Shown: one piece after another, positions 1 to 64,000 of the stretch
How positions within the stretch are numbered: position 1 is the stretch's first letter
Layout: each line of letters begins with the position of its first letter
The notes under the pieces: generated by a model
Told to the model about the DNA's origin: nothing
Databases searched by the model: none
What the model saw: the letters and a program-made list of their open reading frames with translations, nothing else
Virus record (IMG/VR): IMGVR_UViG_3300032007_000052
Span: 30,033 to 94,032 of that record
Length of the DNA stretch: 64,000 bases
Strand: one strand, 5' to 3'
Origin: a virus
Lineage: Duplodnaviria > Caudoviricetes
Made by a program: the position numbers and the translations under genes

Positions 1-164
1 CTCATTGTGCTTATTTACAATTGCAATCCTTGTTATTTTTGTCGTAACTGGGGGATCTGAACCAAGTGCATTAATAGCTTGTTTTTTTGGTACATTTGGC
101 GGTGAACTTTTTATGTGTGCTATGATTAAACGTTTGAAGCTTAAGACGGAGAAGGGAGATAAAG

Positions 165-479
165 ATGAATGATATCCTATTTACTGTGACTCAATGTGTT
201 GTTCTTGTTCTATCGGTCATTGTGAGCCGCTATTTGATTCCACTTGCCAAAACTAAACTTATGCAAAACCAGCACGAAGAAATTAACAATATTGTTATTG
301 AGGGTGTTAGGGGTGTTGAGCAGGTAATAGGTGGCGGAAAAGGGAAAGAGAAGAAAGAAAAAGTTATCGAATATGTTCTCGGTTACGCGCACAACAGAGG
401 CATTAATATCACTTCTGAACAGATTGACCTTCTCATAGAGTCTGCTGTATTTGCTATGAACGGAGGTAAGAAAAAGTGA
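165..479 (+). CDS. phage holin (LL-H-like)
   Basis: N-terminal TM helix, V.GVEQ...G.GKEKK and IESAV motifs; overlaps the endolysin start. Confidence 0.8.
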   Translation: MNDILFTVTQCVVLVLSVIVSRYLIPLAKTKLMQNQHEEINNIVIEGVRGVEQVIGGGKGKEKKEKVIEYVLGYAHNRGINITSEQIDLLIESAVFAMNGGKKK

Positions 480-1273
480 TATACGGGATAGATGTGTCTC
501 ATTACCAGGGCGAAATTGACTGGAAGAAGGTTGCTTCTTCAGGAAAAAAGTTTGCAATTTTAAAATGCATGTATGAAAACTCTCACAAGGTTGATGAATA
601 TTTTGAAAAGAACTATGAGGGATGTATAAAAAACGGACTAGGAGTTGGAATTTATATTTATCATGCTAGAAAATCTATTGAAAAGCCGAATGTTGAAGCT
701 GAGGATATTCTTAAAATTCTAAAAAATAGAACTTTAAACTATGGCATTTGGCATGATTTAGAGGACAAAAATATTAGATCTAAAGGGAAGTCATATTTTA
801 CTAATTTTTTGAAGCTTCAAGATGAATATTTTAGTAAGTATCAAACAGGAATTTATTGTAATGTGGATTGGTATAAGAATGTTTTAGACTCAAAAGAACT
901 ATCAAAGAAATATAAATTTTGGATTGCGAGATACCCTTCACAAGACAAAGGAATTGTAGTAGAATCTCTTAGTCCTAAATCTTATAGTCAGGGTTGGCAA
1001 TACTCAAGCAAAGGTAAGGTTCCAGGAATAAATGGAAATGTTGATTTGGACATAGACTTTGGAACTCTTGCTGTGACTGCGAGTGATGCCGCAGGATCAA
1101 CTTTAGGAAAAGATATAAGGATTGTTACAGCTAGCCATTTAAATGCGCGTGTAGATCCTTCTACAGGGGCTGTGTTGCATGTACTTGATAAGGGTGATAA
1201 AGTTAATGTTGTGGAGACTAAGGGAAATTGGTGCAAGATTGAAGCATGGGTTTCTTCGGCGTTTTTGAAGTGA
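476..1273 (+). CDS. GH25 endolysin with C-terminal SH3b-like cell-wall-binding domain
   Basis: GIDVSHYQG, DLE, WQYSSKGKVPGINGNVDLD; C-terminal LNAR..P/GNWCKI/WVSS. Confidence 0.92.
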   Translation: MIYGIDVSHYQGEIDWKKVASSGKKFAILKCMYENSHKVDEYFEKNYEGCIKNGLGVGIYIYHARKSIEKPNVEAEDILKILKNRTLNYGIWHDLEDKNIRSKGKSYFTNFLKLQDEYFSKYQTGIYCNVDWYKNVLDSKELSKKYKFWIARYPSQDKGIVVESLSPKSYSQGWQYSSKGKVPGINGNVDLDIDFGTLAVTASDAAGSTLGKDIRIVTASHLNARVDPSTGAVLHVLDKGDKVNVVETKGNWCKIEAWVSSAFLK

Positions 1274-1293
1274 AAAGTTTTAAAGGTGGTTTT

Positions 1294-1641
1294 ATGAGTG
1301 ATTTAAAAGAAAAATTGGGGATTGAAAAAGACAGACCTATTCCGGCAGATTTTAATATTCCTTATTATATTCATCAAGATGATTTAAATAAGCTTGATAT
1401 GAGTCATAAAAGAATTGAAAAGTGGATTGTTTTTGTTTGCATTATTATTTTCATTGCGTTTGTTGGAACTAATGCTGCATGGATTTGGTATGAGCATCAA
1501 TATCAGGATGTTATGACCGAAACTTATTCTGCAACTTCTGATGATGGTGGAAATGCCATTGCAAATTGTGAAGGGAGTGTGGTTATAGGTGACCAGGGCG
1601 GTTTACACGAGAACAAGAAGACGAGTAAGACGAATCCCTAA
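1294..1641 (+). CDS. single-pass membrane protein
   Basis: hydrophobic WIVFVCIIIFIAFVGTNAAW; directly after lysin. Confidence 0.55.
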   Translation: MSDLKEKLGIEKDRPIPADFNIPYYIHQDDLNKLDMSHKRIEKWIVFVCIIIFIAFVGTNAAWIWYEHQYQDVMTETYSATSDDGGNAIANCEGSVVIGDQGGLHENKKTSKTNP

Positions 1642-1715
1642 AGGATATGTAAGATGTAACGTTTGTAAAGGCAAGGGATATCATCCTGCTCCTAAGAGAA
1701 AGAAGTGAGGTTAAT

Positions 1716-2348
1716 ATGGCTACTTACTATGGTATTCAAGAAGATTCGGATGGAAATGTTTTGCTTCCTGTTCCTAACGGAATATGTGGTATAGAAAGAG
1801 GGGCATCCGCTACTCAATCATACGTTAAAGGAAATCTTGTTTATGTTGGGAATCGTTTATGCCAAGTTAATTCCGCTATAACTGTAGGAGACGCTTTGAC
1901 GATAGGTGGGAATGTATCGTACACATCAATGGCTAATCAGGTTCACAATATTAAGGTTTTTGTTAATAATAATGGGGAATTGGTCTTTACAGATCATACA
2001 GGTGCCGATACAGTACTAAATTTTAGCCAAATTTATGATTTGGGTACAGGCACAAGTTTTAATGTATCATCAGTTAGTGGGTATAGAAATTTTACTGTTG
2101 ATAATTTTATGATTGCACCATTATCATCAGGAGATTCAACTTCTATCGGTAATCAAAATCCTGGTCAAGGGTGGTATTTTGGAGGATATACTGCTTCACG
2201 CAGTTATAACCAGTCTACAGGAATTTTTACAACTACATTAAAAGCAACTTTATCTGCAAATTCCATGTCCTCGGAATCCTCCAATAAAGCAGTTCACGCT
2301 TATCTTATAACAAAAACTTCTGGCATCAGGCCATTGCCTAATCCTTAA
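1716..2348 (+). CDS. hypothetical beta-rich protein (possibly virion or adhesin-like)
   Basis: 210-aa ORF with RBS gaggt; Ser/Thr/Gly/Asn-rich. Confidence 0.5.
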   Translation: MATYYGIQEDSDGNVLLPVPNGICGIERGASATQSYVKGNLVYVGNRLCQVNSAITVGDALTIGGNVSYTSMANQVHNIKVFVNNNGELVFTDHTGADTVLNFSQIYDLGTGTSFNVSSVSGYRNFTVDNFMIAPLSSGDSTSIGNQNPGQGWYFGGYTASRSYNQSTGIFTTTLKATLSANSMSSESSNKAVHAYLITKTSGIRPLPNP

Positions 2349-2358
2349 GGGAAAATCT

Positions 2359-2586
2359 ATGAAACATACCGTTGATGGAATGTCTAAATCAGAACTTTGT
2401 GAGATTATAGATAGCATTATAGGATTCAAAGCGGAAAGAAATCGTAATATACTCAAAAGACGGTTATGTGATGGTTTGACTTTTGAAGAATTGAGTGAAG
2501 AGTTTGACATATCTGTTAATCAAGTTAAAAGAATTGTGTATAATGGAATAGCAGAGATACTTAAAAAGGCTTCAGGATTTACCTGA
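2359..2586 (+). CDS. sigma-70 region-4-like HTH protein
   Basis: RRLCDGLTFEELSEEFDISVNQVKRIV HTH pattern. Confidence 0.7.
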   Translation: MKHTVDGMSKSELCEIIDSIIGFKAERNRNILKRRLCDGLTFEELSEEFDISVNQVKRIVYNGIAEILKKASGFT

Positions 2587-2598
2587 AGCCTTTTTTTT
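2563..2598 (+). terminator. intrinsic terminator
   Basis: aaggcttcagg-attta-cctgaagcctt followed by a T run. Confidence 0.8.
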
Positions 2599-2735
2599 GG
2601 TTAATAATGTTCTTTACGTCATAAAGTCCTTGGCTTTAGTCATTGGGAGAAGTCAGTAAATGATACTATTTTGATACTTTTTTGGTATTTTCTCATAAAG
2701 AAATAACTCATAGAATTATATTATGAGGTGAGAGT

Positions 2736-3122
2736 ATGCCATATAAGTATTATAATCCGAATCCAAGACACAATAATTCAGTCGGAGATTGTACAATAAG
2801 AGCAGTTTCAAAAGCATTAAATATTCCGTGGGAAACTGCCTATATTGATTTAGTTATGCAGGGATATGAGATTGGTGATATGCCCTCATCTAATGTTGTG
2901 TTAAATTCTTATCTTAGGTCGAAGTGGTTTAGACGAAATGTTGTATCTAATCTTTGTCCTGATTGCTATACTTTTAGTGATTTTGCAAGAGAACATCCAA
3001 AAGGTACTTATATTGTTTGTACTGGAACTCATGTTGCATGTATAAAAGATGGAATACTATATGACAGCTGGGACAGTTCAGACGAGGTTGTGATTTTCTA
3101 TTATGAGAGAGAGGATTATTGA
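2736..3122 (+). CDS. papain/C39-like cysteine peptidase-fold protein
   Basis: GDCTIRA, THVACI, YDSWDS (C-H-D order). Confidence 0.5.
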   Translation: MPYKYYNPNPRHNNSVGDCTIRAVSKALNIPWETAYIDLVMQGYEIGDMPSSNVVLNSYLRSKWFRRNVVSNLCPDCYTFSDFAREHPKGTYIVCTGTHVACIKDGILYDSWDSSDEVVIFYYEREDY

Positions 3123-3559
3123 TGAGTTATCCTATGTATTATCCAAATTATCAGCAGCAATATCAGCAGCCGATGATGCCGCAACAATATCAACAGCCGG
3201 TAGTTCAACAGATGCCTCAGCAGCAACAACAGATTTTGGCTTGGGTACAATCTGAAGAGGAAGGAATGAACTTTCCTTTGTCAACTAATCAAAGTATTTT
3301 TCTCATGAATCAAAATGAACCTTATCTTTATATGAAATCTGTAGATCAGCTTGGCAAGAGTACTTTTATTAAAAAAAGACTAGTTGATGAGAGTGATAAT
3401 AATAATAAAAACCAGATTGACTTATCTGCCTATATCAAACGTGAAGAGATAGAAAATATTATTACAGATAGAATTCAAAAAGAAGTTGACAAACGTGTAT
3501 CTCAGCTTTCTTTTAAACCCACGAAAAAGAAAGTCATTTTAGAGGATGATGAGGACTAA
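3119..3559 (+). CDS. Gln/Pro-rich hypothetical protein
   Basis: low-complexity QQYQQP N-terminus; coupled to the upstream gene. Confidence 0.7.
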   Translation: MMSYPMYYPNYQQQYQQPMMPQQYQQPVVQQMPQQQQQILAWVQSEEEGMNFPLSTNQSIFLMNQNEPYLYMKSVDQLGKSTFIKKRLVDESDNNNKNQIDLSAYIKREEIENIITDRIQKEVDKRVSQLSFKPTKKKVILEDDED

Positions 3560-3561
3560 GA

Positions 3562-3849
3562 ATGAATCCATTTTTTAACATACCTAATATGGGAATGCCT
3601 GTTAATCCTATGCAAAATATGATGAATGTGCTTAATCAGGTCAGGCAGATTAAGCAGAATCCACAGCAGCTTGCTTGTCTTTTGAAACAACGTGGAATGA
3701 TAAACGATAATCAGGTTGAAGAAATTCAAAAGATGGGGAATAATTACGAGCAAATTGGACATTATCTGATGAATAATGGAAGCATTCCTCCTAACATTCA
3801 ACAATATCAGGGACAAGTCCAACAAATGCAAAATATGATTAACAATTAA
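3562..3849 (+). CDS. Gln/Asn/Met-rich small protein
   Basis: ORF with RBS gagga. Confidence 0.7.
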   Translation: MNPFFNIPNMGMPVNPMQNMMNVLNQVRQIKQNPQQLACLLKQRGMINDNQVEEIQKMGNNYEQIGHYLMNNGSIPPNIQQYQGQVQQMQNMINN

Positions 3850-3996
3850 ATAAGCGCATCTAATTGTGGTGGACAATTAAACGCGCTCATTTACGGATAT
3901 GCTTACACATATACCCTAGACAAGTTTATTGTAAGCTTTTCGTAAATGTTTATCAATGGTTTTATGCGCATAAATATATAACGAAAGGAGCTTACT

Positions 3997-4890
3997 ATGA
4001 CAGAAAATAGTAATATGGTCATGCCGGTAGCACCAGCTTATAATGGTGGTGGATTCGGTGGCGGTTTTGGTTATGGCGGTGATTTTTGGCTTATCCTTAT
4101 TCTGCTGTTTGCCTTTGGTGGTTGGGGCAATGGCTTTGGCGGATGGGGTGGCAATAATGCCGCTGCTGATGGAGCTATCCTTTATCCTTGGATGAATCAG
4201 AGCAATCAGATTCATGATGGCTTCCGTGATCAGATGATTAATACTTCTGTAAATGGAATCCAGAACGCTGTTACAAGCGGTTTTGGTGATGTTCAGCTTG
4301 GCATTGCAGGTATCAATCAGAACATTTGTCAGTCAACAGCAGGAGTAACACAGGCTGTTTCTAATGGTTTTTCACAGGCTGAGATTGCTAATAACACAAG
4401 ACAGATAGCAAATATGCAGCAAGCTTTTGCTAATCAGACAGCAATGAATCAGGGCTTTAACGGTGTTCAGAGTCAGCTTGCTCAGTGTTGTTGTGATAAT
4501 CGTTTGGCTACATCTCAGCTTTCAAACACTGTGCAGAATGAAGGCAATGCTACACGTTTTGCTGATGCAAATAATACAAGAGATCTTATTGAGAATCAGA
4601 ATAGAAATAGTCAGGCTATTCTTGATAAGCTTTGCGCCCTTGAACTTGACGGGGTTAAAAATCAGCTGGCTCAGGCTGAGAGAGATAATATTTCTCTTCA
4701 GAATCAACTTAATATGGCTGCTCTTAGAGAGTCTCAGACTGCTCAGAATGCATTTATTCAGCAGGGATTCACAAACGAAATCGATCAACTCTATAGCAGA
4801 CTATCCAGTTGCCCTATCCCAAGTACTCCGGTATTTGGAAGAACTCCTATCTTTACATGTAACAATGGTGGATGTGGTTGCGGTATGTAA
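3997..4890 (+). CDS. Gly-rich/TM/coiled-coil/Cys-rich hypothetical protein
   Basis: GGFGG repeats, FWLILILLFAFGGWG hydrophobic segment, QLAQCCC, C-terminal CGCG. Confidence 0.75.
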   Translation: MTENSNMVMPVAPAYNGGGFGGGFGYGGDFWLILILLFAFGGWGNGFGGWGGNNAAADGAILYPWMNQSNQIHDGFRDQMINTSVNGIQNAVTSGFGDVQLGIAGINQNICQSTAGVTQAVSNGFSQAEIANNTRQIANMQQAFANQTAMNQGFNGVQSQLAQCCCDNRLATSQLSNTVQNEGNATRFADANNTRDLIENQNRNSQAILDKLCALELDGVKNQLAQAERDNISLQNQLNMAALRESQTAQNAFIQQGFTNEIDQLYSRLSSCPIPSTPVFGRTPIFTCNNGGCGCGM

Positions 4891-4902
4891 GGAGGAATTA
4901 AA

Positions 4903-5358
4903 ATGGCAGAATATATCGAGGTCCCGGTTCAGAATGTTGCTTTAAATAATCCAATCGTATTTTCCTCTTCGCCTATTCCATGCAACAAAGGATATGTGTT
5001 ACATGAGGATGGCACAGGAAATTTTATTCTGCGAGGAGTAACAAACAATTGCTTTGCCAGATATCAAATTGTTTACAGTGGAAATGTGGATATTCCGGAG
5101 GGCGGTGCAGTGACAGCTGTAGGGCTTGCCATAAGTGTTAATGGGGAAGAAAGACCGTCAAGTTTGGCAATTTACACTCCACAGGCTGTTGAGGAACAAG
5201 GAAATTTAACCTGTACTGCCATTGTAACGGTTCCGCGCGGATGCTGTTTCAATGTTTCAGTGAGATATGTGGATGCAACTGTTAATGATCCAGCTGTTAC
5301 TCCTACACCTACAATCGAAGTTGCTAATAGTAATTTAACTATTACCAGGATAGCGTGA
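4903..5358 (+). CDS. BclA C-terminal/C1q-like beta-sandwich protein (tentative)
   Basis: Q.V..N.PI.F...G.F.L...Y.I...GN pattern resembles the BclA-C/TNF-like fold. Confidence 0.45.
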   Translation: MAEYIEVPVQNVALNNPIVFSSSPIPCNKGYVLHEDGTGNFILRGVTNNCFARYQIVYSGNVDIPEGGAVTAVGLAISVNGEERPSSLAIYTPQAVEEQGNLTCTAIVTVPRGCCFNVSVRYVDATVNDPAVTPTPTIEVANSNLTITRIA

Positions 5359-5369
5359 AAGGAGCATGT

Positions 5370-5780
5370 ATGAAAGTTTTTGATCAGATAGAAGACATGC
5401 TTTGTGATGAGCTTGAACAGATTGCTAAGAAAAAGGAATTAACTTCTAGCAGCTTGGATGTAATTGATAAGGCTGTTGATGTCATTAAAGATATAAGAAC
5501 TGTTCATGCAATGGAGCAGGAATACCCTGAAGGATATTCTAACAATGGATATTCAACTGGGTACTTCCAGAGATATCCTTACTACATGTATGATGAGATG
5601 CCACAGGGCAATTCTTATGCAAGAGGTCGCAATGCTGAGAGAGATGCAAGAGGCCGATACAGTAGTGAGGGATATTCGAGAGATTCGATGTCTGAGGAAC
5701 TTAGGCAGATGATGAATCGTGCATCAAATGATAAAGAGAGGGATGCAATCAGAAAAGCACTTGATAGCATGTCAATGTAA
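5370..5780 (+). CDS. hypothetical protein with RDARGRYS motif
   Basis: last gene of the cassette, before a terminator. Confidence 0.65.
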   Translation: MKVFDQIEDMLCDELEQIAKKKELTSSSLDVIDKAVDVIKDIRTVHAMEQEYPEGYSNNGYSTGYFQRYPYYMYDEMPQGNSYARGRNAERDARGRYSSEGYSRDSMSEELRQMMNRASNDKERDAIRKALDSMSM

Positions 5781-5785
5781 GAGGA

Positions 5786-5822
5786 AGGCAGTAGTTTCCT
5801 ATATGGAGCTACTGTCTTTTTT
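5786..5822 (+). terminator. intrinsic terminator
   Basis: aggcagtagtttc...gagctactgtct followed by a T run. Confidence 0.7.
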
Positions 5823-5828
5823 GATGCA

Positions 5829-5893
5829 AATATTTTTGCTGCGAAAATGCAGCGAGGGAACAATATTTTTGCTGCGAAAACGCAGCGAGGGAA
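5829..5893. repeat. two 32-bp direct repeats, each with an internal palindrome
   Basis: aatatttttgctgcgaaaaYgcagcgagggaa x2. Confidence 0.85.
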
Positions 5894-6243
5894 AGGAAAA
5901 TTATGAAGAATATAGATAAGATAAAAGGAATGGATGTTGATGAATTAGTTGAATTTATGTGGCAGTGGTACGGAGATGATGATTCTATGTGGTTTTACTA
6001 TCCGGAAAAATTTGGAAAAGGAAAAAGGAAATTTAATTCTGAAGATGAGATAAAAGAATGGTTAGAAAAAGACACTGAATAATCAGTGCCTTTTTCGCAT
6101 AACCAAAACACTAAAACAGGAAAGCACAAAAATTAAAAAAGTAAAGGGAAAACACCAAGCAATCGTTAATGTAATACAAACGAAGTCAACAACTTGTACT
6201 TATGCAATGAATGTATTACAATCTATACATGGAGGTGCAAAAT

Positions 6244-6480
6244 ATGAGTACATTAATAACAGCAAGAATAAATGAAAATGATAAGAAGGACTTTGATAGT
6301 TTTTGTGAGAATGTTGGATTAACAACATCAACAGCTATCAATATGTTTATTAAGGCGGTTCTTAGAGAATACAAAATTCCTTTTGATATTTATGATGATA
6401 CGTTTTATTGTAAAAATAATCAGGAATCAATCAAGGGTTCACAAGAACTGGAACCTGATTTTGTAGAGGTGGATGATTAA
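6244..6480 (+). CDS. RelB/DinJ-family antitoxin (no adjacent toxin)
   Basis: ITARI.E..K..F...CENVGLTTSTAINMFIKAV..EYKIPF. Confidence 0.85.
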   Translation: MSTLITARINENDKKDFDSFCENVGLTTSTAINMFIKAVLREYKIPFDIYDDTFYCKNNQESIKGSQELEPDFVEVDD

Positions 6481-6692
6481 CAAAAAAGCTGGTCCATTCA
6501 ATACGAACGAATCAGCTTTTTTGATCACAAAGCTATAATTTTTTATAGGAGATATATGCTATTATCATATTCCAGAAACAAAATGTCAATATACAGTAAA
6601 CATTTATGCGTAAATATGTTATAATAAAGACACCCCAAATAACTTTCTACCCATGCCACTTAGAACTCCCATCCTTCTCTAAGTGGCATATC

Positions 6693-7259
6693 TTATACTA
6701 TATCAGAATATCCTAGAAGCATCTGGTCTTCTTCATAGGAACTTACACCTAAATATCTTTGAGTAATAGCAGGACTGCTATGTTGATAAAAATTCATTAC
6801 TTTAATAATGTTGTAGCCACTTGCTTCATAGAGATTCATTCCACAATATTTCCTAAATGAGTGAGTAGATATGTTTTCATATTCCAAAAAATCACATACC
6901 TTTTTTAGATATTTTTGAACTGATCGTTCTGTCATAGGGAATATGAGATCATTTTTCTTTATTTCATTTTCCTTGATGTATAAGTTCAAATGCTTATAGA
7001 ACTCGTGACTGATGCTCTTGTAGCGTTTCTTTTTTGTTTTCTGCTCAATTATACTAATCTTATAAATACCACCCGCAAAAACGAAGCTAGAGGGTTTTAA
7101 AGCTAATACATCCTCAATACGGATTCCTAAATTTGCTTCGGCTATAAGAACTTCTGATATTCTGATGTTTGGTTTGAAATAGTATGAGCCTGTTCTCATT
7201 GCTTCGATAATTGTTTTATATTGGTGTCTGGTTAACGGTACTGTTGCGTATGCTCCCAT
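6693..7259 (-). CDS. tyrosine recombinase (catalytic domain only; resolvase-like)
   Basis: GIRIEDV, EQKTKK, THSFRK, QHSS, QRYLG. Confidence 0.9.
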   Translation of the reverse strand: MGAYATVPLTRHQYKTIIEAMRTGSYYFKPNIRISEVLIAEANLGIRIEDVLALKPSSFVFAGGIYKISIIEQKTKKKRYKSISHEFYKHLNLYIKENEIKKNDLIFPMTERSVQKYLKKVCDFLEYENISTHSFRKYCGMNLYEASGYNIIKVMNFYQHSSPAITQRYLGVSSYEEDQMLLGYSDIV

Positions 7260-7269
7260 GTGAATCCTT

Positions 7270-7812
7270 TCAATGTAAATAATCCTTATATTTTTCTATG
7301 AATTTCTTTATAGAACTTATTGTTCCGTATCTGTATTCTATTAATTTCCTTTTTGGACTGTTTAAAACATCAATAGCAGAGAATTCTTTATTTGTCATTT
7401 CATTTATACAATTAATCATTCCTGAATATCTTATTTCCGAAGAATTGATAAAATGGTATTGCCTTTTTATTTCCTTCAGATGATTAGTTATTCTGAATTC
7501 GTTATGCTGATTTACATCTATTTGACTAGCTAAAAGTGCTTTAACAATATGAGTATCATCAGGATGATAACTTATATCATTTGATTTATGTGTATGATAA
7601 GTGTTAACTGATATGTTTGCCAGGTCTACTAGCTTAGGTGAAAACGAAAGTTTTCTTCCTGATGTCAATCTTAACGAATCATTTAAGATGTCTTCTTTTG
7701 TTAAGGCTGCTATTTCTTTTACTTTTAAGCCTTCAAAAAGCGCTAATACTATAAAAGCATCAGCAGGTGTTAACTTTTCAATTGTGTTGCATAATTCTTT
7801 ATATGTAATCAT
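7270..7812 (-). CDS. degenerate integrase-fold protein
   Basis: LALFEGLKVKEIAALTKEDI and IRYSGMI resemble recombinase boxes but lack the full catalytic set. Confidence 0.45.
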   Translation of the reverse strand: MITYKELCNTIEKLTPADAFIVLALFEGLKVKEIAALTKEDILNDSLRLTSGRKLSFSPKLVDLANISVNTYHTHKSNDISYHPDDTHIVKALLASQIDVNQHNEFRITNHLKEIKRQYHFINSSEIRYSGMINCINEMTNKEFSAIDVLNSPKRKLIEYRYGTISSIKKFIEKYKDYLH

Positions 7813-8438
7813 ATTACTCCCTTATTTGTAGTTGTATATCACATTCGTTATCGACAATTTCGAGAATATTTTTCCATTCTCCGGATGCAAGAAGCTCATT
7901 ATGAAGATCATTTGCTTTTTCGAGTAATGATCCTATACGGCTATCGTTCCATTTGTATTTTCTTTTCATTGTCAACGCAAAAAGAGACATCATTTTAAGC
8001 CAGTTGTCTTCAAGTCCTTCTTCAACTTGTGTTTGGCAATCGTCAATACGAGAGTCAAGTTGCTGCTGGTATTTAATTCTCATTTGTTCTGATTCTTCAG
8101 CTTGTCTTTTTTCGAAGGCTTGATTTCTGTTTTGAACTTTCCCAAGTGCCTTAATGATTCTTCGGCGGTCACTTCGATTTTTTCCATTTGCATTTACCTG
8201 GGCTGCAATGTAGTTTGATACATCATTTGATTCAGCTTCAAGTTTTGATAGGTCGATACTAAGATATTTATTCACGATAGCCCTCCCGTTTTTGCGTACA
8301 ATGCGCTTTAATTAAAGTTATGTATAAATGTTAGCAGATGACTTTTTTGCTTGTTACGTGAGGAAATAGACAGGGTTTTGCCCCGCACTCAATACCTGAA
8401 GGGGCATTTCAGTTCATGAGTGCATAACCCTATATCCA

Positions 8439-9605
8439 TTATACGATAATCTTATTGAAAAACTCTTTTAAAATATCGAAGTAGCCTTTCTTTTTTGACA
8501 TTTTATGAATCAATGGCACACCTGATTCATTGTTTGGCACTTGAGATTTTAGCGAAGGTTTGCATGATTCCTTTGTTGGTACTTCAATGCGGAGTGCTTC
8601 AGCTAAAATTCTCTTTTCTGTTTCGTTCATATAGGCCGATTGAATTCTCAATGGTTCAAAGGATCCATTTCCCAGGAATAGCATGTCACCTTTTCCATAA
8701 AGTTTTTCAGCTCCATTACGGTCCATTATGATTCTCGACTCTAGCGAAGTAGTGGTCTTCAATGCGATTCGAGTCGGGATATTTGCTTTGATTAGTCCGG
8801 TTACGATGTCTTTACGTGGGGACTGGGTTCCGATTATGAGATGGATTCCACAAGCACGAGCCTTTTGAGCGATTCTCACTATAGGCTTCTCAATGTCTTT
8901 GAATTGAAGCATGAGATCTGCAAGCTCATCAATTATAACAACTATAGGATTCATTTCTCCTGGATATGAATAGATGTCTTTAGCTCCAGCACTTTGAAGT
9001 AATCTATATCTTTTTTGCATTTCTTCCACAAGATTATTCATTGTGATATACATTTTTGATACGGATGTAATTACTTCCGTATTGATGCAATTGTTATACA
9101 TTGAAAACTCATTACCTTTTGGATCAAGTATAATAAGTTTAGCTCCAGTCTGAGGAAAACTATAGGCTATACTTGCAGCGAAGCAGTGCAGCAACTCAGA
9201 TTTTCCGCTTCCGGTAGTACCACCTATAAGAATGTGCGGTGCTTTTGATAAATTTGTATAGACTTTTTTTCCGTTTTCATCAACTCCTAAAACGAGTCTT
9301 AATTGTTTTCCTCCCAGAACATCATAGAATTTTGAGAATGCAACGGGTGTAAATTTATCTAACTTTTTATCAATGTATATACATCCACCAGTACGTGTGT
9401 AGGTGAAGTCTATAGTATTTAGTGCGGAAGACAATGCTTCCTTCAGTATTCTTTCTGCACTCAAGACTTTCTTATAAGTCATGAGATCATTAGGAAGTTT
9501 AATCTCAAATTTTACTGTTCTAGGGCAAAGTATAACATTAGTTACGACAAGGCCCAGGAAAGCTATCAATTCATTTAATGCTTCAACATCTCTTGTAAAA
9601 TCCAT
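8439..9605 (-). CDS. FtsK/SpoIIIE-family DNA translocase ATPase
   Basis: PHILIGGTTGSGKS, IIDELADLM, RIAQKARACGIHLI, GAEKLYGKGDML. Confidence 0.93.
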   Translation of the reverse strand: MDFTRDVEALNELIAFLGLVVTNVILCPRTVKFEIKLPNDLMTYKKVLSAERILKEALSSALNTIDFTYTRTGGCIYIDKKLDKFTPVAFSKFYDVLGGKQLRLVLGVDENGKKVYTNLSKAPHILIGGTTGSGKSELLHCFAASIAYSFPQTGAKLIILDPKGNEFSMYNNCINTEVITSVSKMYITMNNLVEEMQKRYRLLQSAGAKDIYSYPGEMNPIVVIIDELADLMLQFKDIEKPIVRIAQKARACGIHLIIGTQSPRKDIVTGLIKANIPTRIALKTTTSLESRIIMDRNGAEKLYGKGDMLFLGNGSFEPLRIQSAYMNETEKRILAEALRIEVPTKESCKPSLKSQVPNNESGVPLIHKMSKKKGYFDILKEFFNKIIV

Positions 9606-9917
9606 CTCATTACCTCTATTATTTTATTCGTTGACCGTTAATCACTGCATAAGTGATCATGTCATTTCTTAAAATATCAACTACACAATCACATAATTCG
9701 TGATCGTTTACAGTGCAGTTTCCTTTTTTTCCGTTATAAATTAACTCAATAGTGTTCATTATATTGACCTTTCTATTATCCTATCTTATAATGATAGGTG
9801 GCTTAGTAGTTACGGGGGCGGTCTTTCCACAGAGATCGCCTTTTTTTATGCATAAAATTATGATATAGTGTCATAGGGTAGCAACTCCCTTCGGAATAAA
9901 CGAGAAGGAGCGAGCCT

Positions 9918-10001
9918 ATGAATTTAATGGAATTCCTAACTTTTGGGATTTTTATCATTGATTTAATAGGGCTTGTTTACAAGATAACTAAAAAGAAGTA
10001 A
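9918..10001 (+). CDS. type I toxin peptide (27 aa, holin-like toxin)
   Basis: MNLMEFLTFGIFIIDLIGLVYKITKKK; RBS aaggag; 5' ggtagcaactccctt pairs with 3' aagggtattgctacc; not in the ORF track. Confidence 0.8.
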   Translation: MNLMEFLTFGIFIIDLIGLVYKITKKK

Positions 10002-10002
10002 A

Positions 10003-10078
10003 CAAAAAACCGCTCCGACCTCACACGTTTGAGCGGCTTTTTGCAATTCAAACCAAAGGGTATTGCTACCTTTTTTGT
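10003..10078 (-). ncRNA. antisense antitoxin sRNA of type I TA
   Basis: minus-strand promoter TTGAAA-17-TATACT (10113-10085); bidirectional terminator ccgctc/gagcgg. Confidence 0.65.
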
Positions 10079-10095
10079 GAGATAAGTATATCAAA

Positions 10096-11280
10096 TCAGT
10101 ATTTTAATTTCAAGGGTCCCGGCCCACTTGCTAGTATCAACGGGAATCTAAACGTCAATACATTAGCATATCGTTTTAACCAGCCTGTTTTGACCGTAGT
10201 AGCACGATAAAATGTTTTTGGTATATTTCTACCATAGCAATATACAAATGTCATATAAACGAATTTACACGGTTTGCATGTTTGGATTTCTTCACGAATA
10301 CCTTCAGAAAGTTCCATAGAATTATTTTTAGAAATGTCTTCAGGAGCTTTTTTATTAGATAATTCTTCAAACTTTTCTTCTGATGATTTAATAGAAATTG
10401 AATCATTGACTTTTTCAGATTCGTTTTTAATGTCTTCAATATGCTTTTCTTTTATCTTTTCTTCGCCTTTTATCGACTCTTCGGCTTCTTCTTTTGTTTC
10501 GATAGGCTCAAAAACAGATCTATCATTGCATACTTCTGGGACATCATAACCTTCTTCAGACATCAATCTAATAAAATCTTTACGGGCTTCGTTTATGATT
10601 TCAACCTTCTCAGGATTTTTTATAATCTTGAGAAGGTTTTCGTCAATATATTCGTGAGCAGTTCTATAATTTCCTTTAAAGCTGCCGGCTCCTAAACCAA
10701 CATAAGGAAGAATTATATAATTCAACCCGTCACGTTTATAAACCTGAAAAATATAACCGTATTTTTCAAACTGATAACCTTCATTGCATGAAACGGTTCT
10801 TTTTCCACGTACAGTCATGGAATACACTTGACATTTTTTATATTTTGGTGCAGTTTCGGCTTCGATTTTTTCAATTCCGTAACATGATAGTGCATCGTTC
10901 ATTTTTACAAGCTTATTGACAAATGTATCAATAGCTTTTCTGATATCCGCGTCAAGTTTAGGATCATATAAGCTTTTTAATTTCATTAACTTTTTAACGG
11001 TTAGCGAATAAAACTCATGTATCAAATCAGCTGCGGCAGATCCTTCATCACTCATGTTTAAAATTTCAACGAACTTTTTAAAGTCGGAAGTGCTCCAGGC
11101 TTGCATAGCAGTATATAGATTGATTTTAAAATGTCCGCATCTGTCTGGAGTCGGGTGGTAAGTCAAATCAATGTTTATGGCTTCGTGGTCGACTTCTTCC
11201 CCTTTGTCCAAATAAAAATCCATCAAAGTTTCATAAAGAGCATGTCTTATTACATCCTTTTTATTTTTGTAAATCTTCAT
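10096..11280 (-). CDS. hypothetical protein (leftward early block)
   Basis: 394-aa ORF with RBS. Confidence 0.6.
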   Translation of the reverse strand: MKIYKNKKDVIRHALYETLMDFYLDKGEEVDHEAINIDLTYHPTPDRCGHFKINLYTAMQAWSTSDFKKFVEILNMSDEGSAAADLIHEFYSLTVKKLMKLKSLYDPKLDADIRKAIDTFVNKLVKMNDALSCYGIEKIEAETAPKYKKCQVYSMTVRGKRTVSCNEGYQFEKYGYIFQVYKRDGLNYIILPYVGLGAGSFKGNYRTAHEYIDENLLKIIKNPEKVEIINEARKDFIRLMSEEGYDVPEVCNDRSVFEPIETKEEAEESIKGEEKIKEKHIEDIKNESEKVNDSISIKSSEEKFEELSNKKAPEDISKNNSMELSEGIREEIQTCKPCKFVYMTFVYCYGRNIPKTFYRATTVKTGWLKRYANVLTFRFPLILASGPGPLKLKY

Positions 11281-12480
11281 TTTTTCGTTCTTCCTTCCTC
11301 TTTCCTTTAGTGCCTCCCGGCGGAGTCGCTCCGCCTTTGTGGTCCTCCCTGGAGACTATTGTTTTACATTTTTGAGATGAGATCCGTGTAATACTCTTCA
11401 AGGTCAATTTTCCCACAGTCATTAATAATAGACTGCATTTCCTGCACGGTTGCATCATTAAAGAGATCATTAACAGCTAAATCACACTCGTGTTTAGTGA
11501 TGTATTTGTGTGTTAGGTCTTCAACATGTTCCGGATCGTAGGACTTTATTATAAAATCTGTATATATTTCCATTGAATTAAAGTAAACATATAGAGCCAG
11601 TTCTTCGCGCAATTCTTTTATATCTTCTGGGCTAAGATCTACTTTATCCGTAATCTTATCAATCAAAGAATCTAAATTTTCTTTAGTTGTAAACTCATCG
11701 TATCCGTCGAAGCTTTCATCGATCCAAAAATCATTGATAAAAATCACCATATGGCTTTGATAAAACTTGATAAGGGCCTCACCGATTGACAGATTAATTT
11801 TACTTATAGACATTTTTTATCCTCCTAAATTTTTATATCAATAATCTTTTTGTAAGTCGATACACTCGATGTCATCAGCGTTTCAATCATCCATTGCCGC
11901 ATATTCATCGACCCAGGTTCCGTTTATGTATATTTCGTATCCGGTAGCGTGGCGGCCGTCTTTATCAAATGGCATTGTCTTGAGTTGCCTTTTGATCTCT
12001 CCATCTTTTGATATAAAACAGTGATCAATATAAGATGGATCATCAAAGTCATATATTGTTATTTTTATCTTATCAGAATCAATCCCTGAAAAAATATTAC
12101 CCTTATAATTTAGATAGTAATCTACCGGATTAATCCAGCCTTCTAGTCTATCAATTTGTTGATGATTCCACTTGCCTTCTTCAAAATAACTTAATTCTAC
12201 AATATACAATTCTTTTAATGAGCTGATTTCGATAACTTCAGAAACCCACGCAGCGGATAACTCGTTGCATTCTTCGTCGGTTATTGATATTTTTATATCC
12301 TCTCCGACTTTTTTACTTGCTAGATCTCCGTCGTAATTAAGAATGTATTCTTGGGCGGTCATGTAATTATCGAGATGGTCAAATTCTTCTGTGTAACTTG
12401 TTCCTGATCCTTCAATAAAATTTGATAAAAACACTTTAAACATTTTCTTTTTTCTCCTTCTTTTTTTATACCTTTTTAGT

Positions 12481-12927
12481 TTAAACAGTCATCTGTTTTT
12501 CATATTCATTAATATCTTCCATCGTGATCCATTCTGGTTTAACGCGAAGCTCGTTGTATATCTCCTTCATTTTAGAAATATGATCCGCTACGCTACCACC
12601 CCACAAATGACCTGGGTATCTGGTTGTGTTTAAAAAATAATTACAGTCGGCCTTTAATCTACTCAGCAAACAATAAGAAAGCTTTTGAGAATTTTCTAAT
12701 TGATCTTCATTGTAAAGAATCTTTTCAAGGTCTTCACACTTCACAGGAAAACCCGGTTCGCTATCTTCTCCACAAACTGAATAAAGATTATTCTTTACAA
12801 AATCAAGATCTACAAAACAGTTCGTAAACCGGTCATCAGGAAGCATATACTTTTTTCGAGTCTCCGGATCCTCATACATTGGTTCGTTCATTGCTCCAAT
12901 TTTTCCTAAATATTTTAATTTCTTCAT
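12481..12927 (-). CDS. LPD11-like (large polyvalent protein-associated domain) protein
   Basis: Y.LLSRLKADC.YFL...HLWGG...KPEWIT.EDI..YE..M. Confidence 0.7.
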   Translation of the reverse strand: MKKLKYLGKIGAMNEPMYEDPETRKKYMLPDDRFTNCFVDLDFVKNNLYSVCGEDSEPGFPVKCEDLEKILYNEDQLENSQKLSYCLLSRLKADCNYFLNTTRYPGHLWGGSVADHISKMKEIYNELRVKPEWITMEDINEYEKQMTV

Positions 12928-13474
12928 TGCGTTTTCTCCTTTTTAATTGATTTTATAAAATTCTGATTTGTTTTCTGTTTTTCCTTCAAGGCAGGCGCCG
13001 CAAAAAATATAGTTGCTGTTTTCTTCTTTAAAAGTTAGATATATAGTACCTTCTTTTGTGTAGCCGTATGGCTCGGATGTCTGAAAAATCTTATAAAAAT
13101 ATAACGGCGGTACACAATTAATCAAGTTTTCAACGACATCCATTTTGACAAAATCACCGACGCGGGCGGAATCATAAGTAAAAAAATCTTGAGAAAATAT
13201 TGTTTTACCGTCTTTTTCTGTGTTTTGTTCCGGTTGTCTTTCCGGATGTTCTGGTGTAAAATACCAGGAATCAACTTTTTTAATAAATAAAATATCATCT
13301 TTGTGTGTGGCCTGATATCTTTTTTTGAAAAGCTCGGCGGCCTCGATGCTTAAAAACTCATTTTGCGATGCGGATAATTCAAAATCTTTATATTTATAAA
13401 AAACTTTAAAAACTTTCATATTAAAACCCTTTCTATATATGCCGGAGGCGGTCAACCTCCGGCGCGTGGAAAAA

Positions 13475-14677
13475 TCAACCTTTTTTGTAGAAATTGCCGT
13501 TCATGCTGTCGAAAACGTGTATAGCCCAGTCGCCGCCGTATGTTTTATAAGGCTTTAAACTTTTGGCGCGATCTTCTCCAGGTTTTACGGTCACGCGGTC
13601 GACTGTAATTTTTGTAATTGTGCATACAATAGGAACATATTTTGCACCGGTCCATTTTTCAAGTGTGAACGTGTCCCCAACTTTGAACGGGTGTTCAATT
13701 ATGCCCTCTTGGGCTTTTTCAACGATTGATAAAACCTCGCCATATGTTATTTTTAATGTAAAATTGTCATTTGTTCTGTATGTAACGTATGAAGGCCCAG
13801 CGCTTACAACCGTTACAACTTCGCCTCGAAATCTTCTTATAAAAATTTTGTCGCCCGGCTTTAAATCTTTTTTAGAAAATTTTATCCCGCCGGCCTCATC
13901 AATGATATTTTGATAGTATGCAAGCTTTGAAAAAAGAGCGTCGGCGCGTTCGTTGTCGTATTCGATGTTTTTTTCTAACATTTCAACCGTTATCAATTCG
14001 CCGCGGTAGTTTTTAAGCTGCTCGCCGGCCTCGATTCGTTCAATTTTTTTCTCGGCCTCCTTTATATATGACAAAAGTTTTTTTAGTCCGCTGTTGGCCT
14101 CTTTTATGCGACGCTCACAAAATGCTAGATCTGGTTTTTTTGCCTCTCTTGCTGTATTGCGTGCCGCCTCGGCTCTTTTCTGATAATATTCTGACTTTTT
14201 GAACTCTTCGAAACCTTTTTCAAAAGATGCCCACATAGCATCACGGCGGCGGGTAAATGCTCGGCCGGCTGATGTATTAATATTTGGTTGTGTAAAAAAT
14301 GCGATGTCTCCATGCATTTTATTGATGGGATTTTGCAGTTTTTCCGCGTTTTTTTCTGCCGCTGCGCTCTTATAGTCGTAGTGTTCCGCGCGTGCCTCTG
14401 CACGTTCAATCTTTTTTTCTTGCTGTTCCTCAAAACTCAAGCGCTCGCCGGACGTGCCTCCGTCCTCTAATATTCCGGCCAATTTTTCAATTACTCGATT
14501 GCATTTATAAAAATTTGGCCACTTTTCGCGGCTGATCCAGCATCCGGAATGACGGCCCCACAAAAACGCGCTTTTTATCTCTTTTTTAAGCTCCTCATTC
14601 AATGACACGTATACGCACTTGTCAAAGTGAAGTTCTTTCTTCCCTGTTTCCTTGTTTTCAATAAAATAATTATTCAT
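13475..14677 (-). CDS. DUF3560-domain protein
   Basis: ERAEARAE..., AFFTQPNINTSAGRAF.RRR, KSEYYQKRAEAA. Confidence 0.7.
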   Translation of the reverse strand: MNNYFIENKETGKKELHFDKCVYVSLNEELKKEIKSAFLWGRHSGCWISREKWPNFYKCNRVIEKLAGILEDGGTSGERLSFEEQQEKKIERAEARAEHYDYKSAAAEKNAEKLQNPINKMHGDIAFFTQPNINTSAGRAFTRRRDAMWASFEKGFEEFKKSEYYQKRAEAARNTAREAKKPDLAFCERRIKEANSGLKKLLSYIKEAEKKIERIEAGEQLKNYRGELITVEMLEKNIEYDNERADALFSKLAYYQNIIDEAGGIKFSKKDLKPGDKIFIRRFRGEVVTVVSAGPSYVTYRTNDNFTLKITYGEVLSIVEKAQEGIIEHPFKVGDTFTLEKWTGAKYVPIVCTITKITVDRVTVKPGEDRAKSLKPYKTYGGDWAIHVFDSMNGNFYKKG

Positions 14678-15857
14678 TATTTGCCCTTTCCGGGCTACTC
14701 TGTTATAATATAGTAGCCCTCTAAAATAATCGTGATTGGTTGTTATTGGGTTATAGCCTGCCGGGGTGGCCGCCCTGGGAGGCTTTTAAAGTGATGCAAC
14801 TTCACAAGCTGCATGACGGATTTTTCTTTCAAAAACATCATAGCCTTCATCCAGTGGATCCGTTGGAAGTTGGATTCCTTGAATTATGGCTTTGTTTTTA
14901 ACGAGTCTTTCGACTTCCCCTTCAATACGTGGAAGAACTCCCTTCATTTTTATACGTAAATCAGTGTTTAGGCCGAGTGAAAAGCGTATTGCTTTTTTTG
15001 CTTCGTTGTCTAACTCAATAGACAAATCTTTATGAATTTTTATAAACATAAAACCTCCCTTCAGAATACCTCTAAATAAAGGTCATCAACATAAAGTTGA
15101 TCTATATAGTGCTTTATTAGATCTTCTTTCGTCCCTATAGCTGCATCAATATGATCATCTGATGTTTTTATATAGTTTTCATGCATTATAGGGAGGCCGT
15201 CGCTTCCTTCATAACTTAATTGATAGGCTACACCTTTGCGTGTGGATCTATGAAGATAACGCTTTTGACCTTGAGAAGTTGTATAATATACCATCGAATT
15301 ATTCAATAGTACTTTTTCAAGCTCCGCGGCGCGGGCTGCTTCCTGATTTTCGGCCGCTTCAATTTCTTCATCGGATCCCAGGAAAAAGATTTCCGGCTCA
15401 ATATTAAATTTTTTGAAGAAGAAAGATTCGTGTTTTACTTCCTTTTTTTCCATATTAGAGTTTCCTTTTTTAAAATAATAAAACTAATCCATCGAATATA
15501 GATCTATTAGATCGTTGCTATGTCCCGTTGGTGACGGTGGTTTGCCCGTTGTCTATGAGTTTATATTCTGTATTTAGTAACCTGGGGCCGTGCCCCGTTC
15601 GGTATGTATATATATTATCATGAGACTATTATAAAAGCAATAGAAAAAGTAAACAAAGAAAAAACAGATACAACCTTGATTATATACAAATTAAACAAAT
15701 GAATATAGGTTATTTTCTGATTATAGTAAAGTTATAAACGAAATACCGCATAAATACTGGATTTCCGGCCTACCGTTCTTAAATTGTTGTTTTTTCGTAG
15801 AAAAATGTGTACACTATAAATGAGATACCGATAACAAATTAACGATAAGGAGTATAT

Positions 15858-16490
15858 ATGAAAAAGGGAACGAACCGCCCAAAAGACAGACTAAATACAT
15901 TAACAAATAAACATACAGAAGATATCGAAATAGTGACAAACCAAACCGAAGAACTGCCACCGGCCGACCTCCGGACGGGTGAGGATGTCCAAAAGGAGTA
16001 TGAACGAATAGCCGTTCAGCAGTTATCTATATTCCGTGAACAGTATCCCGACAAGATGAAGAAGCCCCCGTGTACATGGTTTAATGCTTTACTATTACGT
16101 ATAAAAAAGAACGCTATTCCGTTAGATAGAAATAATCCTGACCAGATCCGCGGGGCCTGGGAATTTTACAAGCAACTTGCCTACGAATGTGAAATCTTCC
16201 CTACAATAGAAGCATTTTCTAATTTGACGGGAATCTATAAAGAGGATTTAAGGAGGCGCGGAAGTAAAGGGTTTTTCGACTTAAACTTGACGTTATACCG
16301 TGATTCAAAGAACGCAATTTTGGATCAAGTTGCAACAAATCCGTACACGCAAATTAATAAAATATTTCTACTAAAAAGCGTGTACGGTTATACAGAGAAC
16401 AACACACAAAAAAACGAACAGCAAATCGATCAGGTGCCAGACATTGACGATATACCGTTGTTTGGTTTGGAAGACAAAAAGAAAAGCTAG
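15858..16490 (+). CDS. putative terminase small subunit-like protein
   Basis: PTIEAFSNLTGI HTH-like segment and IFLLKSVYGYTE motif seen in TerS-like packaging proteins. Confidence 0.5.
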   Translation: MKKGTNRPKDRLNTLTNKHTEDIEIVTNQTEELPPADLRTGEDVQKEYERIAVQQLSIFREQYPDKMKKPPCTWFNALLLRIKKNAIPLDRNNPDQIRGAWEFYKQLAYECEIFPTIEAFSNLTGIYKEDLRRRGSKGFFDLNLTLYRDSKNAILDQVATNPYTQINKIFLLKSVYGYTENNTQKNEQQIDQVPDIDDIPLFGLEDKKKS

Positions 16491-17025
16491 TAATTATCAC
16501 GTTTTCGGGTTCGCAAAATGAGCAAAAAGCGAACTTTTGCAGCCCTTCTGAGATCCTCCTGGGAATGTTTAACAATTCTTTCGCCCAGGGGGAGGAGGGG
16601 TTTGAGAGGCGAAGTTATAGTGTGTGTGGTTACCCCCGTCTTCGCCCAAAAAATAAAAGGAGGCCAAATGGGAAGTAGCAAAACAAGGCTAAAGACGATA
16701 AGGATAAGGAATAAATGTGCAGATTTTTTCGAGGACAGGCCGCTAAATTACTATGTAGAGTGGCTGTATGAGAGTATAGAGCTAGGGGATATTATAGAGG
16801 GGGAGTGGGGATTAGAGATAGGGAGAGAGATAAGTTTAAGGGGGTTAAAGATGGCATGTAAAAGGACAGGAGACAAGCCAAAAGATGTGATAGAGAGGGT
16901 AACGATGGAGCTAAATAGGAAGGCGGATGAGGAGGAAAAGGAGTATTGGGGGGTATACATGGATGGCGAAAATACGGGGTTTATACAAAGGGGGCAAAAA
17001 AGGGGTAAAAAATAGCCACAACCCT

Positions 17026-17237
17026 AGTATTTATCTATGTTAACATGGAATTCAAAAAAGTGAATAGAAAAAGTAAGCGAAATTACAATAAAGCCAGTGT
17101 TTATCTATGTTAACATGGATTATTGTATAACACCTGTTATTTAAGAGAAAAAGCATGCTTTTAATGATAAAAAATGGGAAATTAACAACAATGACGTAGC
17201 AAAAGTGGCATAACACTAGATTCTATCTATGTTAACA
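17026..17237. repeat. three copies of tatctatgttaaca (operator or iteron-like)
   Basis: agtRtttatctatgttaacatgga at 17026 and 17096; core again at 17224. Confidence 0.8.
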
Positions 17238-17851
17238 CAAGATTGGAGGTATTATATGTCAGAATTCAAAAGTGTAGGTGCAAGAGTAACAGAGAAAGAG
17301 TTTGAACAGATGGAATTATATGCAGCAACTCATAACATGACAGTTGCAGCGGTAACAAAGTTATGTCTCAGGAGTCTAATTTATGGGGAGATGGACATCA
17401 TAAAAGGGGAATTAGTTCCGCATATGGAATGTAAGGAAGAGACGAGTGAAAAAATAAAAGAAGAATATGATTTTAAAGGGATTGTAAAGGCATTTGAGAA
17501 GAAGAGGTATACTCCAAATGCGATAAAAGCTTCTATTGAGTCGATAGAGAGTCAGATTTTAGATGGTCCAAATTATAAAGAAAGAAATGACTGGGGATGC
17601 TAGCTAAGGTATAATAGAAATAAAAAAGGGGGCCATATGAAGAATACGATTACTGATTTAAATAATCATCTGTTTGAGCAGTTAGAGAGGCTAAATGATG
17701 AAGAGATTACAGGGAAAGAGCTTGAACAGGAAATAAAGAGGGCAGAGGGCATAGTAAAAGTTTCTAACCAGATAATAATGAATGCGGAGTTAGCTTATAA
17801 AGTTTCCGTTCTAAAGACACCGAACGTACCGGAGATGTTGGAGATAAAAAA

Positions 17852-18637
17852 ATGAGAAAAGTGATGAAAGACGAGGTAAAAACCTTTATAAAGGAGAATT
17901 ACTTGCTTAAGTCAGACTTGCAGCTTTTATATTTGATAGAGGAAAAGTTTGGAGAGACACTAACTGTAACGGCGATAAAATCATATAGAATCAGGAATAA
18001 CCTTAAGAAAACGAATAAATGTAAAGCTTTAATGGATATGGATGAAAAGATAGTAATTGATTACCTTAAAAAGCATGTAGAAGGGAAATCAAACTTAGAA
18101 TTGATGCGGATGGTAAACAAAGAGTTCAATCTAAACTTTACATTTGAGCAGTTTAAGGATTTTAAATCAAGAAGAGGACTTACCAGTGGGAAAAGAGGAT
18201 GGCATAGGGTAGGAAATCCACCAGGAAATAAAGGACATAAGATGACGGAGTACACGACAGAGGAAAAATTAGAGAATAGCCGAAAAAATCAGTTTAAGAA
18301 AGGTGAAAAACCGCATAATTATGTCCCTGTAGGAACTATTTCAAGAAATTCCTATAATCAATTAAGGATAAAAGTTGATGATACTACATGGGAGACTTAT
18401 TCTAGGTACATTTGGGAGAAAGAAGTTGGAGAAATTCCAGAGGGAATGAAAATTGCTTATAAAGATGGGAACGTTGAGAACTGTTCTATCGACAATTTGA
18501 TGTTAGTAAGTCAAAGTGAACTAATGTCGCTAAATCATAGAGGTTTTAGAAGCTCATGTGCTAAATTAACAGAGGCAGGATTAGCTTCTGTTAGATTAGA
18601 AAACAGAGTAAACGAGTTAAAGAAAGGGGATAAATGA
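17852..18637 (+). CDS. HNH endonuclease-family protein (degenerate)
   Basis: QFKKGEKPHNYVPVG, WE...GEIPEG, KDGN..NCSIDNLMLVS. Confidence 0.75.
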   Translation: MRKVMKDEVKTFIKENYLLKSDLQLLYLIEEKFGETLTVTAIKSYRIRNNLKKTNKCKALMDMDEKIVIDYLKKHVEGKSNLELMRMVNKEFNLNFTFEQFKDFKSRRGLTSGKRGWHRVGNPPGNKGHKMTEYTTEEKLENSRKNQFKKGEKPHNYVPVGTISRNSYNQLRIKVDDTTWETYSRYIWEKEVGEIPEGMKIAYKDGNVENCSIDNLMLVSQSELMSLNHRGFRSSCAKLTEAGLASVRLENRVNELKKGDK

Positions 18638-21441
18638 CTGATTTATTAACGATTGCAGAGGCGCGTATTGCTGAAAAGCAGGTGCAAGAGATTGAGAAGG
18701 TAAAACAGAGGCTTGAAGCTGACAGAGATGTTTTGAAACAGGCCATAGAGCTTGTTAATTCACATACTTTGTATAAAAAGGTGGAAACCTATAGATATTG
18801 TTATAAGTACGTGCTTGTGACTGAGGATATGCTAAAAGCTGATTACCTTAAAGAGTCTAAGTATGGTTGGCAACGCGGAATAAAATTTAAAAAAGGTGAT
18901 TCTTCAAAAAGTTGGAATACTGGGATTTTAGAGGTTAACGGAGAAACCTATTACGATATTAGATTTGCCTTAAATGCCTATGAAAAAGATGTAACTGCAA
19001 GGGAATATGAGATAGGTCATTTGCAGGATAAAATAAATGAACTCAAAAAAGAGATTGAACAGCTTAACAATGATTTTCCGTCCCTAAAGGAAGCTATTGA
19101 GGAGTGGATGGCATACCAGGAGGAGCAAAAGAAGAATGAAGAATGAGATTCTTGAGCTAATATCTGTTTTTTTAGAGGATAGAGGATATAAAGTTGATTA
19201 TGACGATGGAGCTATTTACGTGGATAATTTGAGGATTTTAGTAGAAGAGGATAAGTAATGACAAAAACAGTATGTGATATTTGCGGTAAAGATATGCCTT
19301 TAGAAATATATTCAAGATCAATTAAAAATTATAAATTTTGTATATCAAGTTATGGAAAAGTATGGGATATATGTAATGAGTGCAGGGAGGAACTTAATAA
19401 CTGGATGAAAAAACGAAAGGCAGAAAATGTAGAAAATGAAGAATAGTTTCTCAATTATGTATATCAATGGGAAGTATTATACGTATTCGGTTACGTGTGT
19501 AAATGGAAAAGTATATGTTGATATAAATGTAATGTAAAAGTGATACATAAGGGGGCTTTATGAGCAGAGCAATAACAGTTACATTCGATAAAACAGAAGA
19601 AGATATACCTTGTTTATGCGTTACTAGGCAGGTTTTTAGCTTATGTGGGAATGAAATATATGTTGATAAGGTTATCACAGGTGAAAAAGCTGAGAGATTA
19701 TGGGATGAGCTAACAAAGTCTAAAGCTGATAGATGTGAGGTTAAGTAATGGGAGAAAGAAATCCGTTTGAGTTAGATGATTTTACTTTTGATTTGCTTAG
19801 AGTGTTCATAAAACATGGACTTGGCAACATGAAATTGTATGAAACTATATGTTTTCAGTGTCAGTTATGTGACGAAACTGCACTTATGACGTTGGCAGAG
19901 TTTTATGAGAAGTGTATTCCGAGTGAGTTTGCATTATGGAGAAAGGGAAATAAGACTTTGACATTCTCTGATTGGTTGGATGAGAACTGGGAAGAAGGTA
20001 ATTTGTGTCCGCCACCTTTACCAGCACAAGAAGCTTTGTATTTCTTGCATGATTATCTGCTAGAGGGGTGGTATTCTACAATGCCTATGAGTACGGAGCA
20101 GGTAAACACTGAAATGGTGGATATGATATTGCAAAAACATTCAAAAAAATACAGGAAAGAGCTAAAAGAAAGACAGAAAAATGATAAAACGTGAGGATGT
20201 TTTAGAGATTGATTTTAACCGTATCTGTTCTACATATACTAGACCAGCGGAGCATATTTATAATCTTATAGAGAGCATTCCTGAGCAGAAAGTAGTACCT
20301 GAGAGAGAGGTTTACAAGCTTGTAGGTGCGATTCTAGCTGAGATTGATTCAGATAATAGGGGTAGTGCTGATTATTTCATTGTAGACAGGATTGAGGAGA
20401 TTGTTGAAAGGTGGTTAAACCGTGACAAATGAGCAATATTCGACTGCTAAAAAACTTAAGTCAGACATTGATACGCTAGAAAAAATTTACACTGAGATTA
20501 AGGTGAACCATGGTCAAACAGGGCCTATTAAAAGTGTTATTTTGCGGATTGATTTTGAAGAGTTTGTCCATGAGGAAATTATTAAGCTTAATAAGGAATT
20601 TGAGAAACTATAAAATGTATTCGGATGACTTTTTTTACTTCCAAAATTGATAAGTACTAGTCAGAAACGAGGAAAACATGAGTTTGCATATTACAGACAA
20701 GGAAGCACAAAAACTATTCAATAAACTTGAATATAAAGGCTGTAAAAACTGTCAGCATCAAATAGCACCATTAAGGATGTGCAAATGGGCTGAACAAGGT
20801 GGTGATGGACGCATACATTTGATTTGTCCTATGTGGGATAAAAGAGGTTAAAGAGAATGAGAACTATAAGCGAATGGAACAAATATCTCGAAGATTTAAA
20901 AACATTAAGAGATAAGATTTACGAGGGTACAAAAACTACAGATGGATTATGTATACAGTTGTCAATGGAAGATTGTGATATTATATGGGAACTGTTAAGT
21001 AGTGAAGCAGATGAGGTTTTTAACACTCCATTAGAGTTTTATATGAGGGATAATGAAAATTATGATTGATGAAGCGATTAAAACAGAAGAAAATATAGCA
21101 GAAGAAAATCAAAGAGTTGTTGATACTGGTATTGTATTTGACGACGTGACAATTGATATGCTCTACTGTGATGATACCGAAGTGATAGAGGAACATTTAG
21201 CAAATTATCAGAGGCGTGCCGAAGAACACAGGCAACTTGCAGAATGGCTGAAAGAACTGAAAAGCTTAAAAGAGAAAGACGAACCTAAAGCAGTACGTTA
21301 TGAGGGTGACGGATACGCAGATGGTGAAATGGTTTATGACATGGCATTTTGCCCTAACTGTGAGCATGAATTTGAAGAGGACTCAGAAAATTGGATGTGT
21401 GATTTTTGTCCTAACTGCGGTCAGAGATTGAGGTGGGAAGA

Positions 21442-21738
21442 ATGACAAAAGGAATGATTGTTAATATATGCGGAATACCACACAAAGTAATTGAGTGCGA
21501 AGACAACTTTAATGTTGATACACATTTCGGTCAGATAGATTATAAGGCTTGCGAAATCAGAATTAACAAAGATATGTCACAAGAAAGCAAGGACGAAACA
21601 CTTTGCCATGAGATGCTACATGGAATATTAGTTCACCTTGGATATAATGATTATTCGCAGGACGAACAATTAGTGCAAGCACTTGGAAACGCCATATATC
21701 AAGGATTCAGCATTAAGGCAGAGAGTGAGGAAACATGA
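21442..21738 (+). CDS. HExxH metallopeptidase-like (ImmA/IrrE-like) protein, copy 1
   Basis: ETLCHEMLHG. Confidence 0.65.
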   Translation: MTKGMIVNICGIPHKVIECEDNFNVDTHFGQIDYKACEIRINKDMSQESKDETLCHEMLHGILVHLGYNDYSQDEQLVQALGNAIYQGFSIKAESEET

Positions 21739-23434
21739 GTGGAGGAGATTATAGCTATATATATAGCAAGTTATCAATGGAATGTGAAGGCAGAATGTAT
21801 GACGCTGAAATGAATGATTTAATTAAAGATTTGTGCGAAGTTTTGCATGACCTTGAATGGTGGCAAAGTGGGGATACTTCAGAAGAACGTTATAGAAATA
21901 CACTTACGAAGTTTAAGGCTAAGTGGTTTAAGGGTGACAGGCAGGAACGCTTGAAAGGATATATAGATGAGCAAATAGGCATTGTGAGAAGTCAGCTATA
22001 TTCCTTGATAGGCGAGCCACAGGAAAGCGAGGAAACAGAGCCATGATAGAAATTATAAGTCAAGGAAAAAGTCTAAGCGAAGCAAGAGTAAAGTGTACGG
22101 TGGCAAAAATATTACTTACAGAACTATTACCCGCAGAAAAGATATCAGCAGATACGACTGTCAAATTGTTAAATGCTATCGGCGGTATAGGTATAGTAGA
22201 AAGTGAGGATAAGGAATGAAAAATAATGTACCTAATTATCCGCTGATGGTAATGATTGTTCTATTAGAAGGTTTCTTGTTTGGGCTAATCGTAGAAGCAA
22301 TGAGGTGAGTAAGAATGAAAGATAATATCTATTGGCACATATTCAGCAGATTAAAGAAAAAACATCCGAAATGGAGCAAAAAGCAAGTTGGAATGTTTGC
22401 GTACAAAGCGAGGAATAAGAAATGACAGAATACACATTTGAAAACAATGCACTCTATAGATATATACCTATTGATGCTAACACAACAAAAAGGGAATTAG
22501 TTATTACAAAAGATGAATTTCTCATGTGCTACATAAAGTGGATATGCCCTGAACTGCTAAATCACTAATTGGAAAAGTTAAAGAAGAACATTGAAGATAA
22601 GGTTTATAATATATCTGCATATAACGAATGTTTAGATTGCGATGTTATAGATTATGAGGATGTAAATGAAATTATTCAAGAAAAAATCAATGCACTAAAG
22701 GAGAATAAAGATGGGAAGAAGTAATTTAATACCGATTACAAGAATCTATGACATTTATCCTAAATACACATACAGTGATGATGTTAAAAAATTCATGGAT
22801 GAAATTGTAGATATTGACCGAGTCAATGTTTACACGAAAGATGAAATAATAACTATGCTTACAGATTTGGAGTTGGACATTGAGGAAAAGGAAAGCGATT
22901 ACAAAGATAAGTTTATGCAAAGGTCTAATATAATACATGAAACCGCTATGAATGGAAGAATGTTCGGTTGTGGAGAATGTAAAAACCTAATCCAGAAGAA
23001 AATTGATGCTTTAAATATGGAGAATACCCGAAAATAGAATGAAAACATTAAAATATTGCCCTTATTGTGGTAAAGAAATCGAGGTAGAAGAATGACAAGA
23101 GAAGAAATCATAGCAGATGAAAGATACCATACTTGCGGAAGGTGCAGATGGGGAGATTTAAACGAAGATTTATACCCATGTAATAAATGTATTCACGGTG
23201 TTGATAAACGAGAGGATTTTTGGCAGTACGCAGAAAGTGGGGATAATGAATGAGTTTTGATAAGGAATGGGAAGTTGAAGCCACTATTGAGATTAAAACA
23301 TCATTTTTTTGCGACACAAAGGAAGAAGCGGAGAAAGAAGCACATAAATATTTATCAGAATTATGCCAAGGCTTATACCCCGATTGTTGTTCAAATAGCT
23401 ACGAGATTGAGGATATATATAGCTATACAGAAGA

Positions 23435-23474
23435 TAGTCAAGGTTAGTCAAGGTTAGTCAAGGATTTAGTCAAG
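23435..23474. repeat. tandem TAGTCAAGGT repeats
   Basis: four copies of tagtcaag. Confidence 0.8.
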
Positions 23475-23490
23475 AAAGCGAGGATAAGGA

Positions 23491-23795
23491 ATGAGAATTG
23501 AAAAAACAGAAACATTTATCGAACACGATATTATCATGGATGGTACGAAGGTAGGCAATGTGGAACTTTGCCCTGAAGTAATGAGATAGCAAGGCTAGTT
23601 ATCTTTGAGCCGTATCAAAACCAAGGTTATGGAACATATGTTGTAAAGAAACTGTTAGCACAAGGGTATAAGTCCTTATGGGTGCGTTCTGATAATCCAA
23701 GGGCAATTCATGTTTATGAAAAGTGTGGATTTAAAAAGGGTAACACATATATGTTCGAAATGGTAGCGGACAAGGCAGAAAGTGAGGAAGAGTAA
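23491..23795 (+). pseudogene. frameshifted GNAT acetyltransferase
   Basis: MRIEKT...ELCPE continues in another frame as NEIARLVIFEPYQNQGYGT...DNPRAIHVYEKCGF. Confidence 0.7.
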
Positions 23796-24079
23796 TGATA
23801 GTCAATATATGTGGAATACCCCACAAAGTAATTGAGTGCGAGGACAACTTTAATGTTGATACGCACTTTGGTCAGATAGATTATAAAGACTGCGAAATTC
23901 GTATTAACAAGAATATGACTGAGGAAAGCAAAAAAGAAACTATCTGCCATGAAATGGTACATGGAATATTAGTTCACCTTGGATATAATGATTATTCGCA
24001 GGACGAACAATTAGTGCAAGCACTTGGAAATGCAATATATCAAGGATTCAGCATTAAGGCAGAAAGTGAGGATAAATGA
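23795..24079 (+). CDS. HExxH metallopeptidase-like protein, copy 2
   Basis: near-identical to 21442..21738; ETICHEMVHG. Confidence 0.65.
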   Translation: MIVNICGIPHKVIECEDNFNVDTHFGQIDYKDCEIRINKNMTEESKKETICHEMVHGILVHLGYNDYSQDEQLVQALGNAIYQGFSIKAESEDK

Positions 24080-26004
24080 TAGTTAGAGTAATAAAAGATA
24101 TACTTATCATCCTTTACATCCTGGTTATGCCTATGTGGTTAATGGAATTGTTAGGAATTGATAAATATTTTGTAGAAAGTGAGGAAACATGATACAGATA
24201 GATGATTTTGATTTACCGATTACAGTAGCGGAAAAGATTATTGGTGCTACTAAAAATGTTCTTGCGAGTCCGTTAGATAAAGCGGCATATAAAGCTTTTA
24301 CAGGAAAAGAAATTGGCGAAACAGTAAGTAGAGATATGTTTGAACTGGAAGAAATTAAAGAAATAGCTGATTACTTAATGGTTTACTATCAAGCACATAT
24401 CAACGGAGATTGAAGATTAAGGGAAGCAGAAAGTGAGGATGAGGAATGAATATGGATTATTCTAAAGTCTTTGAATTGCTAAACCAAGATGCAGAAAAGG
24501 AAAGAAATAAAAAGGCTGATGTTAAACAGCAATTATTAGATAAATTATCAGAAGAACCTCTAATGGTATTATCAACTGCTTATGCCTATGCTAAGAATTA
24601 TGTGATCTATGGAGAAGATATAACAAAAGCATGGACTACAGCAGTACAACAAGCATCGATATTAGAACAGGTTAAACTAAAAGCGCAAACAGAAGCCTAT
24701 GATTCTTTTAAGAAAGATTACGAAAACCGCTTAAAGACTGAAATGGCAGCTATGCTAGACAAGATAAAAGCTGAAATAGAGGAAGAAAAGGAACATGCTT
24801 ATGCAGATTTTGAGAGGTACAAAGTAGAGTATTTAGGACAAGAGTGGGAAGATGCTTTAGACAGTTTGCCAATAGACGATTTTAGGTATGGCATGGAAAG
24901 AACAATCGAGATTATTGACAAGTACAATAATAGTGAAGGATAAAATAATGGCAGATATAGAGTTAGTAATTGACATACCTGAAGAAACATATATTTATTT
25001 GCGCAATGGTGGAACTATTGGGGCGTCATTAATGATTGAGAACGCAATCAAGAATGGTACACCACTTCCTAAAGGACATGGAGATTTAAAGGATATAAGC
25101 AAGATTGATTATCAGCCTGGTTGTTTTGTTTCATCTGAAGGAGAACCAATACCAATAATACACAAAATTGCAACTATTGAAATGATACGAGACTGGTTGC
25201 CAACAATCATAGAAGCAGATACGGGAAAGTGAGGATAAGGAATGATTGAGATAATAAAGCGCGGAACAAAACAACATCGGATATGTAGTGCGTGTGGTTG
25301 TGAGTTTACATTTGAAAAAGAGGATATAAAACGAGAGGATACGGACGGTTACAAGGGATTCCGAGATTTCGTGCAGTGTCCACAGTGCTATGAGAAAGTT
25401 ATTTTGCAGCAGATTAGATAATGATAAGTCAGAAAGTAGGAATGAAATGACAAATGGAGAAAAAATAAAAGAAACATTTCCGCAAGCAGAAATAATACCA
25501 CAGTATGTTACTGATATAGGGCTAATAGGATATGACGTATGCATAGACGGAGAAACTTATTTTTCTAAGGAGTGGTGGGACATGGAATATCAAGAGCCAG
25601 TTACTAATTTAGAATCTGCTGAGGTCCTCGACAAATACAAATCAGAAAGTGAGAAAATATGAATGAGTTTTTAGAAAGATATTATACAGTGCAACCTATT
25701 AAACCGGATGAAAACTATTTTTACGCTTGTGAATATATGGCACTAACAGAGATGTATGCAAGAAGTCTTACTACTAAACGGTGTGAGTATGATAAGACAG
25801 AAGCTGATATAGATGATACTAAGTGGCATAGAGAGTTTTTCAATGAATATAATAGGTCTATTAGATATAAATATATAGAAATATGGCCAGAGATTAGGGA
25901 AGTAATAAAAAACATGGCAATTATACTGCTCAAATGTGGATAGATGAGTATTACAGACTTAAAGATTGTTTTGAAAGATATTGAAGCAAAGAAAGAGGTA
26001 AGAA

Positions 26005-26763
26005 GTGTTAGTAAGTATTACAAATAAGTGTCGAATGGGATGTTCTCACTGTATGGATGATGCAAGAGCTGATAGTGAGGAATTTATGACGTTAGATATG
26101 TTTAAAAAGGCTGTTGAGTTTAATTTTAAGCATGATTTTTCGCTAACAATTACTGGTGGGGAACCAACAGAACATCCTTTGTTTTGGAATTTTATGGACA
26201 TTGTTGCTGATTATGCAAGCAAAACTAATGTAGTATCGGTCATATCAAACGGAATGAATTTTAGCAATGAAGATATTCCTAAAATCAGAAAATTAAATCA
26301 AAAAAGTAAAGCTACTATTTGTTGGCAAATAACGTCAGATAGTAGATATTATCCAATTAAAATTGATTTATCACAGAAAGTATTTAGGAAATGTGGCTTT
26401 TTTGTGTGTGAACATATTGAAAAACTAGATCCTATGGGTAGAGCACTAAATCATCCTGAGTGGAATTTTACCCAGATTGCTCCTCATTGTTTTAATTTTA
26501 GGTCAATTGTCAGAACCAATGGAAAAGAAAAGGGTTTTGCTGAAAGTGTTTTGATGTTAAGAGGCAGACAAAAATTCTGTACACCACAAATATCTTTTGA
26601 TGGGATGCTAAAACTTGGAGAATCGACTTTGTGTCCTGCTGTTTGTTCTATAGAAGAGAGCGAAAAAGAGATAGTGTCTAGGATAATAGATTTTCGTTGT
26701 AGTAAATGTAATCGAGTTTTAAATAAATTACCAGATGCGTATAAGAAAGCAATAGGGGAATGA
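26005..26763 (+). CDS. radical SAM protein
   Basis: CRMGCSHC (CxxxCxxC), TGGEP, SNG. Confidence 0.9.
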   Translation: MLVSITNKCRMGCSHCMDDARADSEEFMTLDMFKKAVEFNFKHDFSLTITGGEPTEHPLFWNFMDIVADYASKTNVVSVISNGMNFSNEDIPKIRKLNQKSKATICWQITSDSRYYPIKIDLSQKVFRKCGFFVCEHIEKLDPMGRALNHPEWNFTQIAPHCFNFRSIVRTNGKEKGFAESVLMLRGRQKFCTPQISFDGMLKLGESTLCPAVCSIEESEKEIVSRIIDFRCSKCNRVLNKLPDAYKKAIGE

Positions 26764-27291
26764 TTTATGGGTGAGTTGAATAGAAGGCTCGAATTAGAAG
26801 GCGGAGAGCTTAGAGAGATTTCTTGTGAGGAATACAAGGCTAGAATGGAAAAACTGATAGAAGAGAAAGGATTCTACGGTGCTGTTGAAAGTATATGTGA
26901 TTTAATCAATGAAGAGTATGCTTTGCCTTGTGATTATTTGACTTGTAGAGGCCTACAGGAATGTTTAAGCGACATTTTGTTTCTAGTGGAGTTAAGAGAG
27001 AATGACAAATAAAGAATGGTATTCAATTGGGATCTATAATGGGAAAAGCCTTCTTGAGTGGGCGAAGATATGGTTTAAGACAGATAACGACACGTTCTTC
27101 AAGATATATGGTTTTAATTTCAATCCGCATAAATATCCAGGACTATACGAGGTTGCAAGAAAAGAAATTGATGATGAAATAAATCTGGATGAAAAGCTTT
27201 ATTTTAAGGATTTGGGGTGAGAATTCTAGGTTGTTTGCTTCCAAATAGTTCACAAAAAATAAGAATTTTTGATGCGACAAGGGAGAAAAAT

Positions 27292-28236
27292 ATGAAATTT
27301 CTAGTGAGTATCTTGTTATCAGCAGCAATTATTCCAGAAGTAGGGACAGCACATTTACCACCAACAGTTATTTTGGACGAAGATTTTTCGACAGACGTTG
27401 ATGATGTATTAGCTGTCAGAATGGCAACCAAAGCAGACAAGTTAGGTTATATTAATCTAGCTTGTGTTGGTTTGTCATGTAGCAATTACAATGCGAGCAG
27501 AGCTATGCATGGGCTTCTTTCGTATGATGGGTATTCTGATATACCTATTGGGACATGTTCTGAGGAAAATGTTCAAACCAATGATTATTGGGGCGAGCTA
27601 TGGGGATATGGAGACGAAAACACACTTATTCAGTACAATTCAGTAGAACTCTATAAGAATGTTCTTTCTAAATCAGACACAAAAGTTAAGATTGTAACTA
27701 CAGGATATCTTTATAACGTAGCTAATTTATTGAAAGATAAAGATGGTTATGAACTTGTAAAAACAAAATGTGATTCCATATGGATTACTGGTGGTAGTTG
27801 GAAATCAGGGATGGATAACAATTTCTACGCTATGCCTAAATCAGCGGAAGCAATCAGGTATGTTATTAATCATAGTCCTGTTCCTCTTGTATTTTCGACA
27901 AGCAATACAATGTCTATCAAAGAAGAGTATAGATGTATTATGACAGGAGATACTTTGAATTCTTCAGATCCGGTGGCTAAAGCGTTAAAAAAGTACGGAC
28001 AGGTCCATAATTTTAATATGGAGAATGGATATTATAGTTGGGATAATGTATGTGTATTTGCTGCATGTTATCCTTTTGAAATAAATCAGATGCATTTGAC
28101 TCCATGCAATATTTATGTTGCTCCAAATGGTGCTAATACGTTTGATTTAGAAGGAAATTTTAATTGCCAGGTCATAGAACGTAATAGCAACGATTTAACT
28201 TGGTATGAGGATGTTATTAACTCGTATATGAATTAA
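27292..28236 (+). CDS. nucleoside hydrolase-family protein with signal peptide
   Basis: ILDEDFSTDVDDVLA motif, TTGYLYN, SWD; N-terminal MKFLVSILLSAA. Confidence 0.8.
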   Translation: MKFLVSILLSAAIIPEVGTAHLPPTVILDEDFSTDVDDVLAVRMATKADKLGYINLACVGLSCSNYNASRAMHGLLSYDGYSDIPIGTCSEENVQTNDYWGELWGYGDENTLIQYNSVELYKNVLSKSDTKVKIVTTGYLYNVANLLKDKDGYELVKTKCDSIWITGGSWKSGMDNNFYAMPKSAEAIRYVINHSPVPLVFSTSNTMSIKEEYRCIMTGDTLNSSDPVAKALKKYGQVHNFNMENGYYSWDNVCVFAACYPFEINQMHLTPCNIYVAPNGANTFDLEGNFNCQVIERNSNDLTWYEDVINSYMN

Positions 28237-28566
28237 AATAGAGTTAGAATCGAGTTAAAACTTAATTACAAGCTAAAAAGTTACTTTTCGGAAAAAACAA
28301 AATAGGAGACTTTTGAAGCACATGATTAGAAAGGTAAAAAACCGAAGGCAAGTGCATCGTGGATGCGTTCTTATGGACGATAAAGAAAATAGATATTTAG
28401 TACTTGAGGTTAATTTGTTTAAGGGGTCTATAACTGTTTTGGATAGCAAGTTTAATATTGTTGCTATTGGGATTAAATGGATAGGAAATTATTATATTCT
28501 TCTTGAGGATGAAGTTGATATGGATGCAATGAGAGAATTAATGGGATTCGGAAAGGTGGAAAAATT

Positions 28567-28953
28567 ATGAAAAAAGTTTTTGCAACATTACTAATCTGTG
28601 GATGTCTTTTAACTGGATGCTCCGAAGCGGATAGGGTATCTTATAACATAAGCCGAGAAGCAGACGAATTTAACACATTAAGGCAGATAACAGTTCTTAA
28701 TTGTATTCAGGGCGATGTTCTGTTTCAAATGACGGGTAAAATGTCAATAACCGCTGACACTCAAGATAATCAGTTGGAAATTACAGTTAAGGATGAAAAA
28801 GGAAATTTTAAAAAACATTTCATTGGATTATCTGACAATGTAACTTATGTTGTGGAAGATATTACAGATAATGCAGATGTTTCAGAATACCATTATGAGC
28901 TTGTTTTCAATCCCAAAATGTGGTTGCCAGTTGATGTTAAACTTGGCAAATGA
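28567..28953 (+). CDS. phage lipoprotein
   Basis: lipobox LTGC. Confidence 0.75.
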   Translation: MKKVFATLLICGCLLTGCSEADRVSYNISREADEFNTLRQITVLNCIQGDVLFQMTGKMSITADTQDNQLEITVKDEKGNFKKHFIGLSDNVTYVVEDITDNADVSEYHYELVFNPKMWLPVDVKLGK

Positions 28954-29547
28954 TGTTTTTGTGGTATAATTAATATACTTGATTTTGCTAAGATCAAGTC
29001 CCATAGAAGAGGTTTCCCACTGTACCTTAAACAGTGGTTTTTGTATGCAAAAAAGCTAGTACCTTATAGATACTAGCTTCTTCTTGAAAAGAGATTCACA
29101 TGAGTAATAAAAATCTAAATATATTATATCACGTTTATCTCAAAGCGAAATAAAAATATGTTGATGTAGTGTAAACAATATGATAATATGGGTATTGGAA
29201 GGAGGCATGATGGGTAAGAAAAAGAATAAAAAAAGCATTAAAAAGATTCTGAAAATAATGAAATAGTTACCAATTTTCTTTTAGCGATAGGAGCATTGAT
29301 AGCGTCAATTTCAGAACTTATAAAAATCCTTAAGTAAATTCTATCATTGTTAGGAACATTCTTCAAGTAGTGTTCCTAACTACTCATCAATTTAACTTAA
29401 TGAAAAAAACTACACCTATTTTTCTTGCTTCTGCATGGATTTTACACTATATGAATAGAAATTTATTTAGTAGTGCAATTTTATTTAGTGCAGGTATGAT
29501 AATGTTAACAGAGTCTATAAAAGATTTCAGAAAGTTAAGGAAGAAAT

Positions 29548-29810
29548 CTCACTAATACCCACGGGCAAGCCCGTGGGGTTGTCTGACAACCCGGAGTGAG
29601 TAGCCTGAGTGAAGCCTATTGGCTGAACTACGTTAAGAGAGAATATATAGTTACCTACGGATGTCGTACCAAGTCTGTAGCTCTAAGGTCTGTGATTAAA
29701 CAGTCCTGTGGTATAGGGACAGTGTTGCTGATACAAAACCTCTCATTAACATTGGCGATGGTACACTAACCGCTCTTCGGAGCGAGTAATTAAACCTTTA
29801 TGGTTTTGGA
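29548..29810 (+). ncRNA. IscB omegaRNA scaffold
   Basis: ctcact/agtgag stem, tagcc..ctacgtt, ttaaacagtcct, aacattggcgatgg blocks; similar to 34611-34875. Confidence 0.85.
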
Positions 29811-29824
29811 AAGGGGAATACGTA

Positions 29825-31099
29825 ATGGTTTACGTACTTGATCAAAACGGACAGCCTTTAATGCCTACGGAAAACCATGCTAAAGTGCGTGTTCTTCTAA
29901 GGCAAGGTAAGGCAAAAGTAATAAAGAAATGTCCGTTTACAATACATCTGTTATATGGTAGTACAAACTACACACAAAAAGTGACTTTGGGTGTAGACAG
30001 TGGAAGCAAGCATATCGGTATTTCAGCAACTACAAAAGACAAAGTTCTTTACGAGGCCGATGTGGAACTTCGGAGTGATATTGTGGATCTGCTTTCTACC
30101 CGTAGGGAATTAAGAAGTTTAAGACGTAATCACAAGACCCGTTACCGCAAACCACGATTCGATAACCGCAAACGTAAAGACGGATGGTTAGCACCTTCAG
30201 TAAGGCAGAAAGTAGATTCTCACTTAACGATGATAGCAAAAGTACATAAGATACTTCCAATATCAAATATCGTAGTAGAAGTAGCCTCTTTCGATATACA
30301 GAAGATCAAAAATCCAACTGTCAGCGGTACAGACTATCAGCAGGGTGAACAGCTAGGCTTTTGGAACGTCAGGGAATATGTTTTATTCCGTGATGGTCAT
30401 GTATGCCAATGCTGCAAAGGCAAGTCCAAGGATAAGATCTTAAATGTTCATCATATAGAAAGCCGTAAGACTGGTGGCGATGCACCCAACAACCTCATAA
30501 CGTTGTGCGAGACCTGCCACAAGGGTTATCACAAAGGAACAGTAAAACTTCCCAAGGCGATACACAGAGGGATGTCATTCAAGGATGCTGCGTTCATGGG
30601 TATCATGCGATGGGCTTTGTATGAGAAACTTAAGACCATATACCCGGACGTAAGGCCTACATACGGATACATCACTAAGAATACACGTATAGAAAACAAT
30701 TTATCAAAAGACCATTATGTAGATGCTCGTTGTATCAGCGGCAATCATAATGCAGTCAGCAATGGCGAGGTTTTCTATTATAAGAAAGTCCGCTGTCATA
30801 ACAGACAGATACATAAAAACACTATTCTTAAAGGTGGATATCGAAAACGTAATCAGGCCCCATACGAAGTAAAAGGGTTCAGATTATATGATAAAGTCCT
30901 TGTTAAAGGACAGATAGCTTTTGTTTTTGGCAGACGAACTGATGGGAGATTTGCTATCCGCAAATTCGACGGAACCAAGATTAATGAGCAAATGTCATAC
31001 AAAAAGATTAGACTTATAGAACCACGAAAAAATTTCATTTGTGAAAGGAGGACGCCGCTCCTCATCGGGGCAAGCCCCGACGTTCCCGCGGCTGTTTAA
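29825..31099 (+). CDS. iscB: IscB RNA-guided endonuclease
   Basis: PLMP, LGVDSGSK, RRxxRR bridge helix, VEVASFD, HNH (HHIESRKTGGDAPNNLITLC), HYVDA. Confidence 0.96.
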   Translation: MVYVLDQNGQPLMPTENHAKVRVLLRQGKAKVIKKCPFTIHLLYGSTNYTQKVTLGVDSGSKHIGISATTKDKVLYEADVELRSDIVDLLSTRRELRSLRRNHKTRYRKPRFDNRKRKDGWLAPSVRQKVDSHLTMIAKVHKILPISNIVVEVASFDIQKIKNPTVSGTDYQQGEQLGFWNVREYVLFRDGHVCQCCKGKSKDKILNVHHIESRKTGGDAPNNLITLCETCHKGYHKGTVKLPKAIHRGMSFKDAAFMGIMRWALYEKLKTIYPDVRPTYGYITKNTRIENNLSKDHYVDARCISGNHNAVSNGEVFYYKKVRCHNRQIHKNTILKGGYRKRNQAPYEVKGFRLYDKVLVKGQIAFVFGRRTDGRFAIRKFDGTKINEQMSYKKIRLIEPRKNFICERRTPLLIGASPDVPAAV

Positions 31100-31103
31100 G
31101 TTT

Positions 31104-31286
31104 ATGGCAAATAAAAACACTATTAGAGTAGATAGATACCAAAAGAAAGTTGGATATAAGACTAAAAGCTTCAAACTTAAAGGTGACATCGCTGAAAGAT
31201 TTGCTGAAGCATGTGATAAAACTGGAGTTGGACAAGCTGCAACTATAACGGCACTTATGGAAAAATTTGTGTCGGATAATTCTTGA
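31104..31286 (+). CDS. small ribbon-helix-helix-like DNA-binding protein
   Basis: KSFKLKGDIAERFAEAC...QAATITALMEKF. Confidence 0.65.
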   Translation: MANKNTIRVDRYQKKVGYKTKSFKLKGDIAERFAEACDKTGVGQAATITALMEKFVSDNS

Positions 31287-34028
31287 AAACAAATTTTCTC
31301 AAGCTCTTCAGGAAGTGCTTAGAGAAAAATACAATATAGGCACTGAAAACACAAAAAAATCGGCAAATATATAGCCGATTTTTTGCGTATACTCTTTTAA
31401 AGGAAACAAGTTACAAAAATATTATAGCATTAATCCGATTGCACTGAAATTAACCAGTGCGTTGTTTGTAACTGTTAAACACTTAAGTATATACTTAAGT
31501 AAGTTAACGGTTATACGTAAGTATATCAGATAAAAAAAATAAAATAAAGGGGATAATGGGAAATGGATAAGTTTTTTTCTCAAGAAAGATGCGATAGGTG
31601 TGGAAAGAAGCTTAATAGTGGCAGGATAATGTCAATGTTCAACAAGGATTGCATATGTATGGAGTGTAAAGAAAAGGAAAAGAATGATCCTAGATACCAC
31701 AAAGCTGTGGAAGCTGTCAGGGATATGGAAGCTAGAGGTTATCGTAATTTTGAGGGAATTGGATATTAATTTGACTAGTGGTTTTTACATGAATTAATTT
31801 AATTTAGGATATTAAATTGCCGATTGTCAGATGATTCTTGAAAATTCAAAAAAGGATAATTAATAGCTTGCATTAATAGGAATTGTCAGAGTATAATTAT
31901 ATCAATCGAATACGTGAATAAAAAAAGAAAAGCTCTCGCGGGATTGCCGTCCTACAAGAGCCAATTGCTTAAAAGCAACGCACCTGCTTTAGCAACATTT
32001 CTTGAAAGGATTATATTATAGATAAGAAGTTTTTTCAAGAGTTTTTGCTAAAAATATGGTAGAAATTGCTATTGTGGCAATTTCTATTTTTTATTTTGAT
32101 AACTTTATGAACGGCAAAGGCGAAGGACTAAACCTCTACGATATCGGACAGTGGTTAATCACACTTAAGATACGCATTGATGACCGTTAAAGGGTGTCGT
32201 TGTGTCGCTGCCTTCCGTTACTAATAGCGGAAAAATTAGATAAGACAAGCTTTGTCAAGAAGCGGTGTGCCTGTCCTCATCTCCGTGTGTAAAAGCACGA
32301 AAAGGGGGTTGCGTGGTGGTTGATAACCAAGGATGTTTTAAGATGAGACCTTGATCCTGAGCGAAAGCGAAACACGTATCAGATAGTAATATCTGAAGGT
32401 TGAAGCATGGTGAAGAGTCGGCTCCGACTGGACTAAAATTCAATCTATCCTTCTACCATCATTTGTATTATAGTTGATGGTAGGGGGATAGAGTTTTCGC
32501 GGCTCGAATCTCACCAACTGGACTATAAGAGTGCTCCGGAAATGTCAAGACAAAATTAAAAGATTTCTAAGCGAAACTCGTAGGGGTAAGAGAAAGAGAA
32601 AGGAGTATATATGGGAAAGTATAGTGGCTTTTTGTCAACAGATGAAGTATGTAAAGAAGAAATAAAAGAACTAAAAGAGATATTAAAGACGTATCATGTA
32701 TTACCTGGAGATATTGAAGAAATAGAGGGGATGATTAAAAATCCGTATTATATGCTTAGGCAAAGTTATCAGATGTCTAATGCATTAGAGAATTATATTA
32801 AAGATGAGCTTGGTGAGGACGCGCTAAAAGATTTCTTTTCAAAATTTGTAACCAGAAGGAAAGAACCTGGTGAACATTTGGCTGCTTATATAAAAGACCT
32901 CGAAAATAGAGTGTTGGAAGAGATGGAAAGAGAAAATAGATTTACGAGGATAAAATAATGGACAAATTCACTCATGAATATTGTGAAGATAGCAGGGTAA
33001 AAGTTTTTGTTAATAGTTCTTTGTGGAAAGCGATATTAAAATATTTTTTTAGGGATCCTTCTGAGGAATTGTTTAACGATATAAAAAGAAGGATTATAGA
33101 TTATGTAAAGGTGAGGATTAAAAAGCAAACATTTAAAACTCCATCAACAGAGGTTATTCTAGCTGATATTAAAAGACAGTTTCTTAAACCACCTAAAGAC
33201 AAGCCTATTACAAGCGATATTGAGAATGTTACTGTATGTAAATATTATGATGTTAGATCATATCTTACAGAGTATTTTAATAGAGCATATGATAATGATG
33301 AGGTAATTTTTGTATATAGAGTGGATAATAAGAACGTCGCAATAATAAATATAAACAGGCTTAACGATTTAGAGAACAGGTTGAATGCAGCTTTAAAAGA
33401 ACTTGAAGAACTAAAAGCTGAGCCTAAAGAGAAAAAGAAATCTAAGAAGGAAATCGAACTTTGGAATATTCCAGTAAAAGGAGACGAAAATACTTGATTG
33501 CGAAAATAAATTATTGTAATATAGTAATAAGGTGATGGTGCACACTCTTTTTACCTCGACTTTCATTTTACGGTGTTTCTCTTGTGCTAAATATATCCCA
33601 TGAAAAGCAACTAACTTGTGCCAGTTAGTTGCTTTTTTAGTGTACAAAAAAAAAGAACCAGGGGGGAATCTCTGATTCTTTTTCATTCAATGCAGCTCGT
33701 ACAGATTCTGTTTAGCTACTATTTAATTGTATTTCACATACATCAATATGTCAATATAAGGGTTTTTAATCGTATTTATAGGTTTTTAATTGTATTTAAA
33801 GGTGTTTAGTCATTATTTATGCATAGAGAAAGACTGATTCTTGGAGATATCAGTCTTTCTTTATATGTTTTCGTTTTTTTCGCTATGAAAGGGTTTGGGT
33901 TAGTGACAATATTATTATTGCACATAAACGATATTTCATCAAATGTTTCTTTATAAACTGGTTGTTGACTTTTGAAAACGATTTGCAGTATAATTACTTT
34001 GTAATTATAACAAAAGGTGGTTAAACAC

Positions 34029-34313
34029 ATGAAATTCGAATGGGATGAAGTCAAAAATCAAAAAAATATAGTAAAACATGGAGTATCATTTGAAGAGTCC
34101 AAAACTGTGTTTTTTGATGAGCAAGCGTTGTTGGAATATGATGAAATTCATTCAGAGAATGAGGACCGTTTTCGTATTCTAGGATGTAGTGATGGTGGAA
34201 ATATACTTCTTGTAGTATATTGTGTTCGAGTAGGATCAATAATTCGCATAATTTCATCAAGAAAAGCTACTGATTATGAAAAAAAAGGTTATGAAAGGAA
34301 TATTGTACTATGA
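34029..34313 (+). CDS. brnT: BrnT-family toxin
   Basis: FEWDEVKN..N..KHGVSFEE, EDRF, IRIISSRKAT. Confidence 0.92.
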   Translation: MKFEWDEVKNQKNIVKHGVSFEESKTVFFDEQALLEYDEIHSENEDRFRILGCSDGGNILLVVYCVRVGSIIRIISSRKATDYEKKGYERNIVL

Positions 34314-34540
34314 AAGAAAATGATGAATTTTTAGAAAAGGAATTTAATTTTGACAAAGCCATAAAAAATCCATATGCTAAAGAATTAAAAAAGCAGATTA
34401 CCATAAGGATTCCATTTAATGTAATTGATTATTTTAAAAACGAATCCCATGAAACTGGTGTTCCTTACCAGACACTGATTAACTTATATTTAATTAACTG
34501 CGTTAAAGAAAAGAAAAAATTTAATATGAACTGGGTATAA
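34310..34540 (+). CDS. brnA: BrnA-family antitoxin
   Basis: KNPY..LKKQITIR...IDYFK...GVPYQTLIN. Confidence 0.9.
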   Translation: MKENDEFLEKEFNFDKAIKNPYAKELKKQITIRIPFNVIDYFKNESHETGVPYQTLINLYLINCVKEKKKFNMNWV

Positions 34541-34610
34541 AGAAAAAGACTAGCTGCTAACTATACGACGGTTAGAAATAATTTGAAAGATTATTGTGAC
34601 AAGGCAACAT

Positions 34611-34875
34611 GTCAATGACCCATCACTAAAGTGACGGGCTTGTGTTTAAGCTACTACATAGTGGCATCAAGCCCGATATTGACTAGCCTAAGTTCTGTGA
34701 GAACTACGTTACCTACAAATATATAGTCACCTACGGATGTAGTACCAAGTCTGTAGCTCTGAGGTATGTAATTAAAAGTCCTGTTGGGTAGGGACGGTGT
34801 TACATGTATAAAACTGTAGGATAACATTGGCGATGGTACACTAACCACTCTACAGAGTGAGTATTTATTAAAAAG
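34611..34875 (+). ncRNA. complete omegaRNA followed by an ~8-codon iscB stub
   Basis: gtcaat..gggctt..aagccc..attgac stem, tagcctaag, ctacgtt, aacattggcgatgg; RBS aaggag then ATG 34891 MVFILNDD. Confidence 0.85.
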
Positions 34876-34924
34876 AAAGGAGCACATGTAATGGTTTTTA
34901 TTTTAAATGATGACAGACGTATCG

Positions 34925-35092
34925 GTTTTGTACCCTAGTAAAATCAACTGGTTGTAAAACACAGAGATATTATAATTAAATTGTATGCCAGTTTTGTACC
35001 CTAGTAAAATCAACTGGTTGTAAAACTTGAACAATGGCAAGAAGGAAGAAAACTTAGTTTTGTACCCTAGTAAAATCAACTGGTTGTAAAAC
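34925..35092 (+). CRISPR. CRISPR mini-array: 3 identical 36-bp repeats, 2 x 30-bp spacers
   Basis: GTTTTGTACCCTAGTAAAATCAACTGGTTGTAAAAC at 34925, 34991, 35057. Confidence 0.95.
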
Positions 35093-35290
35093 CTCAAAGC
35101 TTAGTCTAAGTCTTTAATGACTACGTTACCTGTAAATATATAGGCACCGTGGAATGTTTAGCCTAGTTCCACGCTCTGCGGTTGGTGATTAAACAGTTCT
35201 TGAGGGTATGGAACAGTGTTGCCAACATTAAACTACAGGATAACTTTGACGAAGGCTACATTACCGCTTTTAGCGAGTTATTAATTTTTA
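35093..35290 (+). ncRNA. 5'-truncated omegaRNA fused to the last CRISPR repeat
   Basis: tagtctaag..ctacgttacc..ttaaacagttct..aactttgacgaagg present; first guide-adaptor stem absent. Confidence 0.8.
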
Positions 35291-35307
35291 GAAAAGGATT
35301 TAACTTT

Positions 35308-36558
35308 ATGGTCTATGTACTGAATAAAGACGGACAACCCATAATGCCTACACAAAACCATGCTAAAGTGCGTGTGCTTCTAAAAAACAACAAGGCGAGG
35401 GTTATAAACAGATGTCCGTTTACAATACAGCTTTTATACGAATGTGATAATCAGACGCAGCCTGTATCTCTTGGTATTGATGCAGGAAGCAAACACATTG
35501 GTATATCCGCAACAACAGAAAGTAAGGTTCTTTACGAAGCGGATGTTGAACTAAGGAATGATATTGTTGATTTACTTTCTACAAGACGCGAGGCCCGCAG
35601 GACAAGACGTAACAGAAAGACACGTTACCGCAAACCAAGATTTAATAACAGGGTTTCAACTAAAAAGCAAGGCTGGCTTGCACCTTCAATAAAACAGAAG
35701 ATCCAGTCTCACCTTACGGTTGTTGACAAAGTAAACAAAATACTTCCAGTATCTAAAACAACAGTTGAAGTTGCCTCTTTTGACATTCAGAAGATAAAGA
35801 ATCCTGGCATCAAAAATACAGATTACCAGCAGGGCGAACAACTTGGCTTTTGGAACATTAGGGAATACGTAATGTTCCGTGATGGCCATGTGTGCCAGTG
35901 CTGCAAAGGCAAATCAAAGGATAAAATACTTAATGTGCATCATATTGAAAGCCGCAAGGTTGGTGGTGATGCGCCGAATAATCTTATAACATTATGTGAG
36001 ACCTGTCATACAGGTTATCACAAAGGAAAAATAAAACTTCCTAAAGAAATAAAACGTGGTATGAAGTTTAAAGATGCTACCTTTATGGGTATTATGCGTT
36101 GGGCTTTCTATAATAAGTTAAAAGAATTATACCCTAATGTTAGTTTGACCTATGGGTATATCACAAAAAATACACGCATAGTAAATGGTCTTTCTAAAGA
36201 ACATTTCATTGATGCAAGATGTATAAGTGGTAATCCTAATGCGTCATCTGATGGCATAGTTTATTATCAAAAGAAAGTAAGATGCCACAACAGACAGATA
36301 CACAAACAAAAAATATTAAAAGGTGGAATACATAAGCTTAATCAGGCTCCTTATAAGGTTAAGGGTTTTAGACTTTTTGACAAGGTTCAGTACCAAGGGA
36401 ATGATTATTTTATTTTTGGAAGACGTTCAAACGGATTTTTTGACATCAGAACATTAGATGGCATAAAAGTTAATAAAGGTAGTTTATCTTATAAAAAGAT
36501 AACACTTTTAGAGATGTCACAAAGTTTTCTAACAGAACAAAGAAAGGTAATAGCATAA
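35308..36558 (+). CDS. iscB: CRISPR-associated IscB
   Basis: PIMP, LGIDAGSK, VEVASFD, intact HNH, HFIDA; true start MVYVLNKDG after RBS aaagga. Confidence 0.96.
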   Translation: MVYVLNKDGQPIMPTQNHAKVRVLLKNNKARVINRCPFTIQLLYECDNQTQPVSLGIDAGSKHIGISATTESKVLYEADVELRNDIVDLLSTRREARRTRRNRKTRYRKPRFNNRVSTKKQGWLAPSIKQKIQSHLTVVDKVNKILPVSKTTVEVASFDIQKIKNPGIKNTDYQQGEQLGFWNIREYVMFRDGHVCQCCKGKSKDKILNVHHIESRKVGGDAPNNLITLCETCHTGYHKGKIKLPKEIKRGMKFKDATFMGIMRWAFYNKLKELYPNVSLTYGYITKNTRIVNGLSKEHFIDARCISGNPNASSDGIVYYQKKVRCHNRQIHKQKILKGGIHKLNQAPYKVKGFRLFDKVQYQGNDYFIFGRRSNGFFDIRTLDGIKVNKGSLSYKKITLLEMSQSFLTEQRKVIA

Positions 36559-36625
36559 CCGATAAAGCGATCCTCTCACGATTGAAATCGCGAGTCTCCG
36601 CGCGTGGTAAGCCAAAGGGTTTTTT

Positions 36626-36916
36626 ATGAATATAGAAACATTTAGATGTCCTAACTGTGGTGGGGAAATCAAATTTCTTGATAATAGAGATTTTGTGTTT
36701 TGCTCTTATTGCGGATCGCAAATATATAAAGATGATGGTTCTAAACGAATCCGTTATGATATAAATAAGCGTGTAATTAACGAAAACATTGATTATACAA
36801 AAATGCGTGTTAGCGACAACGAGTTAAAAGACAAAAAGTATACTACAATAATGCTTATTGGGTATCTTGTCTTTAGCATTATAGTTCTAATTTTTATGAA
36901 TCTTTTTGTATTTTAA
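36626..36916 (+). CDS. Zn-ribbon membrane protein
   Basis: CPNCG/CSYCG and C-terminal TM. Confidence 0.7.
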   Translation: MNIETFRCPNCGGEIKFLDNRDFVFCSYCGSQIYKDDGSKRIRYDINKRVINENIDYTKMRVSDNELKDKKYTTIMLIGYLVFSIIVLIFMNLFVF

Positions 36917-37279
36917 AAAGCTCGGGATAGCATGTAAGCAATGCTATCCTGAGTTTTTTTAGAATCATCGGGGTGAAAAAATTCTTAATGTAATATTTTG
37001 TTTTTGAGATTTTTTCTTTCTTTTATTTTTCCCAATTTTTTCAAGTAGACATAATTCTAATTGTTTTTCCACTTTCTTTTTTTGCAATGCAAAAAAGCAA
37101 TACAGTAATAAAAATGTAGAAAATCAATAAAATTGCTTATGATATCTGAAATAATGCTTATTGCTAAACGATATTACGTGGTGTATAATAACAGTAAAGT
37201 TATCTCCTAAAATATGTGTCATATTATTTAAAGGGGCTACGAGGTATTATTTCGTAGCCCTCTCCCCAAAAAAATCGAG

Positions 37280-38006
37280 GTGAAAATGGTTTATCTTGGT
37301 TCTAAAATTCACATTGCTAAATATATTATCCCTATTATTCAAAACTTGATAGATTATTACAACGTTGAAACATATGTCGAGCCTTTTGTAGGTGGATGCA
37401 ATGTGATAGACAAGATTCATGCACCTATAAGAATAGGCAATGACAAGAATAAATATCTTATAGAGATGTTCAGGAATTTAGATAAATTAGATTCGTTTCC
37501 ACTTGATTTATCAAAAGAGGAGTATGACGTTTGTAAACGATGTGCAAAAAAAGATGATGGAAGTCGTGAAGCATGGTATATCGGAGCTGTAGGCTCGTTA
37601 TATTCATACTTTGGAAAAATCTGGGGGGGGGTACTGCTTAAAAGCTCGTGATGACAGGAATTACGTGTCAGAGCACTATAGGAATCTCTTATCTCAGAAA
37701 GAAAACTTGCTAACTGTTGATTTTAGATGTGAAGACTATAGAAATTTAAACATTCCTAATGGAAGTGTAGTATATTGTGATCCACCTTATAAAGATACTT
37801 ATAAATATTTTGGGATGGAAGACTTTGATAGTGACGATTTTTGGGAATGGGTAAGAATTATTTCAAAAGATAATTATGTAATTACAAGTGAAGTTGTTGC
37901 TCCAGATGATTTTAAGGCGATATGGCAGAAAACAGACAATAGAGGAAAATTTAAAGAAAGAAACGAAAAATTGTTTGCATATAGAGGTGGTTTGTATGTT
38001 CCATAA
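37280..38006 (+). pseudogene. Dam-like adenine methyltransferase split at a G9 tract
   Basis: YVEPFVGG in ORF1, YCDPPY in ORF2; G9 at 37623-37631; G8 gives WGGY in frame. Confidence 0.85.
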
Positions 38007-39168
38007 CGTTCGTATTGTTCCACTTGATAGTCCTGGTACATATAGTGTTTACATTGACGATAAAAAAGTTAGAGCAAGTCATGTAAAAGTTGATATTGGA
38101 ATTGATAGGAGTCCAGTTGTAGAGTTAGAGATTCCTTCAAATATTGAATCTGAATGTAATCGTGCATTGCTTAAACTTGATGACACAACAGTTCTTTTGA
38201 ACGTTAGAGAAAAATTAGAAGATGAAAAGTTTAGAAATGAGCTGACAAGGGAAATCAGCAGATATTATGGGACGGATATTATCAGCGAATTAGAAAAAAT
38301 AAAGCATGATTACATACAAAAAAATATTTCTCACAAGAAATATGAATTTACCATTAAAGATTTTCCAAGAGTAGAAGCTGTTGAAAATGATAGTGTTAAT
38401 CCTTTTTACGGGAATTTGTCTTTAGCATGGATGGAAGAGATAGCAAAAGATCTTAGGGCTATAAGAATGAATTTAGACGAAACGTGAGGTGGAAAGAATG
38501 AGTTTGGAAAAGTGGGCTGAAGAAGAAATTAAGATTGCTTGTACAAATGAGAATCCTGACTGGGACGGAAAAAGTTTCGATTATGGATGCAGCATTTATA
38601 TGTCTGCATTAAAAGCTTTTAAAAGCCTATTAGAAGATGGCCATAGTGGTTGTAGTGTTCAGTTTGCCAAACAAATTTTATGTAGACTAATTGATGGAAA
38701 GCCTTTGACACCAATTGAAGATGATGAAGATAATTGGATTAATAGAGGGGATAGAGATTCAAACAGCGGATATGTTTGCTACCAAAATAAAAGGATGTCT
38801 TCACTTTTTAAATACGTGTATGATGACGGGACTATTAAATATTCGGATGTTGACAGAGTTGTTTTGATAGAACCTGATGGTTCGGGGTGGCATAATGGAT
38901 TAGCATCTAGGATTGTAGATGAAATGTTCCCTATTTCTATGCCATATTCGCCAGCTGACAAAGCATATGAGGTACATGTTGAGGATTGTCTTTTTGATGC
39001 AAATAACGGCGATTATGACACAAGACATTTTAAATATATGATTAAACCAGATGGAACAAAGGTTGACATTGAGAGATATTTTGCCGAGAAGAACTGCAAA
39101 TTTGTTGAGATATCTAGGGAAGAATACAAAGAAAGAAAAGCGAATAGTGTTAGATAAATGGGGGATAT

Positions 39169-41896
39169 ATGAGGTTTATTGATTTCTTTGCAGGTGTAGG
39201 TGGTTTTAGAAGGGGACTTGAAAAAGCTGGTCATAAATGTGTTGGATTTTGTGAAGCAGATAAATATGCAACTATGAGTTATACTTCGATGCATTTGATT
39301 ACTGATGAGCAGCGTAAATTTCTAGCTACTTTAGATTTAAAAAAACGTCAGAAAGAAATTCTTAAGGAAGAATACAGAAACGGGGAATGGTATTCTGATG
39401 ATATTAGAAAGGTAAAATTTGATGATTTACCTAAAGCTGATTGTTGGACGTTTGGTGCTCCATGTTTTGTCGCTGGAACTTTAATTACAACTAAAGAAGG
39501 ATATAAGCCGATTGAAGAAGTTAAAAAGGGTGATTTTGTTCTTACTCATAAGAATAGATACAAAGAAGTACTTACCACAATGAAGAGTATCAAAAAAGGG
39601 ATTTATACATTACAAGTTCAGGGTATTCCTGATACTGAGTGTACTGGAAATCATAGGTTTTATGTGAGATACAAACTTAAAAAATATGATAGTGAAACAC
39701 AGACTAGATATATAGGATGGAGTAAGCCTACTTGGAAAATGGTAAAAAACTTTAATGGAAAGGAGTTTATTATTTTTCCTTGTAATTATGAAAGTGACAA
39801 TCCATATAATATCACACAAAAAGAGGCTTGGTTTTTAGGTAGATATTTAGCTGATGGAACTATTTCTGATAATAAAAAAATAATTTGGCTTGTTGGTAAT
39901 GGTAAGATTCCAAGCTTTATGAGAAGAAAAAAATCTCTTGGATATTATCTTGGAAGGTGCATATCCGATTATGAATTTGAATCTTGCAATCCTAGATTAA
40001 TAGATTTATGCAGCAAATTGGGAAAGACAAACGAAAGTAAAACTATTCCACCTTTTATAGAGAACCTTCCGAGGGATATATTAGCGGAATTTATAATGGG
40101 ATATGTCACTAGTCAGCCTGATTTATCTCCAACTGTTTACAAGTTTACTGCAACTAGCAAAGAACTTGCTTGCAAACTAGGACAGATGCTTCAAAAAACA
40201 TATAACATTCCCTATTCGCTTAAGAAAGAGTATTACGTACAACCATTTTTTAAAAAAAGAAATATGTTCTTTTTTGATTTTTGGACTATACATTTTCCAA
40301 AACATAACATAAAAGACTTCAAAGGAAGAATGATTGATGGGAATCTTTGGATGCCAATAAAGAAAATAACCTTCGATGAGAAAAGAGAAGAGGTTGTTTA
40401 CAATATGGAGGTTAAGGATGACAACAGCTACACAGCTAACAATATGGGAGTTCATAACTGCCAAGACTTCTCAATCGCTGGAAAGCGAGCAGGACTTGAA
40501 GGGGACAGAAGTAGTCTCGTTGGAGAAATATTTAGGCTGTTGTGGGAAGCGAGGGAAGAAGATAGACCTGAATGGCTTATCTATGAGAACGTTAAAGGAA
40601 TGCTTAGCTCAAACAGAGGATTCGATTATTTCCACATACTCTCTGAGATGGATCGGGGGGGGGTACGACATTGAATGGGAACTATTCAACTCTAAAGACT
40701 ATGGAGTGCCACAAAACAGGGAAAGGGTGTACACTGTTGGACATCTTAGAAGATTCGGTTCCAGAAAAATATTTCCTATCTGCGGACCAGATGCAGAAGA
40801 TAATTCTATCAAACTAAATCAAATAGGAATGCTTGATTCTGAGAAGATATATAATCCTACAAGATATAGAATTTATGATGATAAAGGACTTGCCCCAACT
40901 ATTACTTCTACAGATGGGCATGGGGGGGAAGAGGTCCACATACAATAATCGAATTTAGTGAGGGGAAAGATGGATGATATTATCTATGAAGGAGATTGCC
41001 CATCATGGCATCAGCGTTCAGGCATTTTAGGAATAGGGGGGGTGGCACGTACATTGACTGCAACAGATTATAAACAACCTATGAGTGTCCTTATCCCTAT
41101 ATCATTTGCTAGAGGTGAGATAGTGAAAGAAATAGATACAGCACATTGCTTACAAGCAGAAGCATTGCAAAAAGAAAGTTTGATGATGAATCAAGAGATG
41201 ACAAAGGTTGTCATGCCTGTTTTAACTCCTGATAGAGTTGAGAAACGTCAAAATGGGAGACGATTTAAGGAATATGGCGAGCCTGAATTTACTTTGACAA
41301 GTCAGGATATTCATGGAGTAGGTGTTGAAGTCAGAGTAGAAGATGTCTCTGGTGCAATGAGTGGTTATGAATATTCCATAAGTGATGGTATTGCTTCTTC
41401 TCTTACTACGTCAGATCAGAGGAAAATATTTGGTTCAAAACAGTCACGTACTATGCCGTGTCTTAAAATACAAGAAGCGACTAAGCAGGGATATTCTGAG
41501 GCTCATGTGGGCGACTCTATTAATCTTTCTATGCCAGATAGTAAAACTAGACGTGGGCGCGTAGGTGGGGGGGTCGCTCAAACTTTGGACACTCAATGCA
41601 ATCAGGGCACAATGAAAGTGATACAGGGGATTGTCCCTAACGAAGAACATCCTGGAATGATGGTGGAGCTTGCTCCAGATTGCCATGTATATGCGGTTTG
41701 GTATGAGAAATATCAATGTTATATTTCGATTAGGAAGCTTACTCCGAAAGAATGCTTTAGGCTACAAGGTTGGGATGATGAATATTTTGAAAGAGCCAGG
41801 TTTGTTAATTCAGATAGCCAATTGTATAAGCAAGCCGGTAATGGTGTGACAGTTAATGTTGTATATGAGATAGGAAAAAGGATTAATGCAGGATGA
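39169..41896 (+). pseudogene. C5 cytosine methyltransferase with intein, split at poly-G tracts
   Basis: DFFAGVGG, PC, ENV, PQNRERV, RKLTPKECFRLQG, YKQAGNGV across three ORFs; G9 40655-40663, G7 40922-40928. Confidence 0.88.
39463..40458 (+). mobile_element. intein with LAGLIDADG-type homing endonuclease region (332 aa)
   Basis: starts CFVAGTLI, ends VHN followed by C; FLGRYLADG motif. Confidence 0.92.
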
Positions 41897-42664
41897 TACA
41901 TTTGTTTTTAGGGTGTTACTTATATGGTTTTTGTGTTTGGTGTTTTTAGCAATAGTAGGATTTTTGATTTAATTCGGAAAGGCGGTGAATATGACGCTAG
42001 TTATGCTTAAGAACAGATGTGCAATTCCTGTAAGTGGGGATATTGTTCAATGGAATGACGATTTTTTAAAAATTTATGATGGTGGAATTTTAAAGGGTGA
42101 GTATAGAGCTGAAGATGTAGCTGGATATAATTTCGTTGATGATGATGAATACGAAGATTACGATTACGAGGATGATGATAATGAAGATAAACTATGGTGA
42201 GTTAGGCGAACTTGTCGAGAAACTTATTCGTATAAAAGATAGGTATGATATGTCACTTCAAGACAGGGATGCTATATCAGATGCTTGTAATGTTATTTAT
42301 CACGAACTTATCGAGAAAAATAGGTGAGAATATGGAATTCATAAAAGATTTTGAAAATGAAATCGGTAAAGAATTCAATAATGATCTATTGGTAAAGGTT
42401 TTAGAGTTCGGAAGGACTATGTACTTAGATGGGTATCATAAAGGTGTTGAAGCTGCTAGAGATTGGATTTCTAATGATATTCCAAACGAAGATGTTAAAT
42501 GGGTACTAACTAAGTTAATGATGAATGGCAGCTTCTATGGAATTGCATTGGGGTATTATGACCGTAGTAAATCTGATTGGTTTTGCCAACAAATCGGATG
42601 GTTAGGAGATTTTAGGAACTTGTTTACTGTTAATTCGTGGTCAGCAATATAGAAAGGATTAGAC

Positions 42665-42970
42665 ATGTGCGAAAGTGAACTTATAACTAAGATCTCAGAT
42701 GATACAGGGTTTGATAAGGAGACTCTTAAATATATTTTTGATATTGCAAAAGACTTTTTTGTAAAAGGAATTATAAGGGATGGTAATGTGATTATCAAGA
42801 ATGTTGGAACTTTCCGGATTGTTGATATACATCCTGGACATGCTTACAACTTTAAAACTGGGGATATTATTAAGATTGATAGGATAAATACTGTACGTTT
42901 TAGGATTGCGGATAGACTTAGAAGACAGGTTAATGAATTTGCGGAGTCATTTACGAAAAGAGACGAGTAA
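42665..42970 (+). CDS. HU/IHF-like DNA-binding protein
   Basis: V.IKNVGTF...YNFKTG..I.I....VRFR. Confidence 0.8.
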   Translation: MCESELITKISDDTGFDKETLKYIFDIAKDFFVKGIIRDGNVIIKNVGTFRIVDIHPGHAYNFKTGDIIKIDRINTVRFRIADRLRRQVNEFAESFTKRDE

Positions 42971-43072
42971 AATACGCATGATATTTTTATCCCTTTTTGG
43001 GGTTTAAATATACTTGTCATTTCTTACCTTTGGGCGGGGCTTTTGCTTCGCCCACTCCCTAGAGGTGGTATT

Positions 43073-44824
43073 ATGAGTCTAAGTGAACTTAAACGTGTTA
43101 TGGATCAGGTAGATATAGCTGCTGATAAATGTCTGACTGATGAAGAAGTGCTTAAATCTTATGTTGTGGGTATGCGAGTTGCTATCTTACGTGAGAACGA
43201 CGTGGAATATGGCTTAGAGATAGGCAAAAAGGCTAAAAGGTATATTGAATCATTTATAAGAGAAAAATCGAATGGTGGCGATTTTAAGTGGCTTGAAGAG
43301 TTTTCTCAGAGGAACAAACATCCTTTTGGTGTGATTGACCAATATTATGAGGTGTTGAAGCTTGAAGCTCCGTTTTTGCTTGATAGTTTTAAGCTGTTTT
43401 TGGAAAAAAATCGTCCTAGGAAGGAAAGGTTCTACGAACCCAGGAGAGGAACACTTTATAGGATTACGGATGCTGTTCAGAGGCTTGAAGAGGACAAGCT
43501 TGATATACTTTTTTTACACCAACCACCGAGGACCGGTAAGAGTGGAGATTTAACAATGGATACGGTTTGGCATTGTAGCAGAGATACTGAAAGGTCAAAT
43601 TTGTATGTCACATATAAGGAAGGCCTAGGGGGAGCTTTTTTACAAGGTGTATCGGAAATTATGATTGATCCGACATACTGTTACAAAGAGGTTTTTCCGG
43701 ATGTAAAGATTGTGTCCACTGATGCCAAGAACAATAAGATGGACTTAGGACGTGTAAAAAAATATAAGACTTTATCTGGAAAAGGTTTGGAATCTGGTCT
43801 AAACGGAGAATACGATGCACATGGATGGATGATTATTGATGATCCATTAGAAGGGATTCAGGATGTTATGTCGAAGGATGTTCTTAGACGTAAACAGGTT
43901 ATTTTTGACAACAACGTGTTGTCTCGTAAAAAGGAAAACTGCAAGGTTATTTGCATGGGTACTTTGTGGGCTACAGATGACTTGTTTATGAATTATCTTG
44001 ACTTTATACAGACTAGTCCTGAGATGAAAGATACAAGATATGAGGTTATTAAGATTCCGGCACTTGATCCTAAGACTGATGAAAGTAATTTTAACTATGA
44101 ATATGGTGTTGGGTTTACTACTAAGTATTATCGAGGGGTTCGCTCTAAATTTGAGAACAATGAGGATTTAGCGGGGTGGCAATGCCAGTATATGCAAGAT
44201 CCGATTGATAGAACTGGTGCAGTATTTAATCCTGAGCATATGAAGTATTACACGTATCTTCCTTCAGGACAGCCGATAAAGGTTATAACTCACGTAGACG
44301 TATCTCTTGGCGGTGGAGACTTTTTATCTATGCCTGTTGTTTATTACTTTGAGAATGATGAAGGTGTTATGGAGGGATATGTTGAAGATGTTGTATTCGA
44401 TAACTCCGAAAAGCAGATTACTCAGCCTGAAGTATTAGCTATGATTAAACGACATAAAATTAAGCATGTTCACTTCGAGGCTAATCAGGGTGGAGAAGCA
44501 TATGCTGATGAGATTAAAAAGATGATTAAAGACGACTCTGATTATAAGGAGGTTTGCAATATTACTTCCGATTGGGCTTTGACTACTAAGAGGAAATTCC
44601 AACGTATATTTGACAATGCAGGTGAAATAAGGGAATTATATTTTAAAGATCCTCAGCATCAAACAATTCAGTACAGAAGGTTTATGAATAATTTGTTTGC
44701 TTTTTCTGAGAATTTGACAAAGAAAGACCATGATGATGCTCCTGATTCGTTGTCGGGGTTGATTGATTTTGAAAAGCATGGAACAGGCATTAGAAAAGCC
44801 AGGATAATTAATAGTCCTATCTGA
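43073..44824 (+). CDS. terL: terminase large subunit
   Basis: PPRTGKS Walker A, MIIDDP Walker B, YMQDP, FEANQGG, HDDAPDS. Confidence 0.92.
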   Translation: MSLSELKRVMDQVDIAADKCLTDEEVLKSYVVGMRVAILRENDVEYGLEIGKKAKRYIESFIREKSNGGDFKWLEEFSQRNKHPFGVIDQYYEVLKLEAPFLLDSFKLFLEKNRPRKERFYEPRRGTLYRITDAVQRLEEDKLDILFLHQPPRTGKSGDLTMDTVWHCSRDTERSNLYVTYKEGLGGAFLQGVSEIMIDPTYCYKEVFPDVKIVSTDAKNNKMDLGRVKKYKTLSGKGLESGLNGEYDAHGWMIIDDPLEGIQDVMSKDVLRRKQVIFDNNVLSRKKENCKVICMGTLWATDDLFMNYLDFIQTSPEMKDTRYEVIKIPALDPKTDESNFNYEYGVGFTTKYYRGVRSKFENNEDLAGWQCQYMQDPIDRTGAVFNPEHMKYYTYLPSGQPIKVITHVDVSLGGGDFLSMPVVYYFENDEGVMEGYVEDVVFDNSEKQITQPEVLAMIKRHKIKHVHFEANQGGEAYADEIKKMIKDDSDYKEVCNITSDWALTTKRKFQRIFDNAGEIRELYFKDPQHQTIQYRRFMNNLFAFSENLTKKDHDDAPDSLSGLIDFEKHGTGIRKARIINSPI

Positions 44825-44982
44825 AAGGCGGTGACTATGGTTGTATTTAAAGCTGTTGTAACAACGTTATTAATTCTAAAAATTATTGCAAGTATGTGTG
44901 TTGGATATGCAGAAAAACAAAGTTCGACTAGGAGGGCGATTTATGCTTTGATGATTGTTGACATATTCGCAGTATTAGCAAT

Positions 44983-45423
44983 ATGGAGGTAGTCATGACG
45001 GATAGAGAGTATTTATCTCAACTAAAAACAATAGATGGTAAAATTCGATATAAGTGTGATGAAGAGCAAAGGTGGAGAGATATTGCAACTAATATGACTG
45101 CTAAGATTTCAGAAAACAAGGTCCAGAATACAAAAAATCCGGACCCATTAGGCGAAGCTATTACAAGAGCTGTCACTTATCAAAGGGAATGTGCAGATCT
45201 TACGATTAAGTTGATAGAGTTAAAACATACAATTACTGATCAGATTGACAGTTTAAATGACGATTTAGCACATTATCTTTTGATTGCATTTTTTATAGAC
45301 AATAAGACGTACAATGATATTTCGGAGGAGAAGGATTGGACATATAATCACACGTTAAAAGAAATCAGAAAAGCAATACTTATGTTCGGGGATAAATACA
45401 GAGAACTTTATAAAGATTTATAA
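44983..45423 (+). CDS. ArpU/RinA-like transcriptional regulator
   Basis: EYLSQ...ID..I, KVQ, C-terminal sigma r4-like HTH. Confidence 0.6.
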   Translation: MEVVMTDREYLSQLKTIDGKIRYKCDEEQRWRDIATNMTAKISENKVQNTKNPDPLGEAITRAVTYQRECADLTIKLIELKHTITDQIDSLNDDLAHYLLIAFFIDNKTYNDISEEKDWTYNHTLKEIRKAILMFGDKYRELYKDL

Positions 45424-45573
45424 ATGTTGAGGCTGTCAGAAATGATAGCCTTTTATTATAAATATGGAAATCACTACTATAATGTGGAATATATAACCTA
45501 GAGTATTGACAAAACAAATAAACGTGGTACTATTATAGTATAACAATTAGCTTTTTTTCAGGGAAGAGGTTAT

Positions 45574-45798
45574 ATGGACGCAACAACAGAATTATTAAAA
45601 GATTATCTTTTAGATAAAGGTATACAATTGAAGAATTTATCGGAAAAGGCAAATATTCCGTATAGTACGCTTAGGGATGTTTTTTGCAACAAAAAAAGTA
45701 AAAGGTCTTTGAGAGCTGCGGAATTCATGAGAATATGTCATTTTTTGGAATTAAACCCTATGAAATTTTATAGTGATAAAATTGAATTAGACGAGTAA
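45574..45798 (+). CDS. XRE-family HTH regulator
   Basis: KGIQLKNLSEKANIPYSTL. Confidence 0.8.
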   Translation: MDATTELLKDYLLDKGIQLKNLSEKANIPYSTLRDVFCNKKSKRSLRAAEFMRICHFLELNPMKFYSDKIELDE

Positions 45799-45819
45799 AT
45801 CTAAAGCGGAGGGGATTGG

Positions 45820-46437
45820 ATGATTAAGTCTAAGTTGAGTTTGAAGCAACCATGTTCCAGATGTTTACTTCAAACTATTGCCCGCATAATAGGAGTTTCT
45901 TTATCAGCCACGACTCTTATATGCTTTGAGGTTTCAACTTACAACTTTTTTAGAAGACCTGAAATTGTAACACATGCATCTTCCAATATACATGTTTTGG
46001 GTAGTGTAAATTTTGAAGATGGCTTACAACAATTTTATTGTGATGTTCAGGCAACACCAATAAAAGAAAGCAAACTACATTTTTCTGAAGCAGATGAGCT
46101 TGCCCTTATGAAGATTGCTAAAGCTGAGCATGGGAATACTGACGCATATGGTCAAGCACTTATCATGATGACAGTTATTAACAGACTTCATAGTAAAAAA
46201 TTTCCAAATTCAATTAAAGGCATTTTGTCTCAAAAGAGACAATTTACTACTGTTTCAAACGGATCATACAAAAAAGCTATTCCAGATAGTACAACTAAGA
46301 AAGCTTTAATCCTTGTTGAAACAGGTAAAGTTAAATCTAAAGCTTTATATTTTGAAGCTTCCTGGTTAAAAGGGAGTTGGCAATCAAAACATAGGAAACA
46401 CCTGTTTGAATATAAGGGTACTAGATATTACAAGTAG
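45820..46437 (+). CDS. SleB-like cell wall hydrolase (Hydrolase_2)
   Basis: IAKAEH, VINRL.S..FPNSI.G...Q..QF, ALYF. Confidence 0.85.
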   Translation: MIKSKLSLKQPCSRCLLQTIARIIGVSLSATTLICFEVSTYNFFRRPEIVTHASSNIHVLGSVNFEDGLQQFYCDVQATPIKESKLHFSEADELALMKIAKAEHGNTDAYGQALIMMTVINRLHSKKFPNSIKGILSQKRQFTTVSNGSYKKAIPDSTTKKALILVETGKVKSKALYFEASWLKGSWQSKHRKHLFEYKGTRYYK

Positions 46438-46905
46438 TCCGTAGGAAATATTTTTTACACAAAATAGCATATACAGAAAAAGTTGTCAACGGATAATGTT
46501 ATTTTTATTAAAAAAGTTCTTATCCATAAAGACTTTTTTCGGAAAGGATGTCATGAGAAAAAGATCTAACGTAACAAGATATGAAGGATTTTCGGTTTTT
46601 TCAGGCAGACCAACTGAATGTTTTCATCATTTGCTATTTGGAAAAGGGGTTAGGAAACTCGCTGATGATGATTTAATTACAATTCCACTTTTACACTGCG
46701 AACATAATATGTCAATGAATGGAGTGCAATATCAGATTCATGATAATCCGGCGGCAGAAAAACTTTCTAAAATTGCCGGACAGCTTGCTTATGAAAGACT
46801 TTATCTTGCTAGAATGTTGGAACAATGTGATAACGTCGGACACCAAAGCTACGAGGATTGGTTAGACGAGGCCAGAGAGGACTTTAGAAGAAGATACGGA
46901 GAGAG

Positions 46906-47319
46906 TTGGCTATGATTTACAAGGTTATTATTAGCGGTAAAAATCATGGGAATCACACTGCTCCTGGATGGAATGATAGGATAGCTGCAAGTGCGAGACA
47001 TCCATTACAAGGGTCAAGAATGGAAAGTGATTTTGTAATGGTATGTGCAAATGCTATTAGAATGCAACTTAAAGATGTCAAGATAAAAGTTCCTGTCAGT
47101 ATTAGATACGTTTTTTACGAATCTGACAGACGAAGAGATTTGGGAAATATTGATTATATCGACAAACCTTTTTCTGATGCTTTACAGGTTGCAGGATATT
47201 TAAAGAATGATGGTCAAAATGAGATAAAAAAACTTACTTTTGAACTTGGAGAAACTGATAAGAAGAATCCAAGAATAGAAATATTCGTCGAGGAGATTAC
47301 TGAAAATGATGGACTTTGA
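46906..47319 (+). CDS. RusA-like Holliday junction resolvase
   Basis: RRRDLGN..K...DAL....L.ND, NPRIEI. Confidence 0.8.
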   Translation: MAMIYKVIISGKNHGNHTAPGWNDRIAASARHPLQGSRMESDFVMVCANAIRMQLKDVKIKVPVSIRYVFYESDRRRDLGNIDYIDKPFSDALQVAGYLKNDGQNEIKKLTFELGETDKKNPRIEIFVEEITENDGL

Positions 47320-47673
47320 ACTATTTATGAAAGTTTGTAATGCTCTTAAAAACACAAAAAATATTGAAGAGAGTCTGAAGAAGTTTCCAAAGGCTTTTGA
47401 TAAACTATCCAAAGAAAATAATTTTGAGGATATGTCTAGGGTTATTGTGGCTCTTGATATATTTACAACAAGTCTTAAGCCTATTGTAGATAAGTATTAT
47501 TCAGATGATGCGGATGTTTTATCAGACGAGGAATTTTATAATAGACTAAAGGAATTGCTTAAACGTATGGATCAATAAGCTTTTTGGTTGGGAATTTATA
47601 TCACAGTAAAAACCAACTTCAAACATATGATTTAAAAGTCCTGGGTCTCTTGACTCAGGCGAAAGGAGTGTTT

Positions 47674-48537
47674 GTGCCACAACGATATTATTGGCTCAAA
47701 TTACAAAATAATTTTTTTTCTGATAAAAGGATGAAAAAACTCAGGAAAATTGCAGGTGGCGATACATACACTGTTATTTATTTAAAAATGATGTTACGGA
47801 GTTTGGAAAATGAGGGGATTTTAGAATTTGAAGGTGTAGAGGAATCTTTTGCTGATGAACTTGCACTTGATCTTGATGAAGATAGTGACAATGTAAAGGT
47901 TACTATTTCGTTTTTATTATCAGCAGGATTGATGGTTGAAATAGATGACAGAACTTATGAATTACCAGAAGTTAAGCGGAATATTGGCAGTGAATCTAAG
48001 TGGGCTGAGAAGAAAAGGAATTATAGATTGAAGGAAAAAACGAGGACATTGTCCTCAGAGTGTCCTTCTCTTGTCACAAAATGTCCGATAGAGATAGAGA
48101 AAGAGATAGAGAAAGAGGGAGATATAGAAGAAGAGAAAGAGGGAGAGTCTGAGAGGGGAAAAACCACAATTCAACTTATTGTTGAAATGTTCAATGATAC
48201 TTGCGTATCATTCCCCAAAGTGACTGCTATATCTGAAAAACGCAAGAAAACGATAAGAGCAAGACTTAACACTTATAATGTTCCTCAAATAAAAGAGGTT
48301 TTTTGCAAAGCTCAGGCTTCTGACTTTCTTAGAGGTAAAAATAATCGAAATTGGGTGGCTAATTTTGACTGGATTATGTCAGATAGTAATTTTGCTAAGA
48401 TACTTGATGGAAATTATGACAATCGAATTCAGACTAACAATTCTAAGACCATTGACAATAACATGAATGAGTGGAGAGATGCATATGAGAAAGCAAAAAG
48501 AAGGGATCAGCAAGATACTGATGGAAAGGATAATTGA
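47674..48537 (+). CDS. phage replication initiator (replisome organizer)
   Basis: RYYWLKL..NFF...KKLRKIAGGDTY..IYLKM; C-terminal W.ANFDW...NF.KIL.GNY. Confidence 0.88.
   Translation: MPQRYYWLKLQNNFFSDKRMKKLRKIAGGDTYTVIYLKMMLRSLENEGILEFEGVEESFADELALDLDEDSDNVKVTISFLLSAGLMVEIDDRTYELPEVKRNIGSESKWAEKKRNYRLKEKTRTLSSECPSLVTKCPIEIEKEIEKEGDIEEEKEGESERGKTTIQLIVEMFNDTCVSFPKVTAISEKRKKTIRARLNTYNVPQIKEVFCKAQASDFLRGKNNRNWVANFDWIMSDSNFAKILDGNYDNRIQTNNSKTIDNNMNEWRDAYEKAKRRDQQDTDGKDN
48042..48160. other. putative replication origin within rep
   Basis: gaggacattgtcctc palindrome then gagatagagaaa purine repeats, mid-gene. Confidence 0.55.
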
Positions 48538-49082
48538 TGACACAAGCAGAGGTTACGGAACTTTTATTTGCAATTCAGAGTTTTTATCCGAACTGGAATA
48601 ATAAGTTAGATAAAGACACTATTGTAAAAATGTATTCGAGAATTTATAAACCCTTTCCGCTGGACCAGTGTTTGGCTGCTTTAGATGATTATGTTAGGAC
48701 AGATACTACTGGTTTTGCTCCTGTTCCTGGCCAACTTATAGGGAGAATAAATAAAGTTAACACTCCTAAACTATTGAATTCTGAAGAGGCATGGAATTTA
48801 GTATTTAAAGCTTTAGGAAATAGTATTTATCATGCTGATGAAGAGTTTGACAAGCTTCCGGAACTTGTCAAAAAAACAATTGGCAGCCCTATATACTTAA
48901 GGGAACTTGCTTCGCTTCCAACTGCTCAGATACAGTCAGTTGAAAAGTCACAATTTATAAAGGTTTACGTCAAAGAGTGCGAAGATGAAATACAAAATCT
49001 AAATATTGATTCTAAGTTAATAGAGAGAATGAAAAATAAAGCTAAAGACGTAATAGAAAATAAAACGTCTGAGACGGTCTAG
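48534..49082 (+). CDS. helicase loader/inhibitor (G39P-like)
   Basis: follows rep; MT..EV..LL..I...YP, F.P.PGQL, EEAW. Confidence 0.65.
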   Translation: MMTQAEVTELLFAIQSFYPNWNNKLDKDTIVKMYSRIYKPFPLDQCLAALDDYVRTDTTGFAPVPGQLIGRINKVNTPKLLNSEEAWNLVFKALGNSIYHADEEFDKLPELVKKTIGSPIYLRELASLPTAQIQSVEKSQFIKVYVKECEDEIQNLNIDSKLIERMKNKAKDVIENKTSETV

Positions 49083-49381
49083 CTTCGCGTTAGACGAGGT
49101 TTGAAATAAATCATGAGGAATCCGTCAACAAAGTAACAAAACCACCTTGTAGAGGAAAATAGAGGGTGTAGAAAGGGTGCCTATGGACGAACAATACACG
49201 ATTCAATGCATGGATGAATTTGGAACATGGCAAATTGCAAGATTTTGTGAGAAGAGTTCTGATTTGGAAAAGACAAAAGAAAGAATGTTGGATGCTTCTA
49301 TTAGATATCCTAAAGCAAAACTAAGAATCGTTAAAAGAAAAATATTTTGTGGTAAGTGGGAACCGCTTGATGAGGTGAAAA

Positions 49382-49627
49382 ATGGTTAAAGTATTCAAGG
49401 TTAAAGTCGATACCAGCTTTTACGAAAAAATCTTAGCAGGACAAAAGACGGCTATTAGAAAGATTTCAGACAGGTATGAAGAACTTGACAAGATTGAATA
49501 TCATGAATTTTCAGATGACGAGCCTACAGGCAGGAGTCTTAAAGTTGTAATTACCAGAATAGATAGGGACTGTGAAGGTCTTATGCCTGGATATGCTTTG
49601 GTGGAATTTAGAAAGTGTGTGCAATGA
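49382..49627 (+). CDS. ASCH/DUF3850-like protein
   Basis: FYEKILAGQK, D.I.Y.E, TGR, GLMPGY. Confidence 0.6.
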   Translation: MVKVFKVKVDTSFYEKILAGQKTAIRKISDRYEELDKIEYHEFSDDEPTGRSLKVVITRIDRDCEGLMPGYALVEFRKCVQ

Positions 49628-50161
49628 CAGCAGATTATATGTTTAATGATAAATTAAAAGAAGGGCTTTATGTAGTTGAGTCGATAGATAGAGTTAAAGA
49701 TTTATATCATATAGGCGATTATTTTTATATAATTAATCCGTTTGCGGATGGTGAAGTTCAAAAAGTCTATGTGGAATATAAATATAGCAAATTTGTTATC
49801 GTAAACAATGGAAAATATAGATGGTCAATCCCGTGGTTTGATTTATGGGAAAAAGAGCGTGGTAAAATCTTATGAAACCTGAATATAGAGTCGTAAAATG
49901 TGATTTTTGTGGGAAAGATATATATAGTGACATCTACAAGATTGATGATAAAATTGTAGAAGAGAAGTATGTATGCCCTTATTGTCATACAAAGTACGAA
50001 AACAATTACGGCATGGTTACGCTTATTCTAGGCTCAGAAGAAGATAGAAAAGAAAAATAATTGGTAGGTCTTACCTGTCCGAACCATTAAACGTGTGTGG
50101 ACATTTGGGATGGTGGATGAAGCACAAAAAGGGTAAATAAATTTTTAAGGGAGAAAATGAT

Positions 50162-50938
50162 ATGTGTAAGGTAATTGCAATCGCAAACCAGAAGGGCGGA
50201 GTTGGTAAGACAACTACTGCAATGAATTTAGGAGCAGGACTTGCTAGAAGTGGGAAGAAGGTTTTGATGATTGATGCGGATCCTCAGGGGTCTTTATCAA
50301 TTTGTTGTGGCTTTTTTGAACCTGAAAAATTGAAAGATACTTTGGCAGACATTATGGAAAAAATGGCTAATGATGAAGAAGTAGGCGAAGGATTCGCGGT
50401 TCTAAATGTTATGGAAAACATGGATTTGATACCATCTAATATTGATTTAGCTGCTGTTGAGGTTGCCTTGATTAGTATTATGAGTAGAGAACTTGTTTTG
50501 AGAGATTATCTGGAGAAGGTAAAAAATAAATATGACTATGTTATTATTGATTGTATGCCTTCTTTGGGAGTTTTGACAACAAATGCTCTTGCGTGTGCTG
50601 ACTCAGTATTGATACCTGTACAAAGCGCGTTTTTGCCTATTAAAGGTCTTCAGGCACTCATCAAAACTATTACCATTGTGAAAAAGAGACTTAATTATAA
50701 GCTTAATGTCGAGGGAATTCTATTAACAATGGTTGATAGAAGAACAACATTTGCAAAGATGATTATTGATGAAGTTCATGAGGGATATGGAAATAGTCTT
50801 CCAGTTCTTGATATTGAGATTCCTTTATCTGTTAGAGCAACAGAAACTTCTGCACTTGGAAAGGATATTTTTGAATATGATCCTAACGGGAAAGTTGCTG
50901 AAGCATATTCTGAATTGACTAAGTATGTAATGAGATAA
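50162..50938 (+). CDS. parA: ParA/Soj partition ATPase
   Basis: [26 protein letters not shown]. Confidence 0.95.
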
Positions 50939-50939
50939 G

Positions 50940-51833
50940 GTGAAAGATATGATAAAAAAAGAGCAGATTCATTTTGCAAGTGTTGATGAGTTGTTAGGTG
51001 CTCCTCAGATTGAGGAAGGCTTAGAAAAGATTGCTGTTGAACTTATTCATCCATTTAAAAATCATCCATTTAAGGTTATAGATGATGACAAAATGGAAGA
51101 TTTGGTTGAGAGCATAAAAGATAATGGGGTTTTAAACCCTGTTATCTTAAGATTAGCAGATCATGGAACTTTTGAAATGATTTCCGGTCACAGAAGGCTT
51201 CATGCAGCTAAGAAGGCTGGGCTTGAAAAGATTCCGGCTATTGTAAAGAATTATGATGACGATGAAGCTATTTTGGTGATGGTAGATAGTAATGTTCAAA
51301 GAGAGGAAGTTCTTCCAAGTGAACGTGCATGGTCACTAAAAATGAAGATGGATGTAATGGAAAAGAGACAGGGTAAAAGAAATGATTTAACTTCGTGCAC
51401 TCAATGCACGAAGTCATCAGCGGAAATAGCCGGAGAAAATTATGGATTAAAAAAACGTCAAGTTTTAAATTACATTCGATTGACAGAACTTATTCCTGAA
51501 TTACTTAGTTTGGTTGACCTAAAGAAAATATCAATAGTTTTAGGAGTGGATATCTCATATTTTGATAAAGAGCTTCAACAATGGATATTGGAATATTTCA
51601 ACGAGCATGGGGCTTTGAAACCTATCCAAATTCAAGCTGTTAAAGATGCATCTGGAGAATTAACTCAAGATAGAGTTATAGAACTTATGGATGCTGCAAT
51701 CACTAAAAAGGCTTCCAGAAAAGTGTCTATATCTGAAAAGACGTTAGATAGATATTTTCCTGAAGATTATGATGCAAAAAAGAGAGAGCAGATAATTATA
51801 AGTTTATTGGAACAATGGTCGGCAAATTTGTAG
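50940..51833 (+). CDS. parB: ParB partition protein
   Basis: SI..NGVLNPVI, ISGHRR, DSNVQR, HTH. Confidence 0.93.
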   Translation: MKDMIKKEQIHFASVDELLGAPQIEEGLEKIAVELIHPFKNHPFKVIDDDKMEDLVESIKDNGVLNPVILRLADHGTFEMISGHRRLHAAKKAGLEKIPAIVKNYDDDEAILVMVDSNVQREEVLPSERAWSLKMKMDVMEKRQGKRNDLTSCTQCTKSSAEIAGENYGLKKRQVLNYIRLTELIPELLSLVDLKKISIVLGVDISYFDKELQQWILEYFNEHGALKPIQIQAVKDASGELTQDRVIELMDAAITKKASRKVSISEKTLDRYFPEDYDAKKREQIIISLLEQWSANL

Positions 51834-52188
51834 AGGTATAAATATGGATTATGTTACAGGGGATGAACTTAAAAGACTGGTTATGGAAGGCGCTATGCTG
51901 TCGAAAGATATTCAACTTATGGTAATAAAATGGGCTGATAAGAACCATATTAGTAGAGTTGACGCGGGAAGATTCATTTTCAAGGATATTTATGAACAAT
52001 ATATAAAGGCGATGAACGCATGGGATGAGATTGAAAAACTCAGTGACGAGGAATTTAAAAATACTATGCAAGCTATTGAAAGAAGCAATAAAAAACGAAT
52101 TAAAAAGTTCCTAGATGGTCAATGATTCAACTTCGTGCACTCAATGCACGAAGTCAAAAACAACTTCGTGCACTTAATGCACGAAGTT
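51390..52188. promoter_or_regulatory. three parS-like palindromes
   Basis: acttcgtgca-N5-tgcacgaagt at 51390, 52130, 52163. Confidence 0.75.
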
Positions 52189-52203
52189 AGTTTGGAGGCG
52201 CGA

Positions 52204-53409
52204 ATGGAGTTTTACGACACATGTGCTTTACTTAACAGTTATGATTCCTTGCAAGGAAAAAAGTTTGTGATTTCAGAAATTTCTTTGAGGGAACTTGAAG
52301 AAATCAAGTCTAGTAGGTCAAAAGATGAAGAGGCAAAATTTAAGGCTAGACAAGTTTCAAAGGTGCTATTAGAGAATGCAAAAAACATTGAAATTGTGAG
52401 GTTTACTGAGGGTGTAAGTAAGCTTTGGAAAGTAAATGAGCTTGCAGATAATAATGACGGGAAAATCATTGCTAGTGTGCTGTGGTATTCAATTCATATA
52501 AACCAGGACATTGTATTTGTGTGTGACGATGTGTGTTGTAGACTTAATGCTGTTAAACTGGGGATTGAGAATCGAGGAAGTTGTAATCATATAGAGGATT
52601 ATAGAGGCTACTTAGAAGTAACTATGACCGAAGATAATATGGCTTCCTTTTTTCAGAATCCATCAGAAAATATTTATGAGCTTAATGTGAATGAGTATTT
52701 GATAATTGATAATCTTGAGAAAGACAACGTATATAAGTGGAATGGGGAAATTTATGAAAAAGTTGATTTTCAATCTTGGAAGAGCGAAACGTGGGGGTGT
52801 GTTAAGCCAAGAGACGCGGTTCAGCAGTGCGCTTTTGACTCAATCATGAATAATAAGATTACTCTTCTATTTGGAAGAGCAGGTTCCGGAAAAACACTTA
52901 TTCCTATGGCTTTTGCTGAGATTGCTTTGAAAAAAGGAATTTATGATAAAGAGACTTTTATTTATTCATACGATGTTCTTAAGGGTTCTAAAGATCTAGG
53001 GTATGAAAAGGGAGACCATACGACTAAACTTTTGAACTATGGTGCTATTGGTAATATTCTTTCGACTAAATTCGGGGATATGGTGGAGGTTGAAAGAAAG
53101 ATTGACGATGGTGTTTTGCAGATTTTCCCGACAGCCTATATAAGAGGTATGTCAATTTGCAAGAGTGTTGTGATTATAACTGAAGCGCAAAATCTGGATA
53201 GCTATACTCTTAAGACTATTATTCAGAGATGTGAAGACGACTGTAAAATCATTATTGAAGGAGATATGATTGAACAGGCAGATACAAACGTAACGATGCG
53301 TGGTATGAGACGTTTTATAGAAGTCTTTAAGGGTCAGGATTTTGTTGGTATTGTGAAACTTCGTGAAAATTATAGGTCAGCATATGGTGAGCTGGCAGAT
53401 AGGATGTGA
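52204..53409 (+). CDS. phoH: PIN-PhoH family protein
   Basis: YDT..L, NNDGKII (PIN); GRAGSGKT, YIRGMS, EAQN, EGD..Q.D. Confidence 0.9.
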   Translation: MEFYDTCALLNSYDSLQGKKFVISEISLRELEEIKSSRSKDEEAKFKARQVSKVLLENAKNIEIVRFTEGVSKLWKVNELADNNDGKIIASVLWYSIHINQDIVFVCDDVCCRLNAVKLGIENRGSCNHIEDYRGYLEVTMTEDNMASFFQNPSENIYELNVNEYLIIDNLEKDNVYKWNGEIYEKVDFQSWKSETWGCVKPRDAVQQCAFDSIMNNKITLLFGRAGSGKTLIPMAFAEIALKKGIYDKETFIYSYDVLKGSKDLGYEKGDHTTKLLNYGAIGNILSTKFGDMVEVERKIDDGVLQIFPTAYIRGMSICKSVVIITEAQNLDSYTLKTIIQRCEDDCKIIIEGDMIEQADTNVTMRGMRRFIEVFKGQDFVGIVKLRENYRSAYGELADRM

Positions 53410-54345
53410 GATGAGTAGGAAAGAATATATTGAGGCTTATGAGTTTATGACTGAGTATGAGAAGGAACTTATGAATAGGCTTTACATGTTAGGGATAAAC
53501 CATGATGGACATTCTTGGGTGACTTATGGAGATGTAGAAGAAGTTGTGGGAAAAATAATTTTAGGAAGAACTAAGGGAGAAAAATAATGCATTTTTTAGG
53601 ACACAAGTTAAGAGATAGTGATTATTGTAAATGTAAAGATAGAAAAGGACATACTGCGGTTGTAGATGATGAAGGTTACTGGGATGTTTGCACTAAATGT
53701 AATAGACCTATAATGGATGGATTCCATTATTACAATCACTATGATGGGGAAGACCACTGCGATATTGACATGGAAATATATTATTGATCATGCAAACGAA
53801 AGGAATTTTATGACTGAGTACGAAAAAGAGTTTTTTGTTTCAGTAATAGGTAAGGAACCAACTAAGTTGCAAGAGAGAAGATGGGATGCTTTCAAGGGAA
53901 TGATATACAAAGATCATAAGTGTGAGTCTGACAAAACTTTCAAGACAATATTTAAGATGGGGTGAGTATGGTTTACGTAAAAGATTGTCCGTTAGGGGTT
54001 AGGGGACTTCCAGTTAAAAGATTCTATATTGACGGAGTTCCACAAGAGTATTGTTTGGGGTGGTATGACCACGAAAACGAACGTATTCAAAAGGAATGCA
54101 AAGAATGTAAAGATTATGTTAATGGGAAACAGTGCTGCAAAGATTTTAGGGAGGCTAGAAGACGTGGAACTAAGCGAGGCATACAAAACAAAAAGTAATG
54201 GATCATTTGATGTTATAATGCCAACTTTTGCATAACATAGGCTTCATCCCACAGGCTTGCCTGTGGGATGAAGCCTTTTCTTTTTGACATATGCATAGAA
54301 ATAATATATAATCTATGTAATAAATACATGAGGTACACAAAAATT

Positions 54346-54798
54346 ATGGATAAAACCTACAAAGCAATTCAATACAAAGTAACCACACATCATGATGCAG
54401 TTGTGGACAAGGAAGAACCTTGGAATAATTCTCCCGCATATGACACATTTGAAATGAGATATTGTATAGTGTCAACCGATACCGGTGAGGTTCTTGATGA
54501 TGCTCAGGGGTATGGGTATAAAACAGCGCAAAAGGCATATGCCGCTTTTGCATATAAAAATAGAGACAAGAGTAAAGATAAGGAACGTCTTGCAAAAAAG
54601 CGACATATTGAACAATGGATGAAAAAGAACAAGCCTTTTGTAAAACTGATGGATTCCTATGCATTTGAGATTGCTAAAGGTACAATGGCTCCCGACGATA
54701 AATTTGACGCAAAGTTTGTGAGGAAGCTTTTAAGAGAAGAAAGTTTGGAACCCGACTTTACAGCTGGTGAATTATTGAAAGTATGGAGGGGCAGATAA
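54346..54798 (+). CDS. IS passenger hypothetical protein
   Basis: ORF inside the element. Confidence 0.65.
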   Translation: MDKTYKAIQYKVTTHHDAVVDKEEPWNNSPAYDTFEMRYCIVSTDTGEVLDDAQGYGYKTAQKAYAAFAYKNRDKSKDKERLAKKRHIEQWMKKNKPFVKLMDSYAFEIAKGTMAPDDKFDAKFVRKLLREESLEPDFTAGELLKVWRGR

Positions 54799-54981
54799 AT
54801 GGCACGACCTAAAAGCGATAACGTACAAATCAACATTTCCATACCTTCTGAGTGGAAAAAAGAACTTGAAAACCTTGCACGTATTTATTCCGTTGAAGAA
54901 GGTAAAACCATAACTTTTCTTGACCTGATGCGTAGGGGCATTCAGGAAAAATATCAGTTAGGAGTAAAGGGCAATGAATGA
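54799..54981 (+). CDS. ribbon-helix-helix regulator
   Basis: QINISIP.EW..EL...A, T..DLMRRGI. Confidence 0.7.
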   Translation: MARPKSDNVQINISIPSEWKKELENLARIYSVEEGKTITFLDLMRRGIQEKYQLGVKGNE

Positions 54982-55387
54982 AGAGCAATATCATAGTGCT
55001 TCGCATTGCAAATATCTGATACAGTACCACATTATATGGTGTCCTAAATTTAGATTTTCAGTATTAAAAGGTAATGTTGAAGATACACTCAAGCTGATAC
55101 TTCAAAAAATCTGCAATGATTATAATTATCGTATTAAGGCACTTGAAGTAATGCCTGACCATATACATATTTTCATAGATGCCCCACAGACTGTTGCACC
55201 ATGTGATGTTGTCAGAACTCTTAAAAGTATCAGTGCAATAGAACTATTCAGGGCGTTTCCGCAGCTTAAACAATTCTATGCAAGATGTGGCGTTTTGTGG
55301 TCAAAAGGATATTTTGTATCAACAGTAGGGCATATAAGCGAAGCTACGGTAATTAGGTACATTGAGGAGCAGAAAAATCATGATTGA
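54974..55387 (+). CDS. tnpA: IS200-family Y1 transposase
   Basis: YHIIWCPKFR, MPDHIHIF (HUH), LWSKGYF, YIEEQ. Confidence 0.96.
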   Translation: MNEEQYHSASHCKYLIQYHIIWCPKFRFSVLKGNVEDTLKLILQKICNDYNYRIKALEVMPDHIHIFIDAPQTVAPCDVVRTLKSISAIELFRAFPQLKQFYARCGVLWSKGYFVSTVGHISEATVIRYIEEQKNHD

Positions 55388-56990
55388 TGGAGAATACAAG
55401 AAGATTCTGAAACAATATCATAAACTTTCTGGCAGGCATATTTTAGTCGCTGAGACTGATATGCCTTATTCTGATGTGCTTAAGATTGTGATCCTTTCTG
55501 ATAAAATCCGCAAGGCAGGCAATGAACTTGTTGGTCTTATGAGAAAGAATTATGATCAGCTTTTTCGAACAAAGAGGTATCGCAAACTATTATTCCTTTA
55601 TGGCAACACAGGAGATAAAGTTAAACGCAAAATTCTTGCTAATCAGCTTAATGAAATGCAGAAATCCTATAATGTCACATGGGATTACTGTAGAAAATCT
55701 ATGATTCCAATAGGCAAAAAGTATGGTGTCGATGCTGTCTTTGCTCTAACCAAAGCCGAAGATGTTTGGCATGGTGTGGAAAAATGTCTGTATGGTAATG
55801 GCAGGACCATACATTTTTCAAAATATGGAGAACTGCCTTGTATCCGAGCAAAACAAATAAACCGTGGTATTCCTATATCCGTAAAAGATAATAGATTGCA
55901 GTTCAAACTTGGAAAGACAACTTTCGGGATACAGGCAGATGACAGGTTTCAAACAGACGAAGTAAATGCTGTTTTAGCTTATCTTGCTGAACCTGAGATT
56001 ATGGATAAAAAAGCTGTTAATACACTCATTGAAGATGCCTATTGTGTAGATACATACAGACCTTGCTATGCCACACTCGTTCCCAAAATGATAAGGGGTA
56101 AATACCGAGTATATTTACACTTAACTATTGAAGGTAAGGCGAAACCGAAATACGATAAATATGGCAATCTCCGTCATAAATACGGCAAAGGTATGATAGG
56201 TGCGGATATTGGCACTCAGACCATTGCCTACACTTCTAATATAGAGGTAGGGTTGAAGAACCTTTCGGAGCGTGGCAATAGTATACAGACTTCCGAACGG
56301 AAAGAACGTCTGCTCTATCGAGCTATGGACAGGTCAAGGAAAGCAACCAACCCACAGAATTACAATGATGATGGTACTGTAAAGAAAGGTCATAAGACTT
56401 GGAAATATTCAAATCATTATAAGAAACTGAGAGCCAGACATTCTGAATTATGTCGCATCAATGCTGTAAACAGAAATCTTGCAATAAAAGAGGATGTAAA
56501 TCACTTGCGGAGTCTTGGAGATGTATTTGTTACTGAGCCTAAAAATGCAAGTAAGCTCATGAAGCGAGCCATAAAAACCACTAAGAATTACAAGGGTAGA
56601 TTTAACAGGAAAAAGCGGTTCGGTAAATCCATAAAAAACAGATGCCCCGGAGGTTTTCAGTCAAATGTAGAGAAGAAATTCAAAGCCACAGGTGGCACAT
56701 ATATAGAAGTCCCGAATAACTACAGGGCTTCGCAGTATGACCATACAGCAGATGACTATATAAAAAAGAAGCTGTCCGACAGATTGTTTAAACTACATGA
56801 TGGTACTGAAGTACAGAGAGATTGGTATTCATCGTTCTTACTATACTGCTATGATCATATGACACATGATATAGATAAAAATAAATGCAATACAAAATTT
56901 GAGGAACAATACAACAGAGAAAAAGCCTTAATCACTTGGATTAAGGCTAATAAACTTAAAATATTAAACAGTGGAATTAAAATAGCTTAA
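55380..56990 (+). CDS. tnpB: large TnpB-family nuclease
   Basis: RuvC GADIG / VTEP / QRDWYSSF all retain acidic residues. Confidence 0.85.
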   Translation: MIDGEYKKILKQYHKLSGRHILVAETDMPYSDVLKIVILSDKIRKAGNELVGLMRKNYDQLFRTKRYRKLLFLYGNTGDKVKRKILANQLNEMQKSYNVTWDYCRKSMIPIGKKYGVDAVFALTKAEDVWHGVEKCLYGNGRTIHFSKYGELPCIRAKQINRGIPISVKDNRLQFKLGKTTFGIQADDRFQTDEVNAVLAYLAEPEIMDKKAVNTLIEDAYCVDTYRPCYATLVPKMIRGKYRVYLHLTIEGKAKPKYDKYGNLRHKYGKGMIGADIGTQTIAYTSNIEVGLKNLSERGNSIQTSERKERLLYRAMDRSRKATNPQNYNDDGTVKKGHKTWKYSNHYKKLRARHSELCRINAVNRNLAIKEDVNHLRSLGDVFVTEPKNASKLMKRAIKTTKNYKGRFNRKKRFGKSIKNRCPGGFQSNVEKKFKATGGTYIEVPNNYRASQYDHTADDYIKKKLSDRLFKLHDGTEVQRDWYSSFLLYCYDHMTHDIDKNKCNTKFEEQYNREKALITWIKANKLKILNSGIKIA

Positions 56991-58189
56991 CAACTTAATA
57001 ATCAGGGAGATTGACTGTACTTCCTTGCTTAAAAGCAAAAATTTACCGCTAATGTGGTCGTTGGATTGCTTGGTAATAAAAGTCCTGATTCAAACAGATT
57101 TACACTTGTAACTCCAAAGTCTGAGAATGATGTACGATTACAAGCTACGCTTGCCAACCAGAACCCCACGGGCTTGCCCGTGGGTACAGTCAGAGAAATT
57201 GGGGAATATAAGGGACATAGATACGAAATAGGTTTCACGTTTGGACCGGTTGCTTATGTTGAAATGGATAACTGTCTGACAGACGAAGAAGCTGATGAAA
57301 TTCCCGTACACGGGGGGGTAACATTTAAATGTTATGGTGAGGAAACTGGAAAACGATGCGAAGATGATTTCATAGAGAATGAGAAATTTTACATCGGATG
57401 GGATTATCAACATTATGGAGATAAAAGTGTTTATTCGTGGGGACCTTCGCTTGAGGGTAAAGAGTGGACTAGGGATGAAATTGTTGCAGAGATTTACGCA
57501 GTAATTGAATTGTTGGAGAGGAAGAAATGAGAGCATTAGAAGATATCAAAAAGAATTTAGCTAAACGTGGGTACACATTAGCGGAAGAAGCTTTGTATGG
57601 GCTTTGTTTTACTAATTCACATGGAAAACTGGGAAAGACTTCGATTGTTGTTTCGTTTAACGGGGGTTGGGAACATGTATCTATATGCGGCAATAATGGA
57701 TTACCGACATGGCCTATGATGTGTGAGCTTAAGGATGCGTGTTGGAAAGAGGATGAGGAAGTTTACCAGATTCATCCTAAGAAGGAAGAATACGTAAATA
57801 TTATGGAGAACTGTTTACATTTATGGAAACCTATTGAGAAGTATGTAGGAAAGATGCCGTCGCCGAATGAATAAGATAATGTGTTTTTTAACAGGTGGTC
57901 ATAGATATAAGGCTTCAAATTTGCAAAGTCATATTGATGAAACTTACCTTGTGCATTTTACTAATTGTTGCGTTAAGTGTGGAAAAGAATATACATACAC
58001 GATTCCATATGTAAACTTATTGGGTGATTTCTATGAGAGAAAAGGGAATAAAAGCTGCAATAAAGATGGTGAAAGATAATTATGAATTGGCTGATAAGAA
58101 TGTTTACGTTAAAAAACCTTTATCTTATGCTTTGTATAAAACTTGGAGACATTTCAACGAAATAGAGAAACCAAGAAAGGTAAAAATAG

Positions 58190-58781
58190 ATGAATGATTG
58201 GATAGGCGATACGAACAGTGTAATGAAAATGCTTGCTGCATCAAACCATTGCGAAGAAGAACGGGCTGAGCATGATTATTACGCTACCGAACCAAAAGCA
58301 ATTGATTGCTTGCTAGAAAAAGCTAAACTCGATAAGAACATATGGGAAGTTGCCGCAGGGGAAGGACATTTATCAAAAAGACTTATTGAACTCGGCTACA
58401 ATGTAAAGTCTACAGATCTTGTATATCGCGGTTTTTGTGCGGGGGGGGGTGGACTTTCTTTCATGCAAAGACATATGGGATGGGGATATCTTAACTAATC
58501 CACCTTATAAGTTTGCTTTGGAATTTTGTGAACATGCACTTGACCTTTTGACTGAAGGACATAGTGCATGGATGTTCGTAAAAGTGCAATTCCTAGAGGG
58601 TAAAGCGCGTAGAAAATTGTTTGACACTAAGCAATTAAAGGCTATATATGTATCAACTGGGCGAATTAAATGTGCGAAAAATGGAGATTTTGAGCATATG
58701 AATGGAAGTGCGGTTGCTTATATGTGGGCGCAATTCACCAAGGGATATAACGGACGACCAACAGTCTACTGGATAAATTAA
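58190..58781 (+). pseudogene. amino (N6A/N4C) methyltransferase split at a G9 tract
   Basis: DYYATEP, WEVAAGEG in ORF1; ILTNPPY in ORF2; G9 58441-58449; G8 gives CAGGVDFL. Confidence 0.85.
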
Positions 58782-59065
58782 ACTAAGGGGAAATAATAAT
58801 ATGACAAAGGATAAAGAAAATTGGGATTTCGTTCTTCCAAATAAAAACATTGTATCAGGAATTATAAAAGTATATTGTGATACTGCGGATAGCATAGATG
58901 AATTAAAGAAAGAAGCTGATGAACAGAATCTGACATTAAAAGATTATGTAGATTCGAATGCAGATGCTTCTTTTCGCATGGGATTATATTTGGGTGGAAT
59001 GGAAACGATAAGAAGTGTAATGAAATTTATGTTAGGGGTAGAAAGGTTCAATGAGGTAATGGGAG

Positions 59066-59431
59066 ATGACGGGAATATTTAAAACTGGAAGTTTCGCGGA
59101 AATGATGAGCAGTGAGCAAACCGACTTTACAAATGATGGGAAATGTTCTGGATGTGGAAGCTGCTGTACTGCTCTTTTGCCTATGACGGATTATGAACTT
59201 ATTCAACTTAAAAAATATGTCAAAGAAAACAATATAGAGGTATGTCATCATGGAGGGGGAAATTGCATTGATATGGTTTGCCCGTTTTGTGATTTAGCAA
59301 AAGAAAAAGATAAATGCAGAATATACGAAGTTAGACCGAGAGTATGTAGGACATATATTTGTTCAAAAAGGGTTGATAAAACATTTCCCAAAATGTACAA
59401 GTTAAGAAATCTATGGATGGAATTCAGGTGA
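59066..59431 (+). CDS. YkgJ-family CxxCxxCC protein
   Basis: CSGCGSCC, CPF, C.IYEVRP.VCR. Confidence 0.85.
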   Translation: MTGIFKTGSFAEMMSSEQTDFTNDGKCSGCGSCCTALLPMTDYELIQLKKYVKENNIEVCHHGGGNCIDMVCPFCDLAKEKDKCRIYEVRPRVCRTYICSKRVDKTFPKMYKLRNLWMEFR

Positions 59432-60157
59432 GGCGAATATGATTGATTTAGAGGATATAAAACAAAGATTTAAAAATCATGTGGCTAAATTTTCTGATTA
59501 TGGGGATATTAAAGTTTTAGATTTTGGGGTTCCTGGATGTTCAAATTGGAGAATAAGATTTCTTTTCGAAGAAGATTATTACAGGCTACATATATCTGGA
59601 GATATCGGTGAACTTATTGCTTATAATTGTAATAATATGACGTGGAAAGGTTTTAATGACTTTGTTGATAATCCAGAATATTTCAAAGAGAAAGTTCGTA
59701 CAATGAGTCAAGATATGTATGAGTATGACGAAAGAAAAGCCGAGGAAGACTTGTATAAAAAACTTATTGACTGTGAAATTGAATATGACTTGTCAATGTA
59801 TAATTCTCAAAGAGAAGCAATAGAAGAAATAATTGAAAAAGTTATGACGGACTTTGACGATCGCTATGGTATAGGTACTAGAGGTCAGGAGATTTTAGAA
59901 GATTTTGACGATACTTGTTGGGAATACATTAAGTATGTTGGAAGATGTGAAACAGATTGGATTAGGATATATTTGTTGGCATTCAAATTAGCGAAAAGTC
60001 AATTAGGTGAAAGAAAATGGTTGGAATAACAATGGAACAGGCCAGAGAACTTATGAGATTAACTAGGGTGAGGTAAACATTCGGATGCGTTAGTAAAAGA
60101 AACAAAAATAAGTATCGGAGAAATAGAAGGAACCATGCACGATGATTCCTTCTAATG

Positions 60158-60550
60158 TCATAGATGTAATTGGGTTTTTAAGGCATCTTGGAGTACTTGA
60201 GAAAAGTTGATTCCTGATGCAATCGCTGCGTCGTTTAACCAGGATGGAATAGATAATGTTTTTTTGACAGATGCATTGTTCAAAACCTTGCGATATTTCA
60301 TTGTATCAGCTTGAATTAGAGTTAAAAATTCATCATTTTTAATTTTGATGTTATTGATTGAAGATGGTGATTTTATAGGCAAATGTGAATCCTCTAATTC
60401 TACTAACATCAAATTAAGTGCGTCTTGTGCCATTTCAATTGAATCTTGTAAAGTGTCGCCACAAGTAAAACATCCTTCAATATCAGGGAAGGAAACAGAA
60501 TATCCACCGTCTGATTCTGGCGAAAATAATGCGGGATAAATGTATTTCAT
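60158..60550 (-). CDS. hicB: HicB antitoxin
   Basis: YPA.F....GGYSVSFPD..GC.T.GD, VKKTLSIP.WL, INFSQVLQ. Confidence 0.93.
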   Translation of the reverse strand: MKYIYPALFSPESDGGYSVSFPDIEGCFTCGDTLQDSIEMAQDALNLMLVELEDSHLPIKSPSSINNIKIKNDEFLTLIQADTMKYRKVLNNASVKKTLSIPSWLNDAAIASGINFSQVLQDALKTQLHL

Positions 60551-60579
60551 AAATAAAATCCTTTCTAAAGGAACAGGAC

Positions 60580-60771
60580 TCAGATGAGTCCTGCTGCTTT
60601 ATAAATGTTGTTAGCAGTTTTGGTTTTGACTTCTTTAGAAGGGTGACGAGGAATTTGAAATTTTTTTCCAGTGTTGGGATTAATCCAAATTTCGTGGTTA
60701 GTGCCTTCTCTAAAGAAATGGCAATTAGTCTTTTTTAGAATAAGCCTTTTAATTTCTGATGCAGTTGCCAT
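60580..60771 (-). CDS. hicA: HicA toxin
   Basis: REGTNHEIW.NP.T, IPRH. Confidence 0.92.
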   Translation of the reverse strand: MATASEIKRLILKKTNCHFFREGTNHEIWINPNTGKKFQIPRHPSKEVKTKTANNIYKAAGLI

Positions 60772-61584
60772 AATACCTCCTAACGATTATAATATATACG
60801 TAATAAATACGTATGTCAAATGAAAGAGAGAAAAGATTATGACTGATAACGAAGCTAGAAAGATATTAGAAGAATATGTTTTCAACATTACTCATGTAGG
60901 CGAATTGAGCGATGCAATATCTCATGTGCTTAGTAATTGGAAACCAGTAAGTAATGTTGCAACAAAGGGTGAAGCAATAGAGAAGATATTGAATGTGGAT
61001 AGAGATTGCGTAGATGTTCATGGGGAAAATAACACTATGACATTTACAGTTACACAAGAATGGTGGAATAGTCCTTTTAACAATTTGTGTGATACTAACC
61101 CGTTTAATGATAGTCGCTTTGGAGTAAAATAAATGAACAATATAGATAGAAAAATATTAAACATTCTGTTCGTTATATGTATGTTAGTTGCTTCGGCCTC
61201 AATTGCAATTGTTTGTGATAGGGCATACTTAGCTGTGATTCTCCCTTTATGGGTATGTTCAGGATACTTTAAGGGATCGGCGGATGCGAGTGTAAGAACA
61301 TGGAATAGGGATAAGCAACTGTTAAATACGCAAAATAAATATATAAAAGATTTGGAAAAAGAATTAGTCGAAAAAACTAGGGAAATTGAAAACTTCAAAA
61401 AGAATAGCAGACAAAAAAATGAAGATAACAAAAGATGACTTAGAAAAGTTAGAAAAGAAAATCGGATATAGAGGATGTAAAAATTGCAGTCAGCAAATTT
61501 CTCCACTTAGATCATGCAAATGGTTATAAAATGGTGGAGATGGTAGATTGCATCTAATATGTCCAAAATGGGAAAGGGAGAAAT

Positions 61585-63018
61585 ATGGCAGTATTAACAA
61601 GAACACTAGAAATGATTCCGATAGGGGATAAGGCAGAAAGAGATAGAATATATACTTGGATAAGGTCATTTATGGACGCTCAGTCTAAAATGATGAATCA
61701 ATATATGTCAGCTTTGTATATTGCTGCAATACAAGAGATATCAAAAGAGGATAGACAGGAATTGAATAAGCTTTACAATCGTATTCCTACGTCAAGTAAG
61801 GGAAGTGCGTTTGATAAAGAAATAGAGCTTCCTAAAGGCTTGGGCGCGGCCTATGGACAGACTGTAAGAGCAGACTTTGATACGTCGTGCGAAAATGGTT
61901 TATTGCATGGGCGAGTAGCGCTTCCTACATACAAGAAAGATTATCCTATCATTATTCCACCTTTGTATGTGCAGCTTAGGAAAGTAAATCAGGAAACCAA
62001 AGGGAAAAACTGCGGTTTTTATGAAGAATATGACAGCTATAATGATTTGTATGATGCTTTGACGCAAGGAGAACCGGAGATTTTTTGGAGTTTTGTTGAT
62101 AAAATGATATTCAAAATCCGGTTCGGAAATCCGTATAAATCAGCATTCCTGAGAAGTGAGATTTTACACTTTTTAGAGGGCGAATATAAAGCAATGGGAT
62201 CTAGTTTGTCAATAAATAACAAGGGCAAGATTATCTTGTCGTTGACTATGGAAATCCCTGAAAAGAAAGTGAAGCTTGATGAAAACACGGTATGCGGTGT
62301 AAGTCTTGGATTTATGCATCCGATTGTTTGCTCGGTAAATAATAACTTTTATAAAAAAGAATTTATTGGAGATTATGATGTTTTTGTTCATACAAGGGTA
62401 AGACTCCAGGAACAAAGGAGAGAACTCCAGAAGAAGTTAAAATATGCTTCCTCAAGTCATGGAAGAGTTAAAAAACTTCGTAAATTAGACATACTTAGGA
62501 AGAGGGAAGCTAATTTTGCAAAAACTATGAATCATAAAATGTCTAGTGATATAGTCAAGTTCGCGGTTAAAAACGAGGCTAAATATATCAATATGCAAGA
62601 CTTAACTTCGTTTGGTAAGGATAATCGAGATAATATTAAAAGCGGTTATGAATTTGCACTTCGTAACTGGTCTTATTTTCAATTACAACAAATGGTAACT
62701 TATAAGGCTGCTACATACGGTATCGTGGTTAGGAAGATTTCTAACGATAATTTGAGCGATACATGCTCGATATGTGGCGCGGAAGGCATCATAGAAGATG
62801 GAGCTTTTATTTGTTCTGATCCTAATTGTCTATCGCATGATAAGTACGAGAAGGCACGTAAGAACGGGAAAGGTAATTACTACTTCAATTCTGATTTTAA
62901 CATTTCTAGGAACGCGTCGATTTCGGAAAATTTTACAACCAAAAAAAGAAAGTCTAAAGCGGAGAAAAAGGAAGAAAGAAAAGCTAAAAAAGAGAAAGAA
63001 AACCTAGACAAAACCTAA
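61585..63018 (+). CDS. Cas12f-like protein with inactivated RuvC (S240, Q338; D437 retained)
   Basis: G.VALPTYKKDYP, GVSLG (for GVDLG), NHKMS, INMQDL (for INMEDL), RNWSYFQLQQM..YKA, CSIC..C, NSDFNISRN; adjacent tracr and array. Confidence 0.85.
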   Translation: MAVLTRTLEMIPIGDKAERDRIYTWIRSFMDAQSKMMNQYMSALYIAAIQEISKEDRQELNKLYNRIPTSSKGSAFDKEIELPKGLGAAYGQTVRADFDTSCENGLLHGRVALPTYKKDYPIIIPPLYVQLRKVNQETKGKNCGFYEEYDSYNDLYDALTQGEPEIFWSFVDKMIFKIRFGNPYKSAFLRSEILHFLEGEYKAMGSSLSINNKGKIILSLTMEIPEKKVKLDENTVCGVSLGFMHPIVCSVNNNFYKKEFIGDYDVFVHTRVRLQEQRRELQKKLKYASSSHGRVKKLRKLDILRKREANFAKTMNHKMSSDIVKFAVKNEAKYINMQDLTSFGKDNRDNIKSGYEFALRNWSYFQLQQMVTYKAATYGIVVRKISNDNLSDTCSICGAEGIIEDGAFICSDPNCLSHDKYEKARKNGKGNYYFNSDFNISRNASISENFTTKKRKSKAEKKEERKAKKEKENLDKT

Positions 63019-63033
63019 CAAAAATGATAAAAT
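63005..63033 (+). promoter_or_regulatory. sigma-A-type promoter for tracrRNA/array
   Basis: TAGACA-17bp-TAAAAT with extended TG. Confidence 0.65.
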
Positions 63034-63036
63034 ATA

Positions 63037-63176
63037 AACCGTCTCAAGCCATTAAAGCTTGTATAGCCAATGATGCAAACGAATAGAAGTTGCACGACTA
63101 AACAAGCGACGGTAGGTTTGACTGCCAAAAGGTGAGGCTATAAAGCACTCACTAAAGCCTTGGAAATAAATTTGAG
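63037..63176 (+). ncRNA. putative tracrRNA/leader
   Basis: segments complementary to the repeat: aaccgtctcaagc (63037), loop gtttga (63116), gccttg..taaattt (63157-63173). Confidence 0.7.
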
Positions 63177-63719
63177 GTTTGAGACGGTTGAAATTTAACA
63201 AGGTTCTCAAACATTTTATGCGCATTTACAAAAAGGCATCCAGTTTGAGACGGTTGAAATTTAACAAGGTTCTCAAACTTTAGTAGCAATAATTGCAGAG
63301 CAGTTAATGTTTGAGACGGTTGAAATTTAACAAGGTTCTCAAACATGATATAGATGAAGTGTCAAATATATTTGTTTGAGACGGTTATAATTTAACAAGG
63401 GTCTTAAACATGAGATAAGTGATCCTGACAGAACTGATAAGTTTGAGACGGTAGTAAAATGCAAGGTTTTCAAACTCGGTTAGGTGCTCAACGAAGAAGG
63501 TCTAGTTTGAGACGTGTGTAAAAAGACAAGGGCCTCAAACTGGCTTACAGGATTTGATGTTTCATTCCTTGTTTGGGATAGATTACAAGGTTCTCAAACA
63601 GGTGCGGTTATTCTTTTTGCAAAAATGCAAGGCCTCAAACAAGGATACTTATTTAATTATAGATAGCCAGTTGGTTGAGTTAGGCATCAAACTGTAAGAA
63701 GGTGTTTTAGGCATCAAAC
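63177..63719 (+). CRISPR. CRISPR array: 36-bp repeats, 29-31-bp spacers, degenerating rightwards
   Basis: GTTTGAGACGGTTGAAATTTAACAAGGTTCTCAAAC at 63177, 63243, 63309; variants at 63374, 63441, 63505, 63571; remnants ending tcaaac at 63640, 63692, 63719. Confidence 0.95.
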
Positions 63720-63839
63720 GGCCAGAACGTTTTACATGTATATGATTATTAAAAAGCATTAAAATGATATAGTTTGATGTGTTGACACATTAAATATTGA
63801 CAACATATACTAAAAATAGAGAAAGAATAACTTAGAATG

Positions 63840-63867
63840 GAAGTAACTGTGTGTTACTTCTTTTTTT
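63840..63867 (+). terminator. intrinsic terminator after the array
   Basis: gaagtaac-tgtgt-gttacttc followed by T7. Confidence 0.8.
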
Positions 63868-63873
63868 GTCACA

Positions 63874-64000
63874 AAAACCTAGACAAAACCTAACAAAAAT
63901 GATAAAATATAAACCGTCTCAAGCCATTAAAGCTTGTATAGCCAATGATGCAAACGAATAGAAGTTGCACGACTAAACAAGCGACGGTAGGTTTGACTGC
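63874..64000 (+). repeat. exact copy of promoter + tracrRNA (62999-63125)
   Basis: 127 bp identical up to the window end. Confidence 0.92.

Follow-up and report, generated by a model that had tools for sequence, protein, structure and literature searches.

The 64,000-nt window analysed here, from a phage, carries what is probably a composite IscB (OMEGA) element in which a short CRISPR array of type II-A style is spliced onto the 5' end of the guide scaffold (Table 1). An earlier note on this DNA had proposed five parts; Rfam, repeat and Pfam matches verified all of them on the + strand, in the order full omegaRNA, IscB stub, mini-array, headless omegaRNA 2 and intact iscB. That the fusion sits on a phage, as also proposed, is borne out by a complete genome of 94,032 bp with direct terminal repeats of 112 bp; in the explanation that we favour this is a rumen-type phage whose hosts are Lachnospiraceae or Butyrivibrio-like bacteria. 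The anatomy of the element, its conservation and the turnover of spacers between loci are direct observations, the latter two from sister loci on two related contigs: L086, a Butyrivibrio MAG contig, and L087, a metagenome contig of 29.7 kb. L087 becomes homologous to the window exactly at 34611, and we therefore place the left end of the element there; homology of L086 ends at 36578, near the putative right end. It is possible that the TnpA encoded elsewhere on the phage mobilises the IscB element in trans. Neither cas1 nor cas2 was found anywhere in the whole phage.

Table 1. Features of the IscB element and related genes, in window coordinates
Feature	Position	Strand	Basis
Guide of omegaRNA 1, putatively flank-derived	34591..34610	+	adjoins HEARO model position 1 (34611) on its 5' side
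omegaRNA 1, complete canonical HEARO-type scaffold, without an IscB of its own	34611..34890	+	RF02033
IscB stub: RBS, ATG, 15 codons, TAG within repeat 1	34891..34938	+	sequence reading
CRISPR mini-array, 3 repeats and 2 spacers	34925..35092	+	exact copies, 66-nt spacing
9-nt linker CTCAAAGCT, repeat 3 to nexus	35093..35101	+	conserved among fused omegaRNAs
omegaRNA 2 body, nexus to RBS, own first hairpin absent	35102..35307	+	RF02033
IscB-B, 416 aa, intact catalytic motifs	35308..36558	+	Pfam RRXRR, HNH
Probable right-end region, imperfect hairpin	36559..36625	+	sequence reading
Second canonical IscB element: omegaRNA 29548-29770, IscB-A 29825-31099	29548..31099	+	HEARO, Pfam
IS200-type Y1 transposase TnpA	54974..55387	+	PF01797, 1.7e-38 and 2.4e-37

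The first omegaRNA is as complete as the earlier note had claimed: RF02033 (HEARO; gathering score 83) matches 34611-34845 with 126.7 bits, and its first domain has a folding energy of -24.4 kcal/mol (z -3.8). A flank-derived guide fits this RNA, given where L087 homology begins, and is at odds with omegaRNA 2. L086 has a standalone omegaRNA that blastn aligns with omegaRNA 1 at 95% identity over 262 nt; for the scaffold body alone, starting at the nexus, the identity is 90%. The short iscB stub (MVFILNDD) that had been noticed downstream proved to be an ORF of 15 codons, from ATG at 34891 to TAG at 34936-34938 inside repeat 1, that reads MVFILNDDRRIGFVP; its likeness to IscB is restricted to about the first 8 codons. 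The same stub (MVFILN..RIGF..) follows two fused omegaRNAs of L086. The second IscB element lies about 5 kb upstream: its omegaRNA matches HEARO with 105 bits, and its protein, IscB-A, confirmed by Pfam matches, is 73% identical to IscB-B. Since omegaRNA 1 is closer to the omegaRNA of IscB-A (78% identity) than to omegaRNA 2 (67%), it may serve IscB-A rather than IscB-B.

IscB-B is indeed intact: at 416 aa it contains RRXRR (5e-67) and HNH (3e-8) domains, its GIDAG, EVASFD, VHHIE and FIDARC motifs are all present with the catalytic motifs aligned, and it is homologous to OgeuIscB (chains 11hr, 7utn and 7xht; phmmer against IscB structures, 2e-52). The L086 protein is 81% identical to it, and in a tree with 45 canonical phage IscBs the three fused-array proteins (window, L086 and L087) form a single clade of their own (SH-aLRT 97). 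The closest IscBs (P0001-P0004, P0006 and P0009) are 81-98% identical, and a fused array was found in none of 80 related viral loci. Because canonical phage IscBs, at 73-78% identity, surround the fused-array clade in the tree, this clade probably had a separate, recent origin. CRISPR-linked IscBs are not a new kind, as they have been published (DelIscB, PMC12660989) and multiple independent IscB-CRISPR associations have been stated (PMC10691335). What is new here is a lineage, probably young and separately arisen, that keeps a transposon-type omegaRNA beside the array.

The array is the one that had been described: three exact 36-nt repeats (34925-34960, 34991-35026 and 35057-35092; period 66 nt) enclose two spacers of 30 nt apiece (34961-34990 and 35027-35056), and with this phasing exactly one of them, spacer 2, is joined in cis to a scaffold. 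The reported self-complementarity of the repeat is real, though weak in the window version (-4.8 kcal/mol, z -0.7): an outer stem of 8 bp with two G-U pairs is accompanied by 5 inner pairs, and across 10 repeat variants 93% of the cells pair, against 31-46% for slid controls. The hairpin is preserved in the repeat variants of L086 and L087; variation in its stem consists of one-sided, wobble-compatible changes only, with no compensatory pairs. In style the repeat is type II-A (36-nt repeats, 30-nt spacers, GTTT...AAAC ends). In register, it is identical at 21-22 of 36 positions to II-A repeats of the host genus (p about 0.007) and at 22-27 of 36 to the phage's own dCas12f arrays, with the best match, 27/36, to an old repeat (p 0.0003). 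The comparison with host type II arrays that the earlier note had proposed thus supports a II-A style, but not the presence of the same repeat in host arrays. As an end-anchored pattern it gave, beyond the three IscB loci, no array in 185,579 species genomes; a search of 401 genomes of the family that tolerated as many as 3 mismatches gave no other array either; and exact and end-anchored searches of IMG/VR returned 0 matches. Thirteen single-copy pattern matches in genome and metagenome collections were dismissed as chance, and no omegaRNA follows them. From the II-A style and the identities of 21-22/36 and 27/36, capture of an existing array, as the earlier note had supposed, is better supported than an origin of the repeat from omegaRNA. 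Derivation from the first hairpin of omegaRNA had looked colinear in cmscan, but a profile HMM built from the 5' halves of 48 canonical first hairpins gave the repeat no score.

A further result concerns the junction between array and scaffold. On omegaRNA 2 the RF02033 match (106.4 bits) spans 35056-35264; its cmscan alignment places repeat 3, with low posterior probability, over model positions 1-40, which form the first hairpin, and aligns everything from the nexus onward at high confidence. At the corresponding place about 77 aligned related phage loci have the canonical GTCAA...TTGAC first stem. Since repeat 3 occupies the first-hairpin positions of the model, spacer 2 comes to stand in the guide position; cmscan thereby agrees with the proposal of a second omegaRNA that has a repeat in place of its first stem and spacer 2 as its guide. 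The guide adaptor hairpin of omegaRNA is the equivalent of the Cas9 repeat:anti-repeat duplex (Kato et al., PMC9640706), and, judged by the alignment, repeat 3 occupies exactly the site of that hairpin. Fused bodies (four besides this one) are 85-93% identical to the omegaRNA 2 body, canonical ones 62-74%. All five fused omegaRNAs keep the linker as C[TC]CAAAGCT, whose AAAGCT could pair with A+GTTTT at 35056-35061. A separate anti-repeat would not fit, because the nexus comes 9 nt after repeat 3, and RNAduplex searches of both omegaRNA bodies, the flanks on either side and the minus strand found no convincing anti-repeat. The single match, at 35195-35206 (12 bp, 3 of them G-U), is borderline: 4.5% of shuffles equal it, and it shows no covariation in L086. 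The pairing candidates for repeat 3 are its own hairpin, the 6-nt AAAGCU and this borderline 12-nt scaffold match. The minimum-free-energy fold of the whole omegaRNA 2 (z -0.4) is uninformative, as expected of a pseudoknotted RNA. No promoter-like site for the window copy was found between 34540 and 34925; inside repeats, only weak 9/12 promoter matches occur, within arrays.

The sister loci share the repeat, the 9-nt linker and the scaffold type with the window, and their spacers are entirely different. Spacer variation in related phages had been suggested as a check; it was looked for in these two contigs, and 11 of 11 spacers differ, so that the five arrays hold 11 spacers of 29-31 nt with no two alike. 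Similar spacer pairs are in slight excess (6/55 with z above 2). Arrays have 3 repeats throughout, once 4; constant three-repeat arrays would be odd in an array that is actively growing. In L086, array and scaffold have been copied as one unit: three tandem array-omegaRNA modules follow a promoter that matches the consensus at 12/12 positions and has an extended -10 element; a terminator lies just before it, and upstream of the modules a canonical omegaRNA is absent. The upstream two of these scaffolds are chimaeric, with a type-2 body and a type-1 3' end plus stub, the product expected if omegaRNA 2 and omegaRNA 1 had undergone unequal crossing-over. Two distal repeats of L086 (A1 and C0) have 5 mismatches each, and 12-nt repeat relics lie at the distal ends of two arrays, array A of L086 and that of L087.

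Could the array and omegaRNA 2 be a recombination scar, debris beside an IscB-B that uses canonical omegaRNAs only, with spacers that guide nothing? The stub and the chimaeric scaffolds mark a recombination-prone region, the repeat hairpin is weak, the databases and genomes searched hold no spacer targets, and a complete canonical omegaRNA lies beside the cassette in all three loci. We nevertheless consider a scar unlikely: the repeat/linker/nexus junction is preserved in five modules, the fused scaffolds, at 85-93% identity, score above the Rfam gathering threshold, and the perfect promoter of L086 drives three modules with no canonical omegaRNA upstream. An exact junction kept in five modules and three contexts, while the spacers have all been replaced, means that the fusion is conserved. 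More improbable still is that the array lies merely beside iscB and supplies crRNAs to another effector, either a II-A Cas9 of the host or the phage's dCas12f. Virus-borne mini-arrays dependent on host Cas proteins exist, and the II-A-style repeat with its 30-nt spacers and GTTT...AAAC ends, which matches host-genus II-A repeats at 21-22 of 36 positions and dCas12f repeats at 22-27, is what such an array might contain. On the other hand, this repeat is confined to three IscB loci across the 185,579 species genomes, the 401 family genomes and IMG/VR, its 58-75% identity to those repeats is too low for a common tracrRNA, no convincing anti-repeat was found nearby, and L086 duplicates array and omegaRNA as a unit.

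For the composite element, RNA loading, cleavage, the acquisition route and targets are what we infer from sequence. Transcription would proceed rightwards through omegaRNA 1, stub, array, omegaRNA 2 and iscB. Repeat 3 would act as the guide adaptor hairpin, either self-folded or with its first bases paired with the linker AAAGCU, and the 3' part of spacer 2 would become the guide of a ready-made single guide RNA, with which IscB-B would cut DNA adjoining a target-adjacent motif (TAM). OmegaRNA 1 would be an orphan at the left end that takes its guide from the flank, the transposon way, and is loaded by IscB-B or IscB-A. The most probable entry point for new spacers would be the scaffold-proximal repeat, with the host's type II-A Cas1-Cas2-Csn2 inserting them, so that the newest spacer would always be functional and older units would decay at the far end.

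Evidence on this supply of spacers comes from the minus strand, where the omegaRNA-proximal junction (the reverse complement of linker and repeat) is CTTTGAG/GTTT. In II-A arrays of the host genus the junctions are ATTTGAG/GTTT and GTTTGAG/GTTT, the published group-1 II-A leader end is ATTTGAG/GTTT (PMC5382924), and the phage's two dCas12f arrays have exactly ATTTGAG/GTTT. The leader-like motif matches at 6 of 7 bases, with TTTGGG instead in three of the five modules, and because it overlaps the proposed anti-repeat bases, the leader and mini anti-repeat readings are not independent. With the II-A leader-like junction proximal and the decayed repeats distal, these data suggest that the array grows at the scaffold end by means of host Cas1-Cas2. 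Against this stand the phage's lack of cas1 and cas2 and the small share of host-genus genomes with Cas9, only 5 of the 61 searched.

The same effector wiring could also receive its spacers through transposon activity or recombination rather than Cas1-Cas2: left-end fragments capturing flanks, array exchange and repeat-mediated shuffling are such routes, with deletion between repeats activating upstream spacers. We regard this as rather unlikely, given the tight 29-31-nt spacers and 36-nt repeat as in host-genus II-A arrays, the II-A leader-like junction at the scaffold end with decayed repeats opposite, and the exact II-A leader end reproduced by the phage's other arrays. Its attractions are a phage that lacks cas1 and cas2 and has TnpA, the constant three repeats per array, the six of 55 spacer pairs with z above 2, and irregular omegaRNA-like arrays, which have been put forward as a possible alternative means of guide capture (Altae-Tran et al. 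2023, PMC10691335).

The earlier note had seen no match of the spacers to the window itself, and this holds for the whole 94-kb phage, flank guide included. The search of phage and plasmid databases that it had recommended gave no target: IMG/VR, searched for exact matches to the 3' 22 nt of five spacers, yielded no protospacers, and neither did INPHARED (all E at least 0.5) or PLSDB. None was found among about 110 loci compared, nor in the 61 host-genus genomes, where the best matches, of 19 nt, are at chance level.

CRISPR-associated IscB systems were reportedly described in 2021 (Altae-Tran et al., Science 374:57). The likeness to these is close: an IscB of about 400-460 aa, an array directly upstream on the same strand that runs into an omegaRNA-type scaffold with a spacer as guide, and adaptation genes that are not adjacent; here there are also a canonical omegaRNA, an IscB stub and, in L086, multiplied modules. 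In the DelIscB ncRNA a separate anti-repeat pairs with the repeat in a long hairpin (PMC12660989), whereas here that anti-repeat is absent and the repeat would form its own hairpin or pair with 6 linker nucleotides. Canonical IscB/OMEGA systems (OgeuIscB, PDB 7UTN and 7XHT; PMC9640706), to which omegaRNA 1 and the 29548-31099 element belong as ordinary members, share the family, the catalytic motifs and the scaffold past the nexus; in contrast, omegaRNA 2 would take its guide from a CRISPR spacer rather than the flank and its adaptor hairpin from a CRISPR repeat. With type II-A Cas9 of the host genus (loci L115-L119; arrays L123 and L125) the array has in common 36-nt repeats, 30-nt spacers, GTTT...AAAC ends, a GAG/GTTT leader-repeat junction and spacer-then-repeat order, but its repeat identity is 21-22/36, its leader-like junction is opposite to the transcription strand, and Cas9, a separate tracrRNA, cas1, cas2 and csn2 are lacking. 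By the marks of type II CRISPR-Cas9 (a REC-lobe Cas9, a separate tracrRNA and cas1-cas2), the window element falls outside that class. Finally, TranC systems (Jin et al. 2025, Cell; as cited in PMC13565253) are intermediates between transposon and CRISPR in the TnpB/Cas12 lineage; on that account they likewise are transposon-type RNA-guided nucleases between flank- and array-derived guides, and the present element would differ in having IscB rather than TnpB, a scaffold not split into crRNA and tracrRNA, and the last spacer alone joined in cis.

Taking its four components jointly, we tentatively entertain the idea that this lineage represents a very young, independent IscB-to-CRISPR transition in phages. 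If so, a host-style II-A repeat would serve directly as the guide adaptor hairpin, making a tracrRNA or anti-repeat unneeded; host II-A adaptation would be hijacked via the leader-like junction on the opposite strand, and each new spacer, inserted at the scaffold, would instantly yield a single guide RNA; unequal crossing-over would multiply array-scaffold modules and provide several guides; and the flank-guided RNA would still be present, making the element an IscB counterpart of the TranC intermediates. To our knowledge, few CRISPR-associated IscBs have been described for the IscB/Cas9 line. With canonical relatives at 73-78% protein identity, old and new guide systems in one element, and sister loci displaying spacer turnover and module duplication, this lineage would make early steps from transposon nuclease to CRISPR effector directly testable: the source of the repeat, the replacement of the adaptor hairpin and the supplier of spacers. 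For tool builders, an IscB of 416 aa whose adaptor measures 36 nt and whose guide RNA is naturally short may be of interest. With two IscBs and a dCas12f, the phage itself would be home to several RNA-guided systems that mimic the II-A arrays of its hosts.

The phage record is complete (94,032 bp, 35.7% G+C, 112-bp direct terminal repeats), and the window is its final 64 kb. The earlier note had described a CRISPR-fused IscB with two guide RNAs in one element; every part of that description is correct by Rfam, repeat and Pfam evidence and by homology to OgeuIscB, to which the product of the intact iscB (IscB-B) is related with its RuvC and HNH motifs in place. We name the complete canonical omegaRNA omega 1, the array-fused one that lacks its own first hairpin omega 2, and the scaffold-proximal repeat, repeat 3. 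A promoter-like TTGACA-17-TATGCT lies within brnA, at 34350-34378.

Features of the phage that are discussed here (window coordinates unless stated otherwise)
Feature	Position	Strand	Basis or remark
Second, canonical IscB element	omegaRNA 29548-29770; IscB-A 29825-31099		HEARO match, 105 bits
brnT/brnA toxin-antitoxin genes (BrnT toxin, CopG-type BrnA antitoxin)	34029-34540	+	immediately 5' of the element's left end
Omega 1, complete HEARO/omegaRNA	34611-34845	+	Rfam RF02033, 126.7 bits
Stub ORF, 15 codons, MVFILNDDRRIGFVP	ATG at 34891, preceded by an RBS; TAG stop within first repeat	+	sequence reading
CRISPR mini-array, three exact 36-nt repeats, 30-nt spacers	repeats at 34925, 34991, 35057	+	sequence comparison
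9-nt linker CTCAAAGCT	between repeat 3 and omega 2 body	+	sequence
Omega 2 body, second omegaRNA	35056-35264 (Rfam match)	+	RF02033, 106.4 bits
iscB, intact, 416 aa (IscB-B)	35308-36558	+	Pfam RRXRR + HNH
Y1 transposase (IS200-type TnpA, 137 aa)	54974-55387		Pfam
Two dCas12f arrays	63177-63540; 158-391 of the whole phage genome		repeat/leader reading

IMG/VR holds about 200 relatives of IscB-B at 63-76% identity, and in none of the best 80 of these is an array joined to the omegaRNA; in about 77 related phage IscB loci, the place of repeat 3 is taken by a normal first stem, GTCAA...TTGAC. An end-anchored repeat pattern had no match in IMG/VR. Among 185,579 species genomes it matched only JAILBM010000078.1, a 7.4-kb contig of a Butyrivibrio sp. 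MAG (L086), and in JGI metagenomes JAEEGL011311129.1 (29.7 kb; L087); other single matches in the genome and metagenome collections were judged to be chance. Both contigs share with the window the repeat family, a linker C[TC]CAAAGCT and the scaffold type, and their IscBs are 79-81% identical to IscB-B. Spacer variation between related loci, which the earlier note had raised, was found: the five arrays hold 11 different spacers (29-31 nt), all unlike one another. In a quick maximum-likelihood tree, the three IscBs of known fused context and six closer database proteins form one clade (SH-aLRT 97), separate from 45 canonical phage IscBs. L087 also contains a tRNA and two RAGATH-18 RNA matches (10810-10888 and 13263-13335, minus strand; 60 and 72 bits).

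Repeat 3 sits exactly at the position of omegaRNA stem-loop 1, the 'guide adaptor hairpin' between guide and nexus stem that Kato et al. (PMC9640706) equate with the repeat:anti-repeat duplex of Cas9. In the cmscan alignment to Rfam, repeat 3 covers the model's first hairpin at low confidence, and alignment is good from the nexus (TAGTCTAAG) onwards. Two pairings can be drawn. The first is a self-fold of the repeat, with eight outer pairs (two of them G-U) and then five inner pairs; 10 repeat variants preserve it, with 93% of cells paired as against 31-46% when slid, and pairs 6/31, 7/30 and 8/29 show wobble-compatible changes only. No double compensatory change occurs across these 10 variants, and fold energy is weak for the window repeat (-4.8 kcal/mol, z -0.7) and stronger for one L086 variant (-11 kcal/mol, z -3.1). 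In the second, based on inspection of the sequence and of the cmscan alignment, AAAGCU of the linker pairs with GUUUU and the spacer base that precedes it, which gives a 6-bp stem immediately next to the nexus, like the canonical first stem. Under either pairing, spacer 2 occupies the guide position and no scaffold is attached to spacer 1. DelIscB has a long anti-repeat (PMC12660989), whereas the window element has no space for one. The sole match in a duplex search was borderline, namely 12 nt (AGGGTATGGAAC, 35195-35206) within a conserved hairpin of the omega 2 scaffold, able to pair with the initial 12 nt of the repeat (three G-U pairs included), and in L086 this segment does not covary with the repeat.

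As to the origin of the repeat, a profile built from canonical first hairpins fails to detect it. Our reading agrees with the earlier note's inference of a captured type II-like array. The comparison with host type II arrays that it proposed reveals the same construction: type II-A arrays of the host genus (in the 5 of the 61 searched genomes that encode Cas9) combine repeats of 36 nt and spacers of 30 nt with leaders ending in ATTTGAG or GTTTGAG, and their repeats are identical in register to the IscB repeat at 21-22 of 36 positions (p ~0.007 with termini fixed). A decayed old repeat of the phage's dCas12f arrays reaches 27/36 (z 4.1, p 0.0003), and TAGCAAAATTA is common to another old repeat of those arrays and the L086/L087 repeat variant. 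Together, these observations better support an origin by capture of a II-A-style array that was already in circulation within this phage lineage. Both dCas12f arrays open with ATTTGAG/GTTT, a perfect copy of the II-A leader end. Their repeats match host-genus II-A repeats at 25-26 of 36 positions and decay away from that end. These type V-F arrays look made to receive spacers from a type II-A adaptation module of the host.

In minus-strand orientation, linker and repeat 3 give AGCTTTGAG/GTTTT, which matches the group-1 II-A leader end at 6 of 7 bases and includes the conserved GAG/GTTT junction. Van Orden et al. (PMC5382924), citing Wei et al., state that adaptation requires no more than the leader's final 10 nt and the first repeat, even outside a CRISPR locus. 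The decayed repeats are those most distant from the scaffold (L086 A1 and C0, five mismatches each), and the distal ends of the L087 array and L086 array A hold 12-nt repeat relics; cas1 and cas2 are absent from the whole phage. Together, the junction, the distal decay and this absence suggest that spacers are inserted at the scaffold-proximal repeat by the adaptation proteins of the host's II-A system, in which case the newest spacer would be the working guide. The weak points of this acquisition reading are that the leader-like motif is TTTGGG in three of five modules, that it overlaps the putative mini anti-repeat, and that the arrays barely differ in length from one another.

Homology between L087 and the window begins exactly at 34611, so omega 1 forms the left boundary of a mobile unit that comprises array, omega 2 and iscB. 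The blastn identity of omega 1 to a standalone canonical omegaRNA of L086 is 95%, and identity across the scaffold body is 90%; the L086 omegaRNA lies downstream of the CRISPR-IscB, just 3' of an HTH-like gene (4504-4765 in reverse-complement coordinates), and no IscB ORF follows it. Omega 1 is also 78% identical to the omegaRNA of the second, canonical IscB element, versus 67% to omega 2; the protein of that element, IscB-A (424 aa), is 73% identical to IscB-B. In L086, the module of array and fused omegaRNA occurs three times in tandem; the same stub follows each of the first two, in which a type-2 scaffold body switches, at a different point in each, to a type-1 3' end plus stub. Such chimaeric scaffolds would result if omega 2 and omega 1 of a window-like ancestor had crossed over unequally twice. 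The predicted promoter of the L086 module set lies just after a terminator, fits the consensus at 12/12 positions and has an extended -10 element; between 34540 and 34925 there is no comparable promoter-like site for the window copy, the transcription of which may depend on read-through. Elsewhere in the window (54974-56990), TnpA is overlapped downstream by a 542-aa ORF that has no Pfam match at E 0.001 or better and may be a divergent TnpB/Cas12-like partner.

Mini-arrays or repeat pairs were also seen near canonical IscB relatives on two viral contigs. On IMGVR_UViG_3300029316_000227, a phage contig of 202 kb, two mini-arrays that differ from each other (392-500 and 1898-2200 of locus L031; repeats starting GTTTTAGAATTG... 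and GTTTTGTAACTG...) lie 0.8-2.6 kb upstream of the relative and are not fused to the omegaRNA; a 312-kb contig has two exact 36-nt copies 66 nt apart, downstream of the relative (5930-6031 of locus L052).

CRISPR-associated IscBs were reported in 2021, and one of them, DelIscB, has since been engineered (PMC12660989). According to Altae-Tran et al. 2023 (PMC10691335), arrays have become associated with IscB several times, and standalone omegaRNAs function in trans. Viral IscB/HEARO genes were already known (PMC9755519), and TranC, comparable intermediates on the TnpB side, were described only in 2025, as cited in PMC13565253. We infer the function, targets and acquisition route of the CRISPR-IscB element from its sequence. 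Its distinctive features are a hairpin-type repeat in place of the adaptor hairpin, without a separate anti-repeat; an old, putatively flank-guided RNA beside a new, putatively array-guided RNA in one element; the module duplications of L086; and nearness to canonical IscB relatives.

Follow-up and report, generated by a model that had tools for sequence, protein, structure and literature searches.

The window, i.e. the whole stretch of 64,000 nucleotides that was analysed, comes from a complete phage genome of 94 kb, and its last position is also the end of the circular contig. The carrier is putatively a phage of gut or rumen Lachnospiraceae. Close to the end of the window, on the plus strand, we found a gene (61585-63018) encoding a 477-aa protein, here called dCas12f, whose WED/REC/RuvC/TNB fold is full length. 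The protein matched the NCBIfam family guided_TnpB (1.3e-33) and also the Pfam entry Cas12f1-like_TNB, and HMMER searches returned Al3Cas12f (PDB 9NZO, 1.9e-48) and CnCas12f1 (8HR5, 1e-47) as the closest solved structures. The AF2 model reached a pLDDT of 86 and its top 10 Foldseek matches were all Cas12f structures.

The catalytic site is altered at two positions. Codon 240 (62302-62304) is AGT and gives a serine in the RuvC-I motif GVSLG, codon 338 (62596-62598) is CAA and gives a glutamine in the RuvC-II motif INMQDL, and codon 437 (62893-62895), GAT, keeps the aspartate D437 in the RuvC-III motif NSDFN. In the HMMER alignment to 9NZO and 8HR5 these residues face GVDLG, IQMERL/INMELL and NADWN/NADYN of Al3Cas12f/CnCas12f1, i.e. 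RuvC I, II and III, so that both the codons and the alignment bear out the initial annotation, which had read S240 and Q338 at this site with D437 as the sole residue left. It had also described the ORF as otherwise intact. This agrees with the full length and confident Cas12f fold of the protein, with its zinc-finger cysteines, which are all present (C394, C397, C410 and C415), and with the 89 of 109 family-conserved columns that are kept, the additional changes being clustered around the RuvC motifs. Losing one carboxylate of the RuvC fold stops cleavage. dCas12f has the compact, TnpB-derived WED-REC-RuvC-TNB architecture of type V-F effectors, with zinc finger and with an array adjoining the gene, but the catalytic RuvC D/E/D triad is absent. 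As S240 and Q338 break this triad, we consider it a nuclease-dead derivative and not a canonical V-F member. Judged by its sequence, dCas12f is a Cas12f that has lost two of the three DNA-cutting residues, with the guide RNA genes kept.

The neighbouring genes encode HicA, HicB, a CxxCxxCC protein and unknowns, and no sigma factor, HTH, Tns or nuclease gene was found adjoining the module. The phage also carries one small tyrosine recombinase and an IscB with its own array, whose repeat is unrelated. A second 477-aa ORF (L001 6947-8380) was considered as a copy of Cas12f and rejected, being unrelated to it.

The initial annotation had placed a promoter, a tracr-like RNA, an array and a terminator 3′ of the ORF, and each of them could be located on the plus strand. 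The promoter-like site, TAGACA-17 nt-TG-TAAAAT (63005-63033), overlaps the last codons of the gene, and a tracr-array transcript would start from it near 63040. The tracr-like RNA (63040-63176), whose ends we placed by alignment and cofolding, terminates in ATTTGAG (63170-63176). [quoted passage not shown] The RNA matched no Rfam family, and its central stems align with those of an active sister locus of the D/E/D lineage (L004), which also has an array.

Array 1 (63177-63640) consists of eight repeats of a 36-nt unit and is degenerating. Repeats R1-R6 are 35-36 nt long (starting at 63177, 63243, 63309, 63374, 63441 and 63505), the truncated R7 spans 63571-63599, and R8 survives as a remnant at about 63619-63640. 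Repeat identity falls with distance from the tracr. The seven spacers, S1-S7, are 29-31 nt long. A decayed tail (63641-63719) follows, with spacer-like stretches and two repeat remnants that end in GGCATCAAAC (63674-63692 and 63705-63719), and then an intrinsic terminator (63839-63868) made of a 9-bp stem and T7.

This module is followed in tandem by a second one. Positions 63874-64000 are an exact copy of 62999-63125, comprising the 3′ end of the gene, the promoter (an identical duplicate at 63880-63908) and the tracr. Module 2 then crosses the circular junction into contig positions 1-552, with the remaining tracr, ATTTGAG, array 2 (contig 158-512, 5-6 repeats, just beyond the window end) and a terminator (515-549), and the portal gene starts at contig 553. 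What joins array 2 to the second tracr is a 112-nt overlap of the contig ends, which lies within a repeat. Over more than 120 nt the two tracr copies show no difference, and promoters and terminators are intact in both modules.

Both arrays carry unique spacers at the leader-proximal side and shared spacers at the distal side. Between arrays 1 and 2, the shared spacers have diverged by 10 %. One of them, A1S5 (63476-63504), is an old spacer that recurs in array 2 as A2S3 (contig 327-355) with 3 differences; another is A1S6 (63541-63570, TGGCTTACAGGATTTGATGTT...), with its variant A2S4 (contig 392-421).

RuvC substitutions among the relatives

The serine and glutamine are not peculiar to this phage. 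They were present in 15/15 inspected members of a 93-sequence cluster, in a more distant sequence, P0004 (81 % identity over 274 aa), and in a further fragment, P0005, which answers positively the question whether the substitutions are clade-wide. None of these sequences contained a stop or frameshift, and the full-length members of the cluster are all 477 aa long. A search among shorter fragments contributed a single 85-aa piece, and scans of IMG/VR and JGI metagenomes by protein and by tracr pattern revealed nothing close.

In the tree, the S/Q-carrying clade is sister to P0002/P0003, which are 61-63 % identical to dCas12f and have D/E/D, and both are nested in a D/E/D family. D/E/D is retained in the sister clade and in 63 of 77 relatives, so the S/Q state is derived. 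RuvC residues were also lost in several further lineages of this family. The array adjoins the gene in 29 of the 36 family loci checked, and relatives lie on phage-like contigs with small arrays.

Spacer matches and possible spacer uptake

Significant matches were obtained for one shared guide. A2S4 matched hsdR of type I restriction systems over 30/31 nucleotides (E 1.2e-7 per genome) and A1S6 over 29/31. The first 21 nt of A1S6 are perfect to the hsdR of genome G285, and A2S4 is 29/30 to the same gene and 20/20 to that of genome G006. Matches at the same site were found in at least 10 of 401 genomes of the family Lachnospiraceae and in 4 of 34 of the genus Pseudobutyrivibrio, and at least 14 Lachnospiraceae genomes match the two guides perfectly over their first 20-21 nt. 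All 11 target loci that were read showed a sense-strand match within a long ORF (407-980 aa), and A1S6 equals the sense strand of hsdR at MWLTGFDVP. The ORF in G285 contains the Pfam domains HSDR_N, SWI2_SNF2, T1R_D3 and T1RH-like_C, and is chromosomal, located in a defence island with the one-strand order hsdS, FRG-domain gene, hsdR and DndB-like gene.

The two guides differ in their first 20 nt only by the wobble base of a Thr codon, which also varies among host hsdR alleles, and two of their three differences fall beyond nt 21. The 5′ flank of the target site is GATATG, unlike the T-rich or C-rich PAMs of characterised relatives. With dead Cas12a, the strongest repression was obtained with a crRNA against the template strand (PMC5460296). 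On this sequence evidence, one old shared guide has a credible target, the type I hsdR of Lachnospiraceae.

Regarding the other spacers, a credible target was found for only this 1 of about 13 distinct ones. Against 50,697 GenBank phages and PLSDB the best E was 0.5 or more, and three spacer scans of IMG/VR gave no match above chance. In the 401 Lachnospiraceae and 34 Pseudobutyrivibrio genomes the other spacers had only seed matches with 2-4 mismatches, at chance expectation and in genes (DUF2298, a histidine kinase, glutamine synthetase) and reading frames that are unrelated. A1S5/A2S3 had no match in the 401 genomes at up to 3 mismatches. Its 19-nt core occurs once in the terminase gene of an IMG/VR virus, where it extends to 23/29 only; this virus is GC-rich and unrelated, and about one 19-mer match is expected by chance. 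Peptide scans of the spacers against 13 R-M loci lifted only the hsdR spacer above shuffled controls. The peptide read from A1S1, FYAHLQKGI, resembles the stretch that follows Walker A in HsdR (14/16 nt, two loci), a likeness that was not significant. Of the 'multiplex' repressor put forward by the initial annotation, the multi-spacer array is thus present, but targets were identified for one guide in two variants.

We also considered self-regulation and rejected it, as no full-length spacer matches the phage genome at up to 7 mismatches, and the best 20-nt seed match (17/20, window position 13630) lies within a coding region at about chance level. None of 65 type II-A spacers of hosts matched the phage.

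As to the origin of the spacers, the complete phage genome yielded no Cas1, and the cas1/cas2/cas4 genes of the usual (though not universal) V-F1 locus are absent. Neither TnpA nor IS ends were observed, and the initial annotation had likewise noticed no cas1/cas2 and no IS-end hairpins around the ORF. ATTTGAG directly followed by GTTTGAGA occurs at 63170-63184 and at contig 151, i.e. at both array starts, and nowhere else in the phage. A leader ending in ATTTGAG, a repeat starting with GTTT and spacers of about 30 nt are the features of a type II-A junction, and ATTTGAG-GTTT is the leader-anchoring junction that serves as substrate of Cas1-Cas2-Csn2 (PMC5382924). Because both arrays begin with this junction, the sequence suggests that new spacers enter via the type II-A Cas1-Cas2-Csn2 of the host. 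The junction makes it testable whether the phage array parasitises the host spacer-acquisition machinery. A wider proposal, which we make tentatively and hold to be possible rather than probable, is a reprogrammable anti-defence CRISPRi of the phage, for which the host II-A proteins would supply the guides, as hinted by the junction, the II-A-like repeat termini and the 30-nt spacers. 'Universal' guides, directed at the best-conserved stretches of restriction genes, would be kept as allelic variants in the two tandem arrays.

Proposed function and its alternatives

Since an old conserved guide matches a host type I restriction gene, the phage probably uses dCas12f to silence host defence and not to cut DNA. 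The explanation we somewhat favour is that a phage-borne type V-F effector has turned into an RNA-guided roadblock that acts on the restriction genes of the host. Tracr and array would be transcribed, in each of the two tandem modules, from the promoter-like site that overlaps the 3′ end of the gene. The tracr would pair with the repeats, and a mature crRNA, composed of the 3′ handle of the repeat and about 20 nt of guide, would be loaded into dCas12f. With serine and glutamine in place of two of the three metal-binding carboxylates, an R-loop would be formed and no cut made. The hsdR guide, in its two allelic variants, would pair with the template strand inside hsdR and the bound complex would block RNA polymerase. 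HsdR and the genes downstream would be shut off, the upstream hsdM/hsdS methylase genes would still be expressed, and the host cell would modify DNA and stop restricting. We infer crRNA maturation, binding by dCas12f, repression and a benefit for the phage from the sequences described above.

Several points speak against the roadblock, among them the single guide with a credible target out of about 13 spacers, the GATATG flank that is unlike the PAMs of characterised relatives, the lack of a match of the 65 host II-A spacers to the phage, and the contig-end overlap on which the layout of module 2 depends. Moreover, repression would be useless for an incoming phage genome, because HsdR protein is already present when the phage arrives. 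We conjecture that the pay-off lies in the modification of progeny and in long or lysogenic infections.

A rather unlikely alternative is that dCas12f interferes by binding alone with rival mobile elements, as Cas12m and Cas12c do, and that the hsdR guide is aimed at the R-M systems of competitors or is a bystander. Cas12m is reported to protect by binding alone (PMC11013384), the relatives on phage-like contigs with small arrays fit such a role, most spacers lack a host match, as expected if their targets were unsampled viruses, and the core of A1S5/A2S3 recurs in a viral terminase gene. However, this terminase match is at chance level in an unrelated virus, the scans of GenBank phages, IMG/VR and PLSDB gave nothing above chance, and the sole significant target is a chromosomal hsdR in a defence island.

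Improbable, in our view, is a decaying CRISPR remnant, in which the nuclease was mutated away, gene and arrays are drifting, and host-derived spacers are tolerated because nothing is cut. The degenerate remnants at the end of array 1, the 10 % difference between shared spacers, the lack of an adaptation module and the RuvC losses in several other lineages of the family could be read in this way. Yet erosion of trailer-end repeats is normal in live arrays, and the S/Q state survives 19 % protein divergence without stop or frameshift and with all full-length cluster members at 477 aa. Moreover, the conserved non-catalytic columns and the zinc finger are retained, the tracr copies are identical and the promoters and terminators intact, and the hsdR guides are still perfect to real alleles in their first 20-21 nt, with two of three variant differences lying outside. 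The initial annotation had argued for domestication rather than decay; the derived and clade-wide S/Q, the intact gene, the tracr scaffold homologous to that of the active sister and the hsdR target all speak for it, and those of its tests that were run all favour its interpretation.

We likewise give little credence to dCas12f as an RNA-guided recruiter that brings a sigma factor, a transposase (as Cas12k does) or a trans-acting nuclease to the target. Recruitment is known for dead Cas12 relatives such as dCas12f-sigmaE (PMC13472631), Cas12k structures are among the fold matches, and an IscB with its own array is encoded by the same phage. Nevertheless, the module is flanked by HicAB, the CxxCxxCC protein and unknowns, with none of the above partner genes found beside it, the protein is full length and does not have the C-terminal truncation of the sigmaE-linked forms, and the IscB repeat is unrelated to the dCas12f arrays. 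It is very improbable that dCas12f is still a nuclease performing ordinary interference on DNA or RNA through residual or alternative catalysis (D339, D437 or the second protomer of the Cas12f dimer), for although D437 and the adjacent D339 are conserved and Cas12f works as a dimer (PMC13186708), S and Q are present in both protomers, D339 is not conserved in Al3Cas12f/CnCas12f1 (MERL, MELL), one alanine substitution in the RuvC site of the phage-encoded Cas12r abolished interference (10.64898/2026.04.20.719267), and a cutter with a chromosomal hsdR guide would kill its host.

Comparison with known systems

Natural RNA-guided repressors derived from TnpB/Cas12 (TldR, Cas12m, dCas12f-sigmaE) are a recent discovery, and in the literature searched we found no description of a phage CRISPR array maintained for directing a dead effector to a gene of host defence. 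If the roadblock reading is true, phage counter-defence gains a sequence-programmable class, viruses can maintain CRISPR arrays for regulation, and dCas12f, at 477 aa, becomes available as a small natural CRISPRi protein that brings its own multiplex guides.

The locus resembles V-F Cas12f (CnCas12f1 8HR5; Al3Cas12f 9NZO/9NZR; AsCas12f; Un1Cas12f/Cas14a) in fold, domain order and TNB zinc finger, and in having a predicted tracrRNA between gene and array, 36-nt repeats and spacers of about 30 nt. It differs by the RuvC-I D to S and RuvC-II E to Q changes, the absence of cas1/cas2/cas4, the phage carrier, the two tandem tracr-array modules and a host gene as the sole identified target.

TldR, which includes prophage-encoded fliC repressors, is likewise a nuclease-dead TnpB/Cas12 descendant with which, as proposed here, a phage represses a host gene by RNA-guided binding (10.1101/2023.11.30.569447; PMC13418256). 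TldR, however, has one omega-RNA-like guide fixed beside the gene, without array or tracr, and targets flagellin promoters, whereas here a separate predicted tracr and multi-spacer arrays are found and the target lies within the coding region of a defence gene. Naturally dead Cas12f homologues are also known as dCas12f-sigmaE and as a CRISPR-associated dCas12f cluster (Hoffmann et al., PMC13472631; PDB 9N9C), the latter retaining CRISPR arrays with guides toward efflux-gene promoters. These homologues are encoded on Bacteroidota chromosomes, have a C-terminal RuvC truncation and are mostly sigma-partnered activators, while ours is a full-length phage protein (TNB and D437 present) with point substitutions and no operonic rpoE/HTH partner.

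With Cas12m (V-M; PMC11013384), dCas12f would share the role of a type V effector that is guided by CRISPR RNA and obstructs transcription or replication without cleaving DNA. Cas12m defends the host against invaders, whereas here the invader carries the effector and the identified target belongs to host defence. ICP1 reportedly encodes a type I-F system directed against PLE. The Cas12 'hacker' (10.1101/2025.01.20.633832) and the Lalka Cas12r (10.64898/2026.04.20.719267) are similarly phage CRISPR systems that attack rival elements or defence islands of the host, and such systems often have no adaptation genes of their own. The effectors of ICP1, the 'hacker' and Lalka cut DNA, which dCas12f is predicted from its sequence to be unable to do. 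Ocr and ArdA are protein anti-restriction factors, and proteolysis of HsdR underlies restriction alleviation. The predicted outcome of dCas12f action is the same as theirs, with type I restriction off and modification on, but its predicted mechanism is transcriptional and sequence-programmed, involving neither mimicry nor proteolysis.

The putatively nuclease-dead Cas12f and its phage

The gene lies at 61585-63018 (+) and encodes 477 aa, the length initially annotated, and HMM and structure matches identify its product as a Cas12f (NCBIfam guided_TnpB, 1.3e-33; Pfam Cas12f1-like TNB). The closest solved structures found by HMMER are Al3Cas12f (9NZO/9NZR, 1.9e-48) and CnCas12f1 (8HR5, 1e-47), and the 9NZO paper describes both as dimers that depend on a tracr, are active as nucleases and use T-rich PAMs (PMC13186708). 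In the HMMER alignment to these proteins, GVDLG stands opposite GVSLG, IQMERL/INMELL opposite INMQDL and NADWN/NADYN opposite NSDFN. This alignment assigns S240 (AGT, 62302-62304), Q338 (CAA, 62596-62598) and the retained D437 to RuvC-I, RuvC-II and RuvC-III, in agreement with the first reading of the sequence. The AlphaFold2 model built from 77 homologues reached a mean pLDDT of 86, and its top ten Foldseek hits were all Cas12f structures, with the sigmaE-system dCas12f, TnpB, Cas12k and Cas12m lower down.

The substitutions proved to be clade-wide: S240, Q338 and D437 are present in all 15 sequences inspected from the 93 members of the query's 90% cluster (JGI, ENA, Logan), and those of full length all have 477 aa. 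Both S and Q are also present in P0004 (a 274-aa fragment, 81% identical) and Q338 in P0005. Of the 77 homologues, 63 have the intact D/E/D triad. In the maximum-likelihood tree, the homologues with S240, Q338 and D437 form the SQD clade, whose sisters are P0002 (Pseudobutyrivibrio ruminis MAG, 63%) and P0003 (61%), both D/E/D, and the whole group is nested in a D/E/D family. Since the sisters and the surrounding family keep the triad, the dead state is, judging from the tree, derived, and it has been maintained through about 19% protein divergence with no stop or frameshift. Roughly estimated, several indels would be expected in 822 nt under neutral drift of that extent. From 109 columns at least 90% conserved in active relatives, dCas12f keeps 89, and active sisters have lost 11-13. 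Its extra losses group at the RuvC motifs (V237C, D240S, A247I, E338Q, P387N, T390L, A436S, A440I), which looks like a specific catalytic loss with the remainder of the protein under constraint. Scans of metagenomes and viromes for DNA of close relatives returned none.

RuvC residues were also lost independently elsewhere in the Cas12f family, in P0042 (N/E/D), P0046 (D/L/G), P0058/59/61 (H/E/D) and P0069 (R/E/D), and P0073 and P0077 belong with them. Beyond the SQD clade, then, catalytic residues disappeared on at least three separate occasions, with N, H or R taking the RuvC-I position and L and G those of RuvC-II and RuvC-III.

The contig is a phage, as an SPP1-type portal and a Mu-F-like gene directly follow the Cas12f/array region. 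It is a single contig of 94,032 bp with a GC content of 35.7%, and the window is its final 64 kb. The last 112 nt are repeated as the first 112 nt; IMG/VR assigns the contig to its direct-terminal-repeat class, and CheckV puts completeness at 100%. We found no sigma, HTH or transposition gene near the dCas12f gene. Close upstream of the Cas12f region, the opposite strand encodes a HicA toxin of 63 aa paired with a HicB-like antitoxin of 130 aa, at 60158-60771 (-). An adenine-methyltransferase-like gene with a TNPPY motif, broken into two overlapping ORFs, is located at 58190-58781 (+). The phage encodes a single tyrosine recombinase, in a 200-aa frame at 6744-7235 (-) (Pfam Phage_integrase, 1.8e-18), which could be an integrase or an invertase. 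An unrelated array of three 36-nt repeats (GTTTTGTACCC...GTTGTAAAAC) stands beside an IscB-like sequence at 34925-35092 (+), so the phage has two different RNA-guided systems.

Duplicated guide-RNA modules and a possible source of their spacers

The promoter, tracr-like RNA, multi-spacer array and terminator that the initial annotation had placed after the Cas12f ORF could each be located by sequence as predicted elements. The promoter-like site (TAGACA, 17 nt, TG-TAAAAT; 63005-63033) overlaps the gene end. [quoted passage not shown] The putative tracr holds two stems, GATGCAAACGAATAGAAGTTGCAC and GGTGAGGC...CACTCAC, both kept in the locus of an active sister Cas12f (L004), one of them with compensatory differences; this locus also has an array, with four repeats. 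Array 1 has six repeats of 35-36 nt; the seventh is truncated, the eighth and two more survive as remnants, and the module is closed by a hairpin and T-run at 63839-63868. Between the decayed array end and this terminator we noticed a near-consensus promoter-like site (TTGACA, 18 nt, TATACT; 63782-63811), whose transcript would be only about 45 nt long unless read-through at the terminator carried it on into module 2.

Directly after the array 1 terminator, positions 62999-63125 are repeated exactly at 63874-64000. Module 2 continues past the circular junction (contig 1-552) with a second tracr, array 2 and a terminator (contig 515-549), followed by the portal gene. The sequence at the module junction 63869-63874 is unique, so the tandem duplication is genuine; the link between the second tracr and array 2 rests on the contig-end overlap. 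The two trailer-side spacers are common to both arrays, with three differences each (of 29-30 nt), and the leader-side spacers are unique, four in array 1 and two in array 2. Such polarity is as expected for arrays that grew after the duplication. The first ~120 nt of the second tracr are identical to the first, with two small indels near the 3′ end, while the array repeats show 5 differences in 36 positions and the spacers common to both arrays have diverged as well. This pattern points to gene conversion at the tracr or to a related phage as the origin of array 2.

Cas1 is absent from the complete 94-kb phage genome, consistent with the earlier failure to see it around the locus. Both arrays are directly preceded by ATTTGAG/GTTT (the slash marks the leader-repeat junction), an 11-mer found nowhere else in the 94 kb. 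The junctions, ATTTGAG/GTTTGAGA, lie at 63170-63184 and, counted from the contig start, at 151-165 (L001). Type II-A loci of the largest group likewise have leaders whose conserved 3′ end is ATTTGAG, with GTTT following (PMC5382924), and the statement there citing Wei et al. 2015 (PMC4330368) is that the last 10 leader nt and the first repeat are required for spacer integration and are enough for it, even when placed away from any CRISPR locus. By chance we came across a host type II-A locus in a Lachnospiraceae genome (L101), with cas2, csn2, a leader ...AATTTGAG/GTTTGAGAGCC...CTCTCAAAC and 30-nt spacers, which shares with the phage arrays the leader junction and the palindromic repeat termini (L101 1428-1470). 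Within the wider Cas12f family, the junction occurs in one of 80 loci. Host II-A adaptation proteins may thus fill the phage arrays in trans. The II-A machinery picks a 3′ PAM whereas Cas12f requires a 5′ PAM, so such filling would require a lax PAM/TAM. A repeat whose termini equal those of the phage repeat (GTTTGAGA...ACAAGGCTCTCAAAC) also occurs in another phage contig, L136 (IMGVR_UViG_3300045988_179610, 3838-4291), as two adjacent copies and a solitary one dispersed among small genes, with no Cas12f gene within 11 kb.

A putative host hsdR target and its possible repression

We searched a sample of 401 genomes from the family to which the Pseudobutyrivibrio MAG belongs. The best match of either array was that of the shared old spacer, at one site in the Lachnospiraceae genome G285, with 30/31 for A2S4 (spacer 4 of array 2; E 1.2e-7, one genome) and 29/31 for A1S6. 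The same site is matched in at least 10 of the 401 family genomes; of the 34 searched from the genus, 4 have the match. Given its Pfam domains (HSDR_N, SWI2/SNF2 ATPase, T1R domain 3, T1RH-like C), the 1029-aa target ORF is a type I restriction enzyme R subunit, and the site codes for the helicase motif M-WLTGFDVP-SL. The restriction-like motifs noted on translating several spacers were upheld for spacer 6 only. In all 11 target loci fetched, the spacer is the sense sequence and the 5′ flank reads (G/A)T(T/A/G)GATATG; this GATATG does not resemble the PAMs of relatives that have been characterised. The match is perfect over the first 21 nt of A1S6 to G285 and the first 20 nt of A2S4 to G006, another Lachnospiraceae genome. 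Within the first 20 nt the two spacers differ solely at a Thr wobble base, which varies among host hsdR alleles as well (ACA, ACC, ACG, ACT), and their remaining two differences fall beyond nt 21, outside the length normally used by a Cas12f guide.

A target was found for one of about 13 guides. No spacer matched the phage's own genome, GenBank phages or PLSDB plasmids, and the remaining matches in the genome scans were at chance level (2-4 mismatches in the 20-nt seed, unrelated genes and frames). The second shared spacer (A1S5/A2S3) had no match at up to 3 mismatches in the 401 genomes. Its 19-nt core occurs exactly once in IMG/VR, in the T4-type terminase large-subunit gene (peptide FIQVLNEEGV) of an unrelated GC-rich virus (L135, IMGVR_UViG_3300049846_001778, 3463-3481). 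We rejected this gene as the target; the match extends to just 23/29, and about one such match is expected by chance.

A crRNA of sense sequence would pair with the template strand of hsdR. For dead Cas12a, template-strand guides repress more strongly inside genes, dCas9 behaving in the opposite way (PMC5460296). In G285, hsdS is followed on the same strand by an FRG-domain gene and hsdR, behind which come a DndB-like gene and others that resemble defence genes. A dCas12f R-loop near codon 590 of hsdR would halt RNA polymerase, so that HsdR would lose its C-terminal 40% and the genes downstream of it would not be expressed; hsdS (and hsdM), upstream of the block, would still be expressed, and the cell would keep modification but lose restriction. 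The proposal is weakest in timing and benefit: HsdR made before infection would be untouched by the repression, so the incoming genome would not be protected. Any benefit would have to arise at a later stage, when progeny are modified or in long or lysogenic infections.

Comparison with known systems

Among related systems, TldR are phage- or prophage-encoded repressors of host flagellin, Cas12m is binding-only, and the Cas12 'hacker' and Cas12r are active phage-encoded Cas12 systems. The sigmaE-linked dCas12f are activators, and a CRISPR-associated dCas12f cluster with guides at efflux promoters has been mentioned in passing (PMC13472631). Our literature search returned no account of a phage-borne, array-programmed dead Cas12f, nor of a CRISPR guide against hsdR. 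Unlike the sigmaE-linked dCas12f with its sigma partner, the phage gene has no sigma, HTH or transposition gene nearby. On these grounds we file the system, as read from its sequence, as a nuclease-dead type V-F derivative which would work like TldR or Cas12m while being a member of neither.

Follow-up and report, generated by a model that had tools for sequence, protein, structure and literature searches.

TldR proteins are prophage-encoded, nuclease-dead TnpB-like repressors that silence host flagellin genes (10.1101/2023.11.30.569447; PMC13418256). Each employs one fixed guide held in an omega-RNA, without a CRISPR array or a tracrRNA, and is directed to the promoter of a gene that is not a defence gene. 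A CRISPR-associated cluster of dCas12f proteins, in which an inactivated RuvC domain lies beside CRISPR arrays, has likewise been proposed to consist of repressors (PMC13472631); these proteins come from bacteria, their RuvC is truncated at the C-terminal end, and their guides sometimes match the promoters of efflux cassettes. On plasmids, type V-M Cas12m and type IV-A3 systems achieve silencing through binding alone, with no cleavage, and type IV-A3 takes up spacers in trans via the type I-E adaptation module of its host, which has a similar leader and repeat (PMC11656645). They belong to other effector families, and their spacers are directed against rival plasmids. Finally, the Vibrio phage ICP1 carries a type I-F CRISPR-Cas system that acts against the PLE island of its host (PMC9040626). 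That system is complete, cuts its target and has adaptation genes of its own; it destroys an inducible satellite during lytic growth without repression of a restriction gene.

The locus described here lies near the end of a 94-kb rumen phage, the gene set of which resembles that of a plasmid-prophage. The window, by which we mean the whole stretch of DNA that was analysed, is the final 64 kb of the complete 94,032-bp virus record, and a 112-nt terminal repeat closes the genome. Like TldR, the locus encodes a phage-borne, nuclease-dead protein of the TnpB/Cas12 lineage with a guide RNA to a host gene, predicted here to act in repression during residence; unlike TldR, it has two multi-spacer arrays that show turnover, and its known target is inside a coding region. 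It shares with the dCas12f cluster an array-adjacent Cas12f relative with inactivating changes in RuvC, but the phage effector is full length, its changes are point substitutions, and its guide matches hsdR, the restriction gene of type I systems. With Cas12m and type IV-A3 it would have in common a binding-only CRISPR effector on a mobile element, and with ICP1 a phage-encoded CRISPR system aimed at an anti-phage element of the host. Our literature searches turned up neither a dead Cas12f encoded by a phage nor a CRISPR guide directed at a restriction gene; in a 2024 review of the field (PMC11656645) the word "restriction" occurs 0 times and no restriction-gene target is mentioned.

The effector and its cassette

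A first-pass annotation of this DNA had described a dead Cas12f with CRISPR spacers, and both parts of that description are borne out. The array consists of 36-nt repeats that begin at 63177 and decay towards 63719, with spacers of 29–31 nt. The elements of the cassette are as follows, in window coordinates unless noted.

61585..63018, + strand: Cas12f-like gene, 477 aa, predicted to be nuclease-dead (Pfam PF07282 and PDB Cas12f chains)
63005..63033, + strand: promoter-like site before the tracr-like RNA of unit 1 (consensus scan, 10/12 matches, TG-extended -10)
63034..63176, + strand: tracr-like RNA of unit 1 (repeat pairing, conserved core)
63170..63176, + strand: leader end ATTTGAG, abutting repeat 1 (direct sequence reading)
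63177..63719, + strand: CRISPR array 1, about eight spacers (36-nt repeats, spacers of 29–31 nt)
63839..63861, + strand: terminator-like hairpin and T run, end of unit 1
63874..64000, + strand: start of unit 2 (promoter and tracr), an exact copy of 62999-63125 (127 nt)
Genome positions 158-515, + strand: array 2, five spacers, two of them twins of spacers 5 and 6

The effector matches PF07282 (Cas12f1-like_TNB) at 2.2e-08, with 34.6 bits against a cut-off of 26.3 bits, and it matches solved Cas12f chains in the PDB at 1.9e-48 to 1e-19. Alignment to the solved proteins places Ser (S240) where RuvC-I should have Asp, the motif reading GVSLG, and Gln (Q338) where RuvC-II should have Glu, the motif reading INMQDL; D437 of RuvC-III is kept, and the zinc-finger TNB domain is intact. 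The TnpB/Cas12f fold of type V-F (RuvC plus TNB) is therefore present with a D-E-D triad that is not intact, two of its three acidic residues being absent. The other hallmark of type V-F, a CRISPR array and a repeat-complementary tracr-like RNA adjoining the effector, is also found. Among 38 aligned homologues, 34 retain D/E/D or are too short for the triad to be read, and the closest homologue (63% identity, on a contig labelled as a Pseudobutyrivibrio ruminis MAG) keeps D/E/D. The 90% cluster of the effector protein has 93 members.

The substitutions are stable among close relatives. We compared this element with six sister elements that were fetched for the purpose, giving seven copies, and Ser and Gln are found at the two RuvC positions in 7/7 of them. 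Over the same seven copies the dN/dS of the effector is ~0.03 (pairwise 0.00–0.05) at a dS of 0.08–0.25, and because pairwise dN/dS is so low, the dead Cas12f appears to be strongly maintained. Loss of the nuclease residues together with purifying selection on the remaining protein is a hallmark of natural RNA-guided repressors (TldR, dCas12f, Cas12m), and the phage protein exhibits both. The alignments predict that the effector is a derived, inactivated member of type V-F rather than a nuclease, and it is very probably a maintained, non-cutting, RNA-guided binder.

Promoter, tracr, array and terminator follow one another in this order on the + strand. The same promoter-like site occurs again at 63880-63908, ahead of unit 2, which continues over the terminal repeat into genome positions 1-520. 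A 13-bp duplex can form between the 5' segment of the tracr (~63036-63048) and nt 1–13 of the repeat, and the 3' segment of the tracr pairs with the 3' half of the repeat. The resulting duplex is predicted at -21.3 kcal/mol, which is statistically weak at just ~2 sd better than shuffled repeats; the core of the tracr is conserved in a 63%-identical relative (L125). Array 1 opens with three identical 36-nt repeats, after which the copies are increasingly degenerate or truncated towards 63719. In the sister elements the leader-side spacers vary and the trailer-side spacers are common to them, a difference that points to the gain of spacers at the tracr side.

Four RNA libraries, from two studies of the bovine gut, yield contigs on 62999-63710 and 63849-64000, which cover the tracr and both arrays, and the tracr has the highest contig depth in all four libraries. 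One such contig covers 63434-63710 without a difference, and in a second one spacers 5 and 6 have the form found in array 2, so that both copies of the hsdR spacer discussed below are covered. These contigs lack strand, ends and level, and DNA carry-over is possible; they are a hint that the tracr and the arrays are expressed. The cas12f ORF is hardly covered by the RNA-library contigs, and such scarce cover is not evidence.

The hsdR spacer and the search for further targets

Three spacers of array 1 had drawn attention because their translations resemble motifs of restriction proteins, and the translations themselves were reported correctly.

63541..63570, + strand: spacer 6, hsdR motif-V DNA in the coding sense, frame 1 reading WLTGFDVSFL
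63345..63373, + strand: spacer 3, frame 3 reading DIDEVSNIF, identical in three sister elements
63641..63670, + strand: spacer 8, behind a half repeat, frame 1 reading KDTYLIIDSQ

It had been proposed from these readings that the guides target host restriction genes of both type I (hsdR) and type IV (DUF262/GmrSD). The type I part of this proposal stands, with the guide in the coding sense, and the type IV part fails on the mismatches to GmrSD genes that are given below.

The presumed guiding part of spacer 6 is its first 20 nt (63541-63560). The twin in array 2 differs from it at positions 9, 22 and 26 and reads a perfect WLTGFDVPSL. We searched a collection of 185,579 prokaryotes, one genome per species, for nt 1–20 of the spacer, accepting either A or C at position 9. 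Exact matches are found in at least 120 species genomes from many bacterial and archaeal phyla, where ~2–3 matches would be expected by chance for a 20-nt guide in that collection. As many as 119 of the 120 matches listed are in frame with the helicase motif, reading ..(D/A)M-WLTGFDV(P/K).. The three carrying ORFs that were tested are all HsdR, with 608–614 bits on the TIGR00348 hsdR model against a cut-off of 285, and at L071, the single locus for which neighbours were scanned, hsdM-like and hsdS-like genes lie beside hsdR. Among the matches listed, the array-2 twin matches 29/30 nt in three genomes, and target positions 21–30 vary freely. Spacer 6 is, on this sequence evidence, almost certainly hsdR DNA.

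Nearly all of the 120 matches listed have GATATG, which encodes Asp-Met, as their 5' flank. This flank is neither T-rich nor C-rich like the known Cas12f PAMs, and since hsdR is the sole known target that can be compared, a shared PAM cannot be shown. The spacers have no self-target in the phage genome, where the longest matches are 14 nt, and the first 19 nt of the guide have zero matches in IMG/VR viral contigs; the target is therefore taken to be cellular type I restriction DNA, in the coding sense.

The genus of L071, Pseudobutyrivibrio, is a candidate host genus. Its 34 genomes contain ten hsdR genes above the family cut-off, with 0, 0, 2, 3, 3, 3, 4, 4, 6 and 7 mismatches to the 20-nt guide, such that 2/10 match at 20/20 nt and 6/10 at ≤3 mismatches. 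Array queries against these 34 genomes and 401 Lachnospiraceae genomes returned just hsdR matches, CRISPR repeats and weak matches. A 20-kb segment of the phage, used as a query in the host search, found IscB copies at ≤82% identity and no prophage.

The likeness of spacers 3 and 8 to DUF262/GmrSD is at the level of chance. Spacer 3 gives matches of ≤12 nt in the fetched DUF262 and hsdR loci, and its word has zero matches in the IMG/VR scan. For spacer 8 the test set consisted of 11 GmrSD_N genes from the 34 Pseudobutyrivibrio genomes, 8 of which contain the DGQQR motif, and near this motif the first 20 nt of the spacer mismatch at 9–15 of 20 positions. The conserved part in these eight genes is (I/V/L)DGQQR alone, the residues that precede it varying freely, and it would fall at positions 19 and beyond of the spacer. 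In at least two sister arrays (L138 and L140) the spacer ends after 18 nt, with the "IIDSQ" part gone. The remnant that had been read as "GQQRFT" requires an inserted base, and it drifts, the stretch differing at three positions in the sister element L130.

The best match of spacer 8 in the 401 Lachnospiraceae genomes, 25/30 nt, is to a type I-B cas8b gene (PADLOC Cas8b, 8e-168), on the sense strand, in frame, at codon 32. Between 0.2 and 0.9 such matches are expected by chance, eleven other cas8b genes show no match to the spacer, and no other phage spacer matches in the genome concerned, leaving cas8b as a weak lead for the target of spacer 8. The best match of spacer 5, in a KduI/IolB gene, is a chance match. 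The words of spacers 4 and 5 find GC-rich matches alone in IMG/VR, and these diverge after 19 nt. Searches of array 1 against 50,697 phage records gave chance-level matches alone, and searches of the other spacers against 120 hsdR neighbourhoods by blastn-short, together with a peptide-level scan, gave nothing above the shuffled null (top counts to 28).

A target has thus been identified for 1 of ~35 distinct spacers, sister arrays included, and for this reason an array aimed at defence genes is a single case plus one chance-level lead. The earlier expectation that homologous arrays would be enriched for spacers against defence genes is not supported by the more distant Cas12f relatives, in which 25 of 80 loci have arrays; none of the 79 spacers from these arrays matches ~0.99 Mb of type I R-M and GmrSD loci. 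The matches of those 79 spacers are to A-rich low-complexity sequence.

The hsdR genes that would be silenced need not be those of the host chromosome. In a conflict between mobile elements, the guide would silence the hsdR of incoming or co-resident elements, or of newly acquired or specificity-switched R-M systems, which would otherwise cut the unmodified DNA of the resident phage, and the other spacers would be directed against rivals that the databases lack. Plasmids, integrative elements and other prophages are frequent carriers of type I R-M operons, dead systems of type V-M and type IV act in this manner on plasmids (PMC11656645), and the phage itself carries plasmid-like maintenance genes. 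The quick turnover of leader-side spacers between sisters resembles that of an arms race, and the failure of most spacers to match the phage records, IMG/VR (four scanned) or ~400 Lachnospiraceae genomes is typical of rare mobile targets. However, the hsdR loci that were inspected are ordinary, chromosomal-looking hsdM-hsdS-hsdR contexts, and no spacer has been traced to a plasmid or a phage. The hsdR motif is the same whether chromosomal or mobile, and the sequence accordingly cannot separate this explanation from silencing of the host's own hsdR; we consider it unlikely, if a serious competitor.

Conservation of the guide and acquisition of spacers

The hsdR spacer is present in 6/7 sister elements, always behind the same divergent repeat, and it occurs twice in this genome; it has been lost from L130. 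This divergent repeat has one and the same sequence in all carriers, and its 3' part, through which it pairs with the tracr, is retained. Over the seven copies of the spacer, 2/20 sites are variable in nt 1–20 versus 5/10 in nt 21–30 (Fisher p = 0.026). Position 9, the site of the one seed difference, is A or C, corresponding to the two common Thr codons of the targets (76 A and 44 C among the 120 matches listed), and the variant in L136 is changed at nt 20. Cas12f guides comprise ~20 nt next to the upstream repeat, and the pattern of conservation fits a guide of about this length adjoining that repeat, as a working Cas12f-type guide would predict. The other shared spacers are conserved along their entire length in the sister elements, and because these neighbours are conserved throughout, the conservation of nt 1–20 is less telling than the drift of nt 21–30.

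These data also bear on whether the spacer has any function at all, since it may have been picked up by chance and now be a passenger in the old, decaying end of the array, with the dead Cas12f serving other guides or another role. The genome holds two diverged copies, each identical along 20 nt to a common hsdR allele, which argues against such an origin, as do the coincidence of the spacer start with the start of universally conserved codons, the restriction of drift to nt 21–30, the invariance among carriers of the divergent upstream repeat with its retained pairing part, and the presence of the region in RNA-library contigs. What speaks for a passenger is the position of the spacer among degenerate and truncated repeats, the equal conservation of adjacent old spacers, the existence of L130 without it, and the change at nt 20 in L136. 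On balance, we find a passenger improbable.

How such arrays are replenished is suggested by their leader ends. In both arrays, ATTTGAG stands immediately before a repeat starting GTTTGAGA (63170-63187; genome 151-168). ATTTGAG/GTTT is the group-1 leader-repeat junction of type II-A arrays, and the last 10 leader bases plus one repeat have been reported as sufficient for adaptation (PMC5382924). The leader end of the phage arrays is identical to this group-1 motif, and the arrays share with type II-A the junction, the 36-nt repeats and the 30-nt spacers; cas9, cas1, cas2 and csn2 are not beside them, their neighbour being cas12f, and cas1 and cas2 find no match anywhere in the complete 94-kb phage genome.

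Similarity to the phage repeat led to two Lachnospiraceae genomes, G043 and G250, each with a cas9-cas1-cas2-csn2 locus; in one locus Pfam identifies Cas9, Cas1 and Csn2, and the other was judged from the sizes and order of its ORFs. In both genomes the type II-A leader has ..AATTTGAG as its end, followed by GTTTGAGA, and the 36/30 geometry is that of the phage arrays; the reverse complement of the phage repeat is 27/36 identical to one Lachnospiraceae type II-A repeat. None of the 63 type II-A spacers of G250 matches the phage. The same leader end precedes the arrays of many Cas12f relatives in metagenomes. Considering the type II-A-like junction, uptake in trans by a host module is a reasonable account of spacer turnover without a phage cas1 or cas2, with Cas1-Cas2-Csn2-Cas9 of a host type II-A system as the probable machinery.

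The likeness of repeat, leader and geometry to the G043 and G250 loci could instead mean that the arrays imitate host type II-A arrays as decoys, loading host Cas9 with phage guides or soaking it up, because antisense array transcripts, given the 27/36 identity, would resemble host pre-crRNA and an antisense reading of the hsdR spacer would likewise make its conserved 20 nt the guide portion for Cas9; but the + strand alone has the promoter and the terminator, each array is preceded by a conserved Cas12f-type tracr complementary to the repeat, the neighbouring Cas12f is under strong purifying selection, and sense-strand use by Cas9 would need nt 11–30, which drift, all of which makes a decoy very unlikely. 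The same leader motif is found at the arrays of many relatives, and most homologues of the effector in the wider homologue search, for which RuvC was read, keep D/E/D; a feature of shared adaptation therefore looks likelier than a decoy.

Proposed role in the resident phage

Guides to hsdR have to be placed in the context of the phage's way of life, for which the following genes are informative.

50162..51833, + strand: ParA-like ATPase and ParB-like protein, a partition module (Pfam AAA_31 7.6e-62, ParB_N 8.6e-24)
60158..60771, - strand: HicB and HicA toxin-antitoxin pair, just upstream of the Cas12f cassette
6693-7259: tyrosine recombinase, 188 aa

The combination of ParA/ParB, tyrosine recombinase and HicAB suits an extrachromosomal prophage. 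We propose that the dead Cas12f, the tracrRNA and the two + strand arrays form a self-contained type V-F unit, the protein of which persists as a DNA binder guided by RNA. An old guide, whose two copies differ slightly, would pair with the template strand of hsdR at the WLTGFDV codons, and because the DNA of these codons is the most widely conserved stretch of the subfamily, a single 20-nt guide fits the hsdR of many hosts. The bound complex would block RNA polymerase ~1.85 kb into the 3.1-kb hsdR ORF, resulting in a truncated HsdR without the last helicase motif and the C-terminal region. With hsdM and hsdS still expressed, the cell would become restriction-negative yet remain modifying. New spacers would enter at the leader end, by way of the host type II-A module whose leader-repeat junction the arrays imitate.

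Repression that begins after DNA entry cannot remove existing HsdR, and for this reason the benefit must come during long residence. In the resident state, which ParA/ParB and HicAB make plausible, HsdR would be diluted out over generations. The resident element might then be protected when the type I specificity of the host changes or a new system arrives, or the carrier cell might become generally restriction-negative and modification-positive. The sequences show what the guide targets, that the catalytic residues are lost, that the protein and nt 1–20 of the guide are under selection, and that spacers turn over; repression, its benefit, the PAM and the uptake of spacers in trans are steps that we infer. 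That the biological role of the cassette is the silencing of hsdR to the benefit of the phage seems to us about evenly balanced between right and wrong. The fuller picture, a reloadable natural CRISPRi against host immunity in a plasmid-like phage of rumen Firmicutes, with a "universal" hsdR guide, arrays refilled by host type II-A through mimicry, and other guides, possibly to type I-B cas8b, extending its reach to further defences, is offered tentatively.

The DNA-mimic proteins Ocr and ArdA block the type I enzyme at once. The outcome proposed here would be like theirs, in that type I restriction is lost and modification stays; unlike theirs, the block would be transcriptional and would act only over generations. 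Ordinary reporter and plating assays suffice to test these proposals. As a compact natural dead Cas12f of 477 aa with a tracrRNA and processing-competent arrays, the unit could serve as a CRISPRi scaffold. The type II-A-style leader on a type V-F array points to cross-type acquisition of spacers, for which the precedent so far is type IV-A3 with type I-E. The cassette also suggests a principle of design, whereby a guide laid on codons that cannot change gives a 20-nt RNA reach across bacterial and archaeal hsdR. Known anti-restriction relies instead on a protein that blocks the enzyme or on modified phage DNA; if the proposed role is true, RNA-guided transcriptional silencing of restriction genes by phages would constitute a new class of anti-defence.

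Surroundings of the dead-Cas12f cassette

The dead-Cas12f cassette has HicAB upstream and a portal gene after array 2 in the phage studied here and in the sister elements L130 and L140, while in the sister elements L134–L139 it lies in other surroundings: ParA is encoded a short way upstream, and in L134 the cassette is followed by a tyrosine recombinase. Since the neighbors differ in this way, the cassette or its surroundings are mosaic. Among relatives whose RuvC is intact, the closest, at 63% identity to the dead Cas12f, is encoded by L125, a related phage-like contig in which HicAB again lies upstream. It has its own array, whose spacers are unrelated, and ATTTGAG is absent from the leader of that array.

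L125 5600-5860: array of L125, four repeats

Other RNA-guided-nuclease relatives

54974-56990: IS200/IS605-type pair, Y1 transposase, then TnpB-like ORF
29547-30929 and ~35100-36560: two IscB-type (HNH) genes

The Y1 transposase (137 aa; PF01797 at 2.4e-37) is followed by a TnpB-like ORF of 542 aa, so that the phage carries a third RNA-guided-nuclease relative in addition to the dead Cas12f and its pair of IscB genes. The latter show up to 82% nucleotide identity to copies in Lachnospiraceae genomes, which fits a Lachnospiraceae host range without pointing to one host.

Array content and spacer loading

63476-63504 (array 1) and genome positions 327-355 (L003, start of the phage genome, array 2): spacer 5 copies
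63782-63861, + strand: predicted promoter and terminator hairpin of unit 1
63170-63187 and genome positions 151-168 (L003): ATTTGAG leader-repeat junction

Spacer 5 occurs as two diverged copies, one per array, each adjoining the hsdR spacer. Three positions (3, 6, and 26) distinguish the copies, and the changes at 3 and 6 are synonymous in frame 1. A search for the spacer 5 target found none; the best match, a KduI/IolB gene, was rejected as chance.

A near-consensus promoter (11/12 matches) lies only ~25 nt upstream of the unit 1 terminator hairpin and would yield a transcript of ~50 nt located between the two guide units.

In arrays of this Cas12f clade, ATTTGAG, the type II-A group-1 leader end, precedes GTTT-type 36-nt repeats, and the spacers behind this junction are 29–30 nt. 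Further loci listed for it are L156, L157, L178, L187, L189, L195, L199, L200, L213, L221, and L226, and the junction is identical in Lachnospiraceae type II-A loci. Because it is common to both array types, the junction suggests that host type II-A adaptation modules load type V-F arrays on mobile elements.
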